IMG/VR virus record: IMGVR_UViG_3300045003_000166 | Location: 1 to 64,000 of that record | Strand: one strand, 5' to 3' | Source of the DNA: a virus | DNA: 64,000 nucleotides | Shown: piece after piece, positions 1-64,000 of the stretch | How the letters are laid out: each line of letters starts with the position of its first letter | Position numbering within the stretch: position 1 is the stretch's first letter | Made by a program: the position numbers and the translations under genes | The notes under the pieces: model-generated | The model's input: the letters and a program-made list of their open reading frames with translations, nothing else | Databases searched by the model: none | Told to the model about the DNA's origin: nothing

Positions 1-1
1 C

Positions 2-160
2 CACTTCGTCGACGACGAGGAGTACGCCGACCTGGAACGCCAGGGCCTGCTCATTCCCGGCAAGGGCGACGTCCCCCTCCCCGGCCCGACCGAGTTGCAC
101 GAAGCGCCGTCCCCGCTTCCCCCCCATCAACCTGACCCCTCAGGAGGAGGCGAACGATGA
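2..160 (+). CDS. 3' end of hypothetical virion-region protein (partial)
   Basis: Open frame HFVDDEEYADLERQGLL... from the window edge; TGA overlaps the next ATG (ATGA). Confidence 0.5.
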   Translation, partial: HFVDDEEYADLERQGLLIPGKGDVPLPGPTELHEAPSPLPPHQPDPSGGGER

Positions 161-420
161 CGGCACCGAAGAAGAGCCCGAAGCTGACCGCGGCGAAGAC
201 GCGGTCGCTCCCGCCTAGTTCCTTCGCCCTGCCCGGCAAGGGCAAGGCGACGGTCAAGGGCGCCGCGGGCGCCTACCAGATCGACACCCCCGGGCGCGCC
301 CGCAACGCACTGGCGCGCGGTGCGCAGAACGCCAGCCCGGCCGAGCAGGCGACGATCCGCAGGAACGTCGCGAAGAAGTACCCGAAGATCAAGGTCGCCC
401 AGCCCGGAAAGAAGAAGTAG
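157..420 (+). CDS. small basic phage protein (DUF6582-like)
   Basis: AGGAGG RBS; Lys-rich; motif LPPSSFALP...YQIDTPGRARNALAR. Confidence 0.65.
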   Translation: MTAPKKSPKLTAAKTRSLPPSSFALPGKGKATVKGAAGAYQIDTPGRARNALARGAQNASPAEQATIRRNVAKKYPKIKVAQPGKKK

Positions 421-423
421 GCC

Positions 424-1002
424 ATGTCCGTCACCGTCACCAACCTCATCCTCGGGCCGGGCACGCTCTACCAGGGCGCCTTCGGCAACACCGAGCCCTC
501 CGACGCCAACGTCAACGTCTCCCCGCCCAACTCCGGCACCTGGACCGACGTCGGCGGCACGCTCAACGGCATCACCGTGAGCATCGACCAGACCTACACC
601 GAACTGCAGGTGGACCAGCTGGTCGACTCGGTGGGCCGGCGTCTGACCAAGCGCGAGTTCCTGGTCACCACGCAGATGGCCGAGCCGACGCTCAACAACC
701 TGACCCTCGCCCTCAACGGCTCCACCTCCACCTCCGGCACGACCTCCAGCTCGGGCACCTACTCGACCGTCGAGCCGCTGTTCGCAACCTCCGCCACCCA
801 GCCCACCTACGCCGCGCTGCTCGTGGACGGCTATTCGCCCAACTCGCTGCGCCGCCGGGCGATCTTCCGCAAGTGCCTGTCCACGGCGAAGGTCGACACC
901 TCCATGGACAAGAGCAAGCAGACCGTCTTCACCGTGACCTTCAACGGCCACTACGTCTCCAGCTCCATCGCCCCCATCCACGTGGTCGATCAAACGTCGT
1001 GA
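424..1002 (+). CDS. major tail (tube) protein
   Basis: 192 aa Ser/Thr-rich; NLILGPGTLY...WTDVGGT motif; lies before chaperones and tape measure. Confidence 0.85.
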   Translation: MSVTVTNLILGPGTLYQGAFGNTEPSDANVNVSPPNSGTWTDVGGTLNGITVSIDQTYTELQVDQLVDSVGRRLTKREFLVTTQMAEPTLNNLTLALNGSTSTSGTTSSSGTYSTVEPLFATSATQPTYAALLVDGYSPNSLRRRAIFRKCLSTAKVDTSMDKSKQTVFTVTFNGHYVSSSIAPIHVVDQTS

Positions 1003-1042
1003 CGTTTCCACCGTCCCCGCTTCGTCCCAGGAAGAACCGCCG

Positions 1043-1435
1043 ATGACCACCGCCAACGCTGCTCGCACCCGGACCGCGGCCTCTCGCAAGAAGAACGCCG
1101 CGAAGCCGCCCGTTGTCGAGGCGCCGTTCGAGCCGATCGAACTGACCACCGAGGACGACACCAACCCCGAGGTGCTCGTCCACCTGTTCAGCGTCAACGG
1201 GACCAAGTACTACGTACCGGGCCAGCAGGACATGGCCAAGGCCCTGCAGTACCTGAAAAAGGTCGAGTCGGTAGGCCCGGACCTGGCCGCGCTCTGGATG
1301 CTCGAGCAGGTCCTTTCCCCTGAGGGCTTCGCGGCACTCATGGGGATGAAGGGCCTGAAGGCGGCGTCCCTTGCCAAGCTCACCGCGGTCATCCAGAGCA
1401 TCATGCTCGGCGCGGAGGAGGTCCCAAAAGCCTGA
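1043..1435 (+). CDS. tail assembly chaperone (G-like)
   Basis: Synteny; ends GTC CCA AAA GCC TGA containing a slippery heptamer. Confidence 0.85.
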   Translation: MTTANAARTRTAASRKKNAAKPPVVEAPFEPIELTTEDDTNPEVLVHLFSVNGTKYYVPGQQDMAKALQYLKKVESVGPDLAALWMLEQVLSPEGFAALMGMKGLKAASLAKLTAVIQSIMLGAEEVPKA

Positions 1436-1752
1436 TCCCCCGCCTCGCGCAGACCGCTTGGGTTCTGCACGCGCTACCGGACATCGAATCCGACATGTCC
1501 CGGTTCCACCGGGTCGACGACATCCACGACCTGACCCCGTCCCGGTTCTTCCTGCTCGCCAACCGACTCGCCCACTATGGAGGCGCCGTGGCGCACCGCC
1601 TGCTTGCACAGGCACAGGCCGCACCTGCGGCCCCAGCCGCGTTGCCCGCACCGTCGCTACCCACCCCTGCGGGCGCCACGGTCGTGCCCTCCACCCGGGC
1701 AGCGATCTCCTTGTCCGACCTCGGGCCGTTCATCTCGTTCGGGACGGGGTGA
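1423..1752 (+). CDS. tail assembly chaperone frameshift extension (GT-like), -1 frameshift at C CCA AAA
   Basis: X XXY YYZ heptamer at 1423-1429; the -1 frame is open from 1423 through ORF 1495..1752. Confidence 0.8.
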   Translation, partial: PKSLIPRLAQTAWVLHALPDIESDMSRFHRVDDIHDLTPSRFFLLANRLAHYGGAVAHRLLAQAQAAPAAPAALPAPSLPTPAGATVVPSTRAAISLSDLGPFISFGTG

Positions 1753-1755
1753 GTC

Positions 1756-4608
1756 GTGGCCGACGAGGGCGGATTCGAGATCGCCAAGGCGTACGTCACG
1801 ATCGAGGCGGACGACACCGGGCTGCGCGAGAAGATCGCAGCGAAGATCGGGGCGGCGGCCGAGGGGCTGTCCATCCCGGTAGGGTTCGAGGTCGATCCGG
1901 CCAAACTGCGTGAGGAGGTCTCCGCCGCGGTCAAGGTGGCCGGCGCCGGCGAGCACGTCGATGTCGGGATGCGCCTGGACGACGCCGGGCTGCCCGCGGT
2001 TCTCAGCGAACTGAACGCCTCGTTCGGGGACCTGATGACCAGGACCCAGGATCTGCAGGGCGTGTTCGACGACCTGGCGAACGGCGCCCACGACGCCCAG
2101 CAGGCTCACGAGGACTTGCGGGACTCTTCGGACCGGCTCAGCGCCTCGCTCGATGACGCGGGCCGGTCAGGCGACGACCTCGCGAAGAAACTCGACTCGG
2201 TCGGTGCCTCGAGCCGAGGCGCGGGCGCTGCCGCGGGTGACGCTGGGGGCGGTTTCTCCGGCATGTCCACGATGATGATGGTCGGCGTCGCCGCTGCGGT
2301 CGCTCTCGGCCCGGCTCTAGCTGCCCTTCCCGCCCTGTTCGGCGGTCTCGGCCTCGGCATGGGTGCCGCCCTCGGGCCGCTCAAGGACATCGTCGCCGCC
2401 CTGTCCGCGTCCGACCAGGCGGCGGCAGGGGCGGGACAGACTGCCGCGCAGGCTGCCCAGACTGCCTTCTCCAACGCCGTCGCCATCCAGAACGCCGAAC
2501 AGGCGATCGTCGACGCCAAGCGCCAGAGCGCGATCGCCGCCCAGAATTCGGCCGACTCGATCGCCGCCGCCAACCAGCAAGTGATCACCTCTGAGCAGAA
2601 CGAGGCTCAGGCCGCCCAGAACCTCGCGCAGGCGCAGGCTGACGCCCTCAACCAGATCGCCGACCTGAACAACTCGGCGGCCGACGCCAAGAACGGCGTC
2701 GCCGACGCCAACCTGGCAGTGCAGCAGGCCCAACAGAACCTGAACTCGGTGATGGCCAACTCGCTGTCCACCGACCTGCAGAAGCAGCAGGCCCAGCAAG
2801 CGTTGGTCGACGCTGAACAGCGGCTCACCGACGCTAAGCAGCATTCCACCGAGGCAACTCAGGCCGCTGACAAGGCCAACCAGGAGGGCGTGGCCAACTT
2901 CCCGCCCGTCGTGCAGGCCCAGCACGCCTACGAGCAGGCGGTGCTCGCCACGGCCAACGCCCAGCACCAGTTGCAGGTGGCGCAGCGCAACGCCAGCGAC
3001 CAGATGATCTCGTCGGCCGAGGCGGTGCAGAAGGCCGAGACGAATCTGACCGACACGATCAAGCAGCAGCAACTCGCCGCCGCGGTCGCCGCCCAGTCCG
3101 GTGCCGCGGGCGCCACTGCCTATGCCCAGGCCATGGCGAAACTGACCCCTGTGGGGCAGCAGGTGGTGCTGTTCCTGAAGAACATGAACGACGGCATGTC
3201 GGCCGCTGCACAGAACTCCTTCCTGCCCGGCGTTCTGACGTTCCTGCAGGACATCCAAGGGGTGATGCCGCAGTTCGTCTCCGCCGTCTCCCAGGCCGGC
3301 AGTGCCTTTGGCGGCATCATCGCCCAGGTGGGAGGCTTGTTCAAGAACCAGACCTTTGTCACCCAGTTTTTCACCGTGCTGCAGCAGGGCGTCGGCATGC
3401 TGACCACGATCGGCGGCGGCATCGTCCAGATGATCCAGGGGGTCACTTCCGCGGCGTCTGGCGCCGGGCCGATCGTCTCCGCCGTCGGCCAGGGGATCGC
3501 CGACCTGCTCGCGGCCATCGGGCCGCTTCTGCAGGGCCTGACTGACAACGCGTCCGGCGCAGGGCAGTCGATCGAATCGATCATCGGGTTCGTCGCCGAC
3601 CTGCTCGGGCCACTCGGCCAACTCGTCGGAGCCATCTCAGGCGCCCTCGGCCCGGCACTCGCCATCCTACGGCCCGCCCTGGACGAGATCATCCGCGCTC
3701 TACTGCCACCGCTGATCCAGTTGATCACCGCGCTCTCGCCGATTCTCGCCGCCGTCGCACAGGCCCTGGCACAAGGACTGGACGCCGCCATCACGGCCAT
3801 GCTTCCGAGTCTCGACAACCTGATCAACGCCGTGGTCCAGCTCCTGCCGGGGCTGACCCCGCTGATCCCTACCCTGGGCAACCTGCTGGCTGCCGCGATG
3901 CCGCTGATCGAGTCGCTTCTCACACTTTCGGTCGCCATCCTCGGACCTGTCATCAGCGCCTTGACTCCGCTCCTCGACTGGCTGGTCAAGATCATCGACT
4001 ACGGTGTCAACTACGTGACACCGTGGGTGCAGAAGATCAGCACCGACTTCACCAACACGACGAAGCAGATCAGCGACGCTTTCGACACGGCAATCAACTG
4101 GGTGGAGGACCACTGGAACGGCTTCGTCCGCTGGCTGGAGGGCATCCCGGGACAGATCGGCAGTGCCTTGTCAGGACTCTGGGATTCTATCCCCAACATG
4201 TTCCGGGCCGCGGTCGACACCGTGATCGGCTGGTGGGACTCGATCAGTTTCACCGTGCCGAAAATCGAGGTTGCCGGGTTCACCATCTTCGGCGGCGAGA
4301 CGTTCACCATGCCGCAGATCCCCAAACTCGCCGACGGCGGCACCGCCACGTGGGGCGGCTTCGTGAACGTCGGCGAGCGCGGCATGGAGCGCATGTGGAT
4401 GCCCGCCGGGGCGACCGTTCAACCGCTCACCCACCACAACCAGGCGATGCCCGGATCAGGCGGCATCACCGTGCAGAACCTCAACGTGACCGTCAACCAG
4501 AAGGGCTTCGCCGACTTCACCAATCCCAACGCCATGTCGGCCTCCGCCCGCGCCCAGGCGGTGCACATCCGCGACGCGCTCAACCAGCTGCAGGCGGCGT
4601 ACTCATGA
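1756..4608 (+). CDS. tape measure protein
   Basis: 950 aa, Ala/Gln-rich coiled coil plus hydrophobic helical repeats; synteny. Confidence 0.92.
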   Translation: MADEGGFEIAKAYVTIEADDTGLREKIAAKIGAAAEGLSIPVGFEVDPAKLREEVSAAVKVAGAGEHVDVGMRLDDAGLPAVLSELNASFGDLMTRTQDLQGVFDDLANGAHDAQQAHEDLRDSSDRLSASLDDAGRSGDDLAKKLDSVGASSRGAGAAAGDAGGGFSGMSTMMMVGVAAAVALGPALAALPALFGGLGLGMGAALGPLKDIVAALSASDQAAAGAGQTAAQAAQTAFSNAVAIQNAEQAIVDAKRQSAIAAQNSADSIAAANQQVITSEQNEAQAAQNLAQAQADALNQIADLNNSAADAKNGVADANLAVQQAQQNLNSVMANSLSTDLQKQQAQQALVDAEQRLTDAKQHSTEATQAADKANQEGVANFPPVVQAQHAYEQAVLATANAQHQLQVAQRNASDQMISSAEAVQKAETNLTDTIKQQQLAAAVAAQSGAAGATAYAQAMAKLTPVGQQVVLFLKNMNDGMSAAAQNSFLPGVLTFLQDIQGVMPQFVSAVSQAGSAFGGIIAQVGGLFKNQTFVTQFFTVLQQGVGMLTTIGGGIVQMIQGVTSAASGAGPIVSAVGQGIADLLAAIGPLLQGLTDNASGAGQSIESIIGFVADLLGPLGQLVGAISGALGPALAILRPALDEIIRALLPPLIQLITALSPILAAVAQALAQGLDAAITAMLPSLDNLINAVVQLLPGLTPLIPTLGNLLAAAMPLIESLLTLSVAILGPVISALTPLLDWLVKIIDYGVNYVTPWVQKISTDFTNTTKQISDAFDTAINWVEDHWNGFVRWLEGIPGQIGSALSGLWDSIPNMFRAAVDTVIGWWDSISFTVPKIEVAGFTIFGGETFTMPQIPKLADGGTATWGGFVNVGERGMERMWMPAGATVQPLTHHNQAMPGSGGITVQNLNVTVNQKGFADFTNPNAMSASARAQAVHIRDALNQLQAAYS

Positions 4609-5873
4609 CCCAGTTCGGCTTCGTCAACTTCGGGCGCCTGCTCCTGGTCGAATTCCCCACCCAGGCCGCGTCACTCGCCGCCGCGGCGCCGTCCACGACC
4701 GCTCCCACCGGCCGCACACTGGCGCTCGCCGGCCAGGAGTCCACACCCGCCGCCCCCAACGTCGCCACCACCGCGGCCCAACTGCGCGCCCGGCAGGCCG
4801 ACCTGCTCGGCTCGCAGGGCTCCTTCCTCCCGGTCACCTTCACCGACAAGGCCGAACTCAACGGCTACTACACCGTCACCGACGTCTCCGCCGACCTGCA
4901 GAACTGGGAGCAGGAGGCCGTCACCCTCACCTGGAAGACGAACCTCGAGCGTATCGGCACCGACCTGGAGGTGGACCTCGAATCGCGGTTGACCGGTGGC
5001 ATCCGTAACTCCAGCTTCGCTGCGTCCGCGAACGGCGTGCGGTGGCACGCCCCTTCGATCGGCCACTACGCGTATTTCACCGCCTCGGGCAACACCCCGT
5101 CCGTGATCGTGCGCCAGAGCGCCGAAGGCGCCATGAACATCTACACGGGGCTTCCGCTGACCGGGTCCGTCATCCCTAGGTGGGGCTGTGCCGTCGGCAA
5201 CTACCTGGGCGGCCGGGTCCGCTTCCTCGACGACCAGGGCATCGAACGGGCCGGCATCCTGTTTGCCAACGGCTCGCCCTCCTCCTGGACGATCCTCAAC
5301 GCACTGGTCCAGGTCACTCCCTTGTCGTCCGGCGGTGTGTTCAACGTCGCCTCCTGGGCGAGCGGATCGTCCGCGTACCAGTCGAAGAACTGGGACCTGC
5401 AGTACAACAGCTCGTCACTCGGCGTGCCGCTGGGCATCAGTCTGCTGCGCAACGAGCCGGAGATCCTGGTCGCGCGCCTGATCTGGTCCACCACCGGGCC
5501 GAACCGGGTGACCGCGGACCTCACCCTGCGCCGCGGTTCCCGGTTCCTCGAGTTGTACCTGCAGTCGCAGGTGGCGGGCGTGCTCAAGGTAGTGCGCTCG
5601 AGCGCAGAGGCGGGAACGTCGGGCGGCTCCGGCGCATACCTGTCCGCCACCGCAAACGACGCGGCCGGAAACCGGTACGTCATCGGCAGCGCCCTGACCA
5701 ATACCCAGGACCTGGTGAACGGCGGCATCTCGGTGTCCGCCTCCACCACGTTCGACGCCTTCGTGGGCGCGGCCGTCGGCGGTTCCTCCGCCCAGGGCGG
5801 TGATGCGGCGTCGGACCTCTGGAATCAGTACATTGCGGCGCCAGCGGAGCTGGTGCAAGGCATCAGGCGGTAA
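4605..5873 (+). CDS. minor tail protein (distal-tail-like)
   Basis: ATGA-coupled to the tape measure; real start MTQFGFVNFG inside the longer ORF call. Confidence 0.8.
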   Translation: MTQFGFVNFGRLLLVEFPTQAASLAAAAPSTTAPTGRTLALAGQESTPAAPNVATTAAQLRARQADLLGSQGSFLPVTFTDKAELNGYYTVTDVSADLQNWEQEAVTLTWKTNLERIGTDLEVDLESRLTGGIRNSSFAASANGVRWHAPSIGHYAYFTASGNTPSVIVRQSAEGAMNIYTGLPLTGSVIPRWGCAVGNYLGGRVRFLDDQGIERAGILFANGSPSSWTILNALVQVTPLSSGGVFNVASWASGSSAYQSKNWDLQYNSSSLGVPLGISLLRNEPEILVARLIWSTTGPNRVTADLTLRRGSRFLELYLQSQVAGVLKVVRSSAEAGTSGGSGAYLSATANDAAGNRYVIGSALTNTQDLVNGGISVSASTTFDAFVGAAVGGSSAQGGDAASDLWNQYIAAPAELVQGIRR

Positions 5874-5878
5874 ATCAG

Positions 5879-8737
5879 ATGCCTGTAACTGAGACTTTGA
5901 TGGCCGTCGGCTCCTGGAGCCTGACACTGTCTCCGGACACCCCGCGCTCCATCATCGACTCCCTGCAGTACTTCCAGCACATCGTGATCGCCACCGGCCG
6001 CCAGGACCCCCGGGTGGCGGGCAACTCGCTCTTCTCCGCCGGACGCTACACCGGGGTCATCACCGGCCTGGACTTCCAGAGTCTGAAGGCCGGCCGCGGT
6101 CCGGTGATTTCCGGCGACGGCCTGGCGACGTGGCTCGGGACGCCGAAGGGCGTCGGGCCGGTCATCGAGAACACGACCACGTTCACCTCGGCCGCCTACT
6201 CGACCGTGGTGGGCACCCTGCGCCCGGCCGCCGTCGGGGCGGGTACCAATTACGCGATGCCGGTGTCCGCCACTTACACGGGCGCCTTCGTCTGGAAGAC
6301 CCCTCGGGACGCGCTCACCTCCTTCGCCCAGCAGGTGACCCAGGGGCCGCTGCCCACCCAGATCGCCGAGTGGCGGGTGAACGGGAACTGCACGCTCGAC
6401 TTCGGCCCCGTCGCCTCCCTCTACCGCACCAACCCCACGGTCGCGATCGTCGCCAAGAACGAGGGCGTCGACATGCAGGTGCGCGCCCTGCCCGGGGTCG
6501 CGGAGCTCATCGAAGACGTCAAGGACTACACGACCAGGACCGTGGTCCTCGCCTCCGGCACGGGAGCGGCGACCGCGGTCGGAGCGGCGAACATCGCCGA
6601 CGTCGGGGGTTCGAACCCGTACACGGACTTCTTCGGCAACGCGGTCCAGATGACCCGGATGATCTCCGCGTCGTCGGTCAGCTCCTTCAACGCCACGGCC
6701 TCCGCCCAGGCCGCCCTCATCCCATACACCGTCCCGGCCGACCAGGTGAAGCTCACCTCGTCCGAATACGACATCAAGGGCGAGTTGCAGGTCGGCGACT
6801 ACGCCTGGGTGTACGACCCGGACGCGGGCCTGGTCGACTTCAGCCAGCAGATCGTCTTCCGCGGCCAGCGGATCAACCCCACCAAGCAGCGCATCATCGA
6901 ACTGACCTGGCCGATCGTCGAGGACATGACGGTCGCCTACCGCGACCAGTCCGGCACCTGGCACGACCTGACCGACTACGTGCAGTGGGAGACCGGCGAC
7001 ACGACCGTGGTCGTCGGCGGCTACAACCGCAACCTGGTGCCCACCTCCGAGCCCGTCGGCCCGCGGCCGATCCCGGACACCACGATCCCCGGCACGCCTG
7101 CGTTCAACCTGCCGTTCACCACCACGACCTATCTGAGCAGTTCGAACGGCCACACTCGCGCGCAGATCCAGCTGTCCTGGACCACGCCGACCAACACCGA
7201 CGGCACCACCATGACGGACCTGGACCACTACGAGATCCAGTATCGGCCGGACCTCACCGTCAGCGCGGTCAACCCGACGTGGAACGCCCTGAACTCCGGC
7301 GGCTACACCTGGAACGCGCTGAACGCGGCCGGCGGCACCTGGAACCAGCTGCTCGCCCCTCCCACGTCCCAGTGGAAGGTGACATTCGTCGCGGGCGGAG
7401 TCAACACTCTGCTCGTTCAGGAGCTGACCCCGGGCGTCACCTACGATTTCCAGATCCGCGCCGTCGACACGGCGCAGCCGCCCAACGTCGGGGCCTGGTC
7501 GGCGACCACTCTTTTTCAGGCGTCGGTGGACACGATCCCGCCGCCCACGCCAGACGCTCCCACAGTGGCAGCCGGCCTCGCCTCCGTGCAGATCACCTGG
7601 GACTGCGGCTCCGCGAGCGGCGGCACCTTCAACCAGGCGGCGGACCTCAACCACATCGAGGTGCACGGCTCCCTCGACCCGCTGTTCCAGCCGAGCGCGA
7701 CGACGAAGATCGGCAACGTCATCGCGAACATCGGCAACATCCTGGGCCAGATCCCGGTGGTGGCGACCCTCACCCTGCCGCCCGGCCAGCCGCCGGCCCA
7801 GAGCCTGTTCATCAAGATCATCGCGGTGGACAACTCGGGCAACAAGTCCAGCCCGTCCGCCTCGGCCGGCGCCAGCGCGGTCCTGTGGTCGAATGCGTAC
7901 ATCACCGACCTGTCTGTCAGCAAGCTGACCGCGGGCACGATCACGGCATCGGTGATCATGGGCGGGGTGATCGGGACCGCCCTGTCCGGCCAGCGCGTCA
8001 CCATGGACTCCACCGGGTTCCATGCCTACGACGCCAACGGCAACAAGATCTTCGACGTCAGCAGCGCCAGCCCTGTCCTCACCCTGGGCCGGTCGGCGGC
8101 CAACTCCATCCTGATGGACACGTCGCAGACGTTCCCGACGATCCAGTTCAACAACGGCGCCAACTACGGCCCCACGCAGTCGTCCACGCTGGCCGGCGGG
8201 AACCTGCCCGGCGGCATTCCCGCCCTGATCGCGACCGGCAGCCAGTACACGCCCAACAACCCGATTTCGACGAACTCCACCGCGCAGCTGGTCCTGGGCT
8301 CCGATGGCGGGACCACAGGCCTGCAGATCGCGGATGTGACCAGCAAGGTAGCGTATTCCGGCCTGACCGTGGCCAGCGACCAGGTCCGCATGGTGGTTAC
8401 CGACCTGTCCGGCAACGTGGTGGGGGCGCTGCGGATCGGCGACGACGCCAATTTCTACGGCACGGGAGTTTTCCTCGACTCTTTCGCCCTGGCCGGGACG
8501 GACCTGTGGTTCGCCGGCCAGACCGGCGGAGCGAGCGGGTTCAGCGGCTTCGCCATCAGCTACGGTCTCACCTTCTCTGGGCTCGTCCTGCCGGTGGCGG
8601 CCGTGCTCGACACCACCGGCGGCACCTCCACCCAGGGCTGCTATCTCAGCGCCGCGTCCAGCACCGGTTTCACCGTCTCCTGGCACACCACGACGGTCAG
8701 TCAGGTGAACTACTGGGCGCCTCGGTATGCGAACTAG
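5879..8737 (+). CDS. minor tail/tail-tip protein with fibronectin type III domains
   Basis: FN3 hallmarks LSWTTP...YEIQYR...ELTPGVTYDFQIRAVD; SVSKLTAGTITA fibre motif. Confidence 0.85.
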   Translation: MPVTETLMAVGSWSLTLSPDTPRSIIDSLQYFQHIVIATGRQDPRVAGNSLFSAGRYTGVITGLDFQSLKAGRGPVISGDGLATWLGTPKGVGPVIENTTTFTSAAYSTVVGTLRPAAVGAGTNYAMPVSATYTGAFVWKTPRDALTSFAQQVTQGPLPTQIAEWRVNGNCTLDFGPVASLYRTNPTVAIVAKNEGVDMQVRALPGVAELIEDVKDYTTRTVVLASGTGAATAVGAANIADVGGSNPYTDFFGNAVQMTRMISASSVSSFNATASAQAALIPYTVPADQVKLTSSEYDIKGELQVGDYAWVYDPDAGLVDFSQQIVFRGQRINPTKQRIIELTWPIVEDMTVAYRDQSGTWHDLTDYVQWETGDTTVVVGGYNRNLVPTSEPVGPRPIPDTTIPGTPAFNLPFTTTTYLSSSNGHTRAQIQLSWTTPTNTDGTTMTDLDHYEIQYRPDLTVSAVNPTWNALNSGGYTWNALNAAGGTWNQLLAPPTSQWKVTFVAGGVNTLLVQELTPGVTYDFQIRAVDTAQPPNVGAWSATTLFQASVDTIPPPTPDAPTVAAGLASVQITWDCGSASGGTFNQAADLNHIEVHGSLDPLFQPSATTKIGNVIANIGNILGQIPVVATLTLPPGQPPAQSLFIKIIAVDNSGNKSSPSASAGASAVLWSNAYITDLSVSKLTAGTITASVIMGGVIGTALSGQRVTMDSTGFHAYDANGNKIFDVSSASPVLTLGRSAANSILMDTSQTFPTIQFNNGANYGPTQSSTLAGGNLPGGIPALIATGSQYTPNNPISTNSTAQLVLGSDGGTTGLQIADVTSKVAYSGLTVASDQVRMVVTDLSGNVVGALRIGDDANFYGTGVFLDSFALAGTDLWFAGQTGGASGFSGFAISYGLTFSGLVLPVAAVLDTTGGTSTQGCYLSAASSTGFTVSWHTTTVSQVNYWAPRYAN

Positions 8738-8750
8738 GAGGGAGGGCGGC

Positions 8751-9215
8751 ATGGCAGACAAGACCAGGGTCCTGATCCAGGACGTGACGTACGACCCGGG
8801 CAAGCGCTGGTGGCGCATCGCCCAGCAGGTCACTGCGCCCGACGGGACGACCCACCGGATCCTGCACGCCATCGCGGACCACGCCACCGTCAACCACGCC
8901 GCGGAGTACGGCCTCGACCCGCACGACAGCGCCACCGTCGTCGACTGGCTGCTGCACGAGCGCTTCGCCCCTCCCCCAGCCGACCCGACCGTTCTCTGCC
9001 CTTACCGCAACCCGCCGCAGCAGGCATGGGCGGCGCATCAGGAGCGGCTGGCCGAGGTGAAGACCCGGGTGGAGATCGCCGACCCGGACGGCCACCTGGG
9101 CAAGATCCACGCCGCCCACCGTCCCACCAAGGGTGACATCGCCACCGCCCGGCACCGTGTCACCTGCGACCGTGCACACGTCGCCCACCTGATGGAACGA
9201 GGAGCAACCCGATGA
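8751..9215 (+). CDS. hypothetical tail-region protein
   Basis: GGAGGGAGG RBS; coupled to the next gene. Confidence 0.65.
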   Translation: MADKTRVLIQDVTYDPGKRWWRIAQQVTAPDGTTHRILHAIADHATVNHAAEYGLDPHDSATVVDWLLHERFAPPPADPTVLCPYRNPPQQAWAAHQERLAEVKTRVEIADPDGHLGKIHAAHRPTKGDIATARHRVTCDRAHVAHLMERGATR

Positions 9216-10333
9216 GCGACACACTCACAGCCAACATCGGCCTGCTCGTCGCCGACCCGAACGACGTCGTCACCTACACGACGCACATCGGCAACAACCT
9301 GACGAAAGTGGACACCTTCCTCGGGGCCGTCGACTGCCTGTCCACCACCCGGCCCACCACCACGTACAAGGGCCAGATCATCTTCGAGGAGGACTCCCAG
9401 CGCTACGCACAGAACACCGGAACGTCCGCCAGTCCCAACTGGCTGTACATGTCCCATCAGGCCTTGTCCGCCACCAGCTCCTCCCGGCCCACGTCGGGCC
9501 TGACGGCCGGGGAGCTGATCTACGAGTCCGACAACACCCTGGTCCGACCGCGTGGATCCGGCCTCTGGCTGCCCAACGTCGCGTCCTGTACGTCGGGAGC
9601 GCGGCCCGCCAACCCGGTGGCGGGCGACCTGCTCACCGAGTCCAACACCCACCGCCTCATCCAGTGGACCGGTTCGGCGTGGCTGCAGACCGCGTTCAGC
9701 AACTTCGTCGCCACCAGCTCCACCCACCCCGGCGCGCCATTCCAGGGCCTGGAGATCTTCGAATCGGACACCGGCCTGTCCGCGATCTACAACGGGTCCA
9801 ACTACCTATACGGGATGCAGCAGCTCGCGCCCACCCAGAAGCTGGGATCGGCGGCGAACACGGTGACGTTCACCAGCATCCCGGCTGTCAACAACCTGCT
9901 GATCACCTGGCGCACACGCACCACCAGCGGCAACAGCAACGACAACATGTTTCTGCAGTTCAACAGCGACACCGGGCTGCACTACGGCGCCGAGCTGCTG
10001 GACGCGACCGGGACGACAGCCGCCGCGTCCAGCAACGCGATCAACTCCGCCAGCGGCGTGCTCATCGGCGTGATCACGGGGGGAGCCGGAAGCGCGGGAT
10101 ACGGTTCGTGCGGTTTCGCGTTCATTCCCGGTTTCTCGCAGGCCGCCTCCGGCACCCAACTGGACTGCGTCAGCACCTGGTTCGCGGCCTGGGGAACGGG
10201 CGCCAGCAACATGTTCGCCGGAATCTCCGGAGGTGCCTACAACCCGTCTGCCGCGGTCACCAGCCTCACCCTCAACCCGGCCAACGGCCAGCTCGTGGCC
10301 GGCAGCGTATTCAGCCTCTACGGGAGCAATTAG
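9212..10333 (+). CDS. tail fibre / receptor-binding protein
   Basis: Four repeats of S/T-S-x-x-R/H-P...G-x-x-I-[FY]-E-[ST]-D; beta-rich C-terminal domain. Confidence 0.75.
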   Translation: MSDTLTANIGLLVADPNDVVTYTTHIGNNLTKVDTFLGAVDCLSTTRPTTTYKGQIIFEEDSQRYAQNTGTSASPNWLYMSHQALSATSSSRPTSGLTAGELIYESDNTLVRPRGSGLWLPNVASCTSGARPANPVAGDLLTESNTHRLIQWTGSAWLQTAFSNFVATSSTHPGAPFQGLEIFESDTGLSAIYNGSNYLYGMQQLAPTQKLGSAANTVTFTSIPAVNNLLITWRTRTTSGNSNDNMFLQFNSDTGLHYGAELLDATGTTAAASSNAINSASGVLIGVITGGAGSAGYGSCGFAFIPGFSQAASGTQLDCVSTWFAAWGTGASNMFAGISGGAYNPSAAVTSLTLNPANGQLVAGSVFSLYGSN

Positions 10334-10572
10334 TGGATGCCGACATCGAGCGACACGGCGACCTGGTCCACCACGTGGTGGACTGCCGGACCGGCGCACA
10401 GACGATCACTCCGTTCACCGAGGCGGAGACCGCCGCGTTCTGGGATAACGAGCGGCGCGGCGCCGAACTGGCCGCCCAGAAGGCGCAGGAAGACGAGCAG
10501 ATCAAGGCGCTTGTCGAAGCGCATTCCGACCCGCTCGTCCAGTTGCTGGCCAGGAAGGCGGGGCTGGCGTGA
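10333..10572 (+). CDS. small tail-fibre-associated protein
   Basis: GTG overlaps the upstream TAG; VDCRTGAQTITPFTEAE motif typical of genes following fibres. Confidence 0.55.
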   Translation: MDADIERHGDLVHHVVDCRTGAQTITPFTEAETAAFWDNERRGAELAAQKAQEDEQIKALVEAHSDPLVQLLARKAGLA

Positions 10573-10757
10573 ACGAGCCCACCGAGTCGATCCCCGCCCC
10601 GGTGCTGATCGCGGAACTGGAGGCCGAGCTCACCCAGTCGATCGCGGACCGCGTGGTGCTCAAAGCACGTATCACCGTGCGCGACCAGCGGATCGCACAA
10701 CTCGAACAGGAACTGGCCGCCGCCCGGGGGTCAGCGGACGGCGGCCAGCTGTCCTAA
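10569..10757 (+). CDS. small coiled-coil protein
   Basis: GTGA-coupled ORF with heptad pattern. Confidence 0.55.
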   Translation: MNEPTESIPAPVLIAELEAELTQSIADRVVLKARITVRDQRIAQLEQELAAARGSADGGQLS

Positions 10758-11158
10758 TAGGCCTTCGGCAACTGGTCGCCGTCGGTCGCGGTCAGCGTCC
10801 ACTGGCACGAGGTGGTCACGGCGATCCGGTGCGCCCCGGCGACATCGTGGTAGTACATCGTGTGGTTTCCGGCTGGGCCGGTGAGGTCGTCGACGACCAG
10901 GCCGCTGTCATGGTCGCCGTACTCGACGGCGCGGAAGCGTCCCGTGGTGGGGCAGGCGAAGGTGTAGTGCAGCGACCAGTCTGAGCCGGTGGCGAAAGCC
11001 GCCGTCGTGGTGTTCCCGCTTCCCGACACCTGCAACACGACGGAGGTGTTCGCGTGCGCCGGAGACGACCCGGCCTGTGTGAGTCCGAACGTTGCGAGGC
11101 CGGCGGACGCGGCGAGCGCGCCGACAACGAGGCGGGCCCTCCCCCTGAACGGTTTCAT
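10754..11158 (-). CDS. secreted/exported beta-rich protein
   Basis: Basic N-terminus, hydrophobic segment, AHA cleavage-like site; probably leaderless from the motif promoter at 11180-11194. Confidence 0.6.
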   Translation of the reverse strand: MKPFRGRARLVVGALAASAGLATFGLTQAGSSPAHANTSVVLQVSGSGNTTTAAFATGSDWSLHYTFACPTTGRFRAVEYGDHDSGLVVDDLTGPAGNHTMYYHDVAGAHRIAVTTSCQWTLTATDGDQLPKAY

Positions 11159-11211
11159 GCGTCCAGTGAAGGGCCAAGTATGACGATCTGTCAAGTTGGC
11201 GGGAGGAAGAG

Positions 11212-11439
11212 CTAAGCCTCCGCCATGGCCTTCGTCAAGGCCTCGTTCTTTGCCCGCAGCGCGCCGAGCTCCCCGCGGGCGTTGTTCAGGGCCGTCTCCA
11301 GCATCGCGTTCTCGTAGGTGAGCTGGGCGACGAGCATCGCGAACTTGCGCTGCAGCGTCTCCACTACCTGGCTCTGGTCGACGGTGACGGGCGGTGCCTC
11401 CTCGGCCGCGCCGTTCTGGACGTCGGTTTCGACGGTCAT
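11212..11439 (-). CDS. hypothetical coiled-coil protein
   Basis: ATGA-coupled to the upstream glycosyltransferase. Confidence 0.6.
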   Translation of the reverse strand: MTVETDVQNGAAEEAPPVTVDQSQVVETLQRKFAMLVAQLTYENAMLETALNNARGELGALRAKNEALTKAMAEA

Positions 11440-12296
11440 GTCAGCTCCCTGGAAAGCGCGCGGTACTGCTCGAGGATGTCGGTGGCCAGCACGGCGTCGC
11501 GCTGGGGGTAGAAGGTGTAGTGCGACACGAGCGCGTCGCCGACGATGACGTTGTCCTTGCCCACCAGCGGCGGCCGGTGCACCGTGATCCAGTGCTCCTC
11601 CTCCGGGTAGTCCAGGACTCCCGGCACGGGCAGCGCGCAGAAGTCCTCCCCGTCGATGACGTGGCAGGACACGGAGAACTGCTGGCGCGGCGCGAGCGGG
11701 AAGTTCTGGTAGAAGAAGACCTCCTCCGGCTTCCCCACGCGCAGGTGTTCGAGTAGCAGGCGGTGGATGCGCACCGCGAACTCACCGTCGCCCCACCCGA
11801 CCGGGTCCATGCAGAACGCGGACTGCACGATCCCGAACTCCCTCGGGATCTTGCCGAGCTTCTGCGCGTACCAGGAGACGATCGCGTTGTTCCACATCAG
11901 GGCGAAGCAGGCGAGCGTGCCAGGCAGCGCGACCTTGGCCTTCACCAGGTTCTCCACCGCGGCTTCGTGCACATACACGATGTCGTCGTCGAAGCGGAAG
12001 AAGACCGCGTCCGCGTCCGTCATGTACCGGTACGCGTAGCCGGTGTTGCGCTGCTTCGGGTAGAGGCGCGGCAGCCCGGCCGGCTTCTCGATAATCTTCA
12101 CCCAGGTGCTGTGCGCCTTCGCCAGTCGGTAGGCGTAGGCGAGGTCGGAGACCTGGTTGTCGTCCGTGTTGAGGTACAGCCAGTACTCGTCGACCAGGCC
12201 GCGCTCGTGGTCACGTCTCAGGTACTCGAACAGAATGTTAACAGTCTGCTCTCGCCCGAAGGGTGTCCACGCCACTACCTTCTTGCCGCCGATCAC
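11436..12296 (-). CDS. GT-A fold glycosyltransferase-like protein
   Basis: FFRFDDDIVY DxD motif; TPFGRE N-terminal motif; GTGA-coupled. Confidence 0.7.
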   Translation of the reverse strand: MIGGKKVVAWTPFGREQTVNILFEYLRRDHERGLVDEYWLYLNTDDNQVSDLAYAYRLAKAHSTWVKIIEKPAGLPRLYPKQRNTGYAYRYMTDADAVFFRFDDDIVYVHEAAVENLVKAKVALPGTLACFALMWNNAIVSWYAQKLGKIPREFGIVQSAFCMDPVGWGDGEFAVRIHRLLLEHLRVGKPEEVFFYQNFPLAPRQQFSVSCHVIDGEDFCALPVPGVLDYPEEEHWITVHRPPLVGKDNVIVGDALVSHYTFYPQRDAVLATDILEQYRALSRELT

Positions 12297-13282
12297 GCCT
12301 TCTCCTCCCCGAACAGCGCGCTTTCCCAGAGGGGCGCGAGGTTCTCGATCGTGTAGTCCTGGGCGCGCAGCCGGGCCGCGTCGCCCATTTGCTCGCGCAG
12401 GTCCGCGTCGTTCAGCAGCAATCCGAGGTACTCGCCCCACTCCTGGGCGGTGGAGGCGAGGAAACCGGTGACACCGTGCACCACCCAGTCCCGGTACGGG
12501 ACGATGGGCGAGGCGACGATCGGAATGCCGAGGAACGCGGCCTCCAGCGCCTTCGTCGCGCCCTTCGCCTCGTTGTAGGGGGTGGAGCGGTAGGGAGCGG
12601 CCCATACGTCGAAGTCGACCGTGTCCAGATATGCCTCGTTGGGCTGGACCCAGCCGGTGTGCCGCCATCCGGGAGCGGTCAGGCCCAGTTTGCGCAGATG
12701 CGGGTAAGGGATGCCGACCGTGTGCACGACTCCGCCGTGGTCCGGTACGGCCTTGAGTGCCTCGAACGCGATCGGCAGCTCGAACACGGTGGAGGAGGTG
12801 CCCGCCCAGCCGACCACCGGCTTCGGGTTCTCGGGGCGCGGCCGGTCCAGGTACTTCGCGGGCAGGCTGTTGGGGATCACCTGGACGTTGTCGCAGTACT
12901 GCTCCAGGATCATCGCGAGCACGTCGCTGCAGACGGTGACGGCGTCCGCGGCGTAGGCGTTCGCCATGAGGCGGGTGCGCACCGTCGGCTCGGAGAAGAA
13001 CCGGTATGCGACCTCGTTGGTCGAGTCCACGTGCCAGTAGTCGTCATCCGCGTCGAACACCGTGCGCACGCCCGGCGCGTGCACCATCCTCGCCCACTGG
13101 GTGGAGGGCTCCGGCGTGCACACCCGCTGTCCGAGGAACGCGTCGCTGTCCTCGTAGCCCTCGCCGATCCGTTGGCCGGCCTGGACGTCGTGGCCCCGTT
13201 CCCGCAGAGCCTGGGCGACGATCTTGGTCCGGTACCACGAACAGCCGGCGTCGTCCGCCGCCCAGAGCCACGCCTTACCCAC
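12293..13282 (-). CDS. GT-B (GT4-like) glycosyltransferase
   Basis: GCSWYR, FDADDDYW, ADAVTVCS, VGWAG, KALEAAFLGIPIVASP motifs. Confidence 0.85.
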   Translation of the reverse strand: MGKAWLWAADDAGCSWYRTKIVAQALRERGHDVQAGQRIGEGYEDSDAFLGQRVCTPEPSTQWARMVHAPGVRTVFDADDDYWHVDSTNEVAYRFFSEPTVRTRLMANAYAADAVTVCSDVLAMILEQYCDNVQVIPNSLPAKYLDRPRPENPKPVVGWAGTSSTVFELPIAFEALKAVPDHGGVVHTVGIPYPHLRKLGLTAPGWRHTGWVQPNEAYLDTVDFDVWAAPYRSTPYNEAKGATKALEAAFLGIPIVASPIVPYRDWVVHGVTGFLASTAQEWGEYLGLLLNDADLREQMGDAARLRAQDYTIENLAPLWESALFGEEKA

Positions 13283-14246
13283 GGGAGGCCAGGTGCCCGG
13301 GCAGCCAGTGCGCGGCGAACCATTCCACCGTGTCGTGGACGCCCAGGCCGAGCGGGACGAGAGCGTCCGGTTCCAGGCCGAGCAGCCGCATCGTCTCGTT
13401 GTCCGCGACCACCCGGGCGCCCGGCGTCTCGCCCGGCCGCATCGGCAGGTGCACCAGCGAGGGCGCGGGGTCGTAGCCGATTTCCCTCGCCTCCTGGATG
13501 ACGAGGTTCGCCACATACGCGACCGTGGCGTGCTCGCTCGGCCCGATCTCGACCACCTGCTCGAGCACGTCGCCCTTCGCGGCGTACTCGAGGGCCTGGA
13601 CCAGGCCGCGCGCCACGTCGGTCACGTAGACGCAGTCGGAGATCTGCTGACCGTCCCCGTACACCTCGATCGGCGTGCCGGTCAGGGCACGGGCGATGAA
13701 CGCGGGCATGATCTTTCGGACCTTGCCCGGCCCGTACGGCGCCGCCATCACCTGCCGCGGCCCGTACGCGTTGACGACGCGCACCTGGTTGAGAGCGAGG
13801 CCGCGGTCCCGCACGAACATGTGGCCAAGGGACTCGACACAGGTCTTGCTTGCCGAATACGGGTTGCTCATCCCGTGGTTGCCGACGCAGATGTTGACGC
13901 ACGGCAGTCCGTATTGGACGCAGGCCTCGAACACGTTCAGACCGGAGGCGACGTTGGTCTGCACCGCGGGCCGCGGGTTGTGCACCGTCTCCTGGGTGCC
14001 GAGCACGGAGGCGAGGTGGATGATCCCGTCCGTGTGTGCGGCCAGCTCGGTGACGGCCACCTCGTCCCGGGTGTCGCCGAGCATCGTCGGGATGTAGGAG
14101 TCGAAATGGCCTGATCCGGGCCGCGATTCGACGGGATGACGCTTGGAGCGGTGGTCGAAGATGACGGGCTCGTGGCCGCGCTTGAGCAGTTCGTCGACGA
14201 CGTGTCCGCCGATGAATCCGGCGCCGCCGGTGACACCGATGCGCAT
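13275..14246 (-). CDS. NAD-dependent nucleotide-sugar epimerase/dehydratase
   Basis: VTGGAGFIG Rossmann motif; YSASK catalytic YxxxK; NAYGP. Confidence 0.92.
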   Translation of the reverse strand: MRIGVTGGAGFIGGHVVDELLKRGHEPVIFDHRSKRHPVESRPGSGHFDSYIPTMLGDTRDEVAVTELAAHTDGIIHLASVLGTQETVHNPRPAVQTNVASGLNVFEACVQYGLPCVNICVGNHGMSNPYSASKTCVESLGHMFVRDRGLALNQVRVVNAYGPRQVMAAPYGPGKVRKIMPAFIARALTGTPIEVYGDGQQISDCVYVTDVARGLVQALEYAAKGDVLEQVVEIGPSEHATVAYVANLVIQEAREIGYDPAPSLVHLPMRPGETPGARVVADNETMRLLGLEPDALVPLGLGVHDTVEWFAAHWLPGHLASRG

Positions 14247-14360
14247 GAACGCTCCGGAAAGTGAGGGGACGGAGTATCAAGTGGAGAATACAGCGCAATG
14301 GACACGGTTCGGGTCGTTCGGGACAATGGCCAAGAAACCGGGCAGGAAGGGCGTGATCGC

Positions 14361-15158
14361 GTGAGGGTCATGTACGACGCGGCGTTCCCGCCGCCCGACC
14401 CGCACCTTGATGTCTGCGCTGGGTACATTGGCGGCGACACGCCCCATGTGTGGACCGATGCCGAATGGAACAGCCAGTCGGCCAGGTGGCGGCTGCCGAT
14501 CTTCACACGGTCGAATCCGACCGATGCGAATCAGGCCGCGAGCGACGCGGCCAGCGCGATCGCCTGGGCGAGAGCGCACGGACAGCCAGCCGGAACGGCG
14601 ATCGCCCTCGACTACGAGACGGCGAAAGACGCGGCGTACCTGACGGCATTCGACGCGGACGTGGTCGCGGCCGGCTGGACTGTGCTGGTGTACGGGTCAC
14701 TGTCCACGGTCTTCCAGAATCCGCGGCCGAGCGCGGGCTACTGGACCGCGTCCTGGACGGGCGCGGCGCACCTTGATGTGGGCGCCGCAGCCACTCAGTG
14801 GGCCAGCGACACCATGCTCGGCAAACCGTACGACCTGTCCGAGGTCACGGACTCACTCAATCTCTGGGATACACAGGAGGCCATGGTGTCGCTCACTCCG
14901 CAAGAGGACAACGAACTGCTCCAGCTGTACAACGCCATGTTCAACGGCGGTTCCTCCATGGGCATCACACCGTCCGGGGCGACGAACAACTCACTGGTCT
15001 CTAAGCTCGACTACCTGATCACCACCCTGGGACAGCTCGCTACGCCGACGGTCGACGCGACCGCCCTGGCCGCAGCACTGGCCGCGAACCCGGCGTTCGT
15101 CCAGGCGGTCGTGCACGGCCTGGCCGTCGAGTTGCACAACGCGACGCCGTCCAGCTGA
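14361..15158 (+). CDS. endolysin, GH25-like/DUF1906 glycoside hydrolase
   Basis: AGYIGG, AIALDYE, WTASW, ATQW and YDLS motifs; followed by a TM protein; start uncertain (14298/14361/14370). Confidence 0.75.
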   Translation: MRVMYDAAFPPPDPHLDVCAGYIGGDTPHVWTDAEWNSQSARWRLPIFTRSNPTDANQAASDAASAIAWARAHGQPAGTAIALDYETAKDAAYLTAFDADVVAAGWTVLVYGSLSTVFQNPRPSAGYWTASWTGAAHLDVGAAATQWASDTMLGKPYDLSEVTDSLNLWDTQEAMVSLTPQEDNELLQLYNAMFNGGSSMGITPSGATNNSLVSKLDYLITTLGQLATPTVDATALAAALAANPAFVQAVVHGLAVELHNATPSS

Positions 15159-15187
15159 CCTCGCAACGGGTGGCATAGGAGTCCGAC

Positions 15188-15508
15188 GTGACGATGTCGA
15201 TCCCCGAGGGCAGTGTCGTCATCACGCCCATCGAGGTTTACCGCGAGGTACAGGCGACGCACCAGGCGGTGCAGCAACTGCTCGGCAAGCTCGACACGTT
15301 CGTCGGCACCCAGAGCGACCACGAGACCAGGCTGCGCAAGGTCGACGACCTGCCCCGCCAGGTTGAAGAACTGAAGACGGACAGTGAGGAGCACGACAAA
15401 CGGATCGGCCATCTGGAGACGCGGATGGCGATGTACGCGGGCGCGTCGGGTGTCCTGGGCACCGCGGCCGGGTATCTGGCGAGCTGGGCCATCTTCGGCC
15501 ACCACTGA
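15188..15508 (+). CDS. holin-like / lysis-cassette membrane protein
   Basis: Coiled coil plus C-terminal TM helix directly after the lysin. Confidence 0.6.
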   Translation: MTMSIPEGSVVITPIEVYREVQATHQAVQQLLGKLDTFVGTQSDHETRLRKVDDLPRQVEELKTDSEEHDKRIGHLETRMAMYAGASGVLGTAAGYLASWAIFGHH

Positions 15509-15539
15509 GCGGTGTCCGAATCGTCCGGACCTGTCCTGA

Positions 15540-15569
15540 TTGACGGATAGTCACGGGTACATCTAAGAT
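15540..15569 (+). promoter_or_regulatory. motif promoter TTGACGGATAGTCAC ... TAAGAT (leaderless to 15576)
   Basis: -35 TTGACG, 18-nt spacer, -10 TAAGAT, ATG 6 nt later. Confidence 0.7.
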
Positions 15570-15575
15570 CGCTGC

Positions 15576-15848
15576 ATGACACAGCGACGTCCCGTGACCC
15601 AAGGGCAGTTCGCCGAGGCCATCGGGTGTCACTACACCTTGGTCACCCGGTACCGCAACGGTGAGCGCCTGCCCACCGTCGAGCACCTCGCCAAGATCAT
15701 CGAGGTCTACGAGTTGGATCCCATGGAAGTGATCAGGGCGGTGAACCGGGCGAACGAGAAGAACGCCCAGGGTGAGAAGACCCACCCGATGGAGTTCGCG
15801 CACTACCTGCGCGACCACATCTTCACCCTCCCCGAGGCACCACAGTAG
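15576..15848 (+). CDS. XRE-family HTH regulator
   Basis: TQGQFAEAIGCHYTLVTRYRNGERLP HTH. Confidence 0.85.
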   Translation: MTQRRPVTQGQFAEAIGCHYTLVTRYRNGERLPTVEHLAKIIEVYELDPMEVIRAVNRANEKNAQGEKTHPMEFAHYLRDHIFTLPEAPQ

Positions 15849-15870
15849 GGTCGAAGTCCTCATCAGCGAG

Positions 15871-15899
15871 AAGGGCCCCGGCTACACCCCGGGGCCCTT
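15871..15899. terminator. hairpin terminator between convergent genes
   Basis: AAGGGCCCCGG...CCGGGGCCCTT inverted repeat. Confidence 0.75.
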
Positions 15900-15942
15900 C
15901 CGCTTTCCGCCGTTCCGCATGGGGTCAGAACGGAGGTCTGGA

Positions 15943-16737
15943 TCAGGCAGCTGCGGCGACGATCTCGGCCATCGACAGGTCAGCCTTGAAGGTGTGACCC
16001 ACTAACCGCTCAACCGCCAGGTACTCCTGCGCCATGGCCGGGTTGAGACGCGCGGACAGAACGAGCTCCGTACGCCCGGCCAGGACACAGAACATGCACG
16101 ACAAGCGCGGCATCCCGGCGTCGTAAGCCGGGTGGTACGGAAGGCCAGAGCGGCGGATCGTGTCCCAGACCTGCTCCTCTGACCAGTCGAAGATGGGCAG
16201 CCAGCGATCCACGATCCGACGCCCGTTCGTCGCCGCGGCGTCGGGGCCGAAGGGGATCTTCTTGGCGCGCGCCGGAGACTCGGCCGCCCTGATGCCCAGG
16301 CAGTTCAGGATCCTGATCGGGCGGTCCGGGTGTGCGGCGCGGTGGTCGGCGGCCAGTTTCGTCATGATCTTGGCGACCTGGCTGGTCTTCTGATCGGAAG
16401 TGCAGTACCTGGCCTGGCTGGACGGCCATGCCGGAGTCGTGGTGTCGCCCTTCGCCCGGAGGGTGTTGTGGCGCGTCACGACCTGGTCGAGCAGGTCTTC
16501 GGAACGAGCGACGGTCTCGAACCGCAGGCCGTATACCGCGGCCTGCTTCTCGGCAAGTTCGCGCGTTCCCTCCCACTCCACCCGGCCGAGGTCGGCGTGG
16601 ACCACGACGATCCGGTCGCGGGAGACGCCCTCAGCGTCGGCGCGCTCGACTAGGTGGGTGAGCATCGCCTGAGAGTCCTTGCCTGCGCTGGAGTTGATGA
16701 GGATCACGTCGTAGGAAGCGAGGTTCACGGTGGACAT
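15943..16737 (-). CDS. PAPS-reductase-family (PP-loop) protein
   Basis: SAGKDS PP-loop, RYCTSDQK, GIRAAESPAR, HPAY...RLSCMFC. Confidence 0.88.
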   Translation of the reverse strand: MSTVNLASYDVILINSSAGKDSQAMLTHLVERADAEGVSRDRIVVVHADLGRVEWEGTRELAEKQAAVYGLRFETVARSEDLLDQVVTRHNTLRAKGDTTTPAWPSSQARYCTSDQKTSQVAKIMTKLAADHRAAHPDRPIRILNCLGIRAAESPARAKKIPFGPDAAATNGRRIVDRWLPIFDWSEEQVWDTIRRSGLPYHPAYDAGMPRLSCMFCVLAGRTELVLSARLNPAMAQEYLAVERLVGHTFKADLSMAEIVAAAA

Positions 16738-16745
16738 GTCAGGCC

Positions 16746-17096
16746 TCAGACGGCGTAGTGCGCGGACCAGACGGACCACAGGATCGGCAGGTCGGCCTGG
16801 CGGTAGACGGCGACCTCGACCGCGCGCTCCTTGCCCGAACTCGGAGAGACGATCGCCTGCCACATCGTCTTCGGGGCGCGCCCCCGGGTCTCGGTGTACA
16901 GGGCCTTCACCCGCTTGCCGAAGGTGCCCCACACCGACCGCAGCACACCGCCGGACAGGCCGCGTTCCGTCAGGAACGACTCGACGGTGACCGGCTTCGC
17001 GAACACGCCGGCCAGCCGGGCGAAGGGCCGCAGCAGACGGCCGAGCCGGGCCAGGCGCAGCTCGGCGACGCGGGCGCGGATCTCGGGCTGGGTCAT
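16746..17096 (-). CDS. hypothetical protein
   Basis: GAGGAG RBS; downstream of the tandem motif promoter. Confidence 0.6.
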   Translation of the reverse strand: MTQPEIRARVAELRLARLGRLLRPFARLAGVFAKPVTVESFLTERGLSGGVLRSVWGTFGKRVKALYTETRGRAPKTMWQAIVSPSSGKERAVEVAVYRQADLPILWSVWSAHYAV

Positions 17097-17114
17097 CGTT
17101 CGGGCTCCTCTCCT

Positions 17115-17163
17115 GTGACTATCTGTCAAAGAGGAGTCTGCCGGTCGTGTGACTATCTGTCAA
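17115..17163 (-). promoter_or_regulatory. tandem TTGACAGATAGTCAC motifs (promoter plus operator at +1)
   Basis: Copies at 17149-17163 and 17115-17129; -10-like CAGACT 17 nt after the first TTGACA. Confidence 0.75.
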
Positions 17164-17175
17164 TCCGCTGCGCGG

Positions 17176-17409
17176 TCAGCAGGGTACCCAGCCCGCGGGC
17201 CCGCGCCAGTAGCCGTGCGTGCCGCACTCCAGGCACTTGATCGAAGGATTGAGCGAGCCGTCCGGCTCCCACTGCCAGCCCTCCGGGCCGAGAGGGAGCT
17301 TCCCGCCGATGCGTTCGAAGTCTTTATCGTCCTTGAGCCAGGGCGACGTGCAGCGGTGGAAGAACACCGGATGGCCGTCCACCGGGTCCTTCTCCACGCG
17401 CGGGATCAC
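17176..17409 (-). CDS. small metal-binding protein (DUF6527-like)
   Basis: SLNPSIKCLECGTHGYWRG. Confidence 0.5.
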   Translation of the reverse strand: MIPRVEKDPVDGHPVFFHRCTSPWLKDDKDFERIGGKLPLGPEGWQWEPDGSLNPSIKCLECGTHGYWRGPAGWVPC

Positions 17410-17536
17410 TGGTTGCCTGCCCCGCCCCACTCCGGCTCACCGGTCTGTGAACAGACGTAGAAGCCCTTCCACTCACCAGTCCCCGCGGCCCGGGCACGGC
17501 CGCAGTGAGGACAAGCAGGAGGCCAGTTGACAGGCA

Positions 17537-17797
17537 TCAGAACTTCACCAGCTGCGTGCTCGAGTACCCCTGGCCGAAGCCGTCCCCGTCGCCCGTCCAC
17601 TCGACGATCGGGTGCTGGACGTCGCTCGAGAACGGGTCCATGTGCACACCCGTCACCACGCCCTCCTGGCCCGAGAGCCGGTGCCTCACCCCGTCACCCA
17701 CCTGGATGGGCGCCTGCGGCGCGGTCTGGGGCGGCGTGTAGGCCGGGTTGCCGGAGCGGTCCCCGGGCGGCTGGTCGGTTGCTACCTTCAGCGTCAC
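17537..17797 (-). CDS. small SH3/Tudor-like protein
   Basis: VGDGVRHRLSGQEGVVTG; paralogue of 49942..50232. Confidence 0.6.
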   Translation of the reverse strand: MTLKVATDQPPGDRSGNPAYTPPQTAPQAPIQVGDGVRHRLSGQEGVVTGVHMDPFSSDVQHPIVEWTGDGDGFGQGYSSTQLVKF

Positions 17798-18201
17798 CGC
17801 AGCCTCCTGGGCGCGTCCGAGACGGCGTTCTGCGTGCCGGCGTAGAGGCCTTCCGGCGTGACCCCGGCCGGCCTAATCGAGTTGGGCGCGACGCCCTGGG
17901 CGAGGGAGGCGTCCTCTCCCGCGAACGCGACGCGCGGCGTGATCCGAGTGGTGTGCGGGTCGCGGTGGTGGCCGACCACCGTCCCCTCCCCCAGGGCGCG
18001 GTGCACGACCCGGGAGCCGACTGCTGGGGTCGGATCGGCGCCGTGCTGGTCCTGGTTCATCTCGGCCGCCCCGCGCGGGTGGTAGGCCTGGTTGAGGGCG
18101 AGCTCCTGGGGGATCGTCGCGCCCAGGTTCAGGCCGCCGGTGGACGGCGCGCCGTCGCCCTGGCTCTGGTACGGGCCGCCGCCCTGGAACTGGGCTCTCA
18201 T
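17794..18201 (-). CDS. SH3/Tudor-like domain protein
   Basis: VGSRVVHRALGEGTVVG; leaderless ATG after TACACT. Confidence 0.55.
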   Translation of the reverse strand: MRAQFQGGGPYQSQGDGAPSTGGLNLGATIPQELALNQAYHPRGAAEMNQDQHGADPTPAVGSRVVHRALGEGTVVGHHRDPHTTRITPRVAFAGEDASLAQGVAPNSIRPAGVTPEGLYAGTQNAVSDAPRRLR

Positions 18202-18401
18202 GTCAACCAGTGTACGTATGAGTCCTGGAAAGGGAACCGCCCCGGACGCGTTCCGTGCGTCCGGGGCGGTGAGGCTTGAGCGGATCCCGTGCCCGTGTCC
18301 GCGCGACTGCTCCGGTGTCGCGTCCACCATCACAGTCGGTTATCCGGGCGCAGTTGCCGGGATTAGTCTGCAGCCGTACCCGACCAGCTTGCGCCTCCGC
18401 G

Positions 18402-18475
18402 TGGCAGGGAGCGGATTTGAACCGCCGACCTCTGGGTTATGAGCCCAGCGAGCTACCGAACTGCTCCACCCTGCT
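18402..18475 (-). tRNA. tRNA-Met(CAU), initiator type
   Basis: Cloverleaf; anticodon arm CTGGG-CTCATAA-CCCAG (3 G-C pairs); 1:72 mismatch; T-loop TTCAAAT; CCA not encoded. Confidence 0.92.
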
Positions 18476-18583
18476 CTGTGAGCCGGATTGCCGCCCCCGG
18501 CTCTACTCGCCCATACACCTCAGCACAGCCCGTCTTCACGGGCTTACCTAGCGAGCCCCACTCAAGAGCTTACCTCACACGAC

Positions 18584-18787
18584 CTAAATCGAAGCGTTGA
18601 AACTGGCAACCGTCAAGAGACCGGATGCCTCCAGGTCCAGTACTCGGTCGATCGCAGCACCCGCGAACGCGGTCTCGTCACCGACCAGCTTGCTCATCGG
18701 AGTGTCCCGTAGGTCGGCGACCTGTGTCGACGCAAGCTCCTCTTCTGGGCGGGGCAGCCTGTCATCGGCCGTGGGCTCTGAGATCAC
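18584..18787 (-). CDS. FxSxx-COOH (FxsA)-like precursor peptide, variant C-terminus FNASI
   Basis: 67 aa; acidic leader with DLRDTPMSKL...AIDRVL and C-terminal VASFNASI, resembling FxsA peptides. Confidence 0.7.
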   Translation of the reverse strand: MISEPTADDRLPRPEEELASTQVADLRDTPMSKLVGDETAFAGAAIDRVLDLEASGLLTVASFNASI

Positions 18788-18797
18788 GTCGACGACC

Positions 18798-20453
18798 CTA
18801 CCCGCGCAGGAAGCCGGAAACGAGCTGAGGCAGGCTGGCGTCGAAACCCGCCACCTGCAGCACGCCCTCGTCCCGCGGGTCCGCGATCGTGTGCCCGGCC
18901 GCGGTCATCGACGCGACGATCAGTCGGGCGTTCGGGTTCCTCGCCGACCGGTACGAGCGCAGTGCCTGGGAGGGGTGCATCTTGCCCGCCCAGGTCTCGT
19001 TGTCGGTCAGGACCAGGAAGCCGTCCGCCACGACGCCCGCTCGCTGCGCCCATGAGAAGGGGAGCGAGAGGTCGGTGCCGCCCCCGGACGGACGCCACGA
19101 CTGGATCTCGCGCAGACTGGTGCGCGCCGTGAGCCGGGAGGCGTGGACACTGGTGTCGACGTCGATGACCTGGACGTTGCCCTTCTCGATCCGGGCCGTG
19201 GTCAGCGCCATGCCGTTCGCGACCTCGTACACGCTGCCCAGCGGCGAACCGCCGAGCGTCATGTGGCTGCTCATCGAGCCGGACGAGTCGACCGCGATCA
19301 CCAGCTTCCTTCCCGACGGCTCGACGTGGCCGAAGGAGAGCTCGAACGCCTCCTCCAGCGCGTCGGAGACGGCGGTGATCGGCGACCAGGTGCGCAGCTT
19401 CGCCTTCGGGTTGGGCTGCGCGGACCCTGAGTTGTAGACCTTCAGGGCGAGGTAGAGGTCCAGCGGGTGGACGCGCGCCTTCGCCAGGGCGCCCGAGTCC
19501 GTCAGCCGCTTCGCCACGTCGCTGACCGAGGATCCCAGCGGGGTGAGGGCGCCGATCCTCGTCATCCGGGCCAGGTTGCGGATCAGGGCCGTCAGGCCCA
19601 CTGTGTGCGCCAGCTCCGCCCAGACCTCCGGCGAGTCCAGCACGCCGTCGTCCAGGAACTCCCACGGCACGCGCAGCGTACGTACGGCTGTCACGGCCTC
19701 GGCCGGACGGGTCACCGACTTGGCGATCCGGTACTTCTCGACGCTCGGCAGCAGCGCGCCCGCCTCCGCCTCGGTGACGGTGCCGGCGAGCCAGCCGAAC
19801 AGCGCCCGGTACGCGGGATCTTCGACGTGCGGCTTCGCGAGCCGGAGCATGTCCTTGAGGGCGAACGGCTCGCCGGAGCCGGTCTTGCGCGCCTTCGCCT
19901 TACACGCCCGGAACGCGACCCGGTCCGCCTCGTCGGACAGGAACCAGTCAGTCAGGGCGGTGCGCATCAGCCGGTTCATCACCGGCTTCGTCCCGCGCCC
20001 CGACGGCTTGCCGCGCAGGTTCTTGTAGTAGCCCCAGAAGTGCGCCAGGTGGTCCGTGGTCCTCGCCACCCGGGGAAGCGCGGCGCGCGCCGCCCGGCGC
20101 GTGTCCAGGTCGCCGGTCGCGACCGCGGCGGCGAGCACGAACAGGGCCGGGAAGTTCTTCGGCGCGCGGGCCGGCTGCGCGGCACTGATCTGGGTGGCCA
20201 GGGCGACCGCGCGCACACCGTCGGCGGTGATCGCGTCGAACACGACCTTCGCGCCCGCGTAGGTGTGCTCCTTCTCCCCCACGTAGTAGGTGCCGCCCGT
20301 GGTGCCGAGGATGACGAAGTCCTCGAGCTTCGTCCACACGTCCTTGGCGAAGGTGAATCCGCCTGCCGAGTTGCGGACCATGTCAGCCTCGCGGCCCAGG
20401 ATCGGCTCGCTCTGCGGCGTACGCACGGTACTGATCGCGGACAGTGCGTCCAT
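18798..20453 (-). CDS. rsr: Ro60/Rsr TROVE-vWA ribonucleoprotein
   Basis: NSAGGFTF, FVILGTTGGTYY, ALIRNLARMT, vWA MIDAS DSSGSM, GGGTDLSLP, TDNETW, AGFDA. Confidence 0.95.
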   Translation of the reverse strand: MDALSAISTVRTPQSEPILGREADMVRNSAGGFTFAKDVWTKLEDFVILGTTGGTYYVGEKEHTYAGAKVVFDAITADGVRAVALATQISAAQPARAPKNFPALFVLAAAVATGDLDTRRAARAALPRVARTTDHLAHFWGYYKNLRGKPSGRGTKPVMNRLMRTALTDWFLSDEADRVAFRACKAKARKTGSGEPFALKDMLRLAKPHVEDPAYRALFGWLAGTVTEAEAGALLPSVEKYRIAKSVTRPAEAVTAVRTLRVPWEFLDDGVLDSPEVWAELAHTVGLTALIRNLARMTRIGALTPLGSSVSDVAKRLTDSGALAKARVHPLDLYLALKVYNSGSAQPNPKAKLRTWSPITAVSDALEEAFELSFGHVEPSGRKLVIAVDSSGSMSSHMTLGGSPLGSVYEVANGMALTTARIEKGNVQVIDVDTSVHASRLTARTSLREIQSWRPSGGGTDLSLPFSWAQRAGVVADGFLVLTDNETWAGKMHPSQALRSYRSARNPNARLIVASMTAAGHTIADPRDEGVLQVAGFDASLPQLVSGFLRG

Positions 20454-20468
20454 GTACGTTCCCTTCTA

Positions 20469-20494
20469 CTCAACCCGGCGAGGTGCCGGATGTG
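20469..20494 (-). promoter_or_regulatory. Ro-binding-site-like hairpin abutting the rsr RBS
   Basis: CACATCCGGC-ACCTC-GCCGGGTTGAG: the same two strands as the Y-RNA stems in swapped order, next to AGAAGGG. Confidence 0.6.
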
Positions 20495-20535
20495 TTGCGT
20501 CCCGCACGCCGTGGTGGATGCGTACGGGCCGAGGA

Positions 20536-20667
20536 GGCGGATGTGGGAGTGAAGACCGGGTTTAAGCGTCTTAGGCCGCTGGACCACCGGACCGGGGAAA
20601 GGCCCGGGCAGGATTCGAACCTGCATCTCTCCTTTGGAAGAGGTAACCGATCTGCGTTCAACCCGCC
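20536..20667 (-). ncRNA. YrlA-like Y RNA, permuted tRNA mimic, UCC loop
   Basis: GGCGGGTTGAA...CACATCCGCC terminal stem; CT-TCC-AA loop; T arm GCAGG-TTCGAAT-CCTGC; loop-closed acceptor stem; D arm. Confidence 0.85.
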
Positions 20668-20722
20668 CGAATTCGTGCTGGTGCCGACCCGTTCGCCTTC
20701 ACCGTGCGCGCGGGGCGGCGGA

Positions 20723-20856
20723 CCGGACGGATGTGGATTTTGGAACCGGGGGAAGTGCTGCCGCTACACCACAGAACCCGTTTCCGGATCCCGGCGGGAT
20801 TCGAACCCGCGCCTTATCTTTACGAGAGATAACCGATCCCTGTTCAACCCGTCCGG
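20723..20856 (-). ncRNA. YrlA-like Y RNA, permuted tRNA mimic, CGU loop
   Basis: CCGGACGGGTTGAA...CACATCCGTCCGG; TATCT-CTCGTAA-AGATA; GCGGG-TTCGAAT-CCCGC; GAAA-capped acceptor stem; D arm. Confidence 0.85.
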
Positions 20857-20914
20857 GTTGCCGTGCTGGTGGTGCTCAAAACCCGGACCCTGAGGGAACC
20901 GGGTGGTGCAAGGT

Positions 20915-21050
20915 GTCCGGATGTGGAGTCGACCACCGGTGTTAAGCGCTCTGCCAATTGAGCTACCGACCTGTTTTACCAGCTCGGGCGGGACTTGAAC
21001 CCGCAACCACTCTCTTAACAGGAGATAACCGACGGTCTTTCAACCCGGAC
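20915..21050 (-). ncRNA. YrlA-like Y RNA, permuted tRNA mimic, GUU loop
   Basis: GTCCGGGTTGAA...CACATCCGGAC; TCTC-CTGTTAA-GAGA; GCGGG-TTCAAGT-CCCGC; D arm TAGCTCAATTGGCAGAGC. Confidence 0.88.
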
Positions 21051-21063
21051 GAAGTCTGTGCGG

Positions 21064-21134
21064 CGGAACGGATGTGGAGTGCTGCTACCGGATCAATCGC
21101 CAAAAGATAACCGGCGGCGTTTCAACCCGTTCCG
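21064..21134 (-). ncRNA. short Y RNA without tRNA-like domain
   Basis: CGGAACGGGTTGAA...CGGTTATCT...CCGG...CCACATCCGTTCCG; starts at the predicted +1 of the motif promoter. Confidence 0.75.
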
Positions 21135-21140
21135 TGGAAC

Positions 21141-21170
21141 ACGCTACAGGGCGGCGTGACTATCCGTCAA
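21141..21170 (-). promoter_or_regulatory. motif promoter driving the Y-RNA/rsr operon
   Basis: TTGACGGATAGTCAC, 18-nt spacer, TAGCGT. Confidence 0.75.
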
Positions 21171-21518
21171 CTCAATTTTGTCGGCATCAGTCAGTCCGCC
21201 CGCAATCATGGCGCGCGTCTTGCGTGACACCGACACCAACAGGTCGCCCTCGTACTTCACGCGGACCACCGCGACCAGCACGGCGTCGCCGTACACGGGT
21301 GACAGGGTCAGCGCCTCGGCTCGGCGGTTGAACGGGACGACGGCATCGAGCGGGTGGGAGTGCAGGTCCAGGAACGCGCCGCGGTCCGTGCCCACCTGCA
21401 CATGCGGACCGGGCGCCAGCCGGCGCACGACACGCCGCGCCCAACCCTGGAAGGGAGGAAGCCAGACAGAACGCACCGGCTTGCCGTCGTCGGCCGGGAT
21501 GAGGAGGGCGCGCATCAT
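21144..21518 (-). CDS. hypothetical protein (DUF3846-like)
   Basis: ALLIPAD...PFNRRA...VYGDAVL pattern. Confidence 0.5.
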   Translation of the reverse strand: MMRALLIPADDGKPVRSVWLPPFQGWARRVVRRLAPGPHVQVGTDRGAFLDLHSHPLDAVVPFNRRAEALTLSPVYGDAVLVAVVRVKYEGDLLVSVSRKTRAMIAGGLTDADKIELTDSHAAL

Positions 21519-21684
21519 CTCTTCCTTCGCTGCTTGGACTTGTAAGGGCTCTTGATGACGGGCGCCTGGGACAGGTCATGGACCTTGTCCACGTCGTACA
21601 CCCACGGCTGCCACGCGGCCCGCGTGTGGGCGGCGAACACCGCCGGGTCGCCGAGTTCGGCGACCAGCTGGTCGTAGATGGGTG

Positions 21685-21939
21685 TCACGGTGCCTCCTTC
21701 AGGCGATAACGTCCCTTGATCCGGTCGGAGATCTCGTCCACCCGGTCCCAGTACTGGCGCGGCACGGCGCAGGCGTCCGCGCAGAAGTCGACGAGCGCGG
21801 CGATGAGGATCGCCGGGTCGGTGCGCAGCGCCGTGTAGTGGGTGGCGATGCTGTCCGGCAGGTGGGCCTCGTCCACCTTCTTGTAGCGCTTCGCCAGGTA
21901 GGCGACCTGGCGATTCAGGTCGTCGAGAGCGGCGGTCAT
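21685..21939 (-). CDS. hypothetical protein
   Basis: ATGA-coupled gene chain. Confidence 0.55.
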   Translation of the reverse strand: MTAALDDLNRQVAYLAKRYKKVDEAHLPDSIATHYTALRTDPAILIAALVDFCADACAVPRQYWDRVDEISDRIKGRYRLKEAP

Positions 21940-22190
21940 GCGGCGTGCGGCTCGTAGATCGCGGCCAGCAGCCGGTAGTGGTGCTCGATCTTGTCCTTCA
22001 CAGCGTTGCCCTCGCCGTAGCCGTCTTTCAGCCACCGACGCCGCAACTCGTACAGGTCCTTGACCTGCTTCCATGCGAACTCGTGATGCCGTTTCTCGGC
22101 GGTCGAGAACCCCGGCGGCTCGTTGACCAGCGCCGCCAGGGACTCCTGCAGAACCCTCATCGTGTCTCTTCGCACGTCGGGAACGCTCAT
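21936..22190 (-). CDS. hypothetical protein
   Basis: GGAGG RBS; coupled. Confidence 0.55.
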   Translation of the reverse strand: MSVPDVRRDTMRVLQESLAALVNEPPGFSTAEKRHHEFAWKQVKDLYELRRRWLKDGYGEGNAVKDKIEHHYRLLAAIYEPHAA

Positions 22191-22519
22191 CCCACCTCCA
22201 CCCACTTCCTCAGCTCGTTGGTGACCAGCTGCACCTGGGTGCGCAGCCCCTCGTTCTCCTGCGCCAGGCGGACGTTTTCGGCCAGCACCTCGGCGCACTG
22301 GGCGCAGGCCTGCGCATCCGGTTCGGCTTTCAGCAGGCGCAGCTGATCGGCGCGGTACGCCCTCTCGAACTTGTCGCCGTCCACCAGGACGTAGAACAGC
22401 CGCGCCTTCGCCTCCCCCGGTACCTGGGCGGAGCTGACCACGGTGCCCGGTTTCCAGCCGGCCATCCGCCGCACCTCCACCCGGTCGCCCTTGGCATAGA
22501 GGTTCCGTTCGTCAGCCAC
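22187..22519 (-). CDS. SH3-like plus coiled-coil protein
   Basis: YAKGDRVEV...WKPGTVV. Confidence 0.55.
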   Translation of the reverse strand: MADERNLYAKGDRVEVRRMAGWKPGTVVSSAQVPGEAKARLFYVLVDGDKFERAYRADQLRLLKAEPDAQACAQCAEVLAENVRLAQENEGLRTQVQLVTNELRKWVEVG

Positions 22520-22814
22520 GTCCGGCTCTCCCGGTCAGCCGCCGCTCGCGCTTCTGCTCGTCCAGCGTCAGCACGAAGCCCCGGTTCTGCAGCGGGAACC
22601 AGCCCATCCGGAAGCAGATCCCGATCAAGTGATCGGCGCCGGTCGCGCCCAAGCGCCTGCTCATCCGGCCCAGGTGCGATTTCACGCTAAAGGCGCTGAT
22701 GTGCACCCGCTTGGCCACGCCCTTCTGCCCCAGGCCGTGGGCGATGAACCAGAGGATCTCCAGTTCCCGCTCGGTGGGCGCGGTCCCGAGAGCGGGATAG
22801 TTGCGGCCGGCCAT
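22512..22814 (-). CDS. stand-alone LuxR HTH, WhiI-like C-terminal domain
   Basis: TERELEIL...ISAFSVKSHLGRMSRRLG; no receiver domain. Confidence 0.8.
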   Translation of the reverse strand: MAGRNYPALGTAPTERELEILWFIAHGLGQKGVAKRVHISAFSVKSHLGRMSRRLGATGADHLIGICFRMGWFPLQNRGFVLTLDEQKRERRLTGRAGRG

Positions 22815-23044
22815 CACGTGCTCCAGTGGTCGCGAATGTGGATGAGCTTGCCGATCAGTGCCTCGAGCCGAGCAAAGTAGGCCGGGCTGACCACCTCCAA
22901 ACCACCCACGCCGTCCGGGACGGCGGTGACGGAGGCCAGCCGGGCGGCGGTCAGGCCGCACAGTAGGTCGACATCCGCCTTGTCGATCTCCTGCGCGCGC
23001 CGCTCGGCCAGCCGCCGTAGCGCGCGCTCCTGACGGCGGCTCAC
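22814..23044 (-). CDS. hypothetical protein
   Basis: GTGA-coupled between the two HTH genes. Confidence 0.5.
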   Translation of the reverse strand: MSRRQERALRRLAERRAQEIDKADVDLLCGLTAARLASVTAVPDGVGGLEVVSPAYFARLEALIGKLIHIRDHWST

Positions 23045-23430
23045 ACCTGCTCCCCGACCGCGTGCAGGCGCCTGACCACCGTCTGCGCGATCCGGCCGGG
23101 AACGCCAGTGAGGGCGAAGAGCACCGCTTTCGCCTCCCGGGCCAGGGACTCGTCGTGTACGGCGAGCCAGCGCAGCACGTCCGGGTCCAGCAGGTCCCAC
23201 TTCTCCGGAGGCGCGGCCACGGTTCCGGTGTTCTGGCGGATGGCGATCAGGCCCTTGTCGATCAGGCACGCCACCGCCTCCCGAACGACCGTGCGCGACA
23301 CGCCGTACTGCTCGCACAGCTCGTGCGCGTTGGTGGCCTCCAGGTCGCCCGCGACGATGCGCGCGCCGAGGATCTCGACGAGCCGCTGGGTGAGGCTGGG
23401 GTTGGAGATGTGGTCCAGGGCGGCTGTCAT
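23041..23430 (-). CDS. truncated GntR/FadR wHTH, WhiH-like
   Basis: LGARIVAGDL...YGVSRTVVREA...KGLI..RQNTGT...WDLLDPDVLRW; lacks the FCD effector domain. Confidence 0.8.
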   Translation of the reverse strand: MTAALDHISNPSLTQRLVEILGARIVAGDLEATNAHELCEQYGVSRTVVREAVACLIDKGLIAIRQNTGTVAAPPEKWDLLDPDVLRWLAVHDESLAREAKAVLFALTGVPGRIAQTVVRRLHAVGEQV

Positions 23431-23939
23431 GGCCGCGCTCCTTCCAGGTGGCGCCGCGCACTGCACGTCGCACGGTATTGAAGAGCTCTTAGAGCGCTGT
23501 CTTTGATCCCCATCACCCGCGCCGCCTCGCACACGTCGAGGTCGAGCAGGAAGCGCAGCGTCAGGCACTTCGCCTGGGGAGCGGACAGACGGGGCAGTAC
23601 ATCGACGACAGCGTGGCGTTCCGCGAGCGTCGCCGGGTTGTCGGGCTCCCGGCCCCACACCATCGGCTCGTCCGCATAGAACTCGGCGCACAGGCCTTCG
23701 CGTTCGAAGCGGGCCGACTTGCGGAAGTCGAGGAATACGCGGGTGGTGATCGTCTGCAGCCACGGGCCGTAACCGCGCCCGTCGTCCGTGAAGCCGTCCA
23801 GATTGCGCAGGGCTTTGACGAACACGTCGTGGGTGAGGTCTTCCGCGTCACTCGCATTGCGCACGCGCAGGTAGAAGAACCGGAACACCCACGGGCGGTT
23901 GTCCGCGTAGAGCTGCGAGACCGCGTCAGTCCCGTCCAC
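23427..23939 (-). CDS. ECF sigma factor, BldN/AdsA-like
   Basis: Region 2 DAEDLTHDVFVKALR...WL; DFRKSARFERE; region 4 CLTLRFL...AARVMG...LQYRA. Confidence 0.88.
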   Translation of the reverse strand: MDGTDAVSQLYADNRPWVFRFFYLRVRNASDAEDLTHDVFVKALRNLDGFTDDGRGYGPWLQTITTRVFLDFRKSARFEREGLCAEFYADEPMVWGREPDNPATLAERHAVVDVLPRLSAPQAKCLTLRFLLDLDVCEAARVMGIKDSALRALQYRATCSARRHLEGARP

Positions 23940-24216
23940 ACAGGCTCCTGACGACGCGCACCAGCCGGGGAGTGGCCGCGATCGCGGTCGCGGCGGTGGC
24001 CAGCAGGACGTACACGGAGCTCACCCAGATCGCGGCATGCCAGGACTGTGCCCAGTCGCCGGTCAGGATGTGGCAGAGCCAAGCGGAGGCGAAGAACGTC
24101 CCCGTCGCGGCGGCCAAGATGACAGCCCCGGCCAGTGCGGTGTCGCGGACGGTTCGGGAATGCAGAACGCGGAACAGCACGAAGTCCCCCAGACAGGTGT
24201 AAAACGTGACGTTCCG

Positions 24217-24246
24217 ATGGTACGACGATACGTGACTATCCGTCAA
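24217..24246 (-). promoter_or_regulatory. motif promoter upstream of the sigma/HTH cluster
   Basis: TTGACGGATAGTCAC, 18-nt spacer, TACCAT. Confidence 0.7.
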
Positions 24247-24508
24247 GACAAGGGACGCTTATTCGACCTCGTCTTTGAGGAGCACGCCGAAGCAGTAGCA
24301 CTGGTCGCGGGTGCACTCGTCGCAGACGAGGCAACAACCGCACTCCTCGCAGAAGGCCTCACCGCATACCGGCTCGTCGTCCTCGGCCGGCGCCTCGTCC
24401 ATGCCACTCACCACGCACGCGGTCCCTTCCAGTACTGCTTGGAGTACCAGCGCGTCGCACACCGCCCCGACCGGGCGGCCAGATGGAGCGACCGGCTCGC
24501 GCCGCGCC

Positions 24509-24880
24509 TCACACCGGTTTCGGCCAGCAGGCCGCGTACTCGTCGTAGAGACCGGCCTCTTTCAACAGCCCGACGACGAGGCGGCCGGCCTCCGTGATCC
24601 GCCAGAAGTCGCTGAACGGCCGCTCGTTGGTCGGTCCTTCGCCCTTGGCCGGCTGCCACAGGTGCTCGACCAGGCCGCGGCGTTCCAGCCCCGGCGCGCC
24701 GGTGGCGAACAAGGACGGTGACCTCACCCAGAACGACGGGTCGATCCGGTGCTTGCCGGCCGCCTCCAGCTCGAGCACCCAGTCGATGTAGACCAGCGTC
24801 TCGATATGCGTCTTGCGCAGGTCCAGGACGAAGGCCCGGCTGGTGGTGTAAGCGCGCAGCGCCTCATTCCGAATGGACAC
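24509..24880 (-). CDS. hypothetical protein (possible winged helix)
   Basis: LERRGLV...WRITEAGR. Confidence 0.55.
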   Translation of the reverse strand: MSIRNEALRAYTTSRAFVLDLRKTHIETLVYIDWVLELEAAGKHRIDPSFWVRSPSLFATGAPGLERRGLVEHLWQPAKGEGPTNERPFSDFWRITEAGRLVVGLLKEAGLYDEYAACWPKPV

Positions 24881-25196
24881 AGAGATCTCCTCGGCAGTCC
24901 GCGTGCCGTTCAAGGGCCTTGACGACGACGCACGGCCACGTATCGCAGCTGCGGTCGCGGTAGGGACAGCCGCCACACTCCAACCACGCCTCGCGCCAGT
25001 GCAGGACGGGGAAATGGCGGTCAACCAGGTCGGTGGACAGGCAGTCGTCGCGTCGAAGGATCTTCAGCCGCAGATCGCTGTGGTGTGCCTGCGCCGCGGC
25101 CATGCGGTCAGCCCGTGCAGCGGCGAGCTCGGCCGCTTCCCTCTCCCGGTCCGCCTTGCGCCGCTGCCTGGCCGCGTACCGCTCGGCTGCTGTCAT
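24864..25196 (-). CDS. hypothetical Cys-rich protein
   Basis: HFP...CGGC...WPC motif. Confidence 0.5.
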   Translation of the reverse strand: MTAAERYAARQRRKADREREAAELAAARADRMAAAQAHHSDLRLKILRRDDCLSTDLVDRHFPVLHWREAWLECGGCPYRDRSCDTWPCVVVKALERHADCRGDLCVHSE

Positions 25197-25198
25197 CC

Positions 25199-25684
25199 TC
25201 ACCGGAACATCGGTCCCGACCGCTCGTGCTCCATCCACCGCAGGTACACCGGGTAGCCGAGGCCGAGCGACGGCGGAACTTGGTGCGTGTAGCGCGCCCA
25301 CGGATAGGCGGTCATGTGGTGCCAGGTCGCGGTCACCGTCCCGGTGGCGGTCCGGGTCAGCATCTTCGGCGGCCGGCGCCGGGCGAGAGCGCGCATCCAC
25401 CAGCGCTCGCAGTACTGGTGCTTGAAGTGCTGCCACCAGGTCTCCGGGTAGTCGACACTGACCGAGCCGGTCTGCGTCACCGTGTTGTCCGGCAGTTTCT
25501 CGCCCAGGACGTACGCGGACAACTGCATCAGCAGGCCCTCGTAGGCCATCTCCCGGGTCTCGAGCCGGGCGGTCTCCATCAGCTCGCGCGACAACATGGT
25601 GCGCACCTGTACCCGCTGCCAGGTCAGCATGATGCTGGTGTCCGACGTGTCGCCGGACAGTCTGTTGCGGTGCCAGTCGCTCAC
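25199..25684 (-). CDS. hypothetical protein
   Basis: Coupled ORF; YPETWWQHFK motif. Confidence 0.6.
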   Translation of the reverse strand: MSDWHRNRLSGDTSDTSIMLTWQRVQVRTMLSRELMETARLETREMAYEGLLMQLSAYVLGEKLPDNTVTQTGSVSVDYPETWWQHFKHQYCERWWMRALARRRPPKMLTRTATGTVTATWHHMTAYPWARYTHQVPPSLGLGYPVYLRWMEHERSGPMFR

Positions 25685-25878
25685 GCCACGACCTTGCGCG
25701 TCACCGTGGTCACGACCTCCACCACCCGCATCTTCGCGCCGCGGTACGCCTTCTCCGACACGCGCACGTCGCGATAGTCCACCGCGCGCTGCTTGTCGGT
25801 GAAGCCGCCGAAGTCGTGCTCCCAGGCGTCGCCGTACTCGTACTGGACCTCGTACTCGGTCTCAGTCTCCGGATCCAT
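25681..25878 (-). CDS. hypothetical protein
   Basis: GAGGA RBS; coupled. Confidence 0.5.
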   Translation of the reverse strand: MDPETETEYEVQYEYGDAWEHDFGGFTDKQRAVDYRDVRVSEKAYRGAKMRVVEVVTTVTRKVVA

Positions 25879-26056
25879 CGTCCTCGTCCTCTCCCCAGAT
25901 CAGCGCGTACAGAGCCTCGGCCAGGTGCGCGGTCTCCTCGTCGGCTGCCAGTTGGAAGTCCGCGACCGGCCGTTCCTGCCCCATCCACCCGCACACGCAC
26001 TCGGGCCGCACCGTTGCAGCCGACGGGAAGAGGAGGACGCGCGTGACGCAGCTCAT
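25862..26056 (-). CDS. small CxCGW zinc-binding-like protein
   Basis: ECVCGW...H; start possibly set by the upstream (AC)n tract. Confidence 0.45.
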   Translation of the reverse strand: MSCVTRVLLFPSAATVRPECVCGWMGQERPVADFQLAADEETAHLAEALYALIWGEDEDDGSGD

Positions 26057-26060
26057 CGCG

Positions 26061-26080
26061 GTGTGTGTGTGTGTGTGTGT
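26061..26080. repeat. (GT)10 microsatellite
   Basis: Perfect dinucleotide tract. Confidence 0.95.
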
Positions 26081-26522
26081 CCGGTTTCACCGCTCGGTGC
26101 GCCTCAGTCGGCCGGGGCGAAGCAGTCCGGCAGCACCGGCGCCCCGCCCACGGCAGCGCGGTGGGCGTTTTTCGCGGCCGTCGCCGCGGTCCTGGCGTCC
26201 GCGGTGTCATCGACCGTCAAACTGAACCGGCCGCACTCGCACCGCACGCTCAGAAGGCCGTCCGGCTGCGACTCCGTGTAGATCGTGTGCCCGGTCGCCG
26301 TCCGGGGCGCGTCACTCGGCGTCGTCGGTTCGGACATCGTCCGACCCTCCGCGCTTCGCCCACGCGTCCTGCCAGTTGATCAGGACGAGCATGGTGCCGA
26401 TGATCCCGACCACGATCGCGCAGAATTGTTCGAACCCTGTCATCTGGCGACCTTGAAGACGATGTAGACAACGGCGATCAGCAAACCGTCGTTGATCAGG
26501 TCGTCCACGACATGTGCCCAGT

Positions 26523-26711
26523 TCACGGGAGCTTCTCCAGTTCGTCGATGTAGAAGTTGGTGCCGTCCTCGTCCCCGTCGAGCTGCACGTGGTAGACCCG
26601 GCTGCCCTCGCGGTGCTCGACCACCACGCCGGCCTCGCCCATCAGGGAGGACAGGCGGTTGATGACCATCACCCGGTCGCCGGTCTGCAGCCGGGTGCGC
26701 AGGCCTCTCAC
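26523..26711 (-). CDS. small KOW/SH3-like protein
   Basis: LQTGDRVMV...GEAGVVV. Confidence 0.5.
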   Translation of the reverse strand: MRGLRTRLQTGDRVMVINRLSSLMGEAGVVVEHREGSRVYHVQLDGDEDGTNFYIDELEKLP

Positions 26712-27316
26712 CCGAGGATCGCTTTCAGGGAGGCCAGGAAGCCGGAAAACTCGGGGTCCGTGTACTCCAGCAGCGCGACGTCGACCGCCGCCTGTGCGGT
26801 CTTCAGCTTCAGCTCCAGGTCCTCGGCCGCCACCTGCTCGGCGTCCCGGTCCGCGCAGTGCGCACTGCACCGGTCCCGGAATTCCTCGAACTCCTGGCGC
26901 AGGGCGAGCAGCTCGTCCGTCTTGTCGGCGGCGAGCCGGGCGCGGCGGTTCAGCTCCTCGAGCAGCTCGGTCGCGTACTGCGCCGAGTCCCGCATCCAGC
27001 GCGCCACCGGGTTGTCGATGTCGCGGAACGTCTTGGTGTCGTAGTCGGAACGCGGGACCATGCACTCCTTGGCGTCTTTGAGGATCGCCAGACCCTGGCC
27101 GACGTCGACCGGGAACACCGGCTGCGCGCCCTGCATGCCGATGCGCCGGAAGTGCATCACGCTCTTCCACCCGCCGCGGACGGTGCACAGGAACGGGCCG
27201 CCGTTCGTGTCGCCCCGCCAGTGCCACGGCGGAGCGGGGACTGCGCGCAAGGCCGCGAGGATCTCATCCAGCCGGGCGGCCGTCATCCCCTCCCCGGAGC
27301 CGTACCGGGTGGTCAC
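26708..27316 (-). CDS. hypothetical protein with C-terminal coiled coil
   Basis: GTGA-coupled; PAPPWHWRG. Confidence 0.6.
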   Translation of the reverse strand: MTTRYGSGEGMTAARLDEILAALRAVPAPPWHWRGDTNGGPFLCTVRGGWKSVMHFRRIGMQGAQPVFPVDVGQGLAILKDAKECMVPRSDYDTKTFRDIDNPVARWMRDSAQYATELLEELNRRARLAADKTDELLALRQEFEEFRDRCSAHCADRDAEQVAAEDLELKLKTAQAAVDVALLEYTDPEFSGFLASLKAILG

Positions 27317-27508
27317 GAACCCACCGTGGGAACGCGGCCGACCACACCCCGGCCGTCCACCTCGAGGATGTCGCCCACCCGGGCGAAAGACACCGCGCTG
27401 TCGTCGGACAGGGCGTACACAACACCGCGGCCCTGCACGGGCGCGGCGCGGTATCCCAGCGCCTGCAGCCACCTGGCCGCATCCTGCGCGCCCTCGATCA
27501 GGTAGTCC

Positions 27509-27769
27509 TCACTCACCGTCGTCCCCCTTCTCCTGGCTGTCGTAGTCGAGCAGTTCGTCGACGGCGATCCCGAGCGCGTCGGCGAGGGCTTTGAGCACGG
27601 GCGCGGACGGCTTGCGGTCGCCGCACTCCAGGTGCGTGATCGTGGTGCGCGACACCACACGCTCCGTGTCAGTGGTCCGGTCGGCCAGGCCGCCCTGGGT
27701 GAGACCGGCGCGCTCTCGTGCCTTGACCAGGCGCTCGGGACTGAAGGGGAGTGAGAGGGTGCGTGCCAC
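27509..27769 (-). CDS. Cro-like XRE HTH protein
   Basis: ARERAGLTQGGLA...SRTTITHLECGDRKPS...LADALG; divergent from the repressor. Confidence 0.85.
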   Translation of the reverse strand: MARTLSLPFSPERLVKARERAGLTQGGLADRTTDTERVVSRTTITHLECGDRKPSAPVLKALADALGIAVDELLDYDSQEKGDDGE

Positions 27770-27780
27770 TCCGGAAAAAT

Positions 27781-27880
27781 ACCGCACATCACCGCACATC
27801 ACAAGCGACGAGCGGTGTTCAACCAACAGTCCTCGACCTAAGTCTCTATGTGCGCTAAGGTGCGCCTAAGTGCGCTTATC
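27781..27880. promoter_or_regulatory. divergent immunity control region with direct repeats
   Basis: ACCGCACATC x2 (27781-27800); TGCGC(C)TAAG-like x3 (27850-27879). Confidence 0.6.
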
Positions 27881-27895
27881 CCGAGGAGCACACTC

Positions 27896-28294
27896 ATGGA
27901 AAACCCCATCAAGCACATCGCGGACGCAGTGGAGGATCGCCGTCTGGAGATCGGCCTCAAGAAGCAGGACGTGGCCACCCGCGCAGGAGTCACCCCCTCC
28001 TACCTGCGCAGAGTTCTCAACGGCGACCATCCGATGAGTGCAGACGTGAAAGCAGGCCTCGAACGGGCGCTCCAGTGGCCCTTCGGCTACATCGACCGCA
28101 TCCCCGGACCGCGCAAACCGCCTGCCGCTCCGCCCCCGGGCAGCAGGTATACCCAGGCCGAATGGGACGCACTCGATCCGTCAGACCGGCTGCTCATCGC
28201 GGACATCCAGCACAAACTGGACGAACGCAAAGCCAATGCAACTGCACACAAGGGCGACCACCCAACTGAGCGACGACGCGCACGCGGTGCGTGA
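27896..28294 (+). CDS. CI-like XRE repressor
   Basis: GAGGAG RBS; RRLEIGLKKQDVATRAGVTPSYLRRVLNG. Confidence 0.8.
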   Translation: MENPIKHIADAVEDRRLEIGLKKQDVATRAGVTPSYLRRVLNGDHPMSADVKAGLERALQWPFGYIDRIPGPRKPPAAPPPGSRYTQAEWDALDPSDRLLIADIQHKLDERKANATAHKGDHPTERRRARGA

Positions 28295-28308
28295 GTAAAC
28301 TAGATTGA

Positions 28309-29028
28309 ATGATTGTCGGTCTTTTCATAGCTCTAGGAGCTACTTTCATCGCATCGCTGCTCGGCATCGGACTTCTGTTGCGTGAAATGCGCCGAAACCG
28401 ACGGATACTGTCCGCCCGGCTCGACGCCCACGCCGAGGCGCTGCGGATGCTGGCCGAGCTCGTGAAAGCGGAACTGCCCCAGGAGCCGAAACCGCCACAA
28501 CGGCCCGAGTTCACCGTGTACAAGGGTGGCAAGACCCTTCTTTCCCTGGCCGCGCTGGCGGGCACCACCGCGGCCGGGTGGGGCGGTCGGCATCTGCGGG
28601 TCGTAGCCGGCACGAGCGTCGCCACGGCGCTCGCAGCGGCCGTTGCCGGAATACTCGTCGTCGGCTCGGGGCACGGGTCGCGGCAAGCCGGCCGAGTGCC
28701 CGTCACGCCGCCTACGGCTTCTTCGACACCGTCCACGCCACCGTCCGCTATCCCTCCGTCGAACTCTTCCACCGCCGTCCCCGGGACCAGACCGGCGCCA
28801 GGCTCGAGCAGCATCCCCATGGTCCCGATCGGTATGCGCCGCCGTCCGCCGCGTCCGTCCCCAAGCGCGAGCGGGCCCGGACGCAGTTCCGTGCCCGGGC
28901 CGTCGCCCTCGGTATCGGTGCCTGTGACGGCTGGGGGTCCGCCGTCATCTCCGTCGCCGAGTCCCACCTGCGCACTCAAACTGGTGCTCGACCCAGTTCG
29001 GCTGGTGTACGTGCAGGTGTGCGTCTAG
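28309..29028 (+). CDS. membrane protein with Pro/Ser-rich tail (lysogeny-expressed candidate)
   Basis: N-terminal TM, second hydrophobic segment; co-oriented with the repressor. Confidence 0.55.
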   Translation: MIVGLFIALGATFIASLLGIGLLLREMRRNRRILSARLDAHAEALRMLAELVKAELPQEPKPPQRPEFTVYKGGKTLLSLAALAGTTAAGWGGRHLRVVAGTSVATALAAAVAGILVVGSGHGSRQAGRVPVTPPTASSTPSTPPSAIPPSNSSTAVPGTRPAPGSSSIPMVPIGMRRRPPRPSPSASGPGRSSVPGPSPSVSVPVTAGGPPSSPSPSPTCALKLVLDPVRLVYVQVCV

Positions 29029-29468
29029 CCGTCGGTTTCGACCAGCTGGCGCCGGCACCTTCGGGCAGTACCGCGTCCGCTGGAACACTCTCCGTCCCGC
29101 GTGCGACCAGGACGACCACTCGCCGGGGACGTGTCCGATGAGGAAGCAGAGCAGCTTCCTCACTTCTGAAGCTGGGGGACGTTCGCGTAGGTGGGGATGG
29201 GGGCGTTGGAGACCAGGGACGGCATGTCGGTCTCCACCAGGGGCCCCGCCGACCGTCCTGAAGAACACGCCCATCGAACCGCCCTCGTCTGACCCGTAGG
29301 AGCCGTCGTCACGAACGTCGCCGCAGGTTGGCCTTCACGATCAGCAATACCGTCATCAGAAGGCTGCTGACCTTGCACGCCTGCGCGACGATGATCGTCT
29401 GGCTGCCGCCTCTCTTCTGCAGCATCGTTCTTCCTTTCAAGTGCCGTGCCCGTTATAGGCACTTTGCG

Positions 29469-29498
29469 ATACTAGGGAAGGGTGTGACTATCTGTCAA
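29469..29498 (-). promoter_or_regulatory. motif promoter
   Basis: TTGACAGATAGTCAC, 18-nt spacer, TAGTAT. Confidence 0.7.
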
Positions 29499-29894
29499 CA
29501 CGAGCCGGGCGGGCGGATTGATCAGGTACAGGCCGAGCCGGAAGAAGGCTTCCGCGTCGTCGCGCAGATGGCCGATGGCCCGGTTACATCCGGAACACAG
29601 CAGTCCTCGAACTTCCCCCGTAGTGTGGTCGTGGTCGACGGCGAGTTTCTTCGTGCGCCCGGTGGCACGGCGGCACCCCGCGCACCGGCCATTTTGTGCG
29701 GCGTACAGCCGCTCGTAGTCCCCGGGACCGAGGCCGTAGACCGCTCGGACCTTGCGGTCGTGTTCCGCGGCCCGGCGCAGAGCGGTGACCTTGCGGTGAT
29801 GTGTCACGCACCTAGGTCCGGGGTGAGGCGCCGGCCGCTTGGTCGTGATGCCCTCAGCCGCACAGTCCTTGCAGGGCTTCGGCTGTGTGGTCAC
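29472..29894 (-). CDS. endonuclease VII-like (Holliday junction resolvase family)
   Basis: QNGRCAGC...LAVDHDH..GEVRGLLCSGCN. Confidence 0.9.
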   Translation of the reverse strand: MTTQPKPCKDCAAEGITTKRPAPHPGPRCVTHHRKVTALRRAAEHDRKVRAVYGLGPGDYERLYAAQNGRCAGCRRATGRTKKLAVDHDHTTGEVRGLLCSGCNRAIGHLRDDAEAFFRLGLYLINPPARLVLTDSHTLP

Positions 29895-32800
29895 ACCGCG
29901 GCCTTCGCCGCCGCGTTCTTCTCCGCCTGCTTGGACGTCATCCACCGGCTTACCCCGTGTTCGTCAATCAGGGGGACAGCGGACGCGCTGATCGGCACGC
30001 CGAGGAAGTCGAACCGCATCGCGGTCTCGATGGCGGCGGTCATCTCCTCCACCCGTTCCTCGGGAACCTCGAGGACGAGTTCGTCGTGCACCGGGTACCA
30101 CACCGCGTCCGCGTAGCCGAGCTCGGCCGCGAAGTAGAACCAGGCGTCCACCAGGAGGTCTCGGCTGGAGGACTGCACTTCGTAATTGATATTGGCGTAG
30201 GAGGCCAGGTCGCCGCTCGCCCAGCGCTTGACCGGGATGCGGCGTCGGCTGACCGTACGGATGCTGTCACGGAACTGGGCTAGTTCACGGGTCAGATCGG
30301 CGATAGCCGGATACCGTTCCCGGTAGCCGGAGACGATCTGCTGAGCGGCCTCGAGTGGGATGTTCGCCTGTTGGGAGAGCGCCTTCCCACCCCCGCCGTA
30401 CACGACTAAGAATCCTGTCATCTTCCCGACATCACGAGTGATCTCGATGTCCATGGCGGCCAACTCGTCCACGGTGAGCTGGTGCAGGTCGCCTCCGGCC
30501 AGGATGACCTCGATCATCTTCTGCTCGCCAGCCAGCGCGGCTACGACGCGCAATTCGATCTGGTCGAAGTCGGCGGTCAGCAGGATGTTGCCGTCGTCCG
30601 GGATGAGGCACCCGCGCATCCGCGGGTCCTTCTTGCTGAAGTTCTGGAAGTTGGGACCGGCCGACGACATGCGCCCGGTCACCGCACCGATCGTGTTCAG
30701 GACCGGGTGCACCCGTCCGTCGGGGGTGAGGTGCTCCCAGACGCCCTTGGTCTTGTTGAGCATGTCCTGGTGGCCCTTGAACCGGATCAGCTGCTCGGCC
30801 GCGGTCCGGCCGTCGGCGTCGAGCGGGTAGTCGAGCAGGAGCCTGACGTTCTCCTTAGCCAGGGAGGGCGCACCTCCCTCCGTCATTGCGCCGGGCCACG
30901 CGTTCCAGTCCACGCCGTGCTCGGCCAGGTATCCCTGGATCCTCGGGGAGCGGGCCGGGGTGCCGCCGGTCAGCTCCTTGATGACCGCCTCCGCCTCCCC
31001 CGTCTCCCGCGCGGCCTCGTCGGTCAGCTCCTGCAGCATCTCCCGGTCCACGCGCATGCCGCGGGCGCGGATCCGGGCGGCCTGCCCGGTCAGCCAGGAC
31101 TCGGTGCGCAGCAGGGTGGCCGGCGCCTGGGTGGCGGGGACGAGCAGGTCGGCCAGTCGCCGGGCAGCCACCGTGTCAAGGCCCGCGTAGACCAGGTAGG
31201 CCGGGTCGTCGATCGGGATGTTCGCCCAGCCGAAGGCCTCGACGTCGGCCTTCTTGGCGTTCTTCCGCCCGGTCCAGATCTCACGGAACCGCTCGTGAAG
31301 GACCTTTTCCCCCGCCTCCACCTGCGGCATCCCCCAGGAGGTGGCCAGGGTCTTGAGGTCTTTGCCGCCCAGTTTGTCGTCGGGCGCGGCCATGGAGGCG
31401 AGCGTCTTCGTGTCGACGAACCGCTGCGTGATGTCCACGCCGAGGAAAGTCAGCGCGCCCATCGGGTCGATGTCGGTGTGGGAGCAGAAGGACACGGTCT
31501 CGTCGGACAGCAGCTCGACGACGGCGGCGCGCTGCTCGTCGTCGTCCATCCGCAGGACCCAGGCGTAGCCGGTGGTGGCGACCTGGACCAGGCGCAGGCG
31601 GTAGTCCGGATCCCACGGCCCGAGGTCGGTCAGGGCGGTGGACTCGACGTCGAGGCCGTAGAGGGCGCCCCCCGGGAAGCAGGCGCGGAACACCGCCGGG
31701 TCGAACTCCCCGGGCCGCGGCGCGTGGATCACCGCCTCGCCCTGTCCGAGCGGGACGGTGAAGGTCCTCATGCCCGCGTCGTGCGCAGCAGGGTCAGCGG
31801 ATGGCAGGTGGGGCAGCGGTAGATCAGCTCGGCCGGCGGCACCGGGGTCAGGGTCGTTCCGCACGTCTCGCAGTCGATCGGGGGAAGGGTCGCCGCCAGG
31901 GGGAGCAGCCGGTCGATCGGCAGCCGCGGCCGTGTGCTCGGTTCGCTCATCGTCGCGTCCTGTACTAGCTACTAGTTTGGGAGCAACTGGTAGATCACTA
32001 GCAGGTGAGCTACCAGACGGTGCCGCGGCCGGCTTAGGTGAAGCCAGCACCGACGGCGCGGGTTCAGCGGGGGTCAGCTCGCTATGAGCAGGCGAAGTGC
32101 CAACTGAAACGGCGGTTTGGTTGGAACCGCTCGGTTCAGGGCCAACTGAACTTGGTGCTGTGGGTTCAGGGTTCGGGCCGCTTCCCTGACTGCCGAACAG
32201 GTCGTCTTGCTCACCCGAGTCGGGCCCGACGATCGCCCACTTGGTGACCCGGCCGTGGCCGGTGCCGTCGGTCTTCAGCAGCACGAAGCCGTCGATGTTG
32301 CGGTCCCGCGTCCGCGCGTAGGCGTAGCCGAGCTGGCGCGGGTAGGACTTGCCGGAGGTGTCCTCCAGGCCCGGCGGGTGCTCGGCCACCGGGTCTCGGT
32401 CCAGAGCCCTGATCACCTGGGCGGAGGTGAAGCGGTCGTCGCCGAAGGTCCTGCGCAGCCAGGCCAGGTGCTCGCCCCAGTGCGCGCGCTCGAAGTCGGA
32501 TTCGGAGCGCTTCACCTTCACGTTGTCCAGGAACCCGGGCACTCCGATATGGGCGAGGACACCGGCCAGCAGCTGCTGCCACTTCTCGAACGAGCCGAAC
32601 GAGTCGGTGCGCACCCAGGGCTTCCCGGCCGCGAACCAGGAGCGCACCAGGGTGAGGCACGCGGCCACCAGCGCGGCGCGGTTCTCGTGCGCCCAGTCGC
32701 GCAGGTCCGGATGCTTGAAGTCGGACGACGGCCGGTTCTCCGGGCTCGCGCCCGGGTATGACAGGGTGATGAAATAGCAGCGGCGCCCCATGTCGCCCGC

Positions 32801-34492
32801 AACCTCCACCCGGTTGCCGAGCGACATCCAGGTGATGCGGTTGGGGAAGTCCACCAGGTTGGACACTCCCAGGACGCGGTCCTGGTAGGTGACGGAGGTC
32901 AGCGCCCGGGCGAACGACGGGCCGTCGAGCTTGTGCGCCTCGTCGAAGACGAACAGCTCCGCGCCGGACCGGAACGCCGAGGTGATCACCTTGCGCTGTT
33001 CGGCGTCGTCGGTCGTGTACGGCAGCGGCTGACAGGCCTGCCCGGTGGCGACGATGGACACGGCGTCCGCGAACAGGTTCTTGCCGGAGCCGGCCTCCTT
33101 GCCGTCCACCACGGCGAGCGGCGCGAGCGGCACTAGTCCGCGGATGAACGGGGTGAGCAACAGCGCGAGCGCGCCGGCCCGCGACGCGTCGTCGGGGAAG
33201 GGGAAGCCCTCCAGCAAGTCATCGAAGATCAGGGACTTGGCCGCGGCCACGTCCTGCGCCGTGGGCTCGTCCGGCACCTTCACGTCCGCCAGATCGTCGG
33301 ACAGCATCAGGTAGGTGCACGTGGCCTCGTCGTAGCCGGGCTCCTGCACGAGCGACCCGTCGGCGCGCAGGTACGGCACGCGGCTGATCCGCTCCAACCT
33401 CGCGAACTCGCCGGGCTCGGACATGACGGCGCCGAGTGTCCGGTCGTCCGGCCACGCGTCCACGTCCACCGCCTCCTCCCCCGCGCCGGACCGGGCGACG
33501 GTGCGCGCCGTCTCCGCGATCAGCCGGGCGAAGGCGTCCTTGTGCAGGGGGATCGTCGTGGCGCCGCGGCGCACTGTGGGGATGCCGCCGAAGTCGAAGA
33601 GCCTGGTGCCGCTCCACCGCTCCCTCAGGGCGTCGGTCAGCTCCCTGATGACGCGCAGCTTGTCGCCGTTGACGACCAGCGTCGGGCGCCCGTCGTCCTC
33701 CACCTCCTGCGCCCCCGCGCGCTTCTTCGCGGAGGCCTTCGGCTTCGTGTCCGCGGGCCGCGCGCCCTTCACCCCCGACGCCGCGGCCTTTTCGATCATG
33801 TTGGCGAGCATCGGGCCGCGCCGGTCGTGCGGCTGGCCACCCAGGACGTCGTCGAGGCCGGCCTTCTTGCCCGCCCCCATCCGCACGAACCGCACGCTGC
33901 GCGCGCCCTGGTCGGTCAGCGCCTCGGCCAGAGCGCAGCCGGCGTTGTAGACCTCCAGGTTGGTGGCGGCGTCGGCGTCGAGGATCACGATCACGTCGCG
34001 CCCCTCGGCCACCGCCAGGTGCGGGGTGGGTACGCCGTCCTGCGACCACATCCGGCAGCCGCCGATGCCGTAGACCGCGGTGCCCTCGGGAGCGTAGGAC
34101 GCGGCAGCCAGGGTCTGCTTGGTTCCTTCGACGATGAGCATGCGCCCCGCGCCGTCCTGCGGGCGCGCCGCCCAGAGCTTCGCCGCGGCGTCCCTGCCCC
34201 ACAGGTACTTGGCCGGCTTGCCGTGCGCGTCCTTGATCCTGCCGTCCGGGACGCGCAACTGGCGGCGCACCGCGCCGTCCGGCTCGGTCCAGGGGTACAG
34301 CAGGGCGGGAACCGCCTGGTCGCCGTGGTGGGCGAACTCCTCGGGCAGCTGGTCGGCTGTCATCACCGACCGCACGCCGTGCGCGGCGGCGACGTGGGGC
34401 AGGATGCCGTGCCCGGCGAGGTACACCGCGTGTGTCGGATCGATGGGCAGGCCGTCCCAGCCCGGTTCGATCTCGTCAGACACCGCGGTCAC
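29891..34492 (-). CDS. TOPRIM primase / NTPase / family A DNA polymerase fusion
   Basis: IVEGTK and ILDAD TOPRIM motifs; GKEAGSGKN Walker A; exonuclease LDVEST; PolA TGRMSSAGPNFQN, ADFDQIELR, VHDEL. Confidence 0.88.
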   Translation of the reverse strand: MTAVSDEIEPGWDGLPIDPTHAVYLAGHGILPHVAAAHGVRSVMTADQLPEEFAHHGDQAVPALLYPWTEPDGAVRRQLRVPDGRIKDAHGKPAKYLWGRDAAAKLWAARPQDGAGRMLIVEGTKQTLAAASYAPEGTAVYGIGGCRMWSQDGVPTPHLAVAEGRDVIVILDADAATNLEVYNAGCALAEALTDQGARSVRFVRMGAGKKAGLDDVLGGQPHDRRGPMLANMIEKAAASGVKGARPADTKPKASAKKRAGAQEVEDDGRPTLVVNGDKLRVIRELTDALRERWSGTRLFDFGGIPTVRRGATTIPLHKDAFARLIAETARTVARSGAGEEAVDVDAWPDDRTLGAVMSEPGEFARLERISRVPYLRADGSLVQEPGYDEATCTYLMLSDDLADVKVPDEPTAQDVAAAKSLIFDDLLEGFPFPDDASRAGALALLLTPFIRGLVPLAPLAVVDGKEAGSGKNLFADAVSIVATGQACQPLPYTTDDAEQRKVITSAFRSGAELFVFDEAHKLDGPSFARALTSVTYQDRVLGVSNLVDFPNRITWMSLGNRVEVAGDMGRRCYFITLSYPGASPENRPSSDFKHPDLRDWAHENRAALVAACLTLVRSWFAAGKPWVRTDSFGSFEKWQQLLAGVLAHIGVPGFLDNVKVKRSESDFERAHWGEHLAWLRRTFGDDRFTSAQVIRALDRDPVAEHPPGLEDTSGKSYPRQLGYAYARTRDRNIDGFVLLKTDGTGHGRVTKWAIVGPDSGEQDDLFGSQGSGPNPEPTAPSSVGPEPSGSNQTAVSVGTSPAHSELTPAEPAPSVLASPKPAAAPSGSSPASDLPVAPKLVASTGRDDERTEHTAAAADRPAAPPGGDPSPDRLRDVRNDPDPGAAGRADLPLPHLPSADPAAHDAGMRTFTVPLGQGEAVIHAPRPGEFDPAVFRACFPGGALYGLDVESTALTDLGPWDPDYRLRLVQVATTGYAWVLRMDDDEQRAAVVELLSDETVSFCSHTDIDPMGALTFLGVDITQRFVDTKTLASMAAPDDKLGGKDLKTLATSWGMPQVEAGEKVLHERFREIWTGRKNAKKADVEAFGWANIPIDDPAYLVYAGLDTVAARRLADLLVPATQAPATLLRTESWLTGQAARIRARGMRVDREMLQELTDEAARETGEAEAVIKELTGGTPARSPRIQGYLAEHGVDWNAWPGAMTEGGAPSLAKENVRLLLDYPLDADGRTAAEQLIRFKGHQDMLNKTKGVWEHLTPDGRVHPVLNTIGAVTGRMSSAGPNFQNFSKKDPRMRGCLIPDDGNILLTADFDQIELRVVAALAGEQKMIEVILAGGDLHQLTVDELAAMDIEITRDVGKMTGFLVVYGGGGKALSQQANIPLEAAQQIVSGYRERYPAIADLTRELAQFRDSIRTVSRRRIPVKRWASGDLASYANINYEVQSSSRDLLVDAWFYFAAELGYADAVWYPVHDELVLEVPEERVEEMTAAIETAMRFDFLGVPISASAVPLIDEHGVSRWMTSKQAEKNAAAKAAV
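31768..31950 (-). CDS. overlapping small zinc-ribbon protein
   Basis: CETC...CPTC; AGGA RBS; stop overlaps the internal ATG of the polymerase moiety. Confidence 0.55.
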   Translation of the reverse strand: MSEPSTRPRLPIDRLLPLAATLPPIDCETCGTTLTPVPPAELIYRCPTCHPLTLLRTTRA

Positions 34493-34553
34493 CTCGCCTC
34501 ACACGGGCCCGGACGCTTGCACACCGGGCGGGGACGGTCTTGGATCTGAGGCG

Positions 34554-34586
34554 GCGCCCCCGCCTACTTGACCTAGGCGGGGGCGT
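34554..34586. terminator. hairpin terminator
   Basis: GCCCC(C)GCCTA...TAGGCGGGGC inverted repeat downstream of 34606. Confidence 0.6.
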
Positions 34587-34605
34587 CTCGTACTGCGGGT
34601 GGTGC

Positions 34606-35007
34606 CTACGCGAACGGGTCCTTCGGCGCGGTCAGGCTCGCGAGGTAGTCGCGGGCGACCTGCTTGTCCTCGTCGGTCGGCGTCTGCGGCACCCAGACCG
34701 GCTTGCCGTTCTCGTCCTTCTTGTTCGGGACGGTGACGATCCGGGCCAGCAGCATGTTGCGCTCCTGGCCGATCCGGCGGCTGAGCTCTCCGACGAAGAT
34801 CTTCTGGAAGATCCGGACGCTGTCCTCGCGGACCGGGGCGCCCGGCCCGTCCAGCACGACGATGTCGGTGAGGACCGCGTCGCTCTTGCCGTACTTGGTC
34901 TCGACGTCCTTCAGGTGCTCCTGGGGCGTGAACAGCACCAGGCGGTCCTTGAAGTCGGCCAGCTTCGTTCCGCCCGACGGGGCGGCGAAGGGGTCGGTGA
35001 CGGTCAT
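34606..35007 (-). CDS. putative ssDNA-binding / replication accessory protein
   Basis: Lies between exonuclease and primase; DPFA termini; function inferred from context only. Confidence 0.5.
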   Translation of the reverse strand: MTVTDPFAAPSGGTKLADFKDRLVLFTPQEHLKDVETKYGKSDAVLTDIVVLDGPGAPVREDSVRIFQKIFVGELSRRIGQERNMLLARIVTVPNKKDENGKPVWVPQTPTDEDKQVARDYLASLTAPKDPFA

Positions 35008-35082
35008 CGGTTCTCCTGTTCCTTGTCCTGTGTTGTGTATCAATGTCTTACTACAGGCGGTTCACAACGATACCGCCCGGTT

Positions 35083-36153
35083 TCACACCAGCGCCAGTTC
35101 CGCCTGTCGCTGCTTGCCGAGCTGCTCGAGCTCGGAAGTCCACTCGCCCGCGGCCGTGGCCTTCTTCCACACCGCGGACAGGTCCGCCTTGCTGCGCGCC
35201 GCGCCGATCAGGTCCTTGTACGTCGGCTCCGCGACGGGCGCCGCAGGCTGCTCGGGGCTGGCGCCGCCGATGAACACCGACCCGGCCAGCGCCCTGCGCT
35301 TGCGCCAGGCACGCACCTGCTCGCACAAGGTCGCCGCCTCCCAGCCGGCCTCGATGTCGACGGCGTACAGCGTCGCCTTCGCCTGCCCCACCGGGAGGTG
35401 CACGACCAGGCCGATGCGCTGGTCGACCGGAGGCATCGGCTCCCAGCGCTGCTCGCCGCCGTTCCAGATGCCCTCCGCGTGGGCGTAGAGGGCGAGCTGG
35501 ATCGCGATCTCGTTCCAGCCGTAACTCAGGTCCCTGCCGGTCTTCGTGTCGTCCACCACCCAGGTCCCCGCGGGCAGGTGGATCGGCTCACGGCCCGGCC
35601 GCTCCGCCGTCAGATCCTTGGCCAGGCACGCGATCCGGTCGAAGGTGCCGGCCACTTCGAACTGCGGAACGACGACGACGCGTTCGATGTGCTCGGGCAG
35701 GAAGGTGAGTCCCGCCTCCTGGACGAGCTGCTGGTAGGCGAGCACGTCCTGGTCCCAGGGCTGCGGGACGTCCGGTGTCTCGCCCCGGTCCACCGCCTCG
35801 GTGAAGGCGTGCAGCGCGGTGCCCAGGTTCGCCGCGCCCTTCGCGTTGGCTGCGGTCTTCGCGTCCTCCGCGATCTGGTTGAGCTTGTCCTTGTCGTCCA
35901 GCGGCGTGGCGGCCGTCAGGGCGAACAGGTCCGGGCGCAGCGCCAGGCCCTTGATCGCCATGCGTTCTCCCCACTTGCCCAGGGCGAAGGTGTCGCTGAT
36001 CGACTTGGCGAAGGTGGTGGCGCGCGTGTAGGCGGTCTCCTTCCCCTTGGCGTCGGTCAGGGGCGGCAGAAGGTAGCGACCCCAGCGGTCCCTCTTCGGC
36101 TCGTACGGATCGGTCTTCTTCACCCCGTCGGCGGCGGTGAACGGGTCGTTCAT
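35083..36153 (-). CDS. PD-(D/E)xK exonuclease (RecB/Cas4-like)
   Basis: GTALH, E...VAGTFDR, DTKTG, QLALY. Confidence 0.85.
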   Translation of the reverse strand: MNDPFTAADGVKKTDPYEPKRDRWGRYLLPPLTDAKGKETAYTRATTFAKSISDTFALGKWGERMAIKGLALRPDLFALTAATPLDDKDKLNQIAEDAKTAANAKGAANLGTALHAFTEAVDRGETPDVPQPWDQDVLAYQQLVQEAGLTFLPEHIERVVVVPQFEVAGTFDRIACLAKDLTAERPGREPIHLPAGTWVVDDTKTGRDLSYGWNEIAIQLALYAHAEGIWNGGEQRWEPMPPVDQRIGLVVHLPVGQAKATLYAVDIEAGWEAATLCEQVRAWRKRRALAGSVFIGGASPEQPAAPVAEPTYKDLIGAARSKADLSAVWKKATAAGEWTSELEQLGKQRQAELALV

Positions 36154-36428
36154 CAAGGCGTGCTCTCCTTCAACTGGATCGACAGGTTCTGGTACAGCTC
36201 GGCTCGACCGTCACCACTGCATGCAGCCAGGGCGTCGAGGGCGTCGATGCACAACTGGGCGTGGTAGTTGGACAGGTGCACGCCGCGTCCGATCGCGCAG
36301 TCGTTACCACGCAACTGGTTCCAGCGACGACGCAGCGCCGTCTGCTCGTCCTGGGTGAATGCGGACCCGTTGACATGGGCCAGCACGCCCTCGGCGAGGA
36401 TGCAGTCCAGATCGCGATCCGTGATCAC
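36153..36428 (-). CDS. hypothetical protein
   Basis: GTGA-coupled to the helicase. Confidence 0.45.
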   Translation of the reverse strand: MITDRDLDCILAEGVLAHVNGSAFTQDEQTALRRRWNQLRGNDCAIGRGVHLSNYHAQLCIDALDALAACSGDGRAELYQNLSIQLKESTP

Positions 36429-38029
36429 GACACCGCCCGGTCGAGGATCTTGCTGGCGTGGTGGATCGAGATGGCGTTCGACAGCTCGTTCTTGCTGAGG
36501 TTCTTGACGTTGATGCCGAGCCGGACGGCGTGACCCACCTGCGCTTCGCTGGGCCGCGCCTTCTTCTTGCGCCAGGACGCGTCCCGGGAGGCGACCATCG
36601 GGTCTTCTTCCTCCGCGTACTGCTCGGCCCAGCTCATCGCGAGGTCGAGGGAGAGGCCGCCCATCAGCCACTCGCCACCACGGGCGGAGTAGACCCCGCA
36701 CTTGCCGATCTTGAACGTGCCGTCGTCGCCGTCCGGCCACAGGAAGTAGGTGTGCTCGCGGGTGGGGATGAACCACACGCCCTTTGCCGTCTGCAGCCAC
36801 GCCGCGTGGGAGGAGGTGAACAGGTCCAGTTCGCGCGCCGAGACGTCGAGCTGCAACCGGACCGACGCGTCGCGAGCGGCGCCTTCCGTCTCCTCTCGCT
36901 CCAGTGCCTCGAGCAGCAGCTCGCCCGGCTGCGGCCGGATGCCGGTCTCGGTCAGGTCGACGATGGAGCGCAGCGACTTGCCCTCGGACGCGCCCACGAC
37001 GTCGAGCAGGAGCGCGTCCCTCTTGCCCGGGTGGGGGCGCAGCACGCGGCCGGCCATCTGGACGTAGAGCCCGTGCGACTGGGTGGGCCGGGCGAGCACC
37101 GCGCAGGAGAGCTGCGGCATGTCGAAACCCTCGGTGAGCACACCCACGGAGGAGAGCACCTGCGTGTCGCCGTGCCGGGTGCGCTTGTAGATGAGCTGGC
37201 GTTCCTCGGTCGGCGTCTCCCCCGTCACGGTCTCGGTGGGAATCCCGGCCGCGTTCAGCGCGTCGGCGAATGTCTGCGCCGCGGCGACGGTGGGGGCGAA
37301 CAGGGCGCCCTGCCGGTCGGCCGCGTGCTCGCGGTACGCCTCGGCCACCACGGATCCGGCGTCCGCTTCGATGAGGGCGTCGCCGAGCGCGCCGTCCTGG
37401 TAGTCGCCCCGGGACTTCTTCACCTTCCCCAGGTCCAGGTCCGGGATGGCGACGGACGTGCCGCGCACGTCCACCAGGAAGCCCTCGCGGATGCCGAAGA
37501 GGATGTCGCGCTTGAACACGACGTCCTGCCACACGTCGCCCAGGCCCCGGTCGTCGGCGCGGTTCATGGTGGCGGTCACGCCCAGCGCGAGGACGTCGCG
37601 GAAGCAGCCGTAGTGCTCCAGGATCTCCATGTAGGTGCGGGCCGCAGCGTGATGCGCCTCGTCGACGATCACCAGGCCGACATCGCGCAACTGCTCGCGT
37701 CGGGAGAGCCGGGCGAGGGTCTGCACGGAGCCGACGACGACCTGCGCGTCCACCTCGTTCTCGGCCGCCTTCACCACGCCGACGCGAAGGGAGCGGTCGA
37801 AGGCGCGGATCTTGTCCACGGCCTGGCGCGCCAACTCGTCGCGGTGCACGAGGACCAGAGGCTTACGGCCCGCGGTCGCCGCCCGGTGGCAAAGTGCCGC
37901 GATGACCGCCGTCTTGCCCAAACCGGTAGCCATGACCACGGCGGGGCGCAGTATGCCGTCCGACCACGCCTTCTCGACAGCGGCACAGGCGGCGTCCTGA
38001 TAGTTCCTCAGGCGCAGGGATTCCATCAC
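36425..38029 (-). CDS. SF2 DEAH helicase
   Basis: LRNYQ, ATGLGKT, DEAHH, TAT, LTEGFD, QMAGR. Confidence 0.95.
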   Translation of the reverse strand: MMESLRLRNYQDAACAAVEKAWSDGILRPAVVMATGLGKTAVIAALCHRAATAGRKPLVLVHRDELARQAVDKIRAFDRSLRVGVVKAAENEVDAQVVVGSVQTLARLSRREQLRDVGLVIVDEAHHAAARTYMEILEHYGCFRDVLALGVTATMNRADDRGLGDVWQDVVFKRDILFGIREGFLVDVRGTSVAIPDLDLGKVKKSRGDYQDGALGDALIEADAGSVVAEAYREHAADRQGALFAPTVAAAQTFADALNAAGIPTETVTGETPTEERQLIYKRTRHGDTQVLSSVGVLTEGFDMPQLSCAVLARPTQSHGLYVQMAGRVLRPHPGKRDALLLDVVGASEGKSLRSIVDLTETGIRPQPGELLLEALEREETEGAARDASVRLQLDVSARELDLFTSSHAAWLQTAKGVWFIPTREHTYFLWPDGDDGTFKIGKCGVYSARGGEWLMGGLSLDLAMSWAEQYAEEEDPMVASRDASWRKKKARPSEAQVGHAVRLGINVKNLSKNELSNAISIHHASKILDRAVS

Positions 38030-38054
38030 GTGTCCTTTGTCAGTTGTCTTAGAG

Positions 38055-38154
38055 CGGCCACAGCGGGAGTCGAACCCGCTTTACGACGTCCAAAGAGATC
38101 GGTCGAAAACGCCTGTGTCGCACTCCCAGCGCCAGGAGTGTCCGGACCATGGCC
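38055..38154 (-). ncRNA. tRNA-like RNA (acceptor stem plus T arm, non-canonical core)
   Basis: GGCCATG/TGTGGCC stem; GCGGG-TTCGACT-CCCGC; no D or anticodon arm. Confidence 0.6.
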
Positions 38155-38189
38155 TCCAACGGAAAGGTCAGCATTTTCCGCTGTGGACA

Positions 38190-38219
38190 AGGATACCGAG
38201 CCAGGTGACTATCTGTCAA
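38190..38219 (-). promoter_or_regulatory. motif promoter for the replication operon
   Basis: TTGACAGATAGTCAC, 18-nt spacer, TATCCT. Confidence 0.75.
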
Positions 38220-38419
38220 TACAGAAGGTTGATGACCTTGCACCGGTTGCAGTCCGGCAGGCAGTGCAGTTCGTCGTCCAGTTGGTGGGGAAGGGCGCGG
38301 TCGAGTGCGCGGACGTCGCCGCGACTGAGCACCTTGTAGCCGGCCGACTCCAGGAACCGTCACCGCCAGGTTGATCGACACCTGGCCCGGCGTCTGCGGC
38401 TCGGCGAACGGCTTCGTCA

Positions 38420-39154
38420 TCAGTGCACCGCGGCGAGGACCGACACGGCCAGGCACAGGAACGTGGCCCAGGCCAACTGTCCGAACGTGCCGCGGCGCGC
38501 GGGTCGGCCCCGGCGGCGCAACGGCGTCACGGCCTCCTCCCGCACCGGCTCGAGGAGTTGGGTGGACGGGCCGCCGTCGGTCATCGATGCGCTAGAGCGC
38601 TGGGGCAGGCGGCTGGTAGGCAGTGGCTCGAGCATCTGGGTCACGGCCTCGTCGTCCAACGGGTGCGGGCGCACCAGCAGCCGACTGGCGGGCGCCTTAC
38701 CGTCGCCCCGTGGCGGGATCGCCGGCCGCACGGTGGTGGGGCGCACGGCCATGCCGTCGAAGGTGCCCTGCTCGCCGTCGCGGATCCGCGCCTCCTGGTC
38801 GAACGGGTGCCCCAGCGCGGCGTGTACGTCAGGAGTGTGCGGAACGCCTCGCGGGACTCCGGTGACGTCGGCGAAGCGCTCCTCCTGCGCCTCGATCAGC
38901 TCGCCGTGGTCCCTGTACTTCCCCGGCATGGCCGGCGGTTCCATGACCTCGTCGCCCTGCTCGCCCGTGTGCCGGTAGAACAGCCAGCGGCCCTCGTTGA
39001 ACTCGGCGATCGGGTGGCGCTTGGGTTCACGGCGCGTGGACCAGCGCAGGATCCGCAGTGTGCCGTGGCTGTTGACCGCGTAGGCGTCCTCGAAGATCTG
39101 GGGGACGGACGGGTCCACGAAGACGTGGACGTCATGGCGCTTCTCGAGCTCCAT
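38420..39154 (-). CDS. hypothetical protein with C-terminal TM helix
   Basis: AAAGG RBS; hydrophobic C-terminus. Confidence 0.6.
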   Translation of the reverse strand: MELEKRHDVHVFVDPSVPQIFEDAYAVNSHGTLRILRWSTRREPKRHPIAEFNEGRWLFYRHTGEQGDEVMEPPAMPGKYRDHGELIEAQEERFADVTGVPRGVPHTPDVHAALGHPFDQEARIRDGEQGTFDGMAVRPTTVRPAIPPRGDGKAPASRLLVRPHPLDDEAVTQMLEPLPTSRLPQRSSASMTDGGPSTQLLEPVREEAVTPLRRRGRPARRGTFGQLAWATFLCLAVSVLAAVH

Positions 39155-39165
39155 ATCAATACCTT

Positions 39166-39460
39166 TTCTCACAATGGCTCTCACGAAGCAGAAGAGCCGC
39201 GACGGACATCACCGCACATCCCTGGAAATGAGCGGTACTTGAAAGTGACACAAACACGACATGGAACACTTGCGCTTGGCAGACTGGTAACCTTCAACCG
39301 GGCAGTCTCGGTTTTCCACTCCGGCCTTCGGGGAGAGAAACCCCAGGTCCGGCCTCCGTTCAGTTGTCAATCGCTCGGGCGAGAGGCCGAATTGTGGATC
39401 TTCCCCTCACGATCTCTCACAAAGAGTTATCGATCTTGGTTATCTCTCACGGCTTCCCAC
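39166..39460. other. candidate attP with arm-type repeats
   Basis: Three pairs of (C/T)TCTCAC-like direct repeats flanking a non-coding segment downstream of int. Confidence 0.55.
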
Positions 39461-39467
39461 CCCCGCA

Positions 39468-39746
39468 TCACGCCTCCCGGATCTTCGCGGCGTGGCAGGT
39501 CCGGCACACCGGGACCGGCTTGCCGAACAGCGTCTTACTCGGCACCTCGCGCACGACGCCGTCCGCGCGCCAGCCCTCGCACAGGTGAGGCTCGTAGACC
39601 GGGCAGAGGCAACAACATGCGGCGTCGGCCGGGATCCTCGTCAGCGCCAGTTGGGCGGTGACCGCAGCCATGCGCTTCAGCGCACCGGCCGCCGCGTCCA
39701 CGCTCTCCCGGAACGCCTCCGGGTCGAAGGGCTTGTCAGTCGTCAC
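39468..39746 (-). CDS. hypothetical Cys-rich protein
   Basis: CCCLC...HLC...CRTC. Confidence 0.55.
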   Translation of the reverse strand: MTTDKPFDPEAFRESVDAAAGALKRMAAVTAQLALTRIPADAACCCLCPVYEPHLCEGWRADGVVREVPSKTLFGKPVPVCRTCHAAKIREA

Positions 39747-39939
39747 CGCGCTGCATCTCCCTGAACGCCTCCACCAGCTCCTCCACCGCGCTGATCGTGG
39801 CGGAGAGAGCGGCGGCCAGCAACCCTTCCTCGTGGCCCGCGCACCGGCCGTTCAACTGGTGCCACCCGTCCAGCTCCGCCAGGCTGTCCTTCGCCTTTTC
39901 CAACTGCTCGGTCGGCATCATCGTGTCGTAGTGCGCCAC
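39736..39939 (-). CDS. hypothetical protein overlapped by the integrase tail
   Basis: GGAGGAG RBS before GTG. Confidence 0.5.
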   Translation of the reverse strand: MAHYDTMMPTEQLEKAKDSLAELDGWHQLNGRCAGHEEGLLAAALSATISAVEELVEAFREMQRGDD

Positions 39940-41134
39940 CAGTCTCCTCCCTCCTGACACGCGCCAGCGCGTCCCGGCCCGCGGCCAGGTCCTCGGGCCG
40001 CGCGTGCACGTAGTTGTCGTAGGTGAAACTCGCCTTCGTGTGCCCCATCCACGCCGCGATCACATGGCCCTGCACACCGGCCCGGGCCATCCGGGAGCCG
40101 GCCGCGTGGCGCATCGCCTCGTACGGCGTCACCTTGCGCACCCCGGCCTGGTCCATCAGCCGGTACATGTAGCGGCGCAGCCGCTGCGTGTCGAACGGGG
40201 CGCCCAGTTGATCGGCCAGCACGTAGCCGCCCTGCGGGTCCAGGAACCAGGCGTCGCCCGCGTTCTCCCGCTCCGCCTCCTGGACGCGTCGCCACTCGCG
40301 CAGCGCGTCGGTGAGTGCTTCGTCCAGGGGGAGGATGCGGATTCCGGCCGGGGTCTTCGCCTCCTTCTCCACCGGCTTGCCCTTCACCATGGTGCGCACG
40401 ATCATCCCCACCGCCACATTGCGGGCGATCAGGTGCACGTGCGGCCAGCGCAGCCCGCACAACTCCTCCGGGCGAAGGGCGCGGGCGAACAGCTCCACCA
40501 GCGCGGCCAGCCGGTCCTGCGCGGCGCACGCGAAGAAGCGCTCCTCCTCGGCGTCGCTCCACAGGTCGTGCACCGGCTTGCTCCGCTTCGGCCGCTGCAC
40601 GAGCCGGACCGGGTTGTAACCGATGCGCCGCTCGGCCACTGCCACATCCAGGGCCGTCTGTAGCTGCGCCAGCGTCTTGGAGATCGACGTGGGCCCGTGT
40701 CCGCGCCCGTACTTCTTCGACACGCTGCGGGCGCGTCCCTGCGTCTCCATCCACACGACCAGCTTGTCGAACTCGGCCTTGTCCAGTTCCTGCAGCGGGC
40801 GCGTGCCCATGAACCGGCGCACCGGGGCGAGGAGGTTCCGGTAGGTGTTGAGAGTCGCCGCTTCCTTCCCCCGCAGTCCCGCCTCCCAGGCGTCCAGCTC
40901 CTCGTTGAGCGTCCGCTTGGAGGGAAGGACGATCATGCCGGTGTTGATCTCGTGCCGGATGCGGGCGAGCTCGGCGCGCGCCTCCTTCAGCGTGTCCCAG
41001 GTGGAGGTGTCCTGGTTGCGCTTGCCCGGCTGCGCCGGGTCCGGGGGCAGGTCGACGACGAGCCGGTACCGGACGGTCTTGCCGTCCGCCAGCTTGATCC
41101 TGCGGATCGGCTCCTTGCCCGCCTTCGCCACCAC
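39743..41134 (-). CDS. int: tyrosine integrase
   Basis: LRPEELCGL (R), KTPAG (K), MRH (R), WMGH (H), NYVH (Y); N-terminal arm-binding domain. Confidence 0.93.
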   Translation of the reverse strand: MVAKAGKEPIRRIKLADGKTVRYRLVVDLPPDPAQPGKRNQDTSTWDTLKEARAELARIRHEINTGMIVLPSKRTLNEELDAWEAGLRGKEAATLNTYRNLLAPVRRFMGTRPLQELDKAEFDKLVVWMETQGRARSVSKKYGRGHGPTSISKTLAQLQTALDVAVAERRIGYNPVRLVQRPKRSKPVHDLWSDAEEERFFACAAQDRLAALVELFARALRPEELCGLRWPHVHLIARNVAVGMIVRTMVKGKPVEKEAKTPAGIRILPLDEALTDALREWRRVQEAERENAGDAWFLDPQGGYVLADQLGAPFDTQRLRRYMYRLMDQAGVRKVTPYEAMRHAAGSRMARAGVQGHVIAAWMGHTKASFTYDNYVHARPEDLAAGRDALARVRREETGGALRHDDADRAVGKGEGQPGGAGRVAPVERPVRGPRGRVAGRRSLRHDQRGGGAGGGVQGDAAR

Positions 41135-41155
41135 GGCCTCCTTCCGCCGTCAACC

Positions 41156-41185
41156 TTGACAGATAGTCACGCCGCTGTCCACACT
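41156..41185 (+). promoter_or_regulatory. motif promoter for xis
   Basis: TTGACAGATAGTCAC, 18-nt spacer, CACACT. Confidence 0.7.
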
Positions 41186-41216
41186 CGAGCGAACACCCTG
41201 TGGACAAGGACCCCGC

Positions 41217-41411
41217 ATGAAACCCACCCTGGACGAGATCCGCGCCTGGCCTGCCACCGTCGGCGTGAGACAGGCCGCGGCGGCGTTCGGCATCAGCGCC
41301 AGCCACGCCTACGCCCTGATCCGGGCCGGTCAGTTCCCGGCCCGGACGCTCCCGCTCGGCGACCGGGTGAGGGTGGTCACCTCGTCGATCGTCGAGGCGC
41401 TCGGCGGCTAG
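41217..41411 (+). CDS. xis: excisionase-like HTH protein
   Basis: VRQAAAAFGISASHAYALIRAGQFP; divergent from int. Confidence 0.8.
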   Translation: MKPTLDEIRAWPATVGVRQAAAAFGISASHAYALIRAGQFPARTLPLGDRVRVVTSSIVEALGG

Positions 41412-41596
41412 AGCACCAAAACCCCGTCGCCCACGATCTCCCAGCCGTCGGCGTTGTGCTTCTCGGACAGTTCGTCCGCGCGGTCCTCGGCCAGTTCGAA
41501 GGAGTCGGCGCGGATCGTGAGGTCCTTGTGTATGCCCCGGTCGATGCCCAGTCCGGGGCACTCGTCCCAGAACAGACGCACGGTGAACTTGTACAT
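41408..41596 (-). CDS. hypothetical protein
   Basis: GGAGG RBS; downstream of the motif pair. Confidence 0.55.
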   Translation of the reverse strand: MYKFTVRLFWDECPGLGIDRGIHKDLTIRADSFELAEDRADELSEKHNADGWEIVGDGVLVL

Positions 41597-41617
41597 GGGA
41601 TCCGACCTCCCGAATTC

Positions 41618-41661
41618 TTGACTGATAGTCACATCATCTCCCATGCGTGACTATCTGTCAA
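41618..41661. promoter_or_regulatory. inverted pair of TTGAC-N-GATAGTCAC motifs
   Basis: 41618-41632 (+) and 41647-41661 (-). Confidence 0.75.
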
Positions 41662-42219
41662 CCTCCGGGCCGAGGTCGGAGGTTGTCGTTCGCATCCGCC
41701 TCGAGCTCGTCGAACGAACTCGGCAGCACACGGACGGTGCCGATCACGATCCCCGTCATCCGGTCACGCAGCGGGTAGGAGAAGCCCTCGACCAGATCGC
41801 CCTGCAGTCCCGACTTCTCGTCGAGGGACCGCTCCAGGAAGCGCGTCTCCGCCTCCGACCGGGTGGCGTAGTACGTCTTCCCGTCCCCGACGACGCGGTA
41901 GAGTTCAGGCACGGCGCACCGGATACACGGCGTAAGCCCAGCCGAAACCACGGTCCGCGGTCACCCGGTTCGGGTCGTTCACGTCGATCGGGCAGGAAGC
42001 GCCGACCGACGTCTCCGGCTCCCCCACCTCCCAGAACCGGCGCGCCGGATGCCACTCCACCTCGCGCAGCGCGTGCTCCAGCTCCTCCTGCGTCGCGCCC
42101 CACGCGAGCACCCGCACACCGGTGCGCTCCGAGTTGAGGGTATCCATGCACGTCCCCTACGCTTGTCACTGGGCAATCTAGTTTGAGATTAGGGGAAACT
42201 AGTTTCCTCTGGCAAGGGG

Positions 42220-42975
42220 ATGGCTATGCCGCGTCAGGCCAAGTTTCCTGGGATTGCGGACAAATACCGCGAGCTGATCCTGGAGGGAAGACTCAAGCCC
42301 AACACCCAGCTGCCCACCGTCGAAGAACTCGCCGGGCGGGAAGGTGTGGCCTCCGCGACCGCCGCGAAGGTCTACGCCGCGCTGCAGGTGGAGGGACTGG
42401 TGCGGATCTCGCACCGCGGCGTCTTCGTCAGCGACGAACACGGCGTCACCCTCGTGGGCCTGGACCGGCTCTCGCGCATCCGGCGCGGACTGCCCTACCT
42501 GGTGGAGGGCGAGAGCGCGTACGTCAACTCGGCCGAGGTGGTCACCCCGCCCGCGTACGTGGCGGACCTGTTCGACCTGGACCCGTCGCTCGCCCGGGTG
42601 CTGCGCCGCGAATACGTGATCGGGCGCAGCACGCACAGGCTCATGCTCGTCGTCGACTGGATGCCGGCGGAGGCCGCCGTGCTCGCCCCGAGCCTGCTCA
42701 AGACCAACCCGAGCGGCGTCAACCAGGCCGTGGCGCTGTACCTGAAGGTCTCCGGCCGGGTCATCACCTCCGCCCGCGACGACATGCACGCGCGCCGGGC
42801 TAGCGGCCGGGAGGCGGCGCAGCTGCTCGTGGCCACCGGCTCCCCGGTGCTCGGCCACGTGTCACGGTGGTGGGACGACGACGGCGTCATCGTCTACTCG
42901 GAGGCGGTGCTGCCCGAGCGCGAGGTGATCGGCTACCAGACGATGCCGCCGGACCAGCTCGAGCTGGTGGACTAG
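42220..42975 (+). CDS. GntR/HutC (UTRA) regulator, KorSA-like
   Basis: N-terminal wHTH GRLKPNTQLPTVEELA; C-terminal UTRA-like domain. Confidence 0.88.
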   Translation: MAMPRQAKFPGIADKYRELILEGRLKPNTQLPTVEELAGREGVASATAAKVYAALQVEGLVRISHRGVFVSDEHGVTLVGLDRLSRIRRGLPYLVEGESAYVNSAEVVTPPAYVADLFDLDPSLARVLRREYVIGRSTHRLMLVVDWMPAEAAVLAPSLLKTNPSGVNQAVALYLKVSGRVITSARDDMHARRASGREAAQLLVATGSPVLGHVSRWWDDDGVIVYSEAVLPEREVIGYQTMPPDQLELVD

Positions 42976-43223
42976 CGCCTGCGGGCGCGGGAGATCGCCA
43001 GGGGGATCCAGACGAACAGTCCCCACGCTCCTCCCGTCCAGAACGTCAGCCAGAAGTGCAGGCGGTTGTTGAGCCCGCGGCGGCGGACATACACCGGGCC
43101 TGCCTGCTGGACCACGTTGACGACGACCTGGGGCGGAGGATAGCCGTACGGAGGCTCCTGGTATGGGCCTCGATACGGCTGGGGCGGACGGCCAGGCACG
43201 GAGTCTTCAGGCTGGTAGGACAC
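42972..43223 (-). CDS. small membrane protein
   Basis: Pro-rich N-terminus; HFWLTFWTGGAWGLFVWI. Confidence 0.55.
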   Translation of the reverse strand: MSYQPEDSVPGRPPQPYRGPYQEPPYGYPPPQVVVNVVQQAGPVYVRRRGLNNRLHFWLTFWTGGAWGLFVWIPLAISRARRR

Positions 43224-43294
43224 GGCGAAACCCCCACGGGACGGTTGACCGCAGCGTACCGCTCCGCAGGGGTCTGCGTCGGAGGTTTCCTCTT

Positions 43295-43756
43295 TCAGCC
43301 CCAGTACGAGACCAGCCACCAGCCCGGCTGGTTGTCGCCGTCCGGCGCCCCGATGCCCTGCGAGGAGAGGAACGCGGCCAGCTTCTCCCTCCACGCCGGA
43401 TCGACGTCCAGGCTCGTCACCGGTTCGCGGTCGCCGCGGTGCGCGGTCTTCTCCGACCCGACGGCGTACAGGTAGGGGATCGGGTAGTCGCCTGAGCAGT
43501 GCGTGTCCCAGTCGACGCCCAGCTCCTGCTTGACCTGCTTCGCCGCGTCGTACCAGGCCGAGACCTCCTCGCGGCCCTCGCCGTCCGCCCACCGACGGTA
43601 CGCCTGGTAGTCGCCGTTGTAATGCTCGTCCCACGGATCGGTGCGTCCGCGCGACTTCAGGATCGCCTTCACCACCAGATCCATGTCGGTGTCGAACTCC
43701 TGCTGGTCCTCCCAGCAGTAGCCGTAGAACAGCACGCCGTTGGTGCTCTGGCCCAT
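43295..43756 (-). CDS. hypothetical protein
   Basis: GAGG RBS; phage-like codon usage. Confidence 0.65.
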   Translation of the reverse strand: MGQSTNGVLFYGYCWEDQQEFDTDMDLVVKAILKSRGRTDPWDEHYNGDYQAYRRWADGEGREEVSAWYDAAKQVKQELGVDWDTHCSGDYPIPYLYAVGSEKTAHRGDREPVTSLDVDPAWREKLAAFLSSQGIGAPDGDNQPGWWLVSYWG

Positions 43757-43759
43757 GTG

Positions 43760-44671
43760 TCAGTCCTCACTGGCGGCGGCGCGCACGCGCTCGTCGCGGT
43801 CGGGGGCGAACAGGTCGAAGATGTTCACCCCGAAGTGGAAGGTGTAGTGGGTGAGATCCGGGTACAGCCGGATCCACGGACGCTTCGCGCGCAGGCCCCG
43901 CAGGGACCGCTCCCAGCTCTCCGCCTCCGGCAGGTCGTCCCAGAGATCGCTGACGTGCTCGTCCCAGTAACTCCGCCGCACGTCGTCGGAATATTCCGCA
44001 GCGTCCCACTCGGCGCGGCCCTGCTCACTGCGCGCCCACTCAGGCATCCAGTCCTCGGGCATCTGCGGCGCCGCCCAGTCGGCGACACTGCGACTCGGGA
44101 AGGAGTCCGCGACCGTGTACCAGGCGACCACCGGCTCGTCGTCGCGGCACCGCAGGAACTCCTGCACCGCCGGCCAACCCAGGTCGTAGCCGTTGAGGGC
44201 GCGGCGGTAGATGCCGGTGCGCAGTCCCTCCTCGATCACCCCGGCCATCCAGGCGCGGTCCGGTCCCTCGACGAACGGGAAGCGGTCCGCCCAGTGCGCG
44301 AGCTTTGCGGCGAGGCGCACCGGGTCGCTGCCGAAGGCCAGCGCGGTGTTCAGCTCACAGTTGCCGGTGCGCAGCTCCACGCCCGCGATCACCATCCGGA
44401 AGTTGCCCACCTTCAGCGACGTGCGCAGCGAGTCGAGGAAGTCGCGCCACAGGTGGGAGCCGCCGGGCGCCTTCGCCTTCTCGAACGCGTCGAACAGGTG
44501 GCCGTTGTCGCGGTCCCGCTGCAGCAGGGCCATGATCTCCTCGGCCCGGTTCCAGCCGCCCACGTCCCAGGCCACCTCGCCGGGCATGCCGGCGATCCTG
44601 AGCAGGTGGTGGTACTCGGCGCCGGCCAGCTCCACGCTGCCGGACGGGGAGGTGAAGACGAGTTTGCTCAT
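43760..44671 (-). CDS. hypothetical protein
   Basis: ATGA-coupled; 303 aa. Confidence 0.65.
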   Translation of the reverse strand: MSKLVFTSPSGSVELAGAEYHHLLRIAGMPGEVAWDVGGWNRAEEIMALLQRDRDNGHLFDAFEKAKAPGGSHLWRDFLDSLRTSLKVGNFRMVIAGVELRTGNCELNTALAFGSDPVRLAAKLAHWADRFPFVEGPDRAWMAGVIEEGLRTGIYRRALNGYDLGWPAVQEFLRCRDDEPVVAWYTVADSFPSRSVADWAAPQMPEDWMPEWARSEQGRAEWDAAEYSDDVRRSYWDEHVSDLWDDLPEAESWERSLRGLRAKRPWIRLYPDLTHYTFHFGVNIFDLFAPDRDERVRAAASED

Positions 44672-44958
44672 CGCGGCTGCCCGTCCGATCCGCGCCAATC
44701 GTCCCAACCCCTGCGGTGCACGGCCGGTTCGTGATTCTCGGCCAGCAGGCATCGGTCGCCGAACCGGGAGACTGACGGGCACTGCGACACGCTCGGGTTC
44801 TGCCAGGTGCCCGGGTCGGTGAACGCGTAGGCGGTCTTCCACCTGGCTCCGCACGGCTTGCAGACGAACTTGTCGTCCTCGAGCTCGACGGTCCGCCCGC
44901 ACACCGAGCAGTTCGGCATCGCCATCTCCAGCTCGGGAGGATCCTCGCGTTCCTCCAT
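44668..44958 (-). CDS. zinc-ribbon protein
   Basis: CSVC...CKPC, C..C..H..H. Confidence 0.55.
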   Translation of the reverse strand: MEEREDPPELEMAMPNCSVCGRTVELEDDKFVCKPCGARWKTAYAFTDPGTWQNPSVSQCPSVSRFGDRCLLAENHEPAVHRRGWDDWRGSDGQPR

Positions 44959-45296
44959 CAGCTCCTCTTCCTGTTGATCAGGCGCTCGTCTTCGAGCAGG
45001 TGCGCGCGCAGCGACGCGCCCAGCTCCTCCAGCGCCAGGCGCAGACGGGCGGCGTCCGCCTCGGCCGCCGCCACCCGGGTGAGAAGGTCGGAGGCGTCCA
45101 CGCCGCGGGTGACCCGCGAGCCGGCCAGTGCGAGGCGCACCTCCTCCAGGTTGTAACGGCGGTGCCCGGACGGCGTCACGTCACAGGGGATCTTGCCGGT
45201 CTTCGCGTAGCGGCTCACGGTGGCCACGTCGATTTTCAGCATCCGGGCCACCTCGCCCGGCCGAGCGGTGCGCGCGGGCGCGATGTCCTCCATCAC
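44958..45296 (-). CDS. BldC-like MerR-type HTH plus coiled coil
   Basis: PGEVARMLKIDVATVSRYAKTGKI...TPSGHRRY. Confidence 0.8.
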   Translation of the reverse strand: MMEDIAPARTARPGEVARMLKIDVATVSRYAKTGKIPCDVTPSGHRRYNLEEVRLALAGSRVTRGVDASDLLTRVAAAEADAARLRLALEELGASLRAHLLEDERLINRKRS

Positions 45297-45501
45297 GCCT
45301 CCCAGCTGATGTCGATGTTCGCCTTCGCGATCAGGTCGTCGATCTCGCGCAGCGCTTGGTCCCGGTCCTGTTCGCTGAGGTTCTTCAGCGACTCCTCGTC
45401 CTCGCTCATCTCGGAGATGGACAGGAACTCCACGTCGCGGGCGTGGTCGAGCATGATCTCCGCGGCGATGCGCCGCAGCTCCTCCTGGGACGGGTACGCG
45501 C

Positions 45502-45849
45502 TCATGGTCGCCCGCCCAGCAGCAGGTACGCGCGCATGATCGTGCCCGCGCCCTGGTCCTGGACGTGCAGGTCGAGCCAGTTGCGTAGCAACCTAACGGC
45601 CTCGGCCCGGTCGTCGGCCTCCATCCTCAACTGGGTGAGGTAGACCGTCAGGTCGACGGCTTCCTCCCAGGCGTCCTGCAACGCGTCGCGGCCGTTGTGC
45701 GTCATCAAGGGCTGGCCGTAGCGCTCGACCCCCAGGTTCCTGCGCTCGCGGATCGCCTCGATCAGCCGGTCCTGGACGCACTCCCGGCCACCGCTCGGCA
45801 GCGGCTGGTCGCCCGGTCTCTGCTTGTGGGAAGAGGAATCCTCCGTCAC
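45502..45849 (-). CDS. hypothetical protein (possible MazG-like all-alpha fold)
   Basis: GVERYG..L...NGRDALQDAWEEAVD. Confidence 0.5.
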   Translation of the reverse strand: MTEDSSSHKQRPGDQPLPSGGRECVQDRLIEAIRERRNLGVERYGQPLMTHNGRDALQDAWEEAVDLTVYLTQLRMEADDRAEAVRLLRNWLDLHVQDQGAGTIMRAYLLLGGRP

Positions 45850-46063
45850 GACGCCACCTTTTCCCAGCCCGAGCCCTCACGCTCCGTCGCGTCGACCCAA
45901 TACGGTGAGTCGTGCGTCAGGGCGGTCGCGGCGGCCAGGGCCAGTGTCGCGTGCACCTGTGCCGCACGAAGGTGATAGGACTCCTGATCACTGCCGTATT
46001 TCTCGCTCTTGGCCAACTTCAGGAACTCTTCGGCTTCCTTGTAGTGCTCCGGTCCGGTCGCCA

Positions 46064-46360
46064 TCAGGCCTCTTTCTTTCTCAGTTGTTCGGCGAAGGCC
46101 TCGACGCGCAGCGTCAGCAGGACCACCGACTTGGTCAGTTCGTGCACGTCCGCCAGCAACGTGTCTGGGTCGAGTGACGGGCCCGGCGTCGCGGCCAGGG
46201 CGGTGCGCGCCTCCGCCAGGTTGAACCGGAAGTGGCCGCCGGGTGTCGTGTCGTGCGGCAGCCGGCCCAGGCGCACGTAGCGGCTGATCGTCGCGGAACT
46301 CAGATGCAGGATGTCGCCGAGCTGGCCGGAGGTCAGCGTCCGGGAAGGCGGAGTGCTCAC
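46064..46360 (-). CDS. second BldC-like MerR-type HTH
   Basis: LTSGQLGDILHLSSATISRYVRLGRL...TPGGHFRF. Confidence 0.75.
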   Translation of the reverse strand: MSTPPSRTLTSGQLGDILHLSSATISRYVRLGRLPHDTTPGGHFRFNLAEARTALAATPGPSLDPDTLLADVHELTKSVVLLTLRVEAFAEQLRKKEA

Positions 46361-47085
46361 GCCGCCTCCCTCCGCACACCTCTCGGCCTGGCCTTCGGGT
46401 CGTCGATCGTCTCGTCGTCCCATGCCTGGGGCGGAGCCCAGCCCCGCGACGCGGCGAGGTTGCGGGCCCTGGTCGCCGCCTGCGCCGTCATGCCGTACTC
46501 CAGCGGGTCCTTGTTCCACAGCTCCTCGTAGACTTCGCGGGCCCGGCGGTCCGTGAGGACCGTGACCCGGTCGGTGGGGCGCAGGAAGTTGGCCAGGGTG
46601 CGGCCGAACCGCCGGGCGAGGAAGGCGTGCGAGAAACCGACCGCCACCAGGGCTCTGGTCCTGCGGTGGAAGCCGGTCGCGTCCACCAGCTGGTGGTCGG
46701 CGAGCGCGGCGGACTCCGGCTCCAGGGCGAGCAGCGCCGCCGCGGTGCGCAGCCGGACCCTGGCCGAAGGCTCCCGGCCCGGCTTACCGTACAGGAGCGT
46801 GTTCAGCACCGAGGGCGACACCCCGGCCAGTCTCGCGATCCGGCGCCGGCCCAGTCCCGCCGCCCTCAGGCTGCGCACGTGTGCCCGCACGGGCTCGGCG
46901 TCGGTGAACGGCTTCCACTGCCCGTACGCGATCAGGCGGTTGCGGCGGTCGTCGTAGTCGGACCGCGCCGCGGCGCACGGGTAGCAGCGGCAACCGTGGA
47001 TCCGGTATCCGGCGTAGGTACCGTGTCGGAAGGTGGAGGATTCCCCCTCCCCCGAAGTCGGAACCGGCTCTCGGTTCTGCGTCAT
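46357..47085 (-). CDS. HTH DNA-binding protein with N-terminal Cys/His motif
   Basis: HG...GCRCYPC; LGRRRIARLAGVSPSVL; GWAPPQAWD. Confidence 0.7.
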   Translation of the reverse strand: MTQNREPVPTSGEGESSTFRHGTYAGYRIHGCRCYPCAAARSDYDDRRNRLIAYGQWKPFTDAEPVRAHVRSLRAAGLGRRRIARLAGVSPSVLNTLLYGKPGREPSARVRLRTAAALLALEPESAALADHQLVDATGFHRRTRALVAVGFSHAFLARRFGRTLANFLRPTDRVTVLTDRRAREVYEELWNKDPLEYGMTAQAATRARNLAASRGWAPPQAWDDETIDDPKARPRGVRREAA

Positions 47086-47221
47086 CGCAGGCCACCCGTC
47101 AGTTTCGCCAGCGGGCGGCGCAACAGGAACGCGGTCAGTACGAGCAGGCCGGCGGCGGATGTGGCGACCGCGACCAGCAGGGCGCGCTCTTCCGGGTCCG
47201 GCCGGTCCAGAACCGGCGTCC

Positions 47222-47581
47222 TCATCGCGCGTCCCAGGCGGCCCACACCGCGTGGTGGCCGGTGGGGGTGTTCCACTCGCCGGTGCGGTCCGACAGCTCG
47301 TCGACCAGGTTCAGGCCCCAGCCCCGCTGGTCGTCCGGACGCTCCGGGTCCAGCACCTCGAACGGGTTGGGGCCCGGGTCGACGACGATGACGCGCGCCC
47401 CGTACCGGTCCTGCTGCGCGATCACGCGCACGTCGCCGGGCAGGGCGTACTGGATGGCGTTGGTCGTCAGCTCCGAGAGCACCAACGCGGCGTTGTCCGC
47501 GATCTCGGCCGGGAAGCGGGAGGACACGGTCCGGCGCGCGTCGGACAGTGTGGTCGGCTCGCCGTTGAGCAGAAGCGTCAC
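47222..47581 (-). CDS. RsbW/SpoIIAB-like HATPase (anti-sigma factor family)
   Basis: LVLSELTTNAIQY, VVDPG, GWGLNLVDELS. Confidence 0.85.
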   Translation of the reverse strand: MTLLLNGEPTTLSDARRTVSSRFPAEIADNAALVLSELTTNAIQYALPGDVRVIAQQDRYGARVIVVDPGPNPFEVLDPERPDDQRGWGLNLVDELSDRTGEWNTPTGHHAVWAAWDAR

Positions 47582-48174
47582 TGAACTGCACCTTCCTCGA
47601 AACGAGAACCGGTTCCGGCCGGGGCGGAGGATGAGGGATCGCTTCCGCCCAGTGCCTCTTCCAGGAGTTCGGCAACGCGCTTGTGGGCTTCGAGCCAGCC
47701 GCCCATGAACTCGACGTCGTCCTTGTCCGACGTCGGAGCCTTCCTCAGCTCGGCGAGGACGTCCTCCACCCGGCGCAGCGCGAGCAGCGGATCCGGGCAC
47801 GGGATCTGCGCGCCCTCGGGGAGGGAGAAGCCGAACGCCGCGTCCACCAGGTCGATCGCGTGCTGGACGCCGACCGCGGTCTGGCCGTTGGCGATCTGCT
47901 CGGAGCGCTCCAGCTCCTGCTTCGTCTGGCGCAGCCGGAGGATCAGGATCTCCGCCCGTTCGCGGTGGCTGACCAGCGGCCACCAGCCGATCGGGCGCTG
48001 CTCTCGCGGCAGCTGGTCGATTGACATGGCCAGGTTCCGGGCGGCGCACGCCACCAGGTCCCGTGCGGGTTGCAACGCGTAGATCGTCTCGTCGCCGAGC
48101 CGGGCGAGCTGGAGGCGGGCGACAGCGCGCAGAAGGTCGGCCTCGCTCCGGCTGACGGAGGTGGACTCGTCCAT
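47578..48174 (-). CDS. hypothetical protein
   Basis: Coupled ORF. Confidence 0.6.
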   Translation of the reverse strand: MDESTSVSRSEADLLRAVARLQLARLGDETIYALQPARDLVACAARNLAMSIDQLPREQRPIGWWPLVSHRERAEILILRLRQTKQELERSEQIANGQTAVGVQHAIDLVDAAFGFSLPEGAQIPCPDPLLALRRVEDVLAELRKAPTSDKDDVEFMGGWLEAHKRVAELLEEALGGSDPSSSAPAGTGSRFEEGAVQ

Positions 48175-48844
48175 CAGATGTCACCTGCGGTTTCTTCGAA
48201 ACTTAAGGTGGTTCCGGCACTGGGGGAGGAAAAGGAACCGCCGTCCTCCCCGTGGTCGGCGGTGTCGCGCTCATATTGCTCGAGCAGCCTGCGCAGTTCG
48301 GCGTCGCGATCCGCGTCCAACGCCTTGATCTGGTCCATGACCCGCGTCGTGTAACGGTCCAGGTCCGCCTTGCGGCCGGAGATCTGTGCCGCATACCTGT
48401 CGTTGACCGCCTTGCGGTCGGCGAGCAGGCGCCGGAAGCGGTCCACTTGCCACACGTCCTCGGGCTCGAGCGGGCCGTCGGCCAGGACGCAGGTCGCGCC
48501 CGCCAGCGGGGAGGAAGAGGGATTCACCGTCTCGCGGACGGCCTGACGCACCGCGGGATCGTTCCAGGCGCCGTCCATCAGTCCGCGTCCGGGTCGCCGA
48601 TGAACGACAGAACCGTCAGGGCGTTCTGGCCCTCGTCGGTCAGCTGCAGGCACAGTGCGCCGTCGGTGGCGCGGACCGCCTCCAGCTGACCGGCCTGCAG
48701 CAGGTCGATGACGGCCAGGTCGAAGGCCGGGTCGTTGACGCCGCCCTCCGCGTGGTCGCCGGTGACGATTGCGTGCACGGCCTCGTCGACGGGCATCGGG
48801 GACACGACACACCTCCATGGGCGTGAAATCAGGTTTGTGTCCCC

Positions 48845-48873
48845 AGTATCGGGCTTACGTGACTATCCGTCAA
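48845..48873 (-). promoter_or_regulatory. first leftward early motif promoter
   Basis: TTGACGGATAGTCAC, 17-nt spacer, GATACT. Confidence 0.7.
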
Positions 48874-49192
48874 GACATATTGTCACATGATTCAAGATTC
48901 AACTACTTTAGTTCACGATTCAACCACTTCGGGCGCCCCTTACAGATCCTGAGCGTGGCTAACGGTTTATACCGGCCAGTAATACAACCAAGGTCCGGTT
49001 CCGGCAACTGAGAGCCGGTTTGGGATGAGGAAGAGGTTTCCTCAGCAGCTCCACTGTCAGTCAGCAGAATTTTTTATACGTCTACGTGTGTTGACCCTTT
49101 AGGGTGAACGTGCACGTTTAATGCGTTTTTGGTGGCTGGCGGAGCAGTGGCGGGCGCAACATCTTCCCCCACCCAAACCCTGTGCCGAATCA

Positions 49193-49244
49193 CCGGAACC
49201 GGCTCTCGGTTCCGGTCGCCGGTCAAACCGAGAGCCGGTTCCGG
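49193..49244. repeat. perfect 19-bp inverted repeat
   Basis: CCGGAACCGGCTCTCGGTT-N14-AACCGAGAGCCGGTTCCGG. Confidence 0.9.
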
Positions 49245-49293
49245 CTTTCAGGCAATTAGGACATACGTGGACGTAGACGTGTAAGCTGAACCT

Positions 49294-49518
49294 ATGCCTA
49301 GTAAGACCTTCTATGTGAAGCCCGTCCACGCCCAGCTCTTCGAAGAGGCCGAGGAGTACGGGCGCCGCACCGGCCGCTCCCTGTCCGACCTGATCGCCGA
49401 AGGCCTGCGCCTCGCCCTCGTCGAGCACGGCGTGCACGGTCCTGCGAAACCTGTGCCTAGCTACGTCCCCGCACCGCCGCGCGCTCCCGTCCCCAACCCG
49501 TTCGCCGCTACGGAGTGA
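49294..49518 (+). CDS. ribbon-helix-helix-like protein
   Basis: KTFYV beta-strand; GRSLSDLIAEGL. Confidence 0.6.
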   Translation: MPSKTFYVKPVHAQLFEEAEEYGRRTGRSLSDLIAEGLRLALVEHGVHGPAKPVPSYVPAPPRAPVPNPFAATE

Positions 49519-49941
49519 CCGCGTGGACGTCCCTCCTCCCGAACTCCATCGCCAGGACGTCCTGGAAACTGTGGCCGGCCTGAGCGGTTACTACTCCGGT
49601 ACCGATCTCTACGCGCGATACCGCACCCGCTGCGAGGTCAACGGTCGGCAGCCAGGAACTCACCAGCGCTTTTACCGGGAACTCGGTCGCCTCGGTTACT
49701 GCAAGCACGTGGTGTTCAACATCTCCTGCTATGTCATTGATTCGTCTGCCGAGCGGCACCCGGGTTCGATCGATCCGGTTCGTGCGATGACGGAGACGAT
49801 GGCCGCGGCCAGGGAGCGGCGTAGGACGACCGCGCCCCGGCGCAAAGTGCCGAAGCCGGAGACGAAGCGAAGGTTCCGCGTCCCCTACTCGGACTGACGC
49901 ACCGTCGACCCGCGGCGGTGTCCGTGTCTACACTGCTTGAC

Positions 49942-50232
49942 ATGGACACCGCCCAGTCCCGGATGTATGACGCCGACCAGGGCAGCATGAACTCCGGCTC
50001 CTGGTACACACCGCCGAACGACACCCCGGCCGACCAGCCGTTGCCCGTCGGCTCCCAGGTGACGCACGCCAAGTCGGGCGAGAGCGGCACCGTCACCGGA
50101 TACCTGGACCACCCGCACTCCGGCGAGCGCCTGCCCACCGTGCGGTGGGAGGGACAGCCGGCCCTCGGCGCCGCGCCCGACCAGGGCTACTCCCTCACCT
50201 CGCTGACCGGGCCGACCGGAAACAACGGATGA
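49942..50232 (+). CDS. small SH3/Tudor-like protein
   Basis: VGSQVTHAKSGESGTVTG; paralogue of 17537..17797. Confidence 0.6.
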   Translation: MDTAQSRMYDADQGSMNSGSWYTPPNDTPADQPLPVGSQVTHAKSGESGTVTGYLDHPHSGERLPTVRWEGQPALGAAPDQGYSLTSLTGPTGNNG

Positions 50233-50748
50233 CGACCGAGCAGCAGGAGGCGGCCGAGAACCTCCGGCGCGTTGTCGGCGAGTATCTCGAGGTGCACAGC
50301 CTGGGCCGCGGCGTCCTGACCGACATCGGCGTGGTCTGCGCCCAGCAGTACTTCGACAAGGGAACGCCGCACACCACCGTCGTCTCGCTGTATCCCGACG
50401 CTCCTCCCCACTACCGGCGCCTCGGCTTGCTCGAGTACGAGTGCACGCGGCTGCGCGCGGTCATCCGCGGCGCCGACGAGTTGACGGAGGATGAGGAGTG
50501 AACGAGGTCCGGCTCGTCGACCACTTCGCTCTGCGCAAGGAGGAGCTGGACAACCTCCGCGAGATCTGCGCGCCCGCCCTCGAGTACGGCGCCTCCCTCG
50601 CCCAGATCACCGGCTACCCGGTCCTCGTCGACCAGGAGGTTCCGGCCGGGATGCTCCGCGTGGTCGGTTCCGGCAGCCACGCCGACTACCCGCTGAACTG
50701 GATGACGCTGGACGCGTTACTGCGCCCGTGGAACCAGGGCGCGAAATC

Positions 50749-51186
50749 GTGAGGCGTGCCTGGACCGGGCCCGCGGTGTTCGGCGCCTTCGACGGAGCGG
50801 TCACGGTGCTCGGCGGGATGTTCACGCTGCTGCACTCTCCCAGGACGCTGGTGGAGACCGCCGCCGGCCTTGCGATCGCCGGCTTTTTCTCCATGGCCGC
50901 CGGGCAGTGGCTGGGGGATTCGGAGCACGGCCTGGGCGCGTCGCTCGCCATCGGTGCAGGGACCGCGGCCGGCACCTTCCTTCCCGCCGTCCCGTACCTG
51001 TTCGCGCATGGAGGATTCGCCTTCTTCCTGTCCCTCTTGCTGTACCTGGCCCTGGGTGGCGGCATCAGCGCCGCCCGCTCTCGCGACCGCGGCGCGGTGC
51101 GCGCCTCGCTGGAGACCGTGGGCCTGCTCGTCGTGTCGGGCGTGGCCGTGTGGTTGTGCTCCCTCGTCTTCGGAAGCAGTGGATGA
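50749..51186 (+). CDS. VIT1/CCC1-like membrane protein
   Basis: AVFGAFDG, FSMAAGQW, LPAVPY motifs; several TM helices. Confidence 0.7.
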   Translation: MRRAWTGPAVFGAFDGAVTVLGGMFTLLHSPRTLVETAAGLAIAGFFSMAAGQWLGDSEHGLGASLAIGAGTAAGTFLPAVPYLFAHGGFAFFLSLLLYLALGGGISAARSRDRGAVRASLETVGLLVVSGVAVWLCSLVFGSSG

Positions 51187-51533
51187 ACATGGAAACCTCC
51201 CTCAAGCCGTCAGTGGGACGGATTGTGCACTACCAGTCGCACGGCTCGGCGGACGGCACGTACCCGTCGGTGTGCCGGGCCGCGATCGTGACCGAGGTGC
51301 CCGAGACCTGGGACGCCCAGAGCGAGCGGGACATGCCGGTCGGCCTGTGCGTGCTCAACCCGACCGGGATCTTCCTGAACACAGGGATCCTCCACCACGT
51401 GCCGACCGAGGTGCAGGGCGATCCGGACTGCCCAGCCAAGGCGTCGCATGGTGATCCGTTCCGCTACTGCCAGTGCGGCTGGATCGAGGCGTCGCCGAAG
51501 GGCGGCACGTGGCACTGGCCCGAGCGCGTCTGA
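51183..51533 (+). CDS. hypothetical phage protein
   Basis: PSVGRIVHY...RAAIVT...VLNP...TWHWP; paralogue at 55622..55855. Confidence 0.65.
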   Translation: MNMETSLKPSVGRIVHYQSHGSADGTYPSVCRAAIVTEVPETWDAQSERDMPVGLCVLNPTGIFLNTGILHHVPTEVQGDPDCPAKASHGDPFRYCQCGWIEASPKGGTWHWPERV

Positions 51534-51828
51534 CCATGCGACTCGCGAAGGAGATCCGCGTCGACCGGGACGAGCGCGGCGCGCCACAAATCACGATCGA
51601 CGGCGAGACACTGCCGTGGTTCACCGCAGGGATCGTGACACCGGCGCCGAGCCTGGACGAGGTGCCCACGGTGACGATCACGATTCCGGCCGAGAAGGTC
51701 GTGGTCGAGAACCGGGCCACGCCGTCGGCCTCGTATCTGCGAAGGGTGTCGGGAGCCGCGTACCGGTGCGGCCACCCGGCCTGTCTCGGTGTTCACATCA
51801 CGGACAACGAGCAGTGTTGCTGACCAAT

Positions 51829-51844
51829 TAGAACACTAGTTCTA
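51829..51844. promoter_or_regulatory. LexA/SOS-box-like palindrome
   Basis: TAGAAC-ACTA-GTTCTA overlapping -10 TATCCT. Confidence 0.55.
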
Positions 51845-51855
51845 TCCTGGCGGAT

Positions 51856-52158
51856 GTGACCGGGAAACCTCCGCCCCTGACCAGGATCGCGCGCGGCGAG
51901 GCCGAGCGCTTTCCCAAGGAGCGGATCCGCAGCGTGGACCGGCCCGCGGTCTACTGGGACGGCGAGGCCTTCGTCCCTGCCCGGATCACCGGCTGGATCC
52001 GCTACTACGGCGAGCTGTTCGTGCGCCTGCGCACTCGCAGGGACGTGTGGCGCGACCGCGAGGACTGGTACGTCTGGGCGCCCGGCCACCTCATCGTCGT
52101 ACGCCCCGATCCCATGGACCGCAAGGACTGGCTGCCGCCCCGGCCGTTCACAGGTTGA
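51856..52158 (+). CDS. hypothetical protein
   Basis: Leaderless GTG after TATCCT. Confidence 0.5.
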   Translation: MTGKPPPLTRIARGEAERFPKERIRSVDRPAVYWDGEAFVPARITGWIRYYGELFVRLRTRRDVWRDREDWYVWAPGHLIVVRPDPMDRKDWLPPRPFTG

Positions 52159-52537
52159 CGAAAAGTCAACACCTTGAGGACAATGGCCATGCCATGGAAT
52201 ACCGCTGGGGCGAACTGTTCGACGGCCGGCCGCACGTCTACCGAGCCGGCCGCGACTTCGACATGCCGCCGGCCGACTTCGCCCGCCTGGTGGAGCAGAA
52301 GGCGGAGGAGAACGGCCTGGGTGTCGCCGTGCGCATCGACGGGCAGTTCGTCGCCATCCACGCGCTGCCGATCGCGGAGCGCAACCTCGCCCCCAGCGAG
52401 GCGATGGAGGCCCGCATCGACGAGGCGATGGCGTTGCGCGCCCAGGGCTGGACGTATCGGGCGATCGGCGAGCACTTCGGCGTGGACATCCAGGTAGCCC
52501 GGCGCCTGATTCTGCGCGAGCAGGGACGGCGGGAGCG

Positions 52538-53050
52538 ATGACCACCACCGACATCCAGCCCGCGTTCACCGTCGAGGGCGCCGACGACATCCGGGCCCGG
52601 CAGCGGCGGGCGATGGAACTGCGCGCCCGCGCCTGGAGCCCACGCGAAATCGCGCAGGAGCTCGGGGTCACCACGCATGTGGTGTCCGCCTGGATTGCCG
52701 CGGCGGTGCGCGAGCACATCCCCACCGAGGTGCGCGAGCAGGTGCGCGCCCTGCAGCTGGACCGCTACGAGGTCCTGCTCAAGGCCTACTTCGAGATCCT
52801 CGCCACGTGCACCACCGTGGAGCAGCTGGAGAAGATCGGCCGGCTGTGCGTGCAGACGATGACCCGCATCGACGTCCTGGCCGGCACCGAGCGGCCGAAG
52901 GAGGTGCGCCTGGACGGCCAGATCGTGCCCATCGGCCAGCTGGACTTGGAGCTCGCGGAGATGATCCGGGAGGCGAAGGCGCGCGCCGCCGCCGAGGAGG
53001 CCGAGATCCGGGACGAGGACGACGAAGACGAGGACGTGTTCGATGGCTGA
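52538..53050 (+). CDS. terminase small subunit-like HTH protein
   Basis: AMELR...WSPREIAQELG; helical body; late region. Confidence 0.6.
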   Translation: MTTTDIQPAFTVEGADDIRARQRRAMELRARAWSPREIAQELGVTTHVVSAWIAAAVREHIPTEVREQVRALQLDRYEVLLKAYFEILATCTTVEQLEKIGRLCVQTMTRIDVLAGTERPKEVRLDGQIVPIGQLDLELAEMIREAKARAAAEEAEIRDEDDEDEDVFDG

Positions 53051-54198
53051 CACCGCGTACTGGTTCCAGCAGCTGGTCGCCGAGCGCGACGCCGAGTCGC
53101 CGGTCTACCGCCGCGGCCTGATCGCGTTCCTGGAGAACTTCGCCGCGGCCAATGGCAACGAACTGACCGACGCCGAGGTGGTGCGCTGGGACCACGACCC
53201 GGACCTGAACAAGCTGGTGCCGGCCGGGTTCGTCCTGTTGCGCGTGCAGGGCTGGGTGAGGGAGTTCGACGTGGACCTGGCGGACGACGATGCCGCGCCC
53301 GTGACGGAGGGACTGGGATGACCATGCAACCGGTCGGCCGGGCGATGGCCACCACCGCGCCCGCCGCCCACACGGTGGAGCTGGTGCGGGCCGAGGACGG
53401 CGCGCTCGAGCTGCGGCACGTGGAGTGCCGCGGGTCGTGGGTGGTCCCGATCGACGTGCTGGCCGGCCCGGTGACGATGCTCGACGTCATCCACACCGTG
53501 ATCGACCACAAGTGCGGCGAGTCCCAGGCCGCCGCACTTCCCCGAGCGGCCTGACGTGGCCGAGCCGAGGCGTGTGCGCCGCATCGCAGTCCCTTGTGAA
53601 GCTGTGCAGTGGGACGGCCGGAACATCGCCGAGCTCGAGCTGTTCGCGGGCGAGAAGTTCACCCATGCCACCGACGTGGATCTGGGCGACGACGGCGCCG
53701 CGATCCTGGGCGGCCGGTACCACTCCTGGGTGCCGCTCTATCCTGGGGACTGGGTCCTCAAGGCGTCGGACGGTTCGCTGTCCAAGGTCGACGACGAGGA
53801 GCTCCAGTCTGGATTCGAGGCGGCTCCGTGAGCTTCGACAACCAGACACCCAGGCCCAACGGCTGGCCCATGGACACCGGCGCGCCCGACGGCACCGGCA
53901 GCGCGCGCAACTACGTGAACCAGCCCAGCTCGCTGCGCTTCGACGTGCACCAGACCAACTCCCCCGGCCAGTTCCACGTTCGGTTGGGGGACAACACGGT
54001 GGGCTACGTCAACGAGTACCCGGACCCGCAACATGGCCGGCTGTACTCCGCCACCTTCCATCCGAAGGTGCTCGCGATGGCGACGCACCTGTCCCCTACC
54101 CGCAAGGGCTTCGTGTCGAAGGTCGACGCGGCCAACCACATCGCGGACAACTGCCGGGACATCGCCCAGATCGAGAACATCGGCGGTTGGAGGGCGTA

Positions 54199-54849
54199 GT
54201 GACAGACATCTACTACGACTGCGAGTTCGTCGAGGACGGCCGCACCATCGACCTCGTCTCGATCGGCATGGTGACCGACGACGAGCGCGAGTACTACGCC
54301 GTGTCGAGTGAGTTCGACATGAAGAGGTTCGCCGCAAACGACTGGCTGGTGGAGAACGTCTGGCCGTTGCTGCCGAAGATCCACGGCGACGCGCGCAACC
54401 ACATCCGGGCGCGCGGCTGGTTCGGCCGCCCGCGAGCGCGGCACAAGATCCTTAGTGATCTGTTCAACCCGTTCGCCGACGAGGTCAAGTACCGGGACAC
54501 GATCCGTGCCGAGGTCGGAGCGTTCATCGCGACCACGGACGACCCGCAGCTCTGGTCCTGGTATGGCGCCTATGACCACGTGGTGCTCTGCCAGCTCTTC
54601 GGCCGGATGATCCAGCTTCCCGACCGAGTCCCGATGTGGACCAACGACCTGCGCCAGGAGCAGGTCCGTCTCGGGGTTCCGGATGAGCAGATGCCGAAGC
54701 AGGCCGCGGGGCGTCACAACGCCCTGGCTGACGCGAAGTACCACCGCGAGATGGGCCGGTTCCTGCGCGAATACCGCAGGGACCTGACGTACGGCGGATT
54801 GATGCAGGCCGGTTACAGTGCCGCCGACGTCGAGGAACGGCCCAGATGA
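54199..54849 (+). CDS. DEDDh 3'-5' exoribonuclease (Rv2179c/RNase AS-like)
   Basis: YYDCEF..DG..IDLVSIG, WYGAYDHV, HNALADA. Confidence 0.88.
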   Translation: MTDIYYDCEFVEDGRTIDLVSIGMVTDDEREYYAVSSEFDMKRFAANDWLVENVWPLLPKIHGDARNHIRARGWFGRPRARHKILSDLFNPFADEVKYRDTIRAEVGAFIATTDDPQLWSWYGAYDHVVLCQLFGRMIQLPDRVPMWTNDLRQEQVRLGVPDEQMPKQAAGRHNALADAKYHREMGRFLREYRRDLTYGGLMQAGYSAADVEERPR

Positions 54850-55188
54850 CCGGTGCCTGGTGCGCACGGTTGCGCTGGTCGCCGGATGCGCTGCGGTCCG
54901 TGCTCGATGCTCTTCCCCCGGCACGGTGCCAGGCCAGGATGCTGGCGTGGCTGACCGAGGGCGGCAGCTCGGTGCCGTACCCGAGCGACCTCTACGCGTC
55001 GCGGCAGGGCGGCACGCTCACGGCCGAGATGCTGGATGCGCTGCTGGCGAAGGTCTACGAGAACGGCCGGCTGGGACCGAGCCAAGCGGAGCTCGACTAC
55101 TGGGTCGAGGAAGGGATGCGGCTGAGGGACAGGTACCTCGCCGCTGTTGAGCGGGAGCGACGGGTGCGGGAAGAGGAGGCAATCATCC

Positions 55189-55383
55189 ATGGCCCAGTCC
55201 GGAAGTAAGTCAGGGTCCGGTCACCGTGAGTCGCCCGGCCCGGATCACAGCAAGGCCCAGTGGCGATTCCTGTTCGCCACCCACAAACCGTTCGCGCGCA
55301 AGTGGGCGGAACAGGTAGTGGCCGAGCGCGGCAAGAAGACCGGTTACCGCTCGTTGCCGGAGCGGAAGGGCGTGCACAAGTGA
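55189..55383 (+). CDS. small basic phage protein
   Basis: GAGGAGG RBS; SKAQWRFLFA..P.ARKW. Confidence 0.55.
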   Translation: MAQSGSKSGSGHRESPGPDHSKAQWRFLFATHKPFARKWAEQVVAERGKKTGYRSLPERKGVHK

Positions 55384-55865
55384 CGCAGCTGGTCCAGCAC
55401 ACCGCGCCCAACCTGATGACCTGGTACTGGATCTTCTGGTTCACGATCGGGTTCGGCGTGCCCGAGGGGATCGCGCTCGCGACCAGGCACACCGAGTGGA
55501 CGCTGTCCTACCAGGTGTGGACATTGGAGGGCGCGTCCGGTTCGATCATGCAGTTCATCGTGGCGGCCTTTCTCGTCTGGCTGTTCCGCCACTTGGTGTT
55601 CCGGGACTGGAGGACGCTGCGGTGAGTGACGATATCCGGCCTCCGTTCCTTGCCGAGTCTGTGCACTTCGTCCACCGCGACGGCACGTGCCGAGCCGCGC
55701 TCGTGGCCAAGGTCTTCGGCACTGCGCATCGGCGTGCCTCAGTGTTCGTCCTCAATCCGGACTTCTACCACACAGAGTTCCAGGAGGCGGTCTTCAACCA
55801 GGACGGTATGGCCGGCACCTGGCACCACGTGGACACTGCGGTGCCGCAGCACTGATTATCAACGT

Positions 55866-57587
55866 GTGAGTACGAAGACCGTCCCCCGGCCCGGGTACCT
55901 GGATGGTGCCACCGCCGAGAACTTCAGCCTCGACGCGTACCTGTCCCGGTTCGACCCGCGCCTGCTCGCCTCCCCCGAAGGCCGGCGCGCCCTCACGCGC
56001 CTGGACCCGCTGCTGTGGGCGGTGGTCTACTTCCGCCACCACCTGGTGGGTGACGCCACCGGCGGCTACGTCGAACACCAGGAACCCGAGCTCGACTTCG
56101 ATCCGGACCCGGTGGTCCCGCCCTCGGCCGAGGTGGCGAAGCACGCCGCCAAGCAGTGGCTGGACAAGGTCACCTTCGCCGACCCGCACCTGGACTGGTG
56201 CCGCCAGGCCCGGCGCTGGATCAAGCGCTCCACCCGCCCCCGGCAGTACCGCGACGCCTACATCGCGCCCCGCGAGCTCGGCAAGAGCACCTGGTTCTTC
56301 CTCATCCTGCCGATGTGGGCGGCGGCCCACGGCCACAAGAAGTTCATCGCCGCCTTCTCCGACTCGTCCGGCCAGGCCGAGACCCACCTGCAGACCTTCA
56401 AGCACGAGCTCGAGACCAACGCCCTGCTGCGGCACGACTTCGAGGACCTGTGCACCGCGGCCGTCCGTAACCGCGGCGTGTCCATGCAGGACACCAAGGG
56501 CATGTACATCGCCAAGTCCGGCTTCGTCTTCTCCGCCAAGGGCATCGACACCAGCTCGCTGGGCCTGAAAGTCGGGAACCTGCGCCCGGACCTCCTGCTG
56601 CTCGACGACGTCGAGCCGGGTGAGGACAAGTACTCGGACTACCAGGCCGAAGGCCGGCTGAAGACGATCCAGGACGTCATCTTCCCGCTGTCCGAGTACG
56701 CCCGCGTGGTGATCGTCGGCACGGTGACGATGCCCGGCTCAATCATCCACCAGCTGGTCAAGAGCGTGACCGAGTCCGGCGAGGAGCCGGAGGCGTGGAT
56801 CGCCGAGCAGAACCTGCGCGTCCACTACTACCCGCCGATCATCACCCGGCCCGACGGCACCGAGCGCTCGATCTGGCCGGCCAAGTGGTCGCTCGCGTTC
56901 CTGAACGCCATCCGGCACACGCGCTCGTACCTGAAGAACTTCGCCAACTCCCCGCTGGGCGCCGACGGCGACTACTGGACGCTCGACGACTTCGAATACG
57001 GCGCCCTGCCCGGCTGTACGCGCGTTCTGCTGTCCGTCGACCCGGCGGTGACCACGGCGAAGAAGTCGGACTACACCGGGATCGCGGTGGTCGCCTGGCA
57101 GCCTCCCCCGCTGCGGGGCGAGTCCGTGCCGCAGGACGACGTCGAGGCGGTGCGCCGGCAGATCGTCGGGCGCCTGGGCCTGTGCGAGGTCAGGCACGCC
57201 GAGCAGGTAAAGCTCACCGGCTCGGCGCTGCGGGCCAAGATCCTGAAGCTGCTCGAGCAGTACCCGGAGATCGGCCTGGTGATCGTCGAAGACAACCAGG
57301 GTAAGGACCTGTGGCTCGACATCCTGCACCACCTGCCGGTCAAACTGCAGTGCTTCGAGCAGAGCGTGAAGAAGGAGGTGCGCGCGGCCGAGCTGCTCGC
57401 CCACTACCAACGCGGCCGGGTCAAGCACATCAGGAGGCTCGGCGCGCTGGAGGAGCAGATGGTGGCGTTCCCGAAGGGGAGCCACGACGACATGGTCGAC
57501 GCCGTCGGCTCGGCGGTCTGCCGGTTCCTGAAAAGGCAAGACCCTGCGACGCGCAAGCCGCAGGGCCGGTCTGTCGTCTATGCCTGA
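55866..57587 (+). CDS. terL: terminase large subunit
   Basis: APRELGKS Walker A, LLLLDD Walker B, SVDPA, SDYT, FPKGSHDDMVDA; start uncertain. Confidence 0.93.
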   Translation: MSTKTVPRPGYLDGATAENFSLDAYLSRFDPRLLASPEGRRALTRLDPLLWAVVYFRHHLVGDATGGYVEHQEPELDFDPDPVVPPSAEVAKHAAKQWLDKVTFADPHLDWCRQARRWIKRSTRPRQYRDAYIAPRELGKSTWFFLILPMWAAAHGHKKFIAAFSDSSGQAETHLQTFKHELETNALLRHDFEDLCTAAVRNRGVSMQDTKGMYIAKSGFVFSAKGIDTSSLGLKVGNLRPDLLLLDDVEPGEDKYSDYQAEGRLKTIQDVIFPLSEYARVVIVGTVTMPGSIIHQLVKSVTESGEEPEAWIAEQNLRVHYYPPIITRPDGTERSIWPAKWSLAFLNAIRHTRSYLKNFANSPLGADGDYWTLDDFEYGALPGCTRVLLSVDPAVTTAKKSDYTGIAVVAWQPPPLRGESVPQDDVEAVRRQIVGRLGLCEVRHAEQVKLTGSALRAKILKLLEQYPEIGLVIVEDNQGKDLWLDILHHLPVKLQCFEQSVKKEVRAAELLAHYQRGRVKHIRRLGALEEQMVAFPKGSHDDMVDAVGSAVCRFLKRQDPATRKPQGRSVVYA

Positions 57588-57850
57588 TGCGGGATGAATG
57601 GAATGACGGGAGCGGGCAACGTGGCCGGGTCGACGTGCTCGGTCGGTTCGTCTGGCGGGGTGAGGATCTTCGTTCCCGGCTCGTGCAGCGGCATTGGACC
57701 GTCGTCGGGGTTCGGTGCCTTTTCGCACTCGGTGCTCGTGGTTCCGGCGATGCCGTAGTTGGTCCATACGTCCTCGGCCGTGTTCCGGCGCAGGATCCGT
57801 TTGCAGTGCTTGCATGTGGTCAGTTGCGGGAACTTCTCCGGCTCGGTCAT
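57578..57850 (-). CDS. hypothetical protein (inverted island)
   Basis: GGAGG RBS; CKHC. Confidence 0.5.
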   Translation of the reverse strand: MTEPEKFPQLTTCKHCKRILRRNTAEDVWTNYGIAGTTSTECEKAPNPDDGPMPLHEPGTKILTPPDEPTEHVDPATLPAPVIPFIPHQA

Positions 57851-58227
57851 CGTGCCTCCTTGCGTCGGACGATCTTGATAACTGGCGGGGTCCACAGCGG
57901 AGCGTGCTTGCACTTCTCCCGGCCCTTGTCGCACTCCGTCAGGTGGTCCTCGCGCAGCACCTCCACCCAGGTGTGGAACGCGGCCCAGGCCGTCTTGTGC
58001 GTGCCGAAGACCTGCCAGGTGTCCTCGGAGTCGTAGTCGTTCGCGACGATGACGAACGGATGCTCGTGCTCGCCCATCGGGATCAGGCGGTGGAGCTCGA
58101 CGAATCGGGCGTACTCATCCGGGATCGCGTACTCGGCCTCGATCCGGTGCGTCGCCTCGCTGGCGAGCAGGCTGGCGACGCCCGGATCGACTGGTGCTTC
58201 GGTTTCGGGGTACTCGGCGACGATCAT
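57847..58227 (-). CDS. hypothetical protein (inverted island)
   Basis: ATGA-coupled chain. Confidence 0.5.
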   Translation of the reverse strand: MIVAEYPETEAPVDPGVASLLASEATHRIEAEYAIPDEYARFVELHRLIPMGEHEHPFVIVANDYDSEDTWQVFGTHKTAWAAFHTWVEVLREDHLTECDKGREKCKHAPLWTPPVIKIVRRKEAR

Positions 58228-58535
58228 GAGGCGACCCATTCCGACGTGCAGATGCTGCACAAGGACGTGTAGTTCGGGTTGTCGGCGAGTTTGGCGGGAG
58301 GCAGTCCGCAATGGCGGTCGTGGACCATGTCGAGTGTCCATGCCAGGCAGTCGTGCCGGTAAAGATCACCGCTCACCCACGACCACACGCGTCCGAAGCG
58401 ATCGACGACGTCGGGGTGTTCAGCGCGCTCCACTTCAGCCAGGGCAGCGCGTGCAGTCTGCCACTCGCGCACGAGCAGACTTGCAGGTCCGTCTTGCGTG
58501 GTTTTTGTCTCGATCTCAGTGAAAGCGGCAATCAT
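58224..58535 (-). CDS. hypothetical protein (inverted island)
   Basis: ATGA-coupled chain. Confidence 0.5.
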   Translation of the reverse strand: MIAAFTEIETKTTQDGPASLLVREWQTARAALAEVERAEHPDVVDRFGRVWSWVSGDLYRHDCLAWTLDMVHDRHCGLPPAKLADNPNYTSLCSICTSEWVAS

Positions 58536-58855
58536 GCGGCGACCTCTTCCGGGATGAACTCGTGCGCGAACCCGTCGGTGTCCTTGTGCCGCTTCAACAG
58601 CCACGCGATGTCACGGTCCGGCTCGCGCCGCCAGGGCCGCGTCTGCTCACGCATCCAGTCGTGCCAGTGCACCTTCGGCGCCTTCGGGGCACGACTGCCG
58701 GTGGCCTTGTACATGGGCAGAATCGTGACCGTGTGGAGCGGCTCGAGCTGCCAGTCCTTGCCCCAGCCGCGGCCGGGCAGGCGGAACTGGTCGACGATCT
58801 CCTTCGGCAGTTCTTCCTGTCCGCGGATCTGACCGCTCCAGTCCAGCGTTGCCAT
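58532..58855 (-). CDS. hypothetical protein (inverted island)
   Basis: GGGGAG RBS downstream of the motif promoter at 58907-58921. Confidence 0.55.
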   Translation of the reverse strand: MATLDWSGQIRGQEELPKEIVDQFRLPGRGWGKDWQLEPLHTVTILPMYKATGSRAPKAPKVHWHDWMREQTRPWRREPDRDIAWLLKRHKDTDGFAHEFIPEEVAA

Positions 58856-58891
58856 CGTCTCTCCCCTGTCCGGTTCCCTGCCGACACCTCC

Positions 58892-58921
58892 ATTGTCCTG
58901 CGCGATGTGACTATATGTCAA
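58892..58921 (-). promoter_or_regulatory. motif promoter
   Basis: TTGACATATAGTCAC, 18-nt spacer, GACAAT. Confidence 0.7.
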
Positions 58922-58940
58922 GACAGAACCCGTAAATAAA

Positions 58941-58978
58941 GGCCGCCCGCGGACTGGGGGGATAGTCCACGGGCGGCC
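58941..58978. terminator. hairpin terminator
   Basis: GGCCGCCCG(C)GGACT...AGTCC(A)CGGGCGGCC followed by TTTATTT on the minus strand. Confidence 0.7.
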
Positions 58979-59082
58979 CGGCTCGGCACCCGACAGGCGC
59001 TCGGGGGTTCGCCTGTGCAACAACGGGCGCCGGTTACGCGCTCGACGCCGCAGCGTTGCCAAATACCGACGGCGGAGCGCGG

Positions 59083-59156
59083 TCCCGGGAACAGGATTTG
59101 AACCTGTGACCAGGGCTTGATAAGAGCCCCGCTCTACCTGGCTGAGCTACCCCGGG
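59083..59156 (-). tRNA. tRNA with UAU anticodon (Ile), atypical C37
   Basis: CCCGGGG/TCCCGGG acceptor; TAGCTCAGCCAGGTAGAGC D arm; GGGCT-CTTATCA-AGCCC; ACAGG-TTCAAAT-CCTGT. Confidence 0.85.
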
Positions 59157-59201
59157 TGGGAGAGGCCGGGCCGTCCTAGTCCCGGTCCGGCCTCTGCGTC
59201 C

Positions 59202-59231
59202 ATGATGCGCAGACACGTGACTATCTGTCAA
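59202..59231 (-). promoter_or_regulatory. motif promoter for the tRNA
   Basis: TTGACAGATAGTCAC, 18-nt spacer, CATCAT. Confidence 0.65.
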
Positions 59232-59317
59232 CCCGTCCGCGAAACCGGTCCTTATCGCCAGAAGGCGTAGGGGTCGCTACCCTTGGACAAGTAGTTGATA
59301 TTCAAGGGAGGACGTGC

Positions 59318-60994
59318 GTGGCCAAGGGGCAGCAGCGAGCCGCCAACCCCGACCTGATGGTGGGGTTGCAGCAGCTCGCCAACGGGCTGCCCGACTACCA
59401 CCGCGCAGAGATGTACTACGAGTGCACCATGCCGGAGTTTTTCGCCAGCATCCGGCTGCGGCGCGCGCTCGAGCGCACCGGTGTCTCCTTCCGCTTCAAC
59501 CTCGCCTCCACCCCGGTCGATGTCATGGCGGACCGGCTGGAGATCGCCTCCCTCACCTGCCCCCAGGATGAGCAGGCCGACAACGCGCTGCAGGCGATCT
59601 GGCAGCACAACCTCATGGACCTGACGGCCGCGTCGATGCACCTGCGGGCCGGCGAATTCGGCGACGCCTACGCGATCGTCTGGCCGTCCGCCCCCGAGCC
59701 GGACGAGGACGACGAAGGCGACGACGCCGGGAACGGGGCCAACGACGCCGCGATCGAGCAGTCCCGCCGCGCGCTCTCCCAGCGCGGCAGCTCGGCGTTC
59801 GCCACACGCGGCGTGCACCAGGTGCCGGACGACGTGGACACCGACGTCGACATCTTCTACAACTCAGCGAAGACGACCCGGATCATCTACGACGCCGACA
59901 ACCCGCGGGTGAAGCGGTTCGCGATCAAGAAGTGGACCGAGCCCGCCCCCCTGGGTTCGAAGGCGAAGCCGCAGACCCGGGTCAACCTCTACTACCGCGG
60001 CCGGATCGAGAAGTACATCTCGGCGCCCAACTCGAAGGGCAACCAGCTCAAGGACTGGCTGCGCTACGAGGACCCGGAGGACGGCGGCTGGCCGATCGAG
60101 AACCCGTTCGGCGAAATCCCGGTATTCCACTTCCGCACCGAGATGCCGTACGGGTCGCCCGAGCACCGCGGCGCGTACGGGCCGCAGGACGCCATCAACA
60201 AGCTGATGATCACGCAGATGGCGACCATCGACTACCACGGCTTCCCGCAGCGCTACGTGATCGCCGACCCGGGCAACATGAGCGACGAGCTCGCCGACTT
60301 CGACACCGACGACGACATCAACCGCTTCGAGGACACCGGCCACGACTCCACCCTGCGCTCCGGCCCGGGTGAAGTCTGGTGGCTCAACGGCGTGCGCCAG
60401 GCCGGCCAGTTCAACCCGCCCAACCCCGAGGTGTTCCTGCAGCCGCTGGACACCTACACCCGGATGATGGCGCAGATCACTCGCACGCCGCTGCACTACT
60501 TCGATCCCCAGGTCTACAGCCGGTACGCGCCGTCCGGCGAGTCGATCCGGGCGAGCGAGGTGCCGCTGCTGAAGAAGGTGCGCAAGCGCCAGATCGCGTA
60601 CGGATCGGCGTGGCTGGAAATCTTCCGCTTCGCCCTGAAGGTGGCCGGCATCACCACCGACCCGGCGCTGGATCTGCGCTGGGTACCGGCGGCCACGATC
60701 GACGACCAGGTCGGCTGGGCGATGATCATGCAGAAGCAGCAGGCCGGCGTCCCCGTCCGGCAGACGCTGCTGGAAGCCGGCTACGACCCGGACATGGTGG
60801 ACTCCTGGCTGGTGAACGGCGAAGGCCTCGAGCAGCGGGTGAACCTCCTGTCCAAGATCGCCACCGCCGCCCAGGCGCTGGGTACCGCGACCGGGTTCGG
60901 CGTGCTCGAGCCGACCGACGTCAACAAGGTGATCATGAGCGTGCTCGAGCTTGACGACAAGACACAACCCGAACTCACCGTGGGGACGGCGTGA
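59318..60994 (+). CDS. portal protein (SPP1 gp6-like)
   Basis: ENPFGEIPVFHF, QDAINK, FPQRY, PSGESIRASE; follows the terminase. Confidence 0.92.
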   Translation: MAKGQQRAANPDLMVGLQQLANGLPDYHRAEMYYECTMPEFFASIRLRRALERTGVSFRFNLASTPVDVMADRLEIASLTCPQDEQADNALQAIWQHNLMDLTAASMHLRAGEFGDAYAIVWPSAPEPDEDDEGDDAGNGANDAAIEQSRRALSQRGSSAFATRGVHQVPDDVDTDVDIFYNSAKTTRIIYDADNPRVKRFAIKKWTEPAPLGSKAKPQTRVNLYYRGRIEKYISAPNSKGNQLKDWLRYEDPEDGGWPIENPFGEIPVFHFRTEMPYGSPEHRGAYGPQDAINKLMITQMATIDYHGFPQRYVIADPGNMSDELADFDTDDDINRFEDTGHDSTLRSGPGEVWWLNGVRQAGQFNPPNPEVFLQPLDTYTRMMAQITRTPLHYFDPQVYSRYAPSGESIRASEVPLLKKVRKRQIAYGSAWLEIFRFALKVAGITTDPALDLRWVPAATIDDQVGWAMIMQKQQAGVPVRQTLLEAGYDPDMVDSWLVNGEGLEQRVNLLSKIATAAQALGTATGFGVLEPTDVNKVIMSVLELDDKTQPELTVGTA

Positions 60995-61206
60995 TGGCAG
61001 GCAAGAAGGCCGCGGCGAAGAAGGTGCCCGCGAAGAAGACCGCCGTCCCGGCGAACATCGCCAAGGGCGCTCGGGTGAAAGACCCGAAGGGCAAGACCGG
61101 TGTCGTCACCTCGGTCACCGGCCAGATCGCGAAGGTGAAGCACGACGACGGCACCACCGACACCCACCCGCTCGGCGCTCTGTCCCCCGCCACCCGCGAC
61201 AAGTAA
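60991..61206 (+). CDS. small basic SH3/KOW-like protein
   Basis: Lys-rich N-terminus; KGARVKDPKGKTGVV. Confidence 0.55.
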   Translation: MMAGKKAAAKKVPAKKTAVPANIAKGARVKDPKGKTGVVTSVTGQIAKVKHDDGTTDTHPLGALSPATRDK

Positions 61207-61216
61207 GGACACGGAC

Positions 61217-61435
61217 ATGACGATGAGCAAGCCCGCCCGGGCGACGGTGAAGCCGACCGCGCACGGGTACCCGGCCGTGAAGAAGGCACGCGCCGTACCC
61301 GCCATGCGCACCGACGCGCTCGGCCGGGCGAAGGCGAAGGCCCCGATGGGTGGTTCGCCCGCCGACCACGTGGTCGCCCCGCCGATCGCCGCGCGCACCG
61401 TGGACAGCAAGACCATGGGCAAGCGCCTGAAGTGA
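61217..61435 (+). CDS. small basic protein
   Basis: AAGGA RBS; coupled to the next gene. Confidence 0.5.
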   Translation: MTMSKPARATVKPTAHGYPAVKKARAVPAMRTDALGRAKAKAPMGGSPADHVVAPPIAARTVDSKTMGKRLK

Positions 61436-63342
61436 GCACGGACCCGGGCCAGGGATCGGGCGCGCCCGATTCCTTCGGCCCGGTCACCGACGCCGTCTTC
61501 GCAGCCACCGCCGCCTACACCGCCGACCTGGCCGCGCTGGAGGACCAGGCCGCGGCGGTTGCCGCGGGCCCTCTGCGCAACGGAGTCGCCGAGTTGTTGC
61601 GGCGCCTGACAGCCCTGTACGCGCGCTTGGCCGGATCACTTGACGCCCCGCTGCCCGTGTCCGCCGTCCCGCAGCTGCAGCAGGAGACCGCCGCGGCGCT
61701 GAACGCATTGCGCGCCCTCGACCCGACGCAGGCGATCGCCGACTCCGCCTCACAGGCCTACCACCGCGCCGCGGCGTTCGGGCAAGAGCAGGTGGGCGCG
61801 GTCGCCGTCGACCAGCTGCCCGGCGCGCAGGCGGACGGCGCGCTCATCCAGGCCCTCGACGACATCGCCGGCACATTCTCCTCCCGGATCGACGAGGCCC
61901 AGCAGATCGCGCAGACGGTCGCAACCCTCGACTACCAATCCGCTGTCCTGGACACCGCGGCGAAGGCGGGCCAGGCGGCCGGCCGGGCGGAGGCCGCGGC
62001 CCGCTGGTCGGTGAACCGCGGCGGCAACGCCGGGATGCGCGACGTCGCCCGGCAGCGCGGCAGCTTCCTGCTCTGGGTGGGCGAGCCGACCGCGTGCCTG
62101 GCGTGTGTCGCGTACGTCGGCCACTTCGTCGTCCCCGGCCAGTCGTTCCCGATCGGGCTGACGTGGGGCGACAAGCCTCTGACGCCGTGGCCGGACCCGG
62201 ATGTGCTCGACGGTCCGCCGCTGCACGCGAACTGCCTACCTGGAGACGCCCTCGTAACGTCCCGTAGTCGAATTACGGGTGCGACCTCTCGGGTATACAA
62301 CGGTGAGCTCGTCGAAATCAGAACTCTGGCAAACAAAGTCTTCACCGCTACCCCCAACCATCCGGTATTGACGGACCGCGGTTGGGTCGCGCTCGGCTGC
62401 CTCGATAAGGGAAGCCACGTGGTCGGCACCCTCGGCAGTGAAGGGGTAGTGCTTCGAGACCAGAATGATCACCACGTGCCAACCCGCATCAAGCAGGTAG
62501 CGGAAGCGTTTTTGGGCTCGGGCCACGTGGTCTCCCGAGAAGTGCCAGTGGCCGCCGAAGACTTCCACGGCGACGGTACCGGTAGCGAGGTCGCAGTTGT
62601 AGGGACCAATCGCCTTTTGCGGCGTGGTCTCGATCCCTCGCTCCGAAAGCACCCTGCGGAGATGGTGCTCGAGCGGGCTGGAGTGCGATTGCCGTCGTTC
62701 TCTCGTCCTCGCGCTGCGGAGCAGTTCACCCTCAGTCCTCTTTCGTCCGCGGACTGCAGCATGGGCCGCTTCCGCCAGACGAGCACGCTCGAGAGCGGGA
62801 GTCTGAGCCATGCGTACGTACATGGCTTCACTACGCCCTCGGGGTTCGACTCCTTGTTCCAGCAGGAAGCGATGGATTGTCCGTCGGCTGACTCCGCTGA
62901 CTTCGGCCAGTGCCTTCTCGCTGGTTCCAGTGGCGTAGAGCTCGATCAGGTCATCAGCGTTCGCCGGTACCCATTTTCGGGACATGTCTACAACCTTGAG
63001 ACGGAGGCAGGATGGTACATCAGCAATGGAATTGTAACCCATAACTGCCGGTGTGAGCTGATCACCTGGCTGGGGCCGGCCGCCCTGCACCCGGTGGACA
63101 CCGCGATCTACCACCGGCCCGAGCTGCAGGGGAACGTCGACCTGGCCGCGGCGATGCGCCGGGAGGCGAAGCGCGCCGTCCTGCGCGGCTGGTCGCTGCC
63201 CAGCGAGTCGGAGGCGGTGCGGCTGCGCGGAGCCGAGCGGCTGCTGCGCGCCGGGTCCGGACTGCCGAAGACGGTGGAGGCGCGGGCCCGCAAGGCGGTC
63301 AAGGACAGGCACTTCCCCGATCGCCGTCATGTCAATATCTGA
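61432..63342 (+). CDS. MuF-like minor head protein interrupted by an intein
   Basis: ACLAC and PPLHAN|...|CRC motif split by a Hint domain. Confidence 0.85.
   Translation: MSTDPGQGSGAPDSFGPVTDAVFAATAAYTADLAALEDQAAAVAAGPLRNGVAELLRRLTALYARLAGSLDAPLPVSAVPQLQQETAAALNALRALDPTQAIADSASQAYHRAAAFGQEQVGAVAVDQLPGAQADGALIQALDDIAGTFSSRIDEAQQIAQTVATLDYQSAVLDTAAKAGQAAGRAEAAARWSVNRGGNAGMRDVARQRGSFLLWVGEPTACLACVAYVGHFVVPGQSFPIGLTWGDKPLTPWPDPDVLDGPPLHANCLPGDALVTSRSRITGATSRVYNGELVEIRTLANKVFTATPNHPVLTDRGWVALGCLDKGSHVVGTLGSEGVVLRDQNDHHVPTRIKQVAEAFLGSGHVVSREVPVAAEDFHGDGTGSEVAVVGTNRLLRRGLDPSLRKHPAEMVLERAGVRLPSFSRPRAAEQFTLSPLSSADCSMGRFRQTSTLESGSLSHAYVHGFTTPSGFDSLFQQEAMDCPSADSADFGQCLLAGSSGVELDQVISVRRYPFSGHVYNLETEAGWYISNGIVTHNCRCELITWLGPAALHPVDTAIYHRPELQGNVDLAAAMRREAKRAVLRGWSLPSESEAVRLRGAERLLRAGSGLPKTVEARARKAVKDRHFPDRRHVNI
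62233..63045 (+). mobile_element. intein (271 aa)
   Basis: Block A CLPGDALV, block B TATPNHPVLT, block F VYNLET, block G THN followed by Cys+1. Confidence 0.92.
62236..62985 (-). CDS. antisense-encoded HTH plus DUF559/Vsr-like endonuclease nested in the intein
   Basis: LAEVSGVSRRTIHRFL HTH; SPLE...QKAIGPYNCDLA...VAVEVFGGHWH...KRFRYLLDAGWHVVII. Confidence 0.8.
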   Translation of the reverse strand: MSRKWVPANADDLIELYATGTSEKALAEVSGVSRRTIHRFLLEQGVEPRGRSEAMYVRMAQTPALERARLAEAAHAAVRGRKRTEGELLRSARTRERRQSHSSPLEHHLRRVLSERGIETTPQKAIGPYNCDLATGTVAVEVFGGHWHFSGDHVARAQKRFRYLLDAGWHVVIILVSKHYPFTAEGADHVASLIEAAERDPTAVRQYRMVGGSGEDFVCQSSDFDELTVVYPRGRTRNSTTGRYEGVSR

Positions 63343-63397
63343 GCATCAAGTCCTATAGTTGACGCAACGTCCCCGGACTCCGCGATGGAGGCTGTAC

Positions 63398-64000
63398 ATG
63401 CTGATCGAGAATCCCTTCGCCCCGCTCGGCTTCCTGGGCGACGGCACCGCGGTCTACCCCTTGGCCGGCGCCGAGCCGCAGGAGGGCGAACTCGAGATCG
63501 AACCCGAAGACGAGGGCGTCGAGACCGGCGACGAGCCGGAGGACGGCGCCGACGCAGAGCCGGGTGGCGACGACGAGAAGGAGAAGCTGCGCGAGGCGCT
63601 GCGCAAGGCGAACGGCGAGGCCCGCAAGTACCGGCTGCAGGTGCGCGAGATGCAGGCGAAAGCAGCCGAGGCCGCGGTCGAGGAGGTCGAGGAGGAGGCG
63701 GCGCAGACCGGCGCTGAGGTCACTCCCGCCCAACTCAAGCGCGCGGTGGACAAGGCTAAGGCCGACGCCACGAAGGCGGCCGAGATCAAGTACCGCAAGG
63801 TCGCCGTCAACGCCGCCGCCCAGTCCGAGTTCGTCAAGGCGGGCGCGAAGGCCGCGAACGTGGCCAAGCTGGTGCGCCTTCTCGACGTGGACGACGTGGA
63901 CATCGACGCCGAGACCGGCGAGGTGACCGGCGGCCTGGCCGAGCAGATCGACGCCCTCAAGGACGAGTTCCCGGAGCTGTTCACCCCGGCGGAGGCTGCG
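63398..64000 (+). CDS. capsid scaffolding protein (partial)
   Basis: GGAGG RBS; acidic N-terminus; LRKANGEARKYR; LKDEFPELF; runs off the window. Confidence 0.8.
   Translation, partial: MLIENPFAPLGFLGDGTAVYPLAGAEPQEGELEIEPEDEGVETGDEPEDGADAEPGGDDEKEKLREALRKANGEARKYRLQVREMQAKAAEAAVEEVEEEAAQTGAEVTPAQLKRAVDKAKADATKAAEIKYRKVAVNAAAQSEFVKAGAKAANVAKLVRLLDVDDVDIDAETGEVTGGLAEQIDALKDEFPELFTPAEAA

Follow-up and report, generated by a model that had tools for sequence, protein, structure and literature searches.

The locus described here raises the question of why a phage should encode, between a Ro60-like gene and a tRNA gene, a short acidic peptide that resembles the FxSxx-COOH (FxsA) precursors, and through which partners such a peptide would act. 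The window analyzed (herein the whole stretch of 64,000 nucleotides) comprises bases 1–64000 of a 72,563-base IMG/VR virus record (IMGVR_UViG_3300045003_000166, herein G000) that is 94% complete (CheckV). Its portal protein (59318..60994) shares 29–39% identity with the portals of Streptomyces, Arthrobacter and Microbacterium phages, and the region 17500–21500 has no megablast match among 50,697 cultured-phage records; we therefore take the carrier to be an uncultured actinophage from soil metagenomes. The peptide likewise has no tblastn match at E ≤ 1 among the same 50,697 cultured-phage records.

The peptide gene and its neighbors

The gene begins with a GTG at 18787 and runs for 67 codons to a TAG stop at 18584–18586, and its 67-residue product ends in VASFNASI and is acidic (13 D/E vs. 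5 K/R, pI 4.05); the coordinates, length, acidity and C-terminal ending given for this ORF in a preliminary description of the window are all reproduced. The features on which the argument draws, with the evidence for each in brackets, are the following.

18401..18475, minus strand: tRNA-Met (CAT), downstream neighbor (ARAGORN; Rfam tRNA, 62.4 bits, E 2.4e-12)
18584..18787, minus strand: FxsA-type precursor-like peptide gene of the FNASI clade (ORF listing, translation)
18587..18652, minus strand: C-terminal core, residues 46–67, with G-L-L-T-V-A-S-F-N-A-S-I-COOH at its end (conservation in clade alignment A2; codon comparison with the homologue L002)
18686..18727, minus strand: leader motif S-x-x-V-x-D-L-R-D-x-P-[LM]-x-x-L, residues 21–34 (conserved in A2 and in the canonical alignment A3)
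18798..20453, minus strand: rsr, Ro60-like (TROVE and vWA), 551 aa, upstream neighbor (Pfam, NCBIfam, phrog_850)
20926..21032, minus strand: YrlA-like (Y RNA-like) element upstream of rsr (RF02553, full model 1–114)

The rsr product matches vWA_Ro60 (1.6e-42) and TROVE (8.2e-19) in Pfam and aligns with NF041674 at E 1e-103 and 347.6 bits, which is under the 900-bit cut-off of that model; the YrlA-like element scores 40.8 bits (E 8.8e-7), under the Rfam gathering score of 69. The peptide gene starts 10 nt past the rsr stop, and the tRNA-Met gene lies 108 nt downstream of it. Because rsr and the peptide gene share a strand and are separated by only these 10 nt, in which promoter and terminator scans show no site resembling either, it is plausible that the peptide is cotranscribed with rsr.

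Is this ORF a gene at all? A single-sequence search returned 14 homologues of 60–67 aa, encoded on independent contigs from metagenomes. Among 1.84 billion representatives, a profile search gave 16 matches at E ≤ 0.001, of which 14 are short peptides, and in a 5.8-billion-protein library the profile search listed 40 clade clusters (E 4.5e-26 to 4.8e-14), all of them peptides of 57–85 aa in which F-N-A, close to the C-terminus, does not vary (herein the FNASI clade). The other two matches among the 1.84 billion representatives are long proteins (P0029, 1161 aa; P0030, 535 aa) that align partially and in several stretches. In our 26-row alignment of clade members (A2), the N-terminus is variable, L50, F63, N64, and A65 are invariant, and S21, D25, L34, G56, L57, L58, S66, and I67 are at least 90% conserved. 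The sole homologous DNA obtained, that of L002, served as the reference for codon comparison: 19 codons are identical, 16 differ synonymously only and 28 carry amino acid differences, and the last 22 codons hold ten synonymous vs. two amino acid changes, a synonymous bias in the core that indicates selection acting on the protein.

The composition and setting of the ORF can also be read as those of an ORF that arose by chance, or of a gene remnant in decay, between rsr and the tRNA gene. Its GC3 of 0.72 is low beside the phage gene median of 0.90 (called genes of at least 100 codons, in a set filtered at GC3 > 0.78) and beside the values for rsr and the L002 copy (0.94 each), no strong Shine–Dalgarno sequence precedes the GTG, and the match to the FxSxx-COOH model TIGR04268 lies under the family threshold. 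Against such an origin stand the 40 conserved clusters with their invariant core, the ten-to-two synonymous bias of the core codons, and a GC content by codon position (0.68/0.47/0.72) whose order, GC2 < GC1 < GC3, fits the frame. Nor does the stretch answer to an RNA family: Rfam has no match inside the ORF (18584–18787) at E ≤ 10, the nearest being a chance-level CRISPR-DR28 match at 18522–18545 (E 0.95), and the predicted fold of the spacer at 18476–18600 is unremarkable (z −1.37). We consider a chance ORF or remnant barely credible; judged from conservation and codon usage, the ORF is a translated and selected gene of a conserved family.

Homology to FxSxx-COOH precursors and the altered core

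The only NCBIfam match of the peptide is TIGR04268 (E 0.0094), whose profile aligns over its full length (1–44 of 44) with residues 24–67, up to the last residue; a six-frame search of the record gives 15.3 bits for the same model. Among the 26 aligned clade members, 13 match TIGR04268 at E ≤ 10 (best 1.3e-4), and the SjiA subfamily model NF040585 (75-bit cut-off) has no match to the window peptide and a weak one (E 0.0027) to one of the 26. The precomputed PF27839 mark is present on many canonical peptides and on none of the 40 clade members. Searched against the 5.8 billion proteins, the clade profile itself reaches proteins named FXSXX-COOH in their source (P0044, 3.8e-7; P0048, 1.3e-4).

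For a direct comparison between families, we aligned 18 canonical FxSxx-COOH proteins gathered with the A2 profile (A3), a set that we regard as bona fide because 17 of the 18 match TIGR04268 on their own (best 4e-10). Alignment of A2 with A3 by hhalign gave a probability of 99.0% (E 5.7e-18, 61 columns), and leader-only alignments, made after 10 or 22 C-terminal residues had been trimmed from both sets, still gave 97.7% and 97.1% (E 2.5e-12 and 5.1e-11); the leader motif common to the two sets reads S-x-V-x-D-[LV]-R-x-x-P-L-x-x-L. The preliminary description had proposed a likeness to FxSxx-COOH peptides, to be checked with the family HMM and to be given up should the leader show no similarity. 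The end-to-end TIGR04268 alignment and the hhalign result put the likeness beyond chance and the leader similarity is there; of the HMM check, the full-profile alignment stands, whereas the score (16.2 bits) does not reach the curated cut-off of 28. Profile comparison thus makes the peptide, leader included, what we class as a divergent, sub-threshold member of the FxsA/FxSxx-COOH superfamily, and the leader motif is presumably the part recognized by the maturation machinery.

The core is a different matter. According to the available text of PMC11002830, MscB (IPR026335, FxsB family) joins the C4 of phenylalanine to the C-beta of serine in an i/i+2 arrangement. In the window peptide, F63-N64-A65 occupies the place of the canonical F-x-S, so that the peptide lacks the F-x-S-x-x-COOH ending, and a serine follows one residue after Ala65 (i+3). 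The preliminary description was thus correct in seeing alanine where MscB uses serine (the acceptor role being that given in the same partial source), but its view of the alanine as a special alteration of one copy does not survive comparison with the family. F-N-A is found in 26 of 26 aligned members and in 40 of 40 tree rows of the clade; F-N-A-S-[IL], far from being peculiar to the window copy, ends 82 of 163 motif-bearing peptides, among them proteins named FXSXX-COOH in their source; and in another phage record (G002, 119.8 kb, with terminal repeats) three tandem copies end in FQSSI, FNSSL, and FNASL, which places an F-N-A copy directly beside F-x-S copies.

The distribution of endings was counted in 164 fetched family proteins of at most 160 aa, a set shaped by the two profile queries used to gather it: FNASL occurs 43 times, FNASI 39, FNSSI 36, FNSAI 24, FNSAL 7, FNSSL 4, and FNATI 3, with eight further endings seen once each. 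Alanine at the acceptor position is fixed in the FNASI clade, and roughly one half of the superfamily, as sampled, commonly has it. A tree of the last 58 residues (160 rows, being the 166 proteins fetched minus four that were too long or without the motif and two that became duplicates after trimming; quick maximum likelihood, with many unresolved forks) holds the window clade as 40 rows, all F-N-A, at an SH-aLRT of 99, and divides into halves in which 80 of 85 rows are F-N-A and 67 of 75 are F-N-S. The six named-organism peptides that we examined (NCBI/UniRef) all have the ending FNSSI and group in an F-x-S clade of 57 rows (SH-aLRT 96), their sources being Microtetraspora, Planobispora, Planomonospora, Nonomuraea, Planotetraspora, and a 1.27-Mb contig; among the fetched proteins, F-N-A forms come solely from metagenome contigs or MAGs, and several carry the source name FXSXX-COOH. 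On these alignments and this tree, the clade ending in GLLTVASFNASI is a discrete group in which alanine replaces the serine that MscB cross-links to phenylalanine. With alanine at i+2 the demonstrated Phe–Ser chemistry cannot occur as described, and the clade may consequently use a different partner.

This opens an explanation other than mimicry of a host Fxs peptide, namely that the F-N-A half constitutes a separate, undescribed peptide system. Its members would not be FxsB-type Phe-to-Ser(i+2) substrates but would be matured by another host enzyme (e.g., at the Ser at i+3) or act unmodified, and the phage copy would be cargo whose product serves the infected cell or lysogen as a signal, exclusion factor or regulator. 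The depth of the F-N-A/F-N-S split in the quick tree fits this, as does the presence of Ser or Thr at +2 or +3 in 161 of the 163 motif-bearing peptides, which is what an acceptor moved by one residue would give, and so does the FNSSI ending of all six named-organism peptides, F-N-A forms having come solely from metagenome contigs or MAGs. However, the leader motif that presumably specifies the maturase is common to both halves, the side-by-side F-Q-S, F-N-S, and F-N-A copies of a single phage suggest a common pathway, and the split itself comes from a quick tree of 58 columns in which many forks are unresolved.

Enzyme-less carriers among phages

The preliminary description had reported no radical SAM, HExxH or TPR gene in the window and had allowed that cognate maturase genes might lie in the remainder of the genome. 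The absence extends beyond the window to the whole record: across all 72,563 bases of G000 there is no match to PF04055 (Radical_SAM) at E ≤ 10 and none to TIGR04269 (FxsB) or TIGR04267 (HExxH) at E ≤ 1, and neither G000 nor the second carrier record described below (G001) has a match to PF13424 (TPR_12) or PF00931 (NB-ARC), the control genomes being matched in each of these searches. Because the whole record has no radical SAM, FxsB or HExxH gene in these scans, the peptide is a phage orphan, and we hold its identity as an FxsA homologue, together with this orphan status, with high confidence.

The FNASI clade is not confined to this phage. The other clade member for which DNA was obtained, L002, lies in a virus record of 127.5 kb (G001) reported as 100% complete; a protein identical to the L002 product is labeled in its NCBI source as belonging to a Trebonia sp. 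MAG. Only 7 of 127 called ORFs are common to G000 and G001, at 25–52% identity, so few that the clade must be carried by two unrelated phages. Regulators adjoin the gene in G001, and a serine integrase (phrog_95, 2.6e-75) lies at a distance of about 2.4 kb. Long ORFs farther downstream in G001 look like structural or lysis genes. Genomic context thereby covers 2 of the 40 clade members (G000 and G001); others lie on contigs of 250, 43, and 23.5 kb, so that some members may have cognate enzymes beside them.

The setting in G001, a typical site for lysogen cargo, is a further point in favor of the separate peptide system considered above, against which it must be said that neither phage record (G000 or G001) contains a candidate for the alternative enzyme; weighing both sides, we regard that explanation as somewhat unlikely.

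G001 also bears on the neighborhood of the window gene. The preliminary description had seen a Ro, Y RNA and tRNA island in which the peptide takes part, and such an island is not a conserved unit: G001 has no TROVE gene in its 127.5 kb, and no tRNA gene lies closer than 10 kb to L002. Since an unrelated phage carries the peptide without rsr, the link to Ro is not conserved. One might nevertheless suppose that the peptide is an accessory of the Ro/Y-RNA module, binding Rsr (e.g., its vWA domain) or serving RNA surveillance or tRNA handling. Its start 10 nt past rsr, on one strand with it and without an intervening promoter-like or terminator-like site, would suit this role; Rsr has a vWA domain and host Fxs loci contain a vWA protein (in the available text of PMC7159879); and the FxsA-like genes of G002 lie inside an array of ten tRNA genes. 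The 127.5 kb of G001 without TROVE speak against it, as do the fetched flanks of L002, L004, and L005, in which no tRNA was found. A predicted complex of full-length Rsr with the peptide (using alignment A2) scored 0.00 in both runs, which, being without controls, weighs neither way. Overall we find a Ro accessory role very improbable.

Canonical FxsA-like orphans occur in three more virus records without radical SAM genes (L003/G002, L004/G003 and L005/G004), one of which, G004, holds two FxsA-like copies; the records G001–G004 have no match to PF04055, TIGR04269 or TIGR04267. Among plasmids, a tblastn search with the canonical FxsA P0048 gave a single match of chance level (E 0.6). Pattern scans for the clade over 185,579 species genomes and JGI metagenome contigs, run without a positive control, confirmed no relative; because these scans missed clade members that are themselves sourced from JGI, their blanks are weak and no proof of absence from bacteria.

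Candidate mechanism and comparison with known systems

Phages often carry copies of those host molecules that they must control. To our knowledge, what FxSxx-COOH peptides and the vWA-MoxR/TIR-AP-ATPase loci do is known from genomic prediction only. A conserved copy in phages, kept without its enzymes, argues that this peptide is a control point of a host system relevant to the phage. The available text of PMC7159879 describes FxSxx peptides as sitting with a radical SAM–SPASM enzyme, an HExxH protein, a vWA-TPR protein, and a TIR-AP-ATPase (TPR) effector in predicted conflict systems, and proposes that the processed peptide is a toxin or signal.

We hypothesize that the phage peptide is produced during infection, probably from the rsr transcript. 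Given that no phage-encoded partner was found, it must act on host proteins, probably by way of machinery that the host itself supplies. Through its conserved leader the peptide would dock onto the host Fxs maturation enzymes, and through its conserved free C-terminus it would engage the reader of the host peptide, that is, the TPR-bearing vWA or TIR-AP-ATPase proteins (Kaur et al. 2020). The last 12 residues hardly vary, which speaks for contact between a conserved target and the core, besides the leader. Such a look-alike could keep the peptide-gated host system quiet or misdirect it, in one of two modes: as a surrogate ligand matured by host enzymes or as a dead-end competitor at the maturase or sensor. 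The decoy or inhibitor role put forward in the preliminary description, whose interpretation is borne out in part, is likewise a putative one. That the peptide is a host-directed mimic with a counter-defense function is a tentative proposal to which we give somewhat less than an even chance; the explanation as a whole statement, mechanism included, comes close to an even chance without reaching it.

A more specific version of this mimicry would make the F-N-A peptides a lineage that phages have adapted to antagonize a host immune RiPP, with serine exchanged for alanine and the leader and free C-terminus kept. The resulting ligand would occupy the host maturase, the TPR sensor or both, yet could not be converted to the active cyclophane signal, whereby a TIR-STAND abortive-infection system would be disarmed. 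We judge this version decidedly unlikely. Were it true, it would be the first anti-defense protein that works as a mimic of a RiPP precursor and would offer a direct experimental handle on Fxs/VMAP function. Independently of the antagonist version, the FNASI clade offers a naturally occurring variant of the acceptor site, with Ala at i+2 and Ser at i+3, by which one can probe whether the cyclophane is needed for the effect of the peptide, and it poses to RiPP enzymology the question of whether FxsB-type enzymes accept alanine or shift register.

Compared with the canonical FxsA/FxSxx-COOH peptides (TIGR04268; NF040585; PF27839), which are substrates of MscB, the window peptide and its clade are alike in their length (57–67 aa) and acidic, variable N-terminus, in the leader motif, in A-[AS]-F-N-x-x-[IL] at a free C-terminus, and in profile homology from end to end. 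They are unlike in that the window peptide scores 16.2 rather than 28 bits, has alanine at i+2 and is encoded by a phage whose record has no FxsB, HExxH, TPR or NB-ARC gene, and also in the approach to the core, where the FNASI clade has R-V-L-D-L-E-A-x-G-L-L-T-V-A-S before F-N-A-S-I and the canonical peptides have R-V-L-P-x(5-6)-V-A-V-A-A before F-N-S-S-I.

The actinobacterial VMAP-ternary (vWA-MoxR) conflict systems (Kaur, Burroughs, Iyer, Aravind 2020, PMC7159879) contain, as far as the available text goes, the same class of peptide, and the proposal made there, of a processed peptide that serves TPR-bearing AP-ATPase effectors as a toxin or signal, frames the mechanism suggested here. Unlike these systems, the phage has the peptide gene alone, without the enzymes, the vWA-TPR protein or the TIR-AP-ATPase. 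The available portion of PMC7159879 makes no mention of phage-encoded peptides, PMC12912966 is, in the part available, about a different triceptide, and we found no description of phage-encoded FxSxx peptides in the searchable literature.

The nearest counterparts are hence the orphans L003, L004, and L005 (in G002, G003, and G004, respectively), which are likewise small FxsA-type genes in actinophage-like records without radical SAM genes, some of them beside tRNA genes. They differ from the window gene in their canonical endings (P-V-A-A-F-[NQ]-[SA]-[SY]-[IL]), and two of them reach the TIGR04268 cut-off, whereas the window clade is separate (40 rows, SH-aLRT 99) and sub-threshold. Phage-borne orphan FxsA genes are apparently a recurring and unpublished theme. 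To it the gene studied here adds a new clade that scores under the family threshold, from a peptide family that is known but has an unusual carrier here.

Noncoding RNAs and Rsr beside the peptide gene

The gene for the 67-aa FxsA-type peptide ending in FNASI lies between a tRNA-Met gene and rsr, and a row of tRNA-like elements detected with ARAGORN and Rfam occupies window positions 20550-21032 on the (-) strand, 5' of rsr.

Features around the peptide gene (window coordinates)
18401-18475 (-), tRNA-Met (CAT)
18584-18787 (-), FxsA-type peptide gene
18798-20453 (-), rsr, with clear vWA_Ro60 and TROVE domains; phrog_850
20550-20653 (-), second, weaker YrlA match; Rfam, 20.4 bits
20599-20674 (-), tRNA-Gly(tcc); ARAGORN call
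20786-20859 (-), tRNA-Thr(cgt); ARAGORN call, 25.6 bits to the Rfam tRNA model (gathering 29)
20926-21032 (-), YrlA-like RNA; RF02553, 40.8 bits (gathering 69), E 8.8e-7

The tRNA-Gly(tcc) call at 20599-20674 is absent from the matches to the Rfam tRNA model, and both it and the tRNA-Thr call may represent tandem Y-RNA-like tRNA mimics rather than functional tRNAs. The adjoining Rsr, a Ro60 homologue, is divergent and scores 347.6 bits against the NCBIfam model NF041674 (cut-off 900).

Initiator tRNAs are marked by a mismatch at the first position of the acceptor stem and by three consecutive G-C pairs bordering the anticodon loop. The preliminary description had labeled the element at 18401-18475 as tRNA-fMet, and the cmscan alignment argues for this label because A1 faces C72 unpaired and three G-C pairs adjoin the anticodon loop.

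Auxiliary-type genes also occur near the peptide locus, at window positions 13275-16932:
13275-14246, nucleotide-sugar epimerase (phrog_540, 1.5e-49)
14298-15158, Rv2525c-like glycoside-hydrolase-like protein
15943-16932, PAPS-reductase-like protein (phrog_424, 7.2e-33)

Codon composition of the peptide gene

Codons ending in A or T are frequent in the window peptide gene (GC3 0.72), compared with a GC3 of 0.94 in another FNASI-clade gene (L002, 9947-10147, in a second virus record); the genomes carrying the L002 and window copies are similar in G+C (68% and 70.5%, respectively). The low GC3 of the window copy may reflect recent acquisition from a lower-GC source.

Core residues and viral relatives of the peptide

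Across the fetched superfamily proteins (P0001-P0166), the two residues that follow F-[NQT] are AS in 82, SS in 42, SA in 33 and AT in three, with SG, AV and AA occurring once each; therefore, at least one Ser or Thr at +2 or +3 is retained in nearly all of these peptides. Two long proteins match the middle of the FNASI-clade profile repeatedly, P0029 (1161 aa) in seven stretches (E 3.2e-6) and P0030 (535 aa) in four (E 1.3e-5), and these matches may be either leader-like motif repeats or low-complexity matches.

FxsA-like genes also occur in other virus records. The 119.8-kb phage record G002, which has terminal repeats and in which no radical SAM gene was found, encodes three in tandem (L003, 9759-10402 (+); endings FQSSI, FNSSL and FNASL), placed mid-array among 10 tRNA genes. 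The 45.8-kb virus fragment G004, likewise with no radical SAM gene found, carries two adjacent genes at 13862-14226 (L005/L007; endings FNASL and FQSYI), one of which, at 28.4 bits, exceeds the cut-off of the FxSxx-COOH model TIGR04268.

Follow-up and report, generated by a model that had tools for sequence, protein, structure and literature searches.

On the minus strand of an IMG/VR virus record (IMGVR_UViG_3300045003_000166; 72,563 bases, 94% complete; here G000), a single sigma-70-type promoter is followed by five overlapping genes, among which are those for an ECF sigma factor, a GntR-type protein and a LuxR-type protein. The window, i.e. the whole stretch of 64,000 nucleotides that was analysed, contains tape measure, terminase, portal, DNA polymerase A and integrase genes, by which its phage nature is confirmed. 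The integrase gene is located at 39743-41134 (Phage_integrase, 65.4 bits); the phage is probably temperate, and Streptomyces or a close relative can be presumed as its host. The cassette and the rest of its transcription unit consist of the following features:

24217 to 24246, minus strand: sigma-70-type promoter TTGACG-N18-TACCAT
23926 to 24180, minus strand: gene for an 84-aa putative membrane protein, GC3 0.86
23427 to 23939, minus strand: gene for a 170-aa ECF sigma factor, Sigma70_r2 49.8 bits and Sigma70_r4_2 26.1 bits
23041 to 23430, minus strand: gene for a 129-aa GntR protein with a winged helix-turn-helix (wHTH), GntR PF00392 37.1 bits
22814 to 23044, minus strand: gene for a 76-aa protein of no family, coupled at both ends
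22512 to 22814, minus strand: gene for a 100-aa protein with a LuxR/GerE HTH, GerE 37.6 bits
21144 to 22519, minus strand: rest of the transcription unit, five small ORFs of 110, 74, 84, 57 and 124 aa

The stop of the 84-aa ORF overlaps the start of the sigma gene, and the junctions that follow are an ATGA overlap between the sigma stop and the GntR start (read from the sequence), a GTGA overlap between the GntR stop and the start of the 76-aa gene, and TGATG between the latter and the LuxR gene, which in turn has an 8-nt overlap with the gene after it. Every start in the coupled genes has a GGAG-like Shine-Dalgarno sequence 6-8 nt on its 5' side, GC3 across the frames of the cassette is 0.82-0.93, and the transcription unit stops shortly before the next motif promoter (21170-21156). 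Pfam matches and junctions together confirm the coupled ECF sigma, GntR and LuxR genes behind one promoter that a preceding sequence-only reading had described; its gene list was right for the three regulators, but the 84-aa first gene and the 76-aa fourth gene had been overlooked. The same reading had called the regulators truncated and signal-independent, which fits their architecture, as the pro-region, the FCD domain and the receiver, respectively, are missing.

In the 84-aa protein, two hydrophobic segments were judged by eye to be probably transmembrane, and its gene has a GTG start after a GGGGGA Shine-Dalgarno sequence; the sole family match is a weak one to Phage_holin_3_6 (13.8 bits, E 0.063), with no PHROG or NCBIfam family. 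The 76-aa protein has no match in Pfam, PHROG, NCBIfam or PADLOC, and in a protein family look-up its best score was 0.88, with no family assigned. The five small ORFs downstream belong to no known family, and eight neighbouring small ORFs had no Pfam match. PADLOC gave nothing meaningful, near-identical DNA was absent from 50,697 phage records, and exact-peptide scans of IMG/VR with the sigma, GntR and LuxR proteins revealed no relatives.

The promoter at 24246-24217 is the sole promoter-like site in 21000-26500 (one found versus 0.3 in shuffles), and the 15 nt with which it starts (24246-24232) form a copy of a phage-wide motif, TTGAC(A/G)GATAGTCAC, which is also given as TTGACAGATAGTCAC. 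This motif has a palindromic core, TGAC-N5-GTCA, occurs in 14 copies genome-wide at up to two mismatches (shuffle mean 0.4), and is also used by 13 other, mostly leftward, early units. Host RNA polymerase would read the early cassette from this sigma-70-type promoter with the 15-nt motif of the phage. The rightward structural operon, which begins at about 49315, lacks the early motif on its own strand and therefore needs some other promoter. When 40 upstream regions were searched de novo for a second bipartite motif of promoter type, GC-rich noise was all that emerged; such a search is blind to a motif that occurs once, and a single late promoter might be present in the 509-bp gap 48806-49314. 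When the phage motif was considered as a WhiH-type operator, neither the motif nor TGAC-N5-GTCA was found upstream of whiH (six loci in five genomes), and the idea was given up, although this absence is neutral on whether the phage GntR binds the phage motif.

Sigma-BldN is the ECF sigma factor for the chaplin, rodlin, bldM and rsbN promoters, and its anti-sigma factor is RsbN. The phage sigma shares the two-domain ECF architecture, as it consists of sigma2 and sigma4 only, but it has no N-terminal extension or pro-region, whereas the host open frames have 284-300 aa and BldN in databases 286-288 aa. The top NCBIfam model for the phage sigma was TIGR02952 "BldN family" with 95.1 bits (94.4 on rescoring), followed by SigX with 63.5 bits; the curated cut-off of TIGR02952 is 206.45 bits, which the phage protein fails with 95 bits and Streptomyces BldN passes with 262.4 bits. 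When 1.84 billion representatives were scanned with HMMER, the best 10 non-self matches all fit TIGR02952 best, five of these 10 above the cut-off. Among PDB chains, 6dxo_A was on top with 85.9 bits and SigE came next with 35.8 bits; 6dxo_A was assigned as BldN from its sequence, the aligned residues being near-identical to Streptomyces BldN, while the RsbN-BldN paper gives the PDB code 6C03 and not 6dxo_A. The bldN locus was the top match in all five Streptomyces genomes (101-104 bits, 40-41% identity over 160 residues), and each genome offered 26-61 candidates, of which the best other ECF paralogue reached 46-48 bits. Furthermore, the two peptides that had been put forward as BldN-like, KSARFERE and CLTLRFL..LQYRA, do have counterparts in Streptomyces BldN, which are KSSRFRLE and CVTLRFL..LQYRA, respectively.

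In a quick ML tree with 77 rows, a branch of 1.6 substitutions leads to the phage sigma from the basal polytomy of a 69-row BldN-like group, and the five Streptomyces BldN orthologues group elsewhere, so that it lies outside their clade. The proposal of a BldN-like sigma thus stands with respect to best family, best structure and best host paralogue (5/5), but the protein is a divergent outlier, and its descent from the BldN lineage, as judged from these alignments, is well supported. Since the sigma2 loop is TDDGRGYGPWLQ in the phage and TWQGRDFGAWLV in BldN, the promoter specificity of the phage sigma may have changed. Among phage records, tblastn matched the sigma only to Streptomyces phage Gilgamesh and two crAss-like phages (24-28% identity), and a word-indexed protein search of low sensitivity gave three weak relatives. 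Out of 18 BldN residues reported in contact with RsbN (PMC6101532), eight are identical and four conservatively exchanged in the phage sigma, mostly in sigma4, and six are lost, including both acidic partners of the RsbN Arg67 salt bridge (E11 to G, D20 to A). Unlike in the host, no RsbN-type anti-sigma gene adjoins the phage sigma gene, and when the 411-aa rsbN-position protein of G003 served as the tblastn query, no RsbN homologue was found in the phage genome at E <=0.01.

WhiH is a FadR-subfamily GntR sporulation regulator, the gene of which adjoins hrdB. The phage GntR protein consists of the wHTH and a FadR-type linker, WDLLDPDVLRW, which pairs with WNLLDPDIIEW of the whiH-locus protein, and it has no FCD or UTRA match. 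Over the 83 residues of wHTH and linker the two proteins are 45% identical, with an identical SRTVVRE helix, and the pattern SRTVVRE..KGL..WDLLDPD, put forward beforehand as resembling WhiH, is found there as SRTVVRE..KGL..WNLLDPD. However, the phage protein has 129 aa compared with about 313 aa for WhiH, as both an N-terminal extension of about 80 residues and the entire C-terminal effector domain are missing. The whiH locus was its top match in five of five Streptomyces genomes (59 bits, 41-46% identity; others 40-48 bits) among 38-70 GntR candidates per genome, and the matching gene adjoins hrdB and a gyrB/parE-like gene, a neighbourhood that is reported as the whiH context (PMC12019637). 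In the best GntR tree, WhiH and two phage GntRs are placed on one side of a branch with a support of 35/68, and the data do not reject a grouping with a second paralogue family (p-AU 0.168); the SRTVVRE recognition helix also occurs in a second host GntR paralogue group. The best PDB match was 7c7e_A, a 229-aa "putative DNA-binding transcriptional regulator" with the same W..LD.DVL.W linker, and the word-indexed protein search of low sensitivity returned no relative besides the protein itself. WhiH is upheld as the nearest host protein in all five genomes, but as a clade partner it is no more than a candidate, and the WhiH-like nature of the phage GntR is moderately supported by sequence comparison.

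WhiI and BldM, two atypical response regulators of the NarL type, form a heterodimer. The phage LuxR protein has its HTH at residues 14-70, with 13 residues before it and a basic tail of 30 residues behind it, and it has no receiver, whereas WhiI has a degenerate receiver and a LuxR HTH. Aligned with the whiI-position protein, the HTH is 34% identical over 58 aa, and with BldM it is 32% identical over 65 aa; the recognition-helix motif VKSHL is common to the phage protein and WhiI. Likewise, SAFSVKSHLGRMSRRLG, which had been put forward as WhiI-like, has its counterpart SALTVKSHLARIARKLG in the whiI-position protein. In phmmer comparisons with six-frame ORFs of the hosts, the scores tie between WhiI (29.4-29.7 bits), BldM (28.8-29.2 bits) and a third LuxR group (27.6-31.0 bits), with WhiI ranking first to third among 40-99 candidates per genome. 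There is also generic NarL-type similarity, to VraR, NarL and MadR, at 23-26 bits, and tblastn of the LuxR protein against phage records found nothing. A specific resemblance to WhiI, as originally proposed, is therefore not sustained, and the nearest host relatives of the HTH appear to include the C-terminal domains of both WhiI and BldM. Searches of the phage genome for BldM (Group I) boxes gave none at up to two mismatches (shuffles 3.2), and for BldM-WhiI (Group II) boxes none at up to one mismatch (shuffles 1.1) and 15 at up to two (shuffles 18.6), so that the idea of such boxes in the phage was given up; one near-palindrome was seen in the course of this search.

A second phage, G006 (95,441 bp, direct terminal repeats, 100% completeness), has the gene order 77-aa membrane protein, BldN-like sigma and 132-aa short GntR. 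Its sigma reaches 193.6 bits to TIGR02952 and shares 63% identity with BldN, and its short GntR has its top match at the whiH locus in five of five host genomes (78-81 bits versus 54-63). IMG/VR has at least 24 loci for BldN-like sigmas, which are therefore not a one-off, and three of these loci lie in records that have terminal repeats; another phage with such a sigma, G010, has integrase-like and repressor-like genes close to the sigma and short GntRs. In the host, 77 of 79 Streptomyces bldN loci have the motif CGTAAC-N17-CGTT downstream of the gene, and CGTAAC-N16-CGTT is present upstream of bldM in five of five Streptomyces genomes. The strict form CGTAAC-N16/17-CGTT had no match in G000 and five other virus records with a BldN-like sigma, a relaxed BldN promoter motif was no commoner in phage records than the control, and none of the 40 upstream regions of G000 contains GTAAC. 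Phages with a sigma 54-64% identical to BldN lack BldN-type promoters as well.

The leading reading, to which we assign a rough probability of 45% and which has regulation inside the phage as a close rival, is that the cassette may manipulate host development. It would encode transcription factors of host development in minimal form: the phage sigma would take over the host core polymerase, the bare GntR and LuxR HTHs would occupy WhiH- and BldM/WhiI-type operators, without being subject to the signals that control their host counterparts, and the phage would gain a handle on the programme of aerial growth and sporulation. The homologies, the stripped architectures, the coupling, the module conserved in G006 and the lack of BldN-type promoters in the phage genomes are observations, whereas we infer the DNA targets, any binding to host partners and whether development would be blocked or forced. 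As reported, bldN-dependent development contains phage plaques, bldN mutants show large, non-shrinking plaques, and early in infection the whi genes are lowered in expression (PMC10117723). Indirect support for a rewiring of the host comes from the phage genomes being without BldN-type promoters and from the conservation of the module of sigma and short GntR in G006. Going further, it might be a portable actinophage module for hijacking development, in which a BldN mimic that escapes RsbN and needs no processing, together with a WhiH mimic blind to effectors, acts on host regulons, although we consider this rather doubtful. The BldM/WhiI-type HTH would then be an addition in G000, the BldN, WhiH and BldM-WhiI regulons would be the targets, and infected or neighbouring hyphae would be either kept from becoming phage-refractory aerial hyphae and spores or forced into that differentiation.

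Alternatively, the cassette could serve the phage itself, which is quite conceivable, if short of probable. The sigma would be the middle or late switch of the phage with a promoter specificity that drifted from that of BldN, the GntR and LuxR proteins would be timing or lysis-lysogeny regulators on phage operators, e.g. TGAC-N5-GTCA, and the similarity to BldN and WhiH would mark the origin of the genes and not their present function. Phage sigmas classically drive late genes, and in this phage the structural operon needs a promoter other than the early ones; the sigma is strongly divergent on a long branch, a palindromic element in 14 promoters calls for a binding protein, and early genes without assigned function surround the cassette. 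On the other hand, the search upstream of phage genes yielded no second recurrent promoter motif, BldN-type promoters are absent even where the sigma is 54-64% identical to BldN, the nearest host relatives of two of the regulators belong to one developmental network, and the pair of sigma and short GntR recurs in an unrelated phage.

It is improbable that the cassette is not a lytic counter-measure but a means of lysogenic conversion, expressed from the prophage, shifting the timing of aerial growth and sporulation and favouring spread via spores: its promoter motif is common to 13 other mostly leftward early units, which suggests lytic early expression, even though the integrase gene, the integrase-like and repressor-like genes near the sigma and short GntRs of G010, and the reported alteration of dormancy by Bacillus phage sigma homologues (PMC9429907) would be in line with it. 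That the three are ordinary ECF, GntR and LuxR regulators without particular developmental kinship is highly improbable. The LuxR similarity is indeed of the NarL type only, and the best PDB match of the GntR has the same linker, but WhiH is the top host match of both phage short GntRs in five of five genomes each, and for the sigma this view is contradicted by margins of about 50 bits, as its BldN score is more than 50 bits above every other host ECF (5/5) and 50 bits above the other PDB sigmas.

Development in Streptomyces is a textbook regulatory cascade, and with phage copies of BldN and WhiH, bld and whi regulators other than those of the WhiB type would have viral counterparts for the first time; no paper on phage-borne copies of BldN or WhiH was found in the literature on Streptomyces phage and actinobacteriophage sigma factors. 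The stripped phage proteins would be natural dominant or constitutive alleles, with which one could ask what RsbN senses and which could help to find the ligand or partner of WhiH and to show how BldM-WhiI sites are read. Actinobacteriophages carry WhiB-like and Lsr2-like regulators, which similarly are genes copied from global or developmental regulators of the host, but they belong to other protein families and include no sigma factor. The sporulation-sigma homologues of Bacillus phages (Schwartz et al., mSphere 2022, PMC9429907), which are proposed to alter host dormancy or development, are likewise phage-borne relatives of a host developmental sigma, and the main text of that paper mentions neither BldN nor WhiG nor Actinobacteria. 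In contrast to these homologues, which are of the SigF/G type and come from a different host phylum, the sigma described here is an ECF sigma and comes together with stripped HTH domains from other regulators of development.

The genes between 21144 and 24246 are all encoded on the minus strand, with a GC3 as high as that of real genes, and consecutive stops and starts of the five genes behind the promoter overlap. The features are as follows.

24246-24217, minus strand, sigma-70-type promoter TTGACG-N18-TACCAT, the sole such site in 21000-26500
24180-23926, minus strand, 84-aa protein with two hydrophobic segments
23939-23427, minus strand, 170-aa ECF sigma factor (Pfam Sigma70_r2 plus r4_2)
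23430-23041, minus strand, 129-aa GntR wHTH protein (Pfam GntR, without FCD)
23044-22814, minus strand, 76-aa protein of no family
22814-22512, minus strand, 100-aa LuxR/GerE HTH protein (Pfam GerE, without receiver)
down to 21144, minus strand, five further small ORFs of no known family

The sequence-only reading had described one promoter followed by coupled genes for a sigma factor, an effector-less GntR and a receiver-less LuxR protein, which Pfam and the overlapping frames bear out; its gene list rightly named these three, but missed the genes for the 84-aa and 76-aa proteins. The operon promoter begins with 15 nt (24246-24232) that are one copy of the motif TTGAC(A/G)GATAGTCAC, of which the genome has 14 copies at ≤2 mismatches (shuffle mean 0.4). 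These 15-nt copies lie at window positions 11180, 15540, 17115, 17149, 21156, 24232, 29484, 38205, 41156, 41618, 41647, 48859, 58907, and 59217; 13 are intergenic, 12 are on the minus strand, two face each other at 41618-41661, and most have a TAnnnT-like hexamer 18 nt past TTGACN. They are likely host-type early promoters, and their palindromic core TGAC-N5-GTCA may serve as an operator. The next copy (21170-21156) delimits the operon. Just upstream of the operon promoter, a 67-aa ORF (24259-24462, minus strand) without family match carries a dense Cys cluster, CGEAFCEECGCCLVCDECTRDQCYC, and a (CA)8 run at about 26057-26075 directly precedes the start codon of a minus-strand gene ending at 26056.

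The virus record has 72,563 bases, of which the window is the first 64,000, and is estimated to be 94% complete (IMG/VR). Besides genes for a tape-measure protein, a terminase, an SPP1-type portal, a 1,533-aa family A DNA polymerase and a helicase, the window, with a GC content of 64-71%, contains a tyrosine integrase gene, a Ro60/TROVE gene and four tRNA-like genes. The terminase is 46-48% identical to those of Streptomyces phages such as Rooney, Gibson and Yara, and no DNA shared with the operon region was found among the phage records searched. Gene content, terminase identity and the absence of DNA-sharing phage records together point to an actinobacterial, siphophage-like virus far from cultured relatives, with an inferred host. 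The Ro60/TROVE plus vWA protein is encoded at 18798-20453 (minus strand), and its gene is adjoined by a YrlA-like Y RNA match at 20926-21032, whose 40.8 bits (E 1.4e-6) fall short of the gathering score of 69, and by tRNA-like repeats at 20599-21129, two of which are tRNA-Gly and tRNA-Thr by ARAGORN; the stretch 18798-21143 looks like a phage-borne Ro60/Y-RNA module. Residues 280-538 of a 636-aa protein (61432-63342) weakly match Intein_splicing, with 26.3 bits against a cut-off of 35.8.

The best NCBIfam model for the phage sigma factor is TIGR02952, 'ECF subfamily sigma, BldN family', with 95.1 bits, which is far under the cut-off of 206.45, followed by SigX with 63.5 bits. The best solved structure is chain 6dxo_A with 85.9 bits, the next being SigE with 35.8 bits; 6dxo_A was taken as BldN by its printed residues, which are near-identical to Streptomyces BldN, and the RsbN-BldN paper gives the code 6C03. 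In all five Streptomyces genomes compared, the bldN locus is the best six-frame match (101-104 bits, 40-41% identity), and the best non-bldN paralogue among 26-61 candidates per genome reaches 46-48 bits. In one of these genomes (G003), TIGR02952 gives the bldN-locus gene 262.4 bits, and the next gene, which occupies the rsbN position, encodes 411 aa. The BldN likeness first proposed from short motifs is thus upheld by family, structure and host paralogue. A HMMER scan of 1.84 billion representatives with the phage sigma gave 11,781 matches at E ≤0.001, the best non-self one with 141.6 bits; TIGR02952 is the best family for all ten best non-self matches, five of them above the cut-off. One of the ten, P0006, has counterparts of 87-91% identity in 80 listed Streptomyces genomes; 594 of the 600 candidate stretches in that scan encoded a relative. 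A quick ML tree was calculated from 77 rows (the phage sigma, five BldN orthologues, 19 of 23 viral rows without the four weakest, six outgroup rows, and 46 of 149 database hits without P0051-P0153), in which the phage sigma stands on a 1.6-substitution branch at the basal polytomy of the 69-row BldN-like group and falls outside the Streptomyces BldN clade.

Host open frames at the bldN locus have 284-300 aa, and Bibb and Buttner (2003) reportedly describe BldN of S. coelicolor as a proprotein. Compared to BldN, the phage sigma is a 40-41% identical protein without the N-terminal extension, beginning eight residues into mature BldN, and no RsbN homologue was found in the phage genome. The available text of PMC6101532 describes 18 BldN residues that contact RsbN; eight are kept in the phage sigma, four are conservatively changed and six are lost. 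Among the latter are the two residues that in BldN form salt bridges with the invariant RsbN Arg67, namely Glu11 (Gly in the phage sigma) and Asp20 (Ala).

For the phage GntR protein, NCBIfam gives weak mixed matches of about 27-30 bits to PhnF, PdhR, LldR and others, and among solved structures 7c7e_A fits best (48 bits), a regulator of 229 aa that shares the W..LD.DVL.W linker. One conserved locus tops all five Streptomyces genomes (59 bits, 41-46% identity, 38-70 candidates), followed by matches of 40-48 bits. In G003 this gene encodes 313 aa and lies just upstream of a principal sigma gene (NF004561, 843 bits) and a gyrB/parE-like gene; since this context agrees with the whiH context in the available text of PMC12019637, the locus was taken as whiH. 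By BLASTP, the phage protein is 45% identical to the whiH-locus protein over 83 residues with an identical SRTVVRE helix; compared to the 313-aa WhiH, it has 129 aa with about 50 residues past the wHTH and no FCD domain. A careful ML tree was calculated from 25 rows, namely two phage proteins and every one of the 23 host matches at E ≤1e-4. Here the window's protein shares a clade of 82/80 support with WhiH, one singleton and a second conserved paralogue group, without inner resolution. The best tree places WhiH and both phage GntRs on one side of a branch with support 35/68, and forcing the phage GntRs onto the paralogue group costs 4.0 log-likelihood units (p-AU 0.168). Because of these two values, WhiH is a best estimate of the nearest relative and not a demonstrated one: the proposed WhiH likeness stands as the top host match in five of five genomes and in the SRTVVRE helix, but is left ambiguous by the tree.

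The phage LuxR protein has generic NarL-type similarity only (20-26 bits to MadR, NarL and VraR in family and structure searches), and its top host scores in the five Streptomyces genomes (40-99 candidates) are flat, falling from 34.6 to about 32 bits. The best host matches repeatedly include two conserved response regulators. The first adjoins the ShbA sigma and IMP dehydrogenase genes, the bldM context in the available text of PMC12019637. The second lies two genes from a fadA-fadB pair, the same position that SCO6029 (whiI) has relative to SCO6027-6026, and carries Ala-Asp where receivers carry Asp-Asp; one of the adjacent aspartates is reportedly missing from WhiI. As its 120 best database relatives bear generic names only, it was assigned as whiI by synteny and the Ala-Asp residue. 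With phmmer on the 20 best of these host loci, WhiI (29.4-29.7 bits), BldM (28.8-29.2 bits) and a third LuxR group (27.6-31.0 bits) tie as nearest to the phage protein. The similarity behind the suggested WhiI motif is genuine, but not diagnostic. Within a 509-bp divergent gap (48806-49314), the near-palindrome TGACCCTTTAGGGTGA at 49092-49107 is similar to the BldM Group I box, TCACcCgnncGgGTGA, from which it differs by three mismatches; it is a possible operator for the LuxR-type protein, though as a single site without statistical weight. The rightward gene at 49315 is preceded by a long inverted repeat, CCGGAACCGGCTCTCGGTT ... AACCGAGAGCCGGTTCCGG, at about 49190-49250, a possible terminator or regulatory hairpin.

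By exact-peptide scans of IMG/VR, no close relatives came up for the phage sigma, GntR or LuxR. A scan of IMG/VR with a BldN-family alignment gave 24 viral loci with BldN-like sigmas, 21-64% identical to BldN; TIGR02952 is the sole strong family for all five viral sigmas scanned against NCBIfam (155.7-211.3 bits, one above the cut-off). Direct terminal repeats are present in three of the five virus records checked (G006, G009 and G010). In G006 (a 100% complete record of 95,441 bp), RecT-like and other early genes are followed by genes for a single-pass membrane protein of 77 aa, a BldN-like sigma of 190 aa and a short GntR of 132 aa, and then by a 580-aa methylase-like gene (sigma/GntR locus L124, 4302-6007). 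Its short GntR is 43% identical to that of the window and matches the whiH locus best in all five Streptomyces genomes (78-81 bits; next 54-63 bits among 56-111 candidates). G010, likewise a complete phage, encodes a 72-aa membrane protein right after the sigma and, at a distance of about 4 kb from the sigma, two short GntRs of 124 and 145 aa (locus L128, 131-968 and 5004-5949). In both records the sigma is adjoined by a small single-pass membrane protein, conceivably an anti-sigma. The gene content of both and the whiH match of the G006 protein indicate that a module of sigma and short WhiH-like GntR recurs in phages otherwise without detectable similarity to the window phage.

The operon architecture and homologies are firm. 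The nearest host relatives of two of the three regulators would belong to one developmental network, with which the third is compatible, and all three are stripped of the parts that confer signal dependence on the host proteins. According to the available text of PMC10117723, Streptomyces development restricts phage spread and whi genes fall early in infection. Because of the shared network, the stripped architectures and this reported link, we favour a cassette that acts on host developmental transcription, whether to block or to trigger differentiation, with a probability of roughly 45%, over a purely phage-internal role, which is a close rival and somewhat less probable. The promoter searches bear on both. 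A host BldN promoter motif was derived from the rsbN promoter and bldM, both reportedly targets of BldN: of 79 Streptomyces loci, 77 have CGTAAC-N17-CGTT at most 400 nt downstream of bldN, within a highly conserved block, GTCCGTAACCCAAGTGCC...CTCGTTGTGCGGGAT (L003-L082), which fits the reported BldN-dependent rsbN promoter, and CGTAAC-N16-CGTT occurs upstream of bldM in all five genomes. The strict motif has no match in the phage record (shuffles 0.22) or in the five other virus records with BldN-like sigmas (G006-G010), the relaxed GTAAC-N16-18-CGT is not commoner than its reversed control in the phage record, G006, G009 and G010, GTAAC is absent from all 40 upstream regions of the phage, and no second bipartite motif emerged among these. 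Since the BldN-type motif was not found in the phage records, the promoters of these sigmas would lie in the host and not in the phage if BldN specificity is kept; a single late phage promoter could have escaped the search if the specificity of this divergent sigma has changed. No description of phage BldN or WhiH homologues was found in the main texts of the literature consulted, and the closest described analogue is given by the sporulation-type sigma factors of Bacillus phages, as presented in the available text of PMC9429907.

What the first reader, a model, noticed from the sequence alone, without database searches (positions are those of the whole stretch)
62233..63045. Intein whose endonuclease is encoded on the opposite strand
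Seen: the 271-aa intein in the MuF-like gene has intact splicing blocks, but its central region has no recognisable LAGLIDADG or HNH motif. The minus strand carries an uninterrupted ORF (62985-62236) wholly inside the intein, with an HTH and a DUF559/Vsr-like nuclease signature (SPLE, IGPYNCDL, VAVEVFGGHWH, GWHVVI). The intein's DFHGD is simply the reverse complement of VAVEV. About 750 bp therefore code on both strands, including intein blocks A and B. Established: intein homing endonucleases are normally in-frame domains, and Vsr-like homing endonucleases exist. Inference: a selfish element with a separately expressed antisense homing nuclease, uncoupled from late expression of the host gene.
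Basis: partly seen in the sequence, partly recalled or inferred. Interest (0 to 1): 0.88.

Follow-up and report, generated by a model that had tools for sequence, protein, structure and literature searches.

The report
Intein carrying an antisense homing-endonuclease gene
A self-splicing protein insert (intein) in a phage head-assembly gene carries, on the opposite DNA strand and codon against codon, a conserved gene for the DNA-cutting enzyme that probably spreads it; the layout is real and widespread but was already described in a 2025 preprint.

Summary
The window's 636-aa MuF-like gene (61432-63342) carries a 271-aa intein (62233-63045) at the HPN|CRC motif, and intein-less alleles exist.

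The minus strand holds a 249-aa ORF (62985-62236) in the same codon register. It encodes an HTH plus a Vsr/EDxHD-fold nuclease: AF2 pLDDT 95.5, and Foldseek finds I-Bth0305I and Vsr at prob 1.0.

- **Sense frame:** only about 107 residues form a Hint fold. The centre scores pLDDT <50 and shows no nuclease.
- **Selection:** in 14 disjoint locus pairs, substitutions peak at the antisense wobble position inside the nuclease gene and at the sense wobble position in the flanks.
- **Layout elsewhere:** it recurs in 80 of 80 IMG/VR loci and 16 of 17 GenBank phage loci.
- **Stop-giving codons:** none of the three codons that would stop the host frame occur, against about 238 expected.
- **Start signals:** block F/G codons spell the nuclease's start codon, a Shine-Dalgarno-like site and a -10-like hexamer more often than codon usage predicts.

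Gosselin et al. (bioRxiv 2025) already report antisense VSR-like endonucleases in actinophage minor-capsid inteins. This scan has also noted the layout on many other genomes. I file it as a new member of a known kind. Expression, cleavage and splicing remain untested.

The parts
61432..63342 (+). MuF-like head-morphogenesis (minor capsid) gene, precursor of 636 aa including the intein
   Evidence: ORF. PHROG phrog_15127 'head protein' at 1.2e-31. Intein-less homologues P0125 and P0126 match Pfam Phage_Mu_F weakly (E 0.0038 and 0.0014, below the cut-off), and P0137 matches at 1.8e-11. The gene lies between portal and scaffold-like genes.
61432..62232 (+). N-extein, ending ...P-P-L-H-A-N
   Evidence: Alignment with six intein-less alleles of 362-366 aa.
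62233..63045 (+). Intein, 271 aa, class-1-type ends (Cys1 ... His-Asn, +1 Cys)
   Evidence: Pfam Intein_splicing 7e-7, 29.6 bits, under the 35.8 cut-off. Hint fold by VIA-align: Z 12.9, rmsd 1.5-2.1 A over 107 residues to the Mtu RecA mini-intein.
62233..62436 (+). Hint N-terminal part (about residues 1-68) with block A Cys1 (62233-62235) and block B T-P-N-H (62350-62361). It overlaps the tail of the antisense ORF.
   Evidence: AF2 pLDDT 81-95 for residues 1-70. T40, P41, N42 and H43 are invariant in 25 sequences. Substitutions are about equal at both wobble positions (240 vs 223) and few at position 2 (70).
62437..62934 (+). Sense-frame spacer (about residues 69-234): the stop-free reverse complement of the nuclease gene, with no confident fold of its own
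   Evidence: AF2 pLDDT <50 for residues 128-220. Only about 107 of 271 residues align to Hint structures. The sense-frame translation is less conserved than the antisense one in 17 of 17 loci. The boundaries are approximate.
62935..63045 (+). Hint C-terminal part (about residues 235-271), with block F (H-V-Y-N-L-E) and block G (G-I-V-T-H-N)
   Evidence: AF2 pLDDT 79-96. V252, T257, H270 and N271 are invariant.
63046..63339 (+). C-extein, starting C-R-C (the +1 nucleophile Cys is at 63046-63048)
   Evidence: Alignment with intein-less alleles.
62236..62985 (-). Antisense homing-endonuclease-like gene: 249 codons plus stop (TAG at 62238-62236, opposite the Leu2 codon of the intein)
   Evidence: AF2 pLDDT 95.5, pTM 0.81. 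Antisense-frame selection.
62830..62958 (-). Helix-turn-helix DNA-binding region (residues 10-52)
   Evidence: Pfam HTH_58 1.2e-4 and HTH_7 6.4e-4. The profile matches resolvase HTH structures at E about 4e-3. Helices 10-18, 23-30 and 34-43 appear in the model.
62386..62676 (-). Vsr/EDxHD-fold nuclease domain (about residues 104-200). Conserved residues: D132 (62590-62592), E141 (62563-62565), H148 (62542-62544).
   Evidence: Foldseek: 3r3p I-Bth0305I E 3.9e-4 prob 1.0, 1cw0 Vsr E 5e-3, 3hrl. Profile vs PDB: 3hrl 7.5e-4, 3r3p 0.0094. Pfam MTES_1575 2.8e-5, below the cut-off. Conservation in 69 sequences.
62983..62985 (-). Start codon ATG of the antisense gene, the reverse complement of the His codon of block F
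   Evidence: Starts aligned in 17 loci. The His codon is CAT in 42 and CAC in 9 of 51 distinct sequences.
62994..62997 (-). Shine-Dalgarno-like AAGG, 8 nt before the ATG, written in the Asn-Leu codons of block F
   Evidence: An SD-like motif is present in 45 of 51 distinct loci against 13.5 expected from extein codon usage. With Hint-part usage, 31 of 36 against 16.1. This is an inference, not shown to function.
63031..63036 (-). -10-like hexamer TACAAT, written in the Ile-Val codons (ATT GTA) of block G, 45 nt before the ATG
   Evidence: A -10-like hexamer sits at this position in 28 of 51 distinct loci against 9.2 expected. With Hint-part usage, 21 of 36 against 5.6. The consensus two-hexamer scan found no full promoter. 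This is an inference.

Best explanation
This is a composite selfish element. A small contiguous intein (a Hint domain of about 107 residues) sits at the conserved HPN|CRC motif of a phage MuF-like head-assembly protein. Its interior is occupied by a once free-standing homing-endonuclease gene (HTH plus Vsr/EDxHD-fold nuclease) lying on the opposite strand in exact codon register.

**Shown here**
- The host frame reads through because the nuclease gene never uses TTA, CTA or TCA, the three codons that would read as stops backwards.
- The centre of the element evolves under purifying selection in the antisense frame.
- The ends of the element and the exteins evolve under selection in the sense frame.

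**Inferred**
- The precursor is translated through about 160 spacer residues, and the Hint domain then splices itself out and restores MuF.
- The nuclease is made from its own antisense transcript. Its start codon, ribosome-binding site and probably its -10 element are written in the codons of splicing blocks F and G, so the element carries its own expression signals.
- The nuclease cuts intein-less MuF alleles near the HPN|CRC codons during co-infection, and repair copies the whole element in (homing).
For: **Intein**
- The ends and block B are present.
- The insertion is precise relative to six intein-less alleles of 362-366 aa.
- The Hint fold scores Z 10-13 at rmsd 1.5-2.3 A over about 107 residues, and all 62 chains with Z>=5 are Hint or intein domains.

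**Nuclease**
- AF2 pLDDT 95.5 from a 69-sequence alignment.
- Foldseek top hits are the I-Bth0305I catalytic domain, Vsr and the DUF559 protein 3hrl, at prob 0.98-1.0.
- The profile matches 3hrl at 7.5e-4 and 3r3p at 0.0094.
- D132 is invariant, and E141 and H148 are at least 90% conserved.

**No sense-frame nuclease**
- Shown: **Selection (14 disjoint pairs)**

| Region | Antisense wobble | Sense wobble | Pairs agreeing |
|---|---|---|---|
| Nuclease middle | 451 | 269 | 14 of 14 |
| Nuclease core | 313 | 186 | 14 of 14 |
| HTH | 412 | 303 | 13 of 14 |
| N-extein | 112 | 191 | 14 of 14 (reversed) |
| C-extein + blocks G/F | 107 | 182 | 9 of 13 (reversed) |

- The five-phage enterobacterial group shows the same pattern.
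- Antisense-frame BLASTP scores exceed sense-frame scores for the same DNA in 17 of 17 loci: 60-148 against 14-72 bits.

**Recurrence**
- A spanning, codon-aligned opposite ORF is present in 80 of 80 IMG/VR loci and 16 of 17 GenBank loci.
- There are 0 TTA/CTA/TCA codons in 73 distinct nuclease regions against 238.5 expected. A free-standing relative has 12.

**Mobility**
- Intein-less alleles sit at 61-67% extein identity, and the closest extein relative carries a related intein at another site.

**Expression signals**
- Supported.
Against: - No transcript, protein, cleavage or splicing data exist for this element. No RNA run could be listed.
- The consensus promoter scan found no two-hexamer sigma-70 site in 61900-63500. 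The window's -10-like hexamer has no convincing -35.
- For the window alone, the absence of TTA/CTA/TCA is weak evidence, since only 2.1 were expected. The case rests on the family.
- Pfam matches for both the intein (29.6 against 35.8 bits) and the nuclease (24.5 against 38.2 bits) fall below the curated cut-offs.
- The loci share descent, so the counts of codon bias in blocks F/G are not independent events. The regex also located blocks F/G in only 60 of 97 loci.
- The preprint states that some VSR-like groups look vertically inherited (section 15), so ongoing homing of this particular copy is not shown.
- AF2 gives moderate confidence (pLDDT 83-87) to sense residues 80-100. A structured sense segment opposite the nuclease core therefore cannot be excluded.
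Confidence: 0.85

Rival explanations
1. The antisense ORF is a chance open frame in GC-rich DNA. The intein's real function, or a degenerate endonuclease, lies in the sense frame.
For: Long antisense open frames are common in high-GC genomes. The window shows several elsewhere, and only 2.1 stop-giving codons were expected here.
Against: - The ORF is kept in phages of 41-54% GC, such as Aaphi23, Vibrio and Salmonella phages.
- The antisense translation is the better conserved one in 17 of 17 loci.
- Wobble-position substitutions follow the antisense frame.
- The antisense protein folds confidently as a Vsr-type nuclease.
- The sense centre has pLDDT <50 and no family match.
Confidence: 0.02
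2. The antisense gene is real, but in this phage it is a relic or has been put to another use, for example as a DNA-binding regulator or a nuclease with a different target. The intein is then now inherited vertically and no longer homes.
For: There are no activity data. The preprint reports that several VSR-like groups look vertically inherited. The protein has a strong HTH part. Antisense transcription through a late structural gene could itself be regulatory.
Against: - Purifying selection acts on the nuclease core, and the acidic and His residues are conserved.
- Intein-plus and intein-minus alleles are distributed patchily among close exteins, and a related intein sits at a second site.
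- The insertion-site motif is the same in nearly all of the 80 IMG/VR loci, as expected for a site-specific nuclease.
Confidence: 0.12
3. The endonuclease and the intein are independent passengers. The nuclease gene merely uses the intein as a safe harbour and mobilises only itself, as free-standing phage homing-endonuclease genes do. The intein would then not depend on it.
For: A free-standing relative sits next to an intein-less MuF-like gene in Acinetobacter phage IME285. Dassa et al. 2009 describe related free-standing forms (and the abstract in the listing).
Against: The nuclease ORF spans the intein from block F to residue 2, and its start signals lie in intein codons. Any copy event that moves the gene therefore moves the intein as well. 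In effect this describes the origin of the best explanation rather than an alternative to it.
Confidence: 0.05

Closest known systems
Inteins with anti-sense VSR-like homing endonucleases in actinobacteriophages (Gosselin, Arsenault and Gogarten, bioRxiv 10.1101/2025.01.02.630785, version of 2025-10-20). I saw the abstract, all of section 15, and passages of sections 3, 8, 12, 14 and 28. Supplements were closed.
   Same: A contiguous intein with a VSR-like endonuclease ORF on the antisense strand. The host proteins include the minor capsid (MuF-type) protein of actinophages. The sense centre is reported there as unstructured, and their antisense model matches Vsr (1CW0) and, by HHpred, 3R3P. 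I found the same things independently.
   Different: The window's phage is an uncultivated IMG/VR record and is not in their set. The preprint covers PhagesDB actinophages only. Here the same element also turns up in Salmonella, Escherichia, Pantoea, Vibrio, Pseudomonas, Klebsiella and Aggregatibacter phages and in at least 577 IMG/VR stretches. A word search of its main text finds no 'promoter' or 'ribosome binding'. The codon-position test, the stop-codon-avoidance count and the block F/G start signals are therefore additions, unless they appear in supplements I could not see.
'Fractured genes': split inteins with a free-standing Vsr-like homing-endonuclease gene between the halves (Dassa et al. 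2009, PMC2677866). I saw the start of the abstract in the listing and some passages; the rest is recalled.
   Same: The endonuclease superfamily is the same, associated with inteins in phage genes. The proposed origin is also the same: invasion of an intein by a free-standing endonuclease gene.
   Different: There the host gene is broken into two ORFs and splicing occurs in trans. Here the host gene is one uninterrupted 636-codon ORF, and the endonuclease gene is read on the other strand.
I-Bth0305I, an EDxHD-family homing endonuclease in a group I intron of Bacillus phage 0305phi8-36 recA (Taylor et al. 2011, PMC3239194; structure 3R3P). I saw only the listing and the start of the abstract.
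   Same: It is the best structural match of the antisense protein's nuclease domain: Foldseek E 3.9e-4, prob 1.0, TM 0.63 on the target. The profile E-value is 0.0094.
   Different: It is carried by an intron, in the sense orientation. Identity over the aligned stretch is only 17-18%. I did not map the EDxHD residues onto this protein.
Antisense LAGLIDADG endonucleases inside inteins (Gorbalenya 1998; Gogarten et al. 2002). These are cited through the preprint; I did not read them.
   Same: The endonuclease is encoded on the strand opposite to a contiguous intein.
   Different: The nuclease family differs (LAGLIDADG), and so do the host genes.
Canonical bifunctional inteins with an in-frame LAGLIDADG or HNH domain (for example the VMA inteins 7qss and 7qst)
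   Same: The Hint splicing fold is shared, and the endonuclease module sits in the same place, between the N and C parts of the Hint domain.
   Different: In canonical inteins the endonuclease is a domain of the same polypeptide. Here it is a separate protein from the other strand, and the in-frame insert is a spacer.

Membership tests
Intein (Hint-domain protein-splicing element) | N-terminal nucleophile (Cys/Ser) at residue 1 and the block B T-x-x-H motif | tested here: met
   Cys1 and T40-P-N-H43 are present. The block B residues are invariant in 25 aligned sequences.
Intein (Hint-domain protein-splicing element) | C-terminal His-Asn followed by Cys/Ser/Thr as the first C-extein residue | tested here: met
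   H270-N271 is followed by Cys. H270 and N271 are invariant.
Intein (Hint-domain protein-splicing element) | Hint fold | tested here: met
   VIA-align gives Z 12.9, rmsd 1.5-2.1 A over 107 residues to the Mtu RecA mini-intein. All 62 chains at Z>=5 are Hint, intein or hedgehog domains. Foldseek prob is 1.0.
Intein (Hint-domain protein-splicing element) | Precise in-frame insertion relative to intein-less alleles of the host protein | tested here: met
   Six homologues of 362-366 aa read straight through the H-P-N-C-R-C motif with no insert.
Intein (Hint-domain protein-splicing element) | Curated Pfam score for Intein_splicing | tested here: not met
   The score is 29.6 bits against a cut-off of 35.8, at E 7e-7. 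The model aligns across the long insert, and fold and motifs carry the assignment.
Intein (Hint-domain protein-splicing element) | Protein splicing activity | not testable with these tools
   This needs expression of the precursor.
Vsr-like / EDxHD homing endonucleases (I-Bth0305I family) | Vsr-type nuclease fold | tested here: met
   Foldseek: 3r3p E 3.9e-4, 1cw0 5e-3, 1vsr and 3hrl, all at prob 0.98-1.0, on a model with pLDDT 95.5.
Vsr-like / EDxHD homing endonucleases (I-Bth0305I family) | Sequence-profile membership | tested here: inconclusive
   Profile vs PDB: 3hrl 7.5e-4, 3r3p 0.0094, 1cw0 0.44. Pfam MTES_1575 scores 24.5 bits against a cut-off of 38.2. Several relatives carry PF18741 or PF04480 and are named very-short-patch-repair endonuclease by JGI.
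Vsr-like / EDxHD homing endonucleases (I-Bth0305I family) | Conserved catalytic acidic and His residues | tested here: inconclusive
   D132 is invariant, and E141 and H148 are at least 90% conserved in 69 sequences. They align to the D...E..G..H pattern of 3hrl. I did not map them onto the EDxHD motif residue by residue.
Vsr-like / EDxHD homing endonucleases (I-Bth0305I family) | Site-specific cleavage of the element-free allele | not testable with these tools
   This needs a biochemical assay.
Anti-sense VSR-like HEN inteins (Gosselin et al. 2025) | Contiguous intein with a VSR-like endonuclease ORF on the antisense strand inside it | tested here: met
Anti-sense VSR-like HEN inteins (Gosselin et al. 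2025) | Host is an actinobacteriophage minor capsid (MuF-type) protein | tested here: met
   PHROG 'head protein' at 1.2e-31. Homologues carry Phage_Mu_F. The portal's nearest relatives are Streptomyces and Arthrobacter phages at 29-39% identity. Homologues of the antisense protein lie in Gordonia phage MuF genes.
Fractured gene / split intein with a free-standing endonuclease (Dassa et al. 2009) | Host gene broken into two separate ORFs, each carrying half of a split intein | tested here: not met
   The host frame is open through the whole element as a single 636-codon ORF. The same holds in 80 of 80 IMG/VR loci.

The most novel reading that the evidence does not exclude
The element may be a fully self-contained, two-strand selfish unit. 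On this reading, the last 20 or so codons of the intein (splicing blocks F and G) are at the same time the promoter -10 element, the ribosome-binding site and the start codon of the antisense endonuclease gene. The stop of that gene is the Leu2 codon of block A. Any homing event would then carry the nuclease's expression signals into a new phage, and the nuclease could be made by host RNA polymerase independently of (and convergent with) late head-gene transcription. One ancestral fusion of this kind would have spread across phages of Actinobacteria and Proteobacteria at the same MuF motif. The preprint's main text does not mention these signals. Earlier notes of this scan do.
Probability: 0.45. 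Interest if true: 0.6.

Novelty: new member of a known kind. Interest (0 to 1): 0.4.

Why it matters
- **Evolutionary intermediate:** the element shows a living intermediate in how inteins acquire endonucleases. A free-standing homing-endonuclease gene lodges inside a mini-intein and is tolerated because one codon register lets the host frame stay open.
- **Dual coding:** it is a clear natural case of long antisense dual coding with a measurable switch of the selected frame.
- **Annotation gap:** of the 15 annotated GenBank records I fetched with this layout, only 1 annotates the antisense gene. Its mirror-image motif in the sense frame could be mistaken for an intein motif.
- **Practical use:** it offers a very small Hint domain (about 107 residues) that tolerates an unstructured insert of about 160 residues. 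It also offers a large family of untested site-specific nucleases aimed at one conserved phage motif.

Tried and rejected
**Searches and scans that gave nothing useful**
- blastn ('distant') of the whole gene against GenBank phages gave no match. The relatives are visible only at the protein level.
- phmmer of the single antisense protein against PDB sequences gave only a spurious coiled-coil hit at E 0.22. The profile search and the fold search were needed.
- The two-hexamer promoter and terminator scan of 61900-63500 found nothing.
- No RNA holder was listed for window:62100-63200.
- My first pair selection for the codon-position test (70-98.5% identity) gave only 2 pairs. I widened it to 60-98.5% and added GenBank loci, which gave 14 pairs.
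- The extein-based expectation for the -10-like hexamer is too generous, because the intein uses AT-richer codons than the exteins. I repeated it with the intein's own Hint-part codon usage. The excess remained, at 21 of 36 observed against 5.6 expected.
- My regex for blocks F/G missed 37 of 97 loci. Those loci are simply not counted.

**Literature**
- Searches returned nothing on point.
- One search found the preprint, and one search found only that preprint.
- Whether the antisense layout is in print elsewhere rests on these six searches of PMC and bioRxiv only.
- The preprint's supplementary tables, which list clusters and phages, were closed. They may name relatives of this element.

**Considered and rejected**
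- A chance ORF (see the rival explanations).
- A split intein or fractured gene: the host frame is continuous.
- An in-frame nuclease: none was found.
Full report
**What is there**

The window comes from an uncultivated virus record of 72,563 bases, judged 94% complete. Its portal protein is most like those of Streptomyces and Arthrobacter phages, at 29-39% identity.

Downstream of the portal gene lies a 636-codon ORF, 61432-63342. It matches the PHROG 'head protein' family phrog_15127 at 1.2e-31. Its intein-less homologues match Pfam Phage_Mu_F weakly, and a more distant homologue (P0137) matches it significantly.

Residues 268-538 (62233-63045) have the ends of a class-1 intein. They start with Cys1, hold T-P-N-H at residues 40-43, and end in His-Asn followed by Cys. 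Six homologues of 362-366 aa read straight through the H-P-N-C-R-C motif with no insert, so the insertion is precise. GC drops from 0.72-0.78 in the flanks to 0.54-0.65 inside the insert.

**The antisense ORF**

From ATG 62985 down to the stop at 62238-62236, the minus strand is open for 249 codons. It is aligned codon for codon with the intein frame.

Pfam gives weak but coherent matches:
- an HTH at residues 10-52 (1.2e-4);
- the Vsr-related REase family MTES_1575 at residues 106-180 (2.8e-5, below the curated cut-off).

**Is the antisense ORF a gene?**

Three independent kinds of evidence say yes.

- **Conservation.** tblastn finds it in 125 GenBank phage records, 113 of them over at least 80% of its length. 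These include Gordonia (45-46% identity, E 8e-42), Salmonella, Escherichia and Pantoea (34-39%, about 1e-31), Vibrio, Pseudomonas, Aggregatibacter and Klebsiella phages. A protein search gives 126 relatives, some named very-short-patch-repair endonuclease by their source. At least 577 IMG/VR stretches encode a relative.
- **Structure.** With a 69-sequence alignment, AlphaFold2 gives pLDDT 95.5 and pTM 0.81. Foldseek's best matches are the catalytic domain of the homing endonuclease I-Bth0305I (E 3.9e-4, prob 1.0), E. coli Vsr and the DUF559 protein 3hrl. The sequence profile also reaches 3hrl (7.5e-4), 3r3p (0.0094) and resolvase-type HTH domains. D132 is invariant, and E141 and H148 are nearly so.
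- **Selection.** In 14 disjoint pairs of loci (60-98.5% nucleotide identity), substitutions concentrate at the antisense third position inside the nuclease gene. They concentrate at the sense third position in the exteins.

| Region | Antisense wobble | Sense wobble | Pairs agreeing |
|---|---|---|---|
| HTH | 412 | 303 | 13 of 14 |
| Nuclease middle | 451 | 269 | 14 of 14 |
| Nuclease core | 313 | 186 | 14 of 14 |
| N-extein | 112 | 191 | 14 of 14 (reversed) |
| C-extein plus blocks G/F | 107 | 182 | 9 of 13 (reversed) |

Five enterobacterial phages show the same switch block by block. For the same central DNA, the antisense translation scores higher than the sense translation in 17 of 17 loci.

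**The sense frame**

Pfam finds only the splicing domain. AlphaFold2, with 25 aligned intein-containing homologues, gives confident structure for residues 1-70 and about 230-271. Residues 128-220 score pLDDT <50.

Structural comparison returns only Hint, intein and hedgehog domains. It aligns about 107 of the 271 residues, at Z up to 13 and rmsd 1.5-2.3 A. No nuclease appears in the sense frame. The centre therefore looks like a stop-free spacer.

A caveat: residues 80-100 get pLDDT 83-87. They lie opposite the most conserved part of the nuclease, so that confidence may only mirror antisense conservation. I cannot exclude a structured segment there.

Where the nuclease's C-terminal tail overlaps the Hint N part (blocks A and B), both wobble positions vary about equally (240 against 223) and second positions hardly at all (70). 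That is what dual constraint predicts. The conserved tail motif of the antisense protein is the mirror of block B. Some relatives end earlier, so the last 20 or so residues may be a run-on.

**How the host frame stays open**

In this register, sense stops correspond to the antisense codons TTA, CTA and TCA.
- In 73 distinct nuclease regions there are none, against 238.5 expected from the Leu and Ser codon usage of the same loci's exteins.
- A free-standing relative in Acinetobacter phage IME285 has 12.
- For the high-GC window alone only 2.1 were expected, so the argument rests on the family, above all on the 41-54% GC phages.
- All 80 IMG/VR loci kept by the search have a spanning opposite ORF in the same register.
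- So do 16 of 17 GenBank loci (and the annotations).
- Nearly all of the 80 show the same extein context, P-P-x-H-x-x before the intein Cys.

**Start signals (inference)**

In 17 loci the antisense ORF starts at the codon opposite the His of block F. The His codon is CAT in 42 and CAC in 9 of 51 distinct sequences, giving ATG or GTG.

- Eight bases upstream, the Asn-Leu codons of block F spell a Shine-Dalgarno-like word. In the window it is AAGG, at 62997-62994.
- Forty-five bases upstream, the two hydrophobic residues of block G are encoded so that the antisense strand reads a -10-like hexamer. In the window it is TACAAT, at 63036-63031. Many enterobacterial and Vibrio phages carry TATAAT preceded by TG.

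| Control used for the expectation | -10-like, observed vs expected | SD-like, observed vs expected |
|---|---|---|
| Extein codon usage, 51 distinct loci | 28 vs 9.2 | 45 vs 13.5 |
| Intein Hint-part usage, loci under 60% GC, n = 15 | 11 vs 4.7 | 13 vs 6.6 |
| Intein Hint-part usage, loci at or above 60% GC, n = 21 | 10 vs 0.9 | 18 vs 9.5 |

Against this:
- the consensus two-hexamer scan finds no promoter in the window;
- the loci share ancestry, so the counts are not independent;
- blocks F/G were located in only 60 of 97 loci;
- no RNA data could be had.

**Mobility**

Intein-less alleles are 61-67% identical to the window's protein over the aligned columns. The closest relative, P0124 (66%), has no insert at HPN|CRC. 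It carries a related intein, with the same mirror motif, before the first Cys of the upstream C-x-x-C. P0137 carries two such inteins. This patchiness fits a mobile element. Homing by this particular copy is not shown.

**Comparison with what is known**

I found the arrangement in print. Gosselin, Arsenault and Gogarten (bioRxiv 10.1101/2025.01.02.630785) surveyed PhagesDB. They report inteins whose VSR-like endonuclease lies on the antisense strand, with minor capsid proteins among the hosts. They report unstructured sense centres and structural matches to Vsr and 3R3P. They cite earlier antisense LAGLIDADG cases (Gorbalenya 1998; Gogarten 2002), which I did not read. Dassa et al. 2009 (PMC2677866) described the same nuclease superfamily in split inteins. 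That layout is not met here, because the host ORF is continuous.

This scan has also noted the layout on many other genomes: 191 notes in at least 144 genomes. Two earlier reports describe start signals inside block F/G codons. I reached the preprint and the signals before reading those notes, and I tested both here.

**Verdict**

The window holds a new member of a known kind.

- quantitative evidence for the switch of the selected frame;
- complete avoidance of the three stop-giving codons;
- a distribution far beyond actinophages;
- codon-level support for expression signals embedded in the splicing blocks.

Expression, cleavage, splicing and homing all remain untested.

Noticed in passing
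P0124 (alignment A2); no DNA held: P0124 is the closest homologue of the window's MuF-like protein, at 66% identity. It has no intein at the HPN|CRC site. Instead it carries a related intein, with the same mirror motif of the antisense nuclease, before the first Cys of the upstream C-x-x-C motif. This is a second insertion site in the same protein.
   Followed up: partly
P0137 (alignment A3; Pfam): This 970-aa MuF-like protein appears to carry two inteins of this type in one gene. Both show the sense-frame mirror motif, and Pfam reports two Intein_splicing stretches.
   Followed up: partly
L008 (Acinetobacter phage vB_AbaM_IME285) 455-1348 and 1342-2055: This is a free-standing relative of the nuclease gene. 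It converges on, and overlaps by a few bases, the 3' end of an intein-less MuF-like gene that ends shortly after its C-K-C motif. It holds 12 TTA/CTA/TCA codons, so the opposite frame is closed. Just upstream of its ATG, the opposite strand still reads a block-F-like remnant broken by stops.
   Followed up: partly
L001, L004, L007, L009, L010, L011, L015 and L017: Many relatives of the nuclease are 280-303 aa long because they have an extra N-terminal HTH-like segment. Even so, they still start at the codon opposite the block F His, and the intein is correspondingly longer.
   Followed up: no
L001-L017, annotation tables: Of the 15 annotated GenBank records with the antisense layout, only Salmonella phage PK2 annotates the antisense ORF, as a hypothetical protein. 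Escherichia phage Snoke annotates the intein but not the nuclease gene. The search listing shows that PK1 does the same as PK2.
   Followed up: no
window 62233-63045 against its flanks: GC falls from 0.72-0.78 to 0.54-0.65 across the element. It is lowest at the two ends, where the splicing blocks lie. This fits recent acquisition, constraint from AT-rich antisense signals, or both.
   Followed up: partly
window 62536-62577 (sense residues about 102-115): The sense-frame motif around E-D-F-H-G-D-G is invariant or nearly so in 25 intein-containing proteins. The only reason is that it mirrors the nuclease's catalytic strand. It could be misread as a new intein motif in protein-only surveys.
   Followed up: yes
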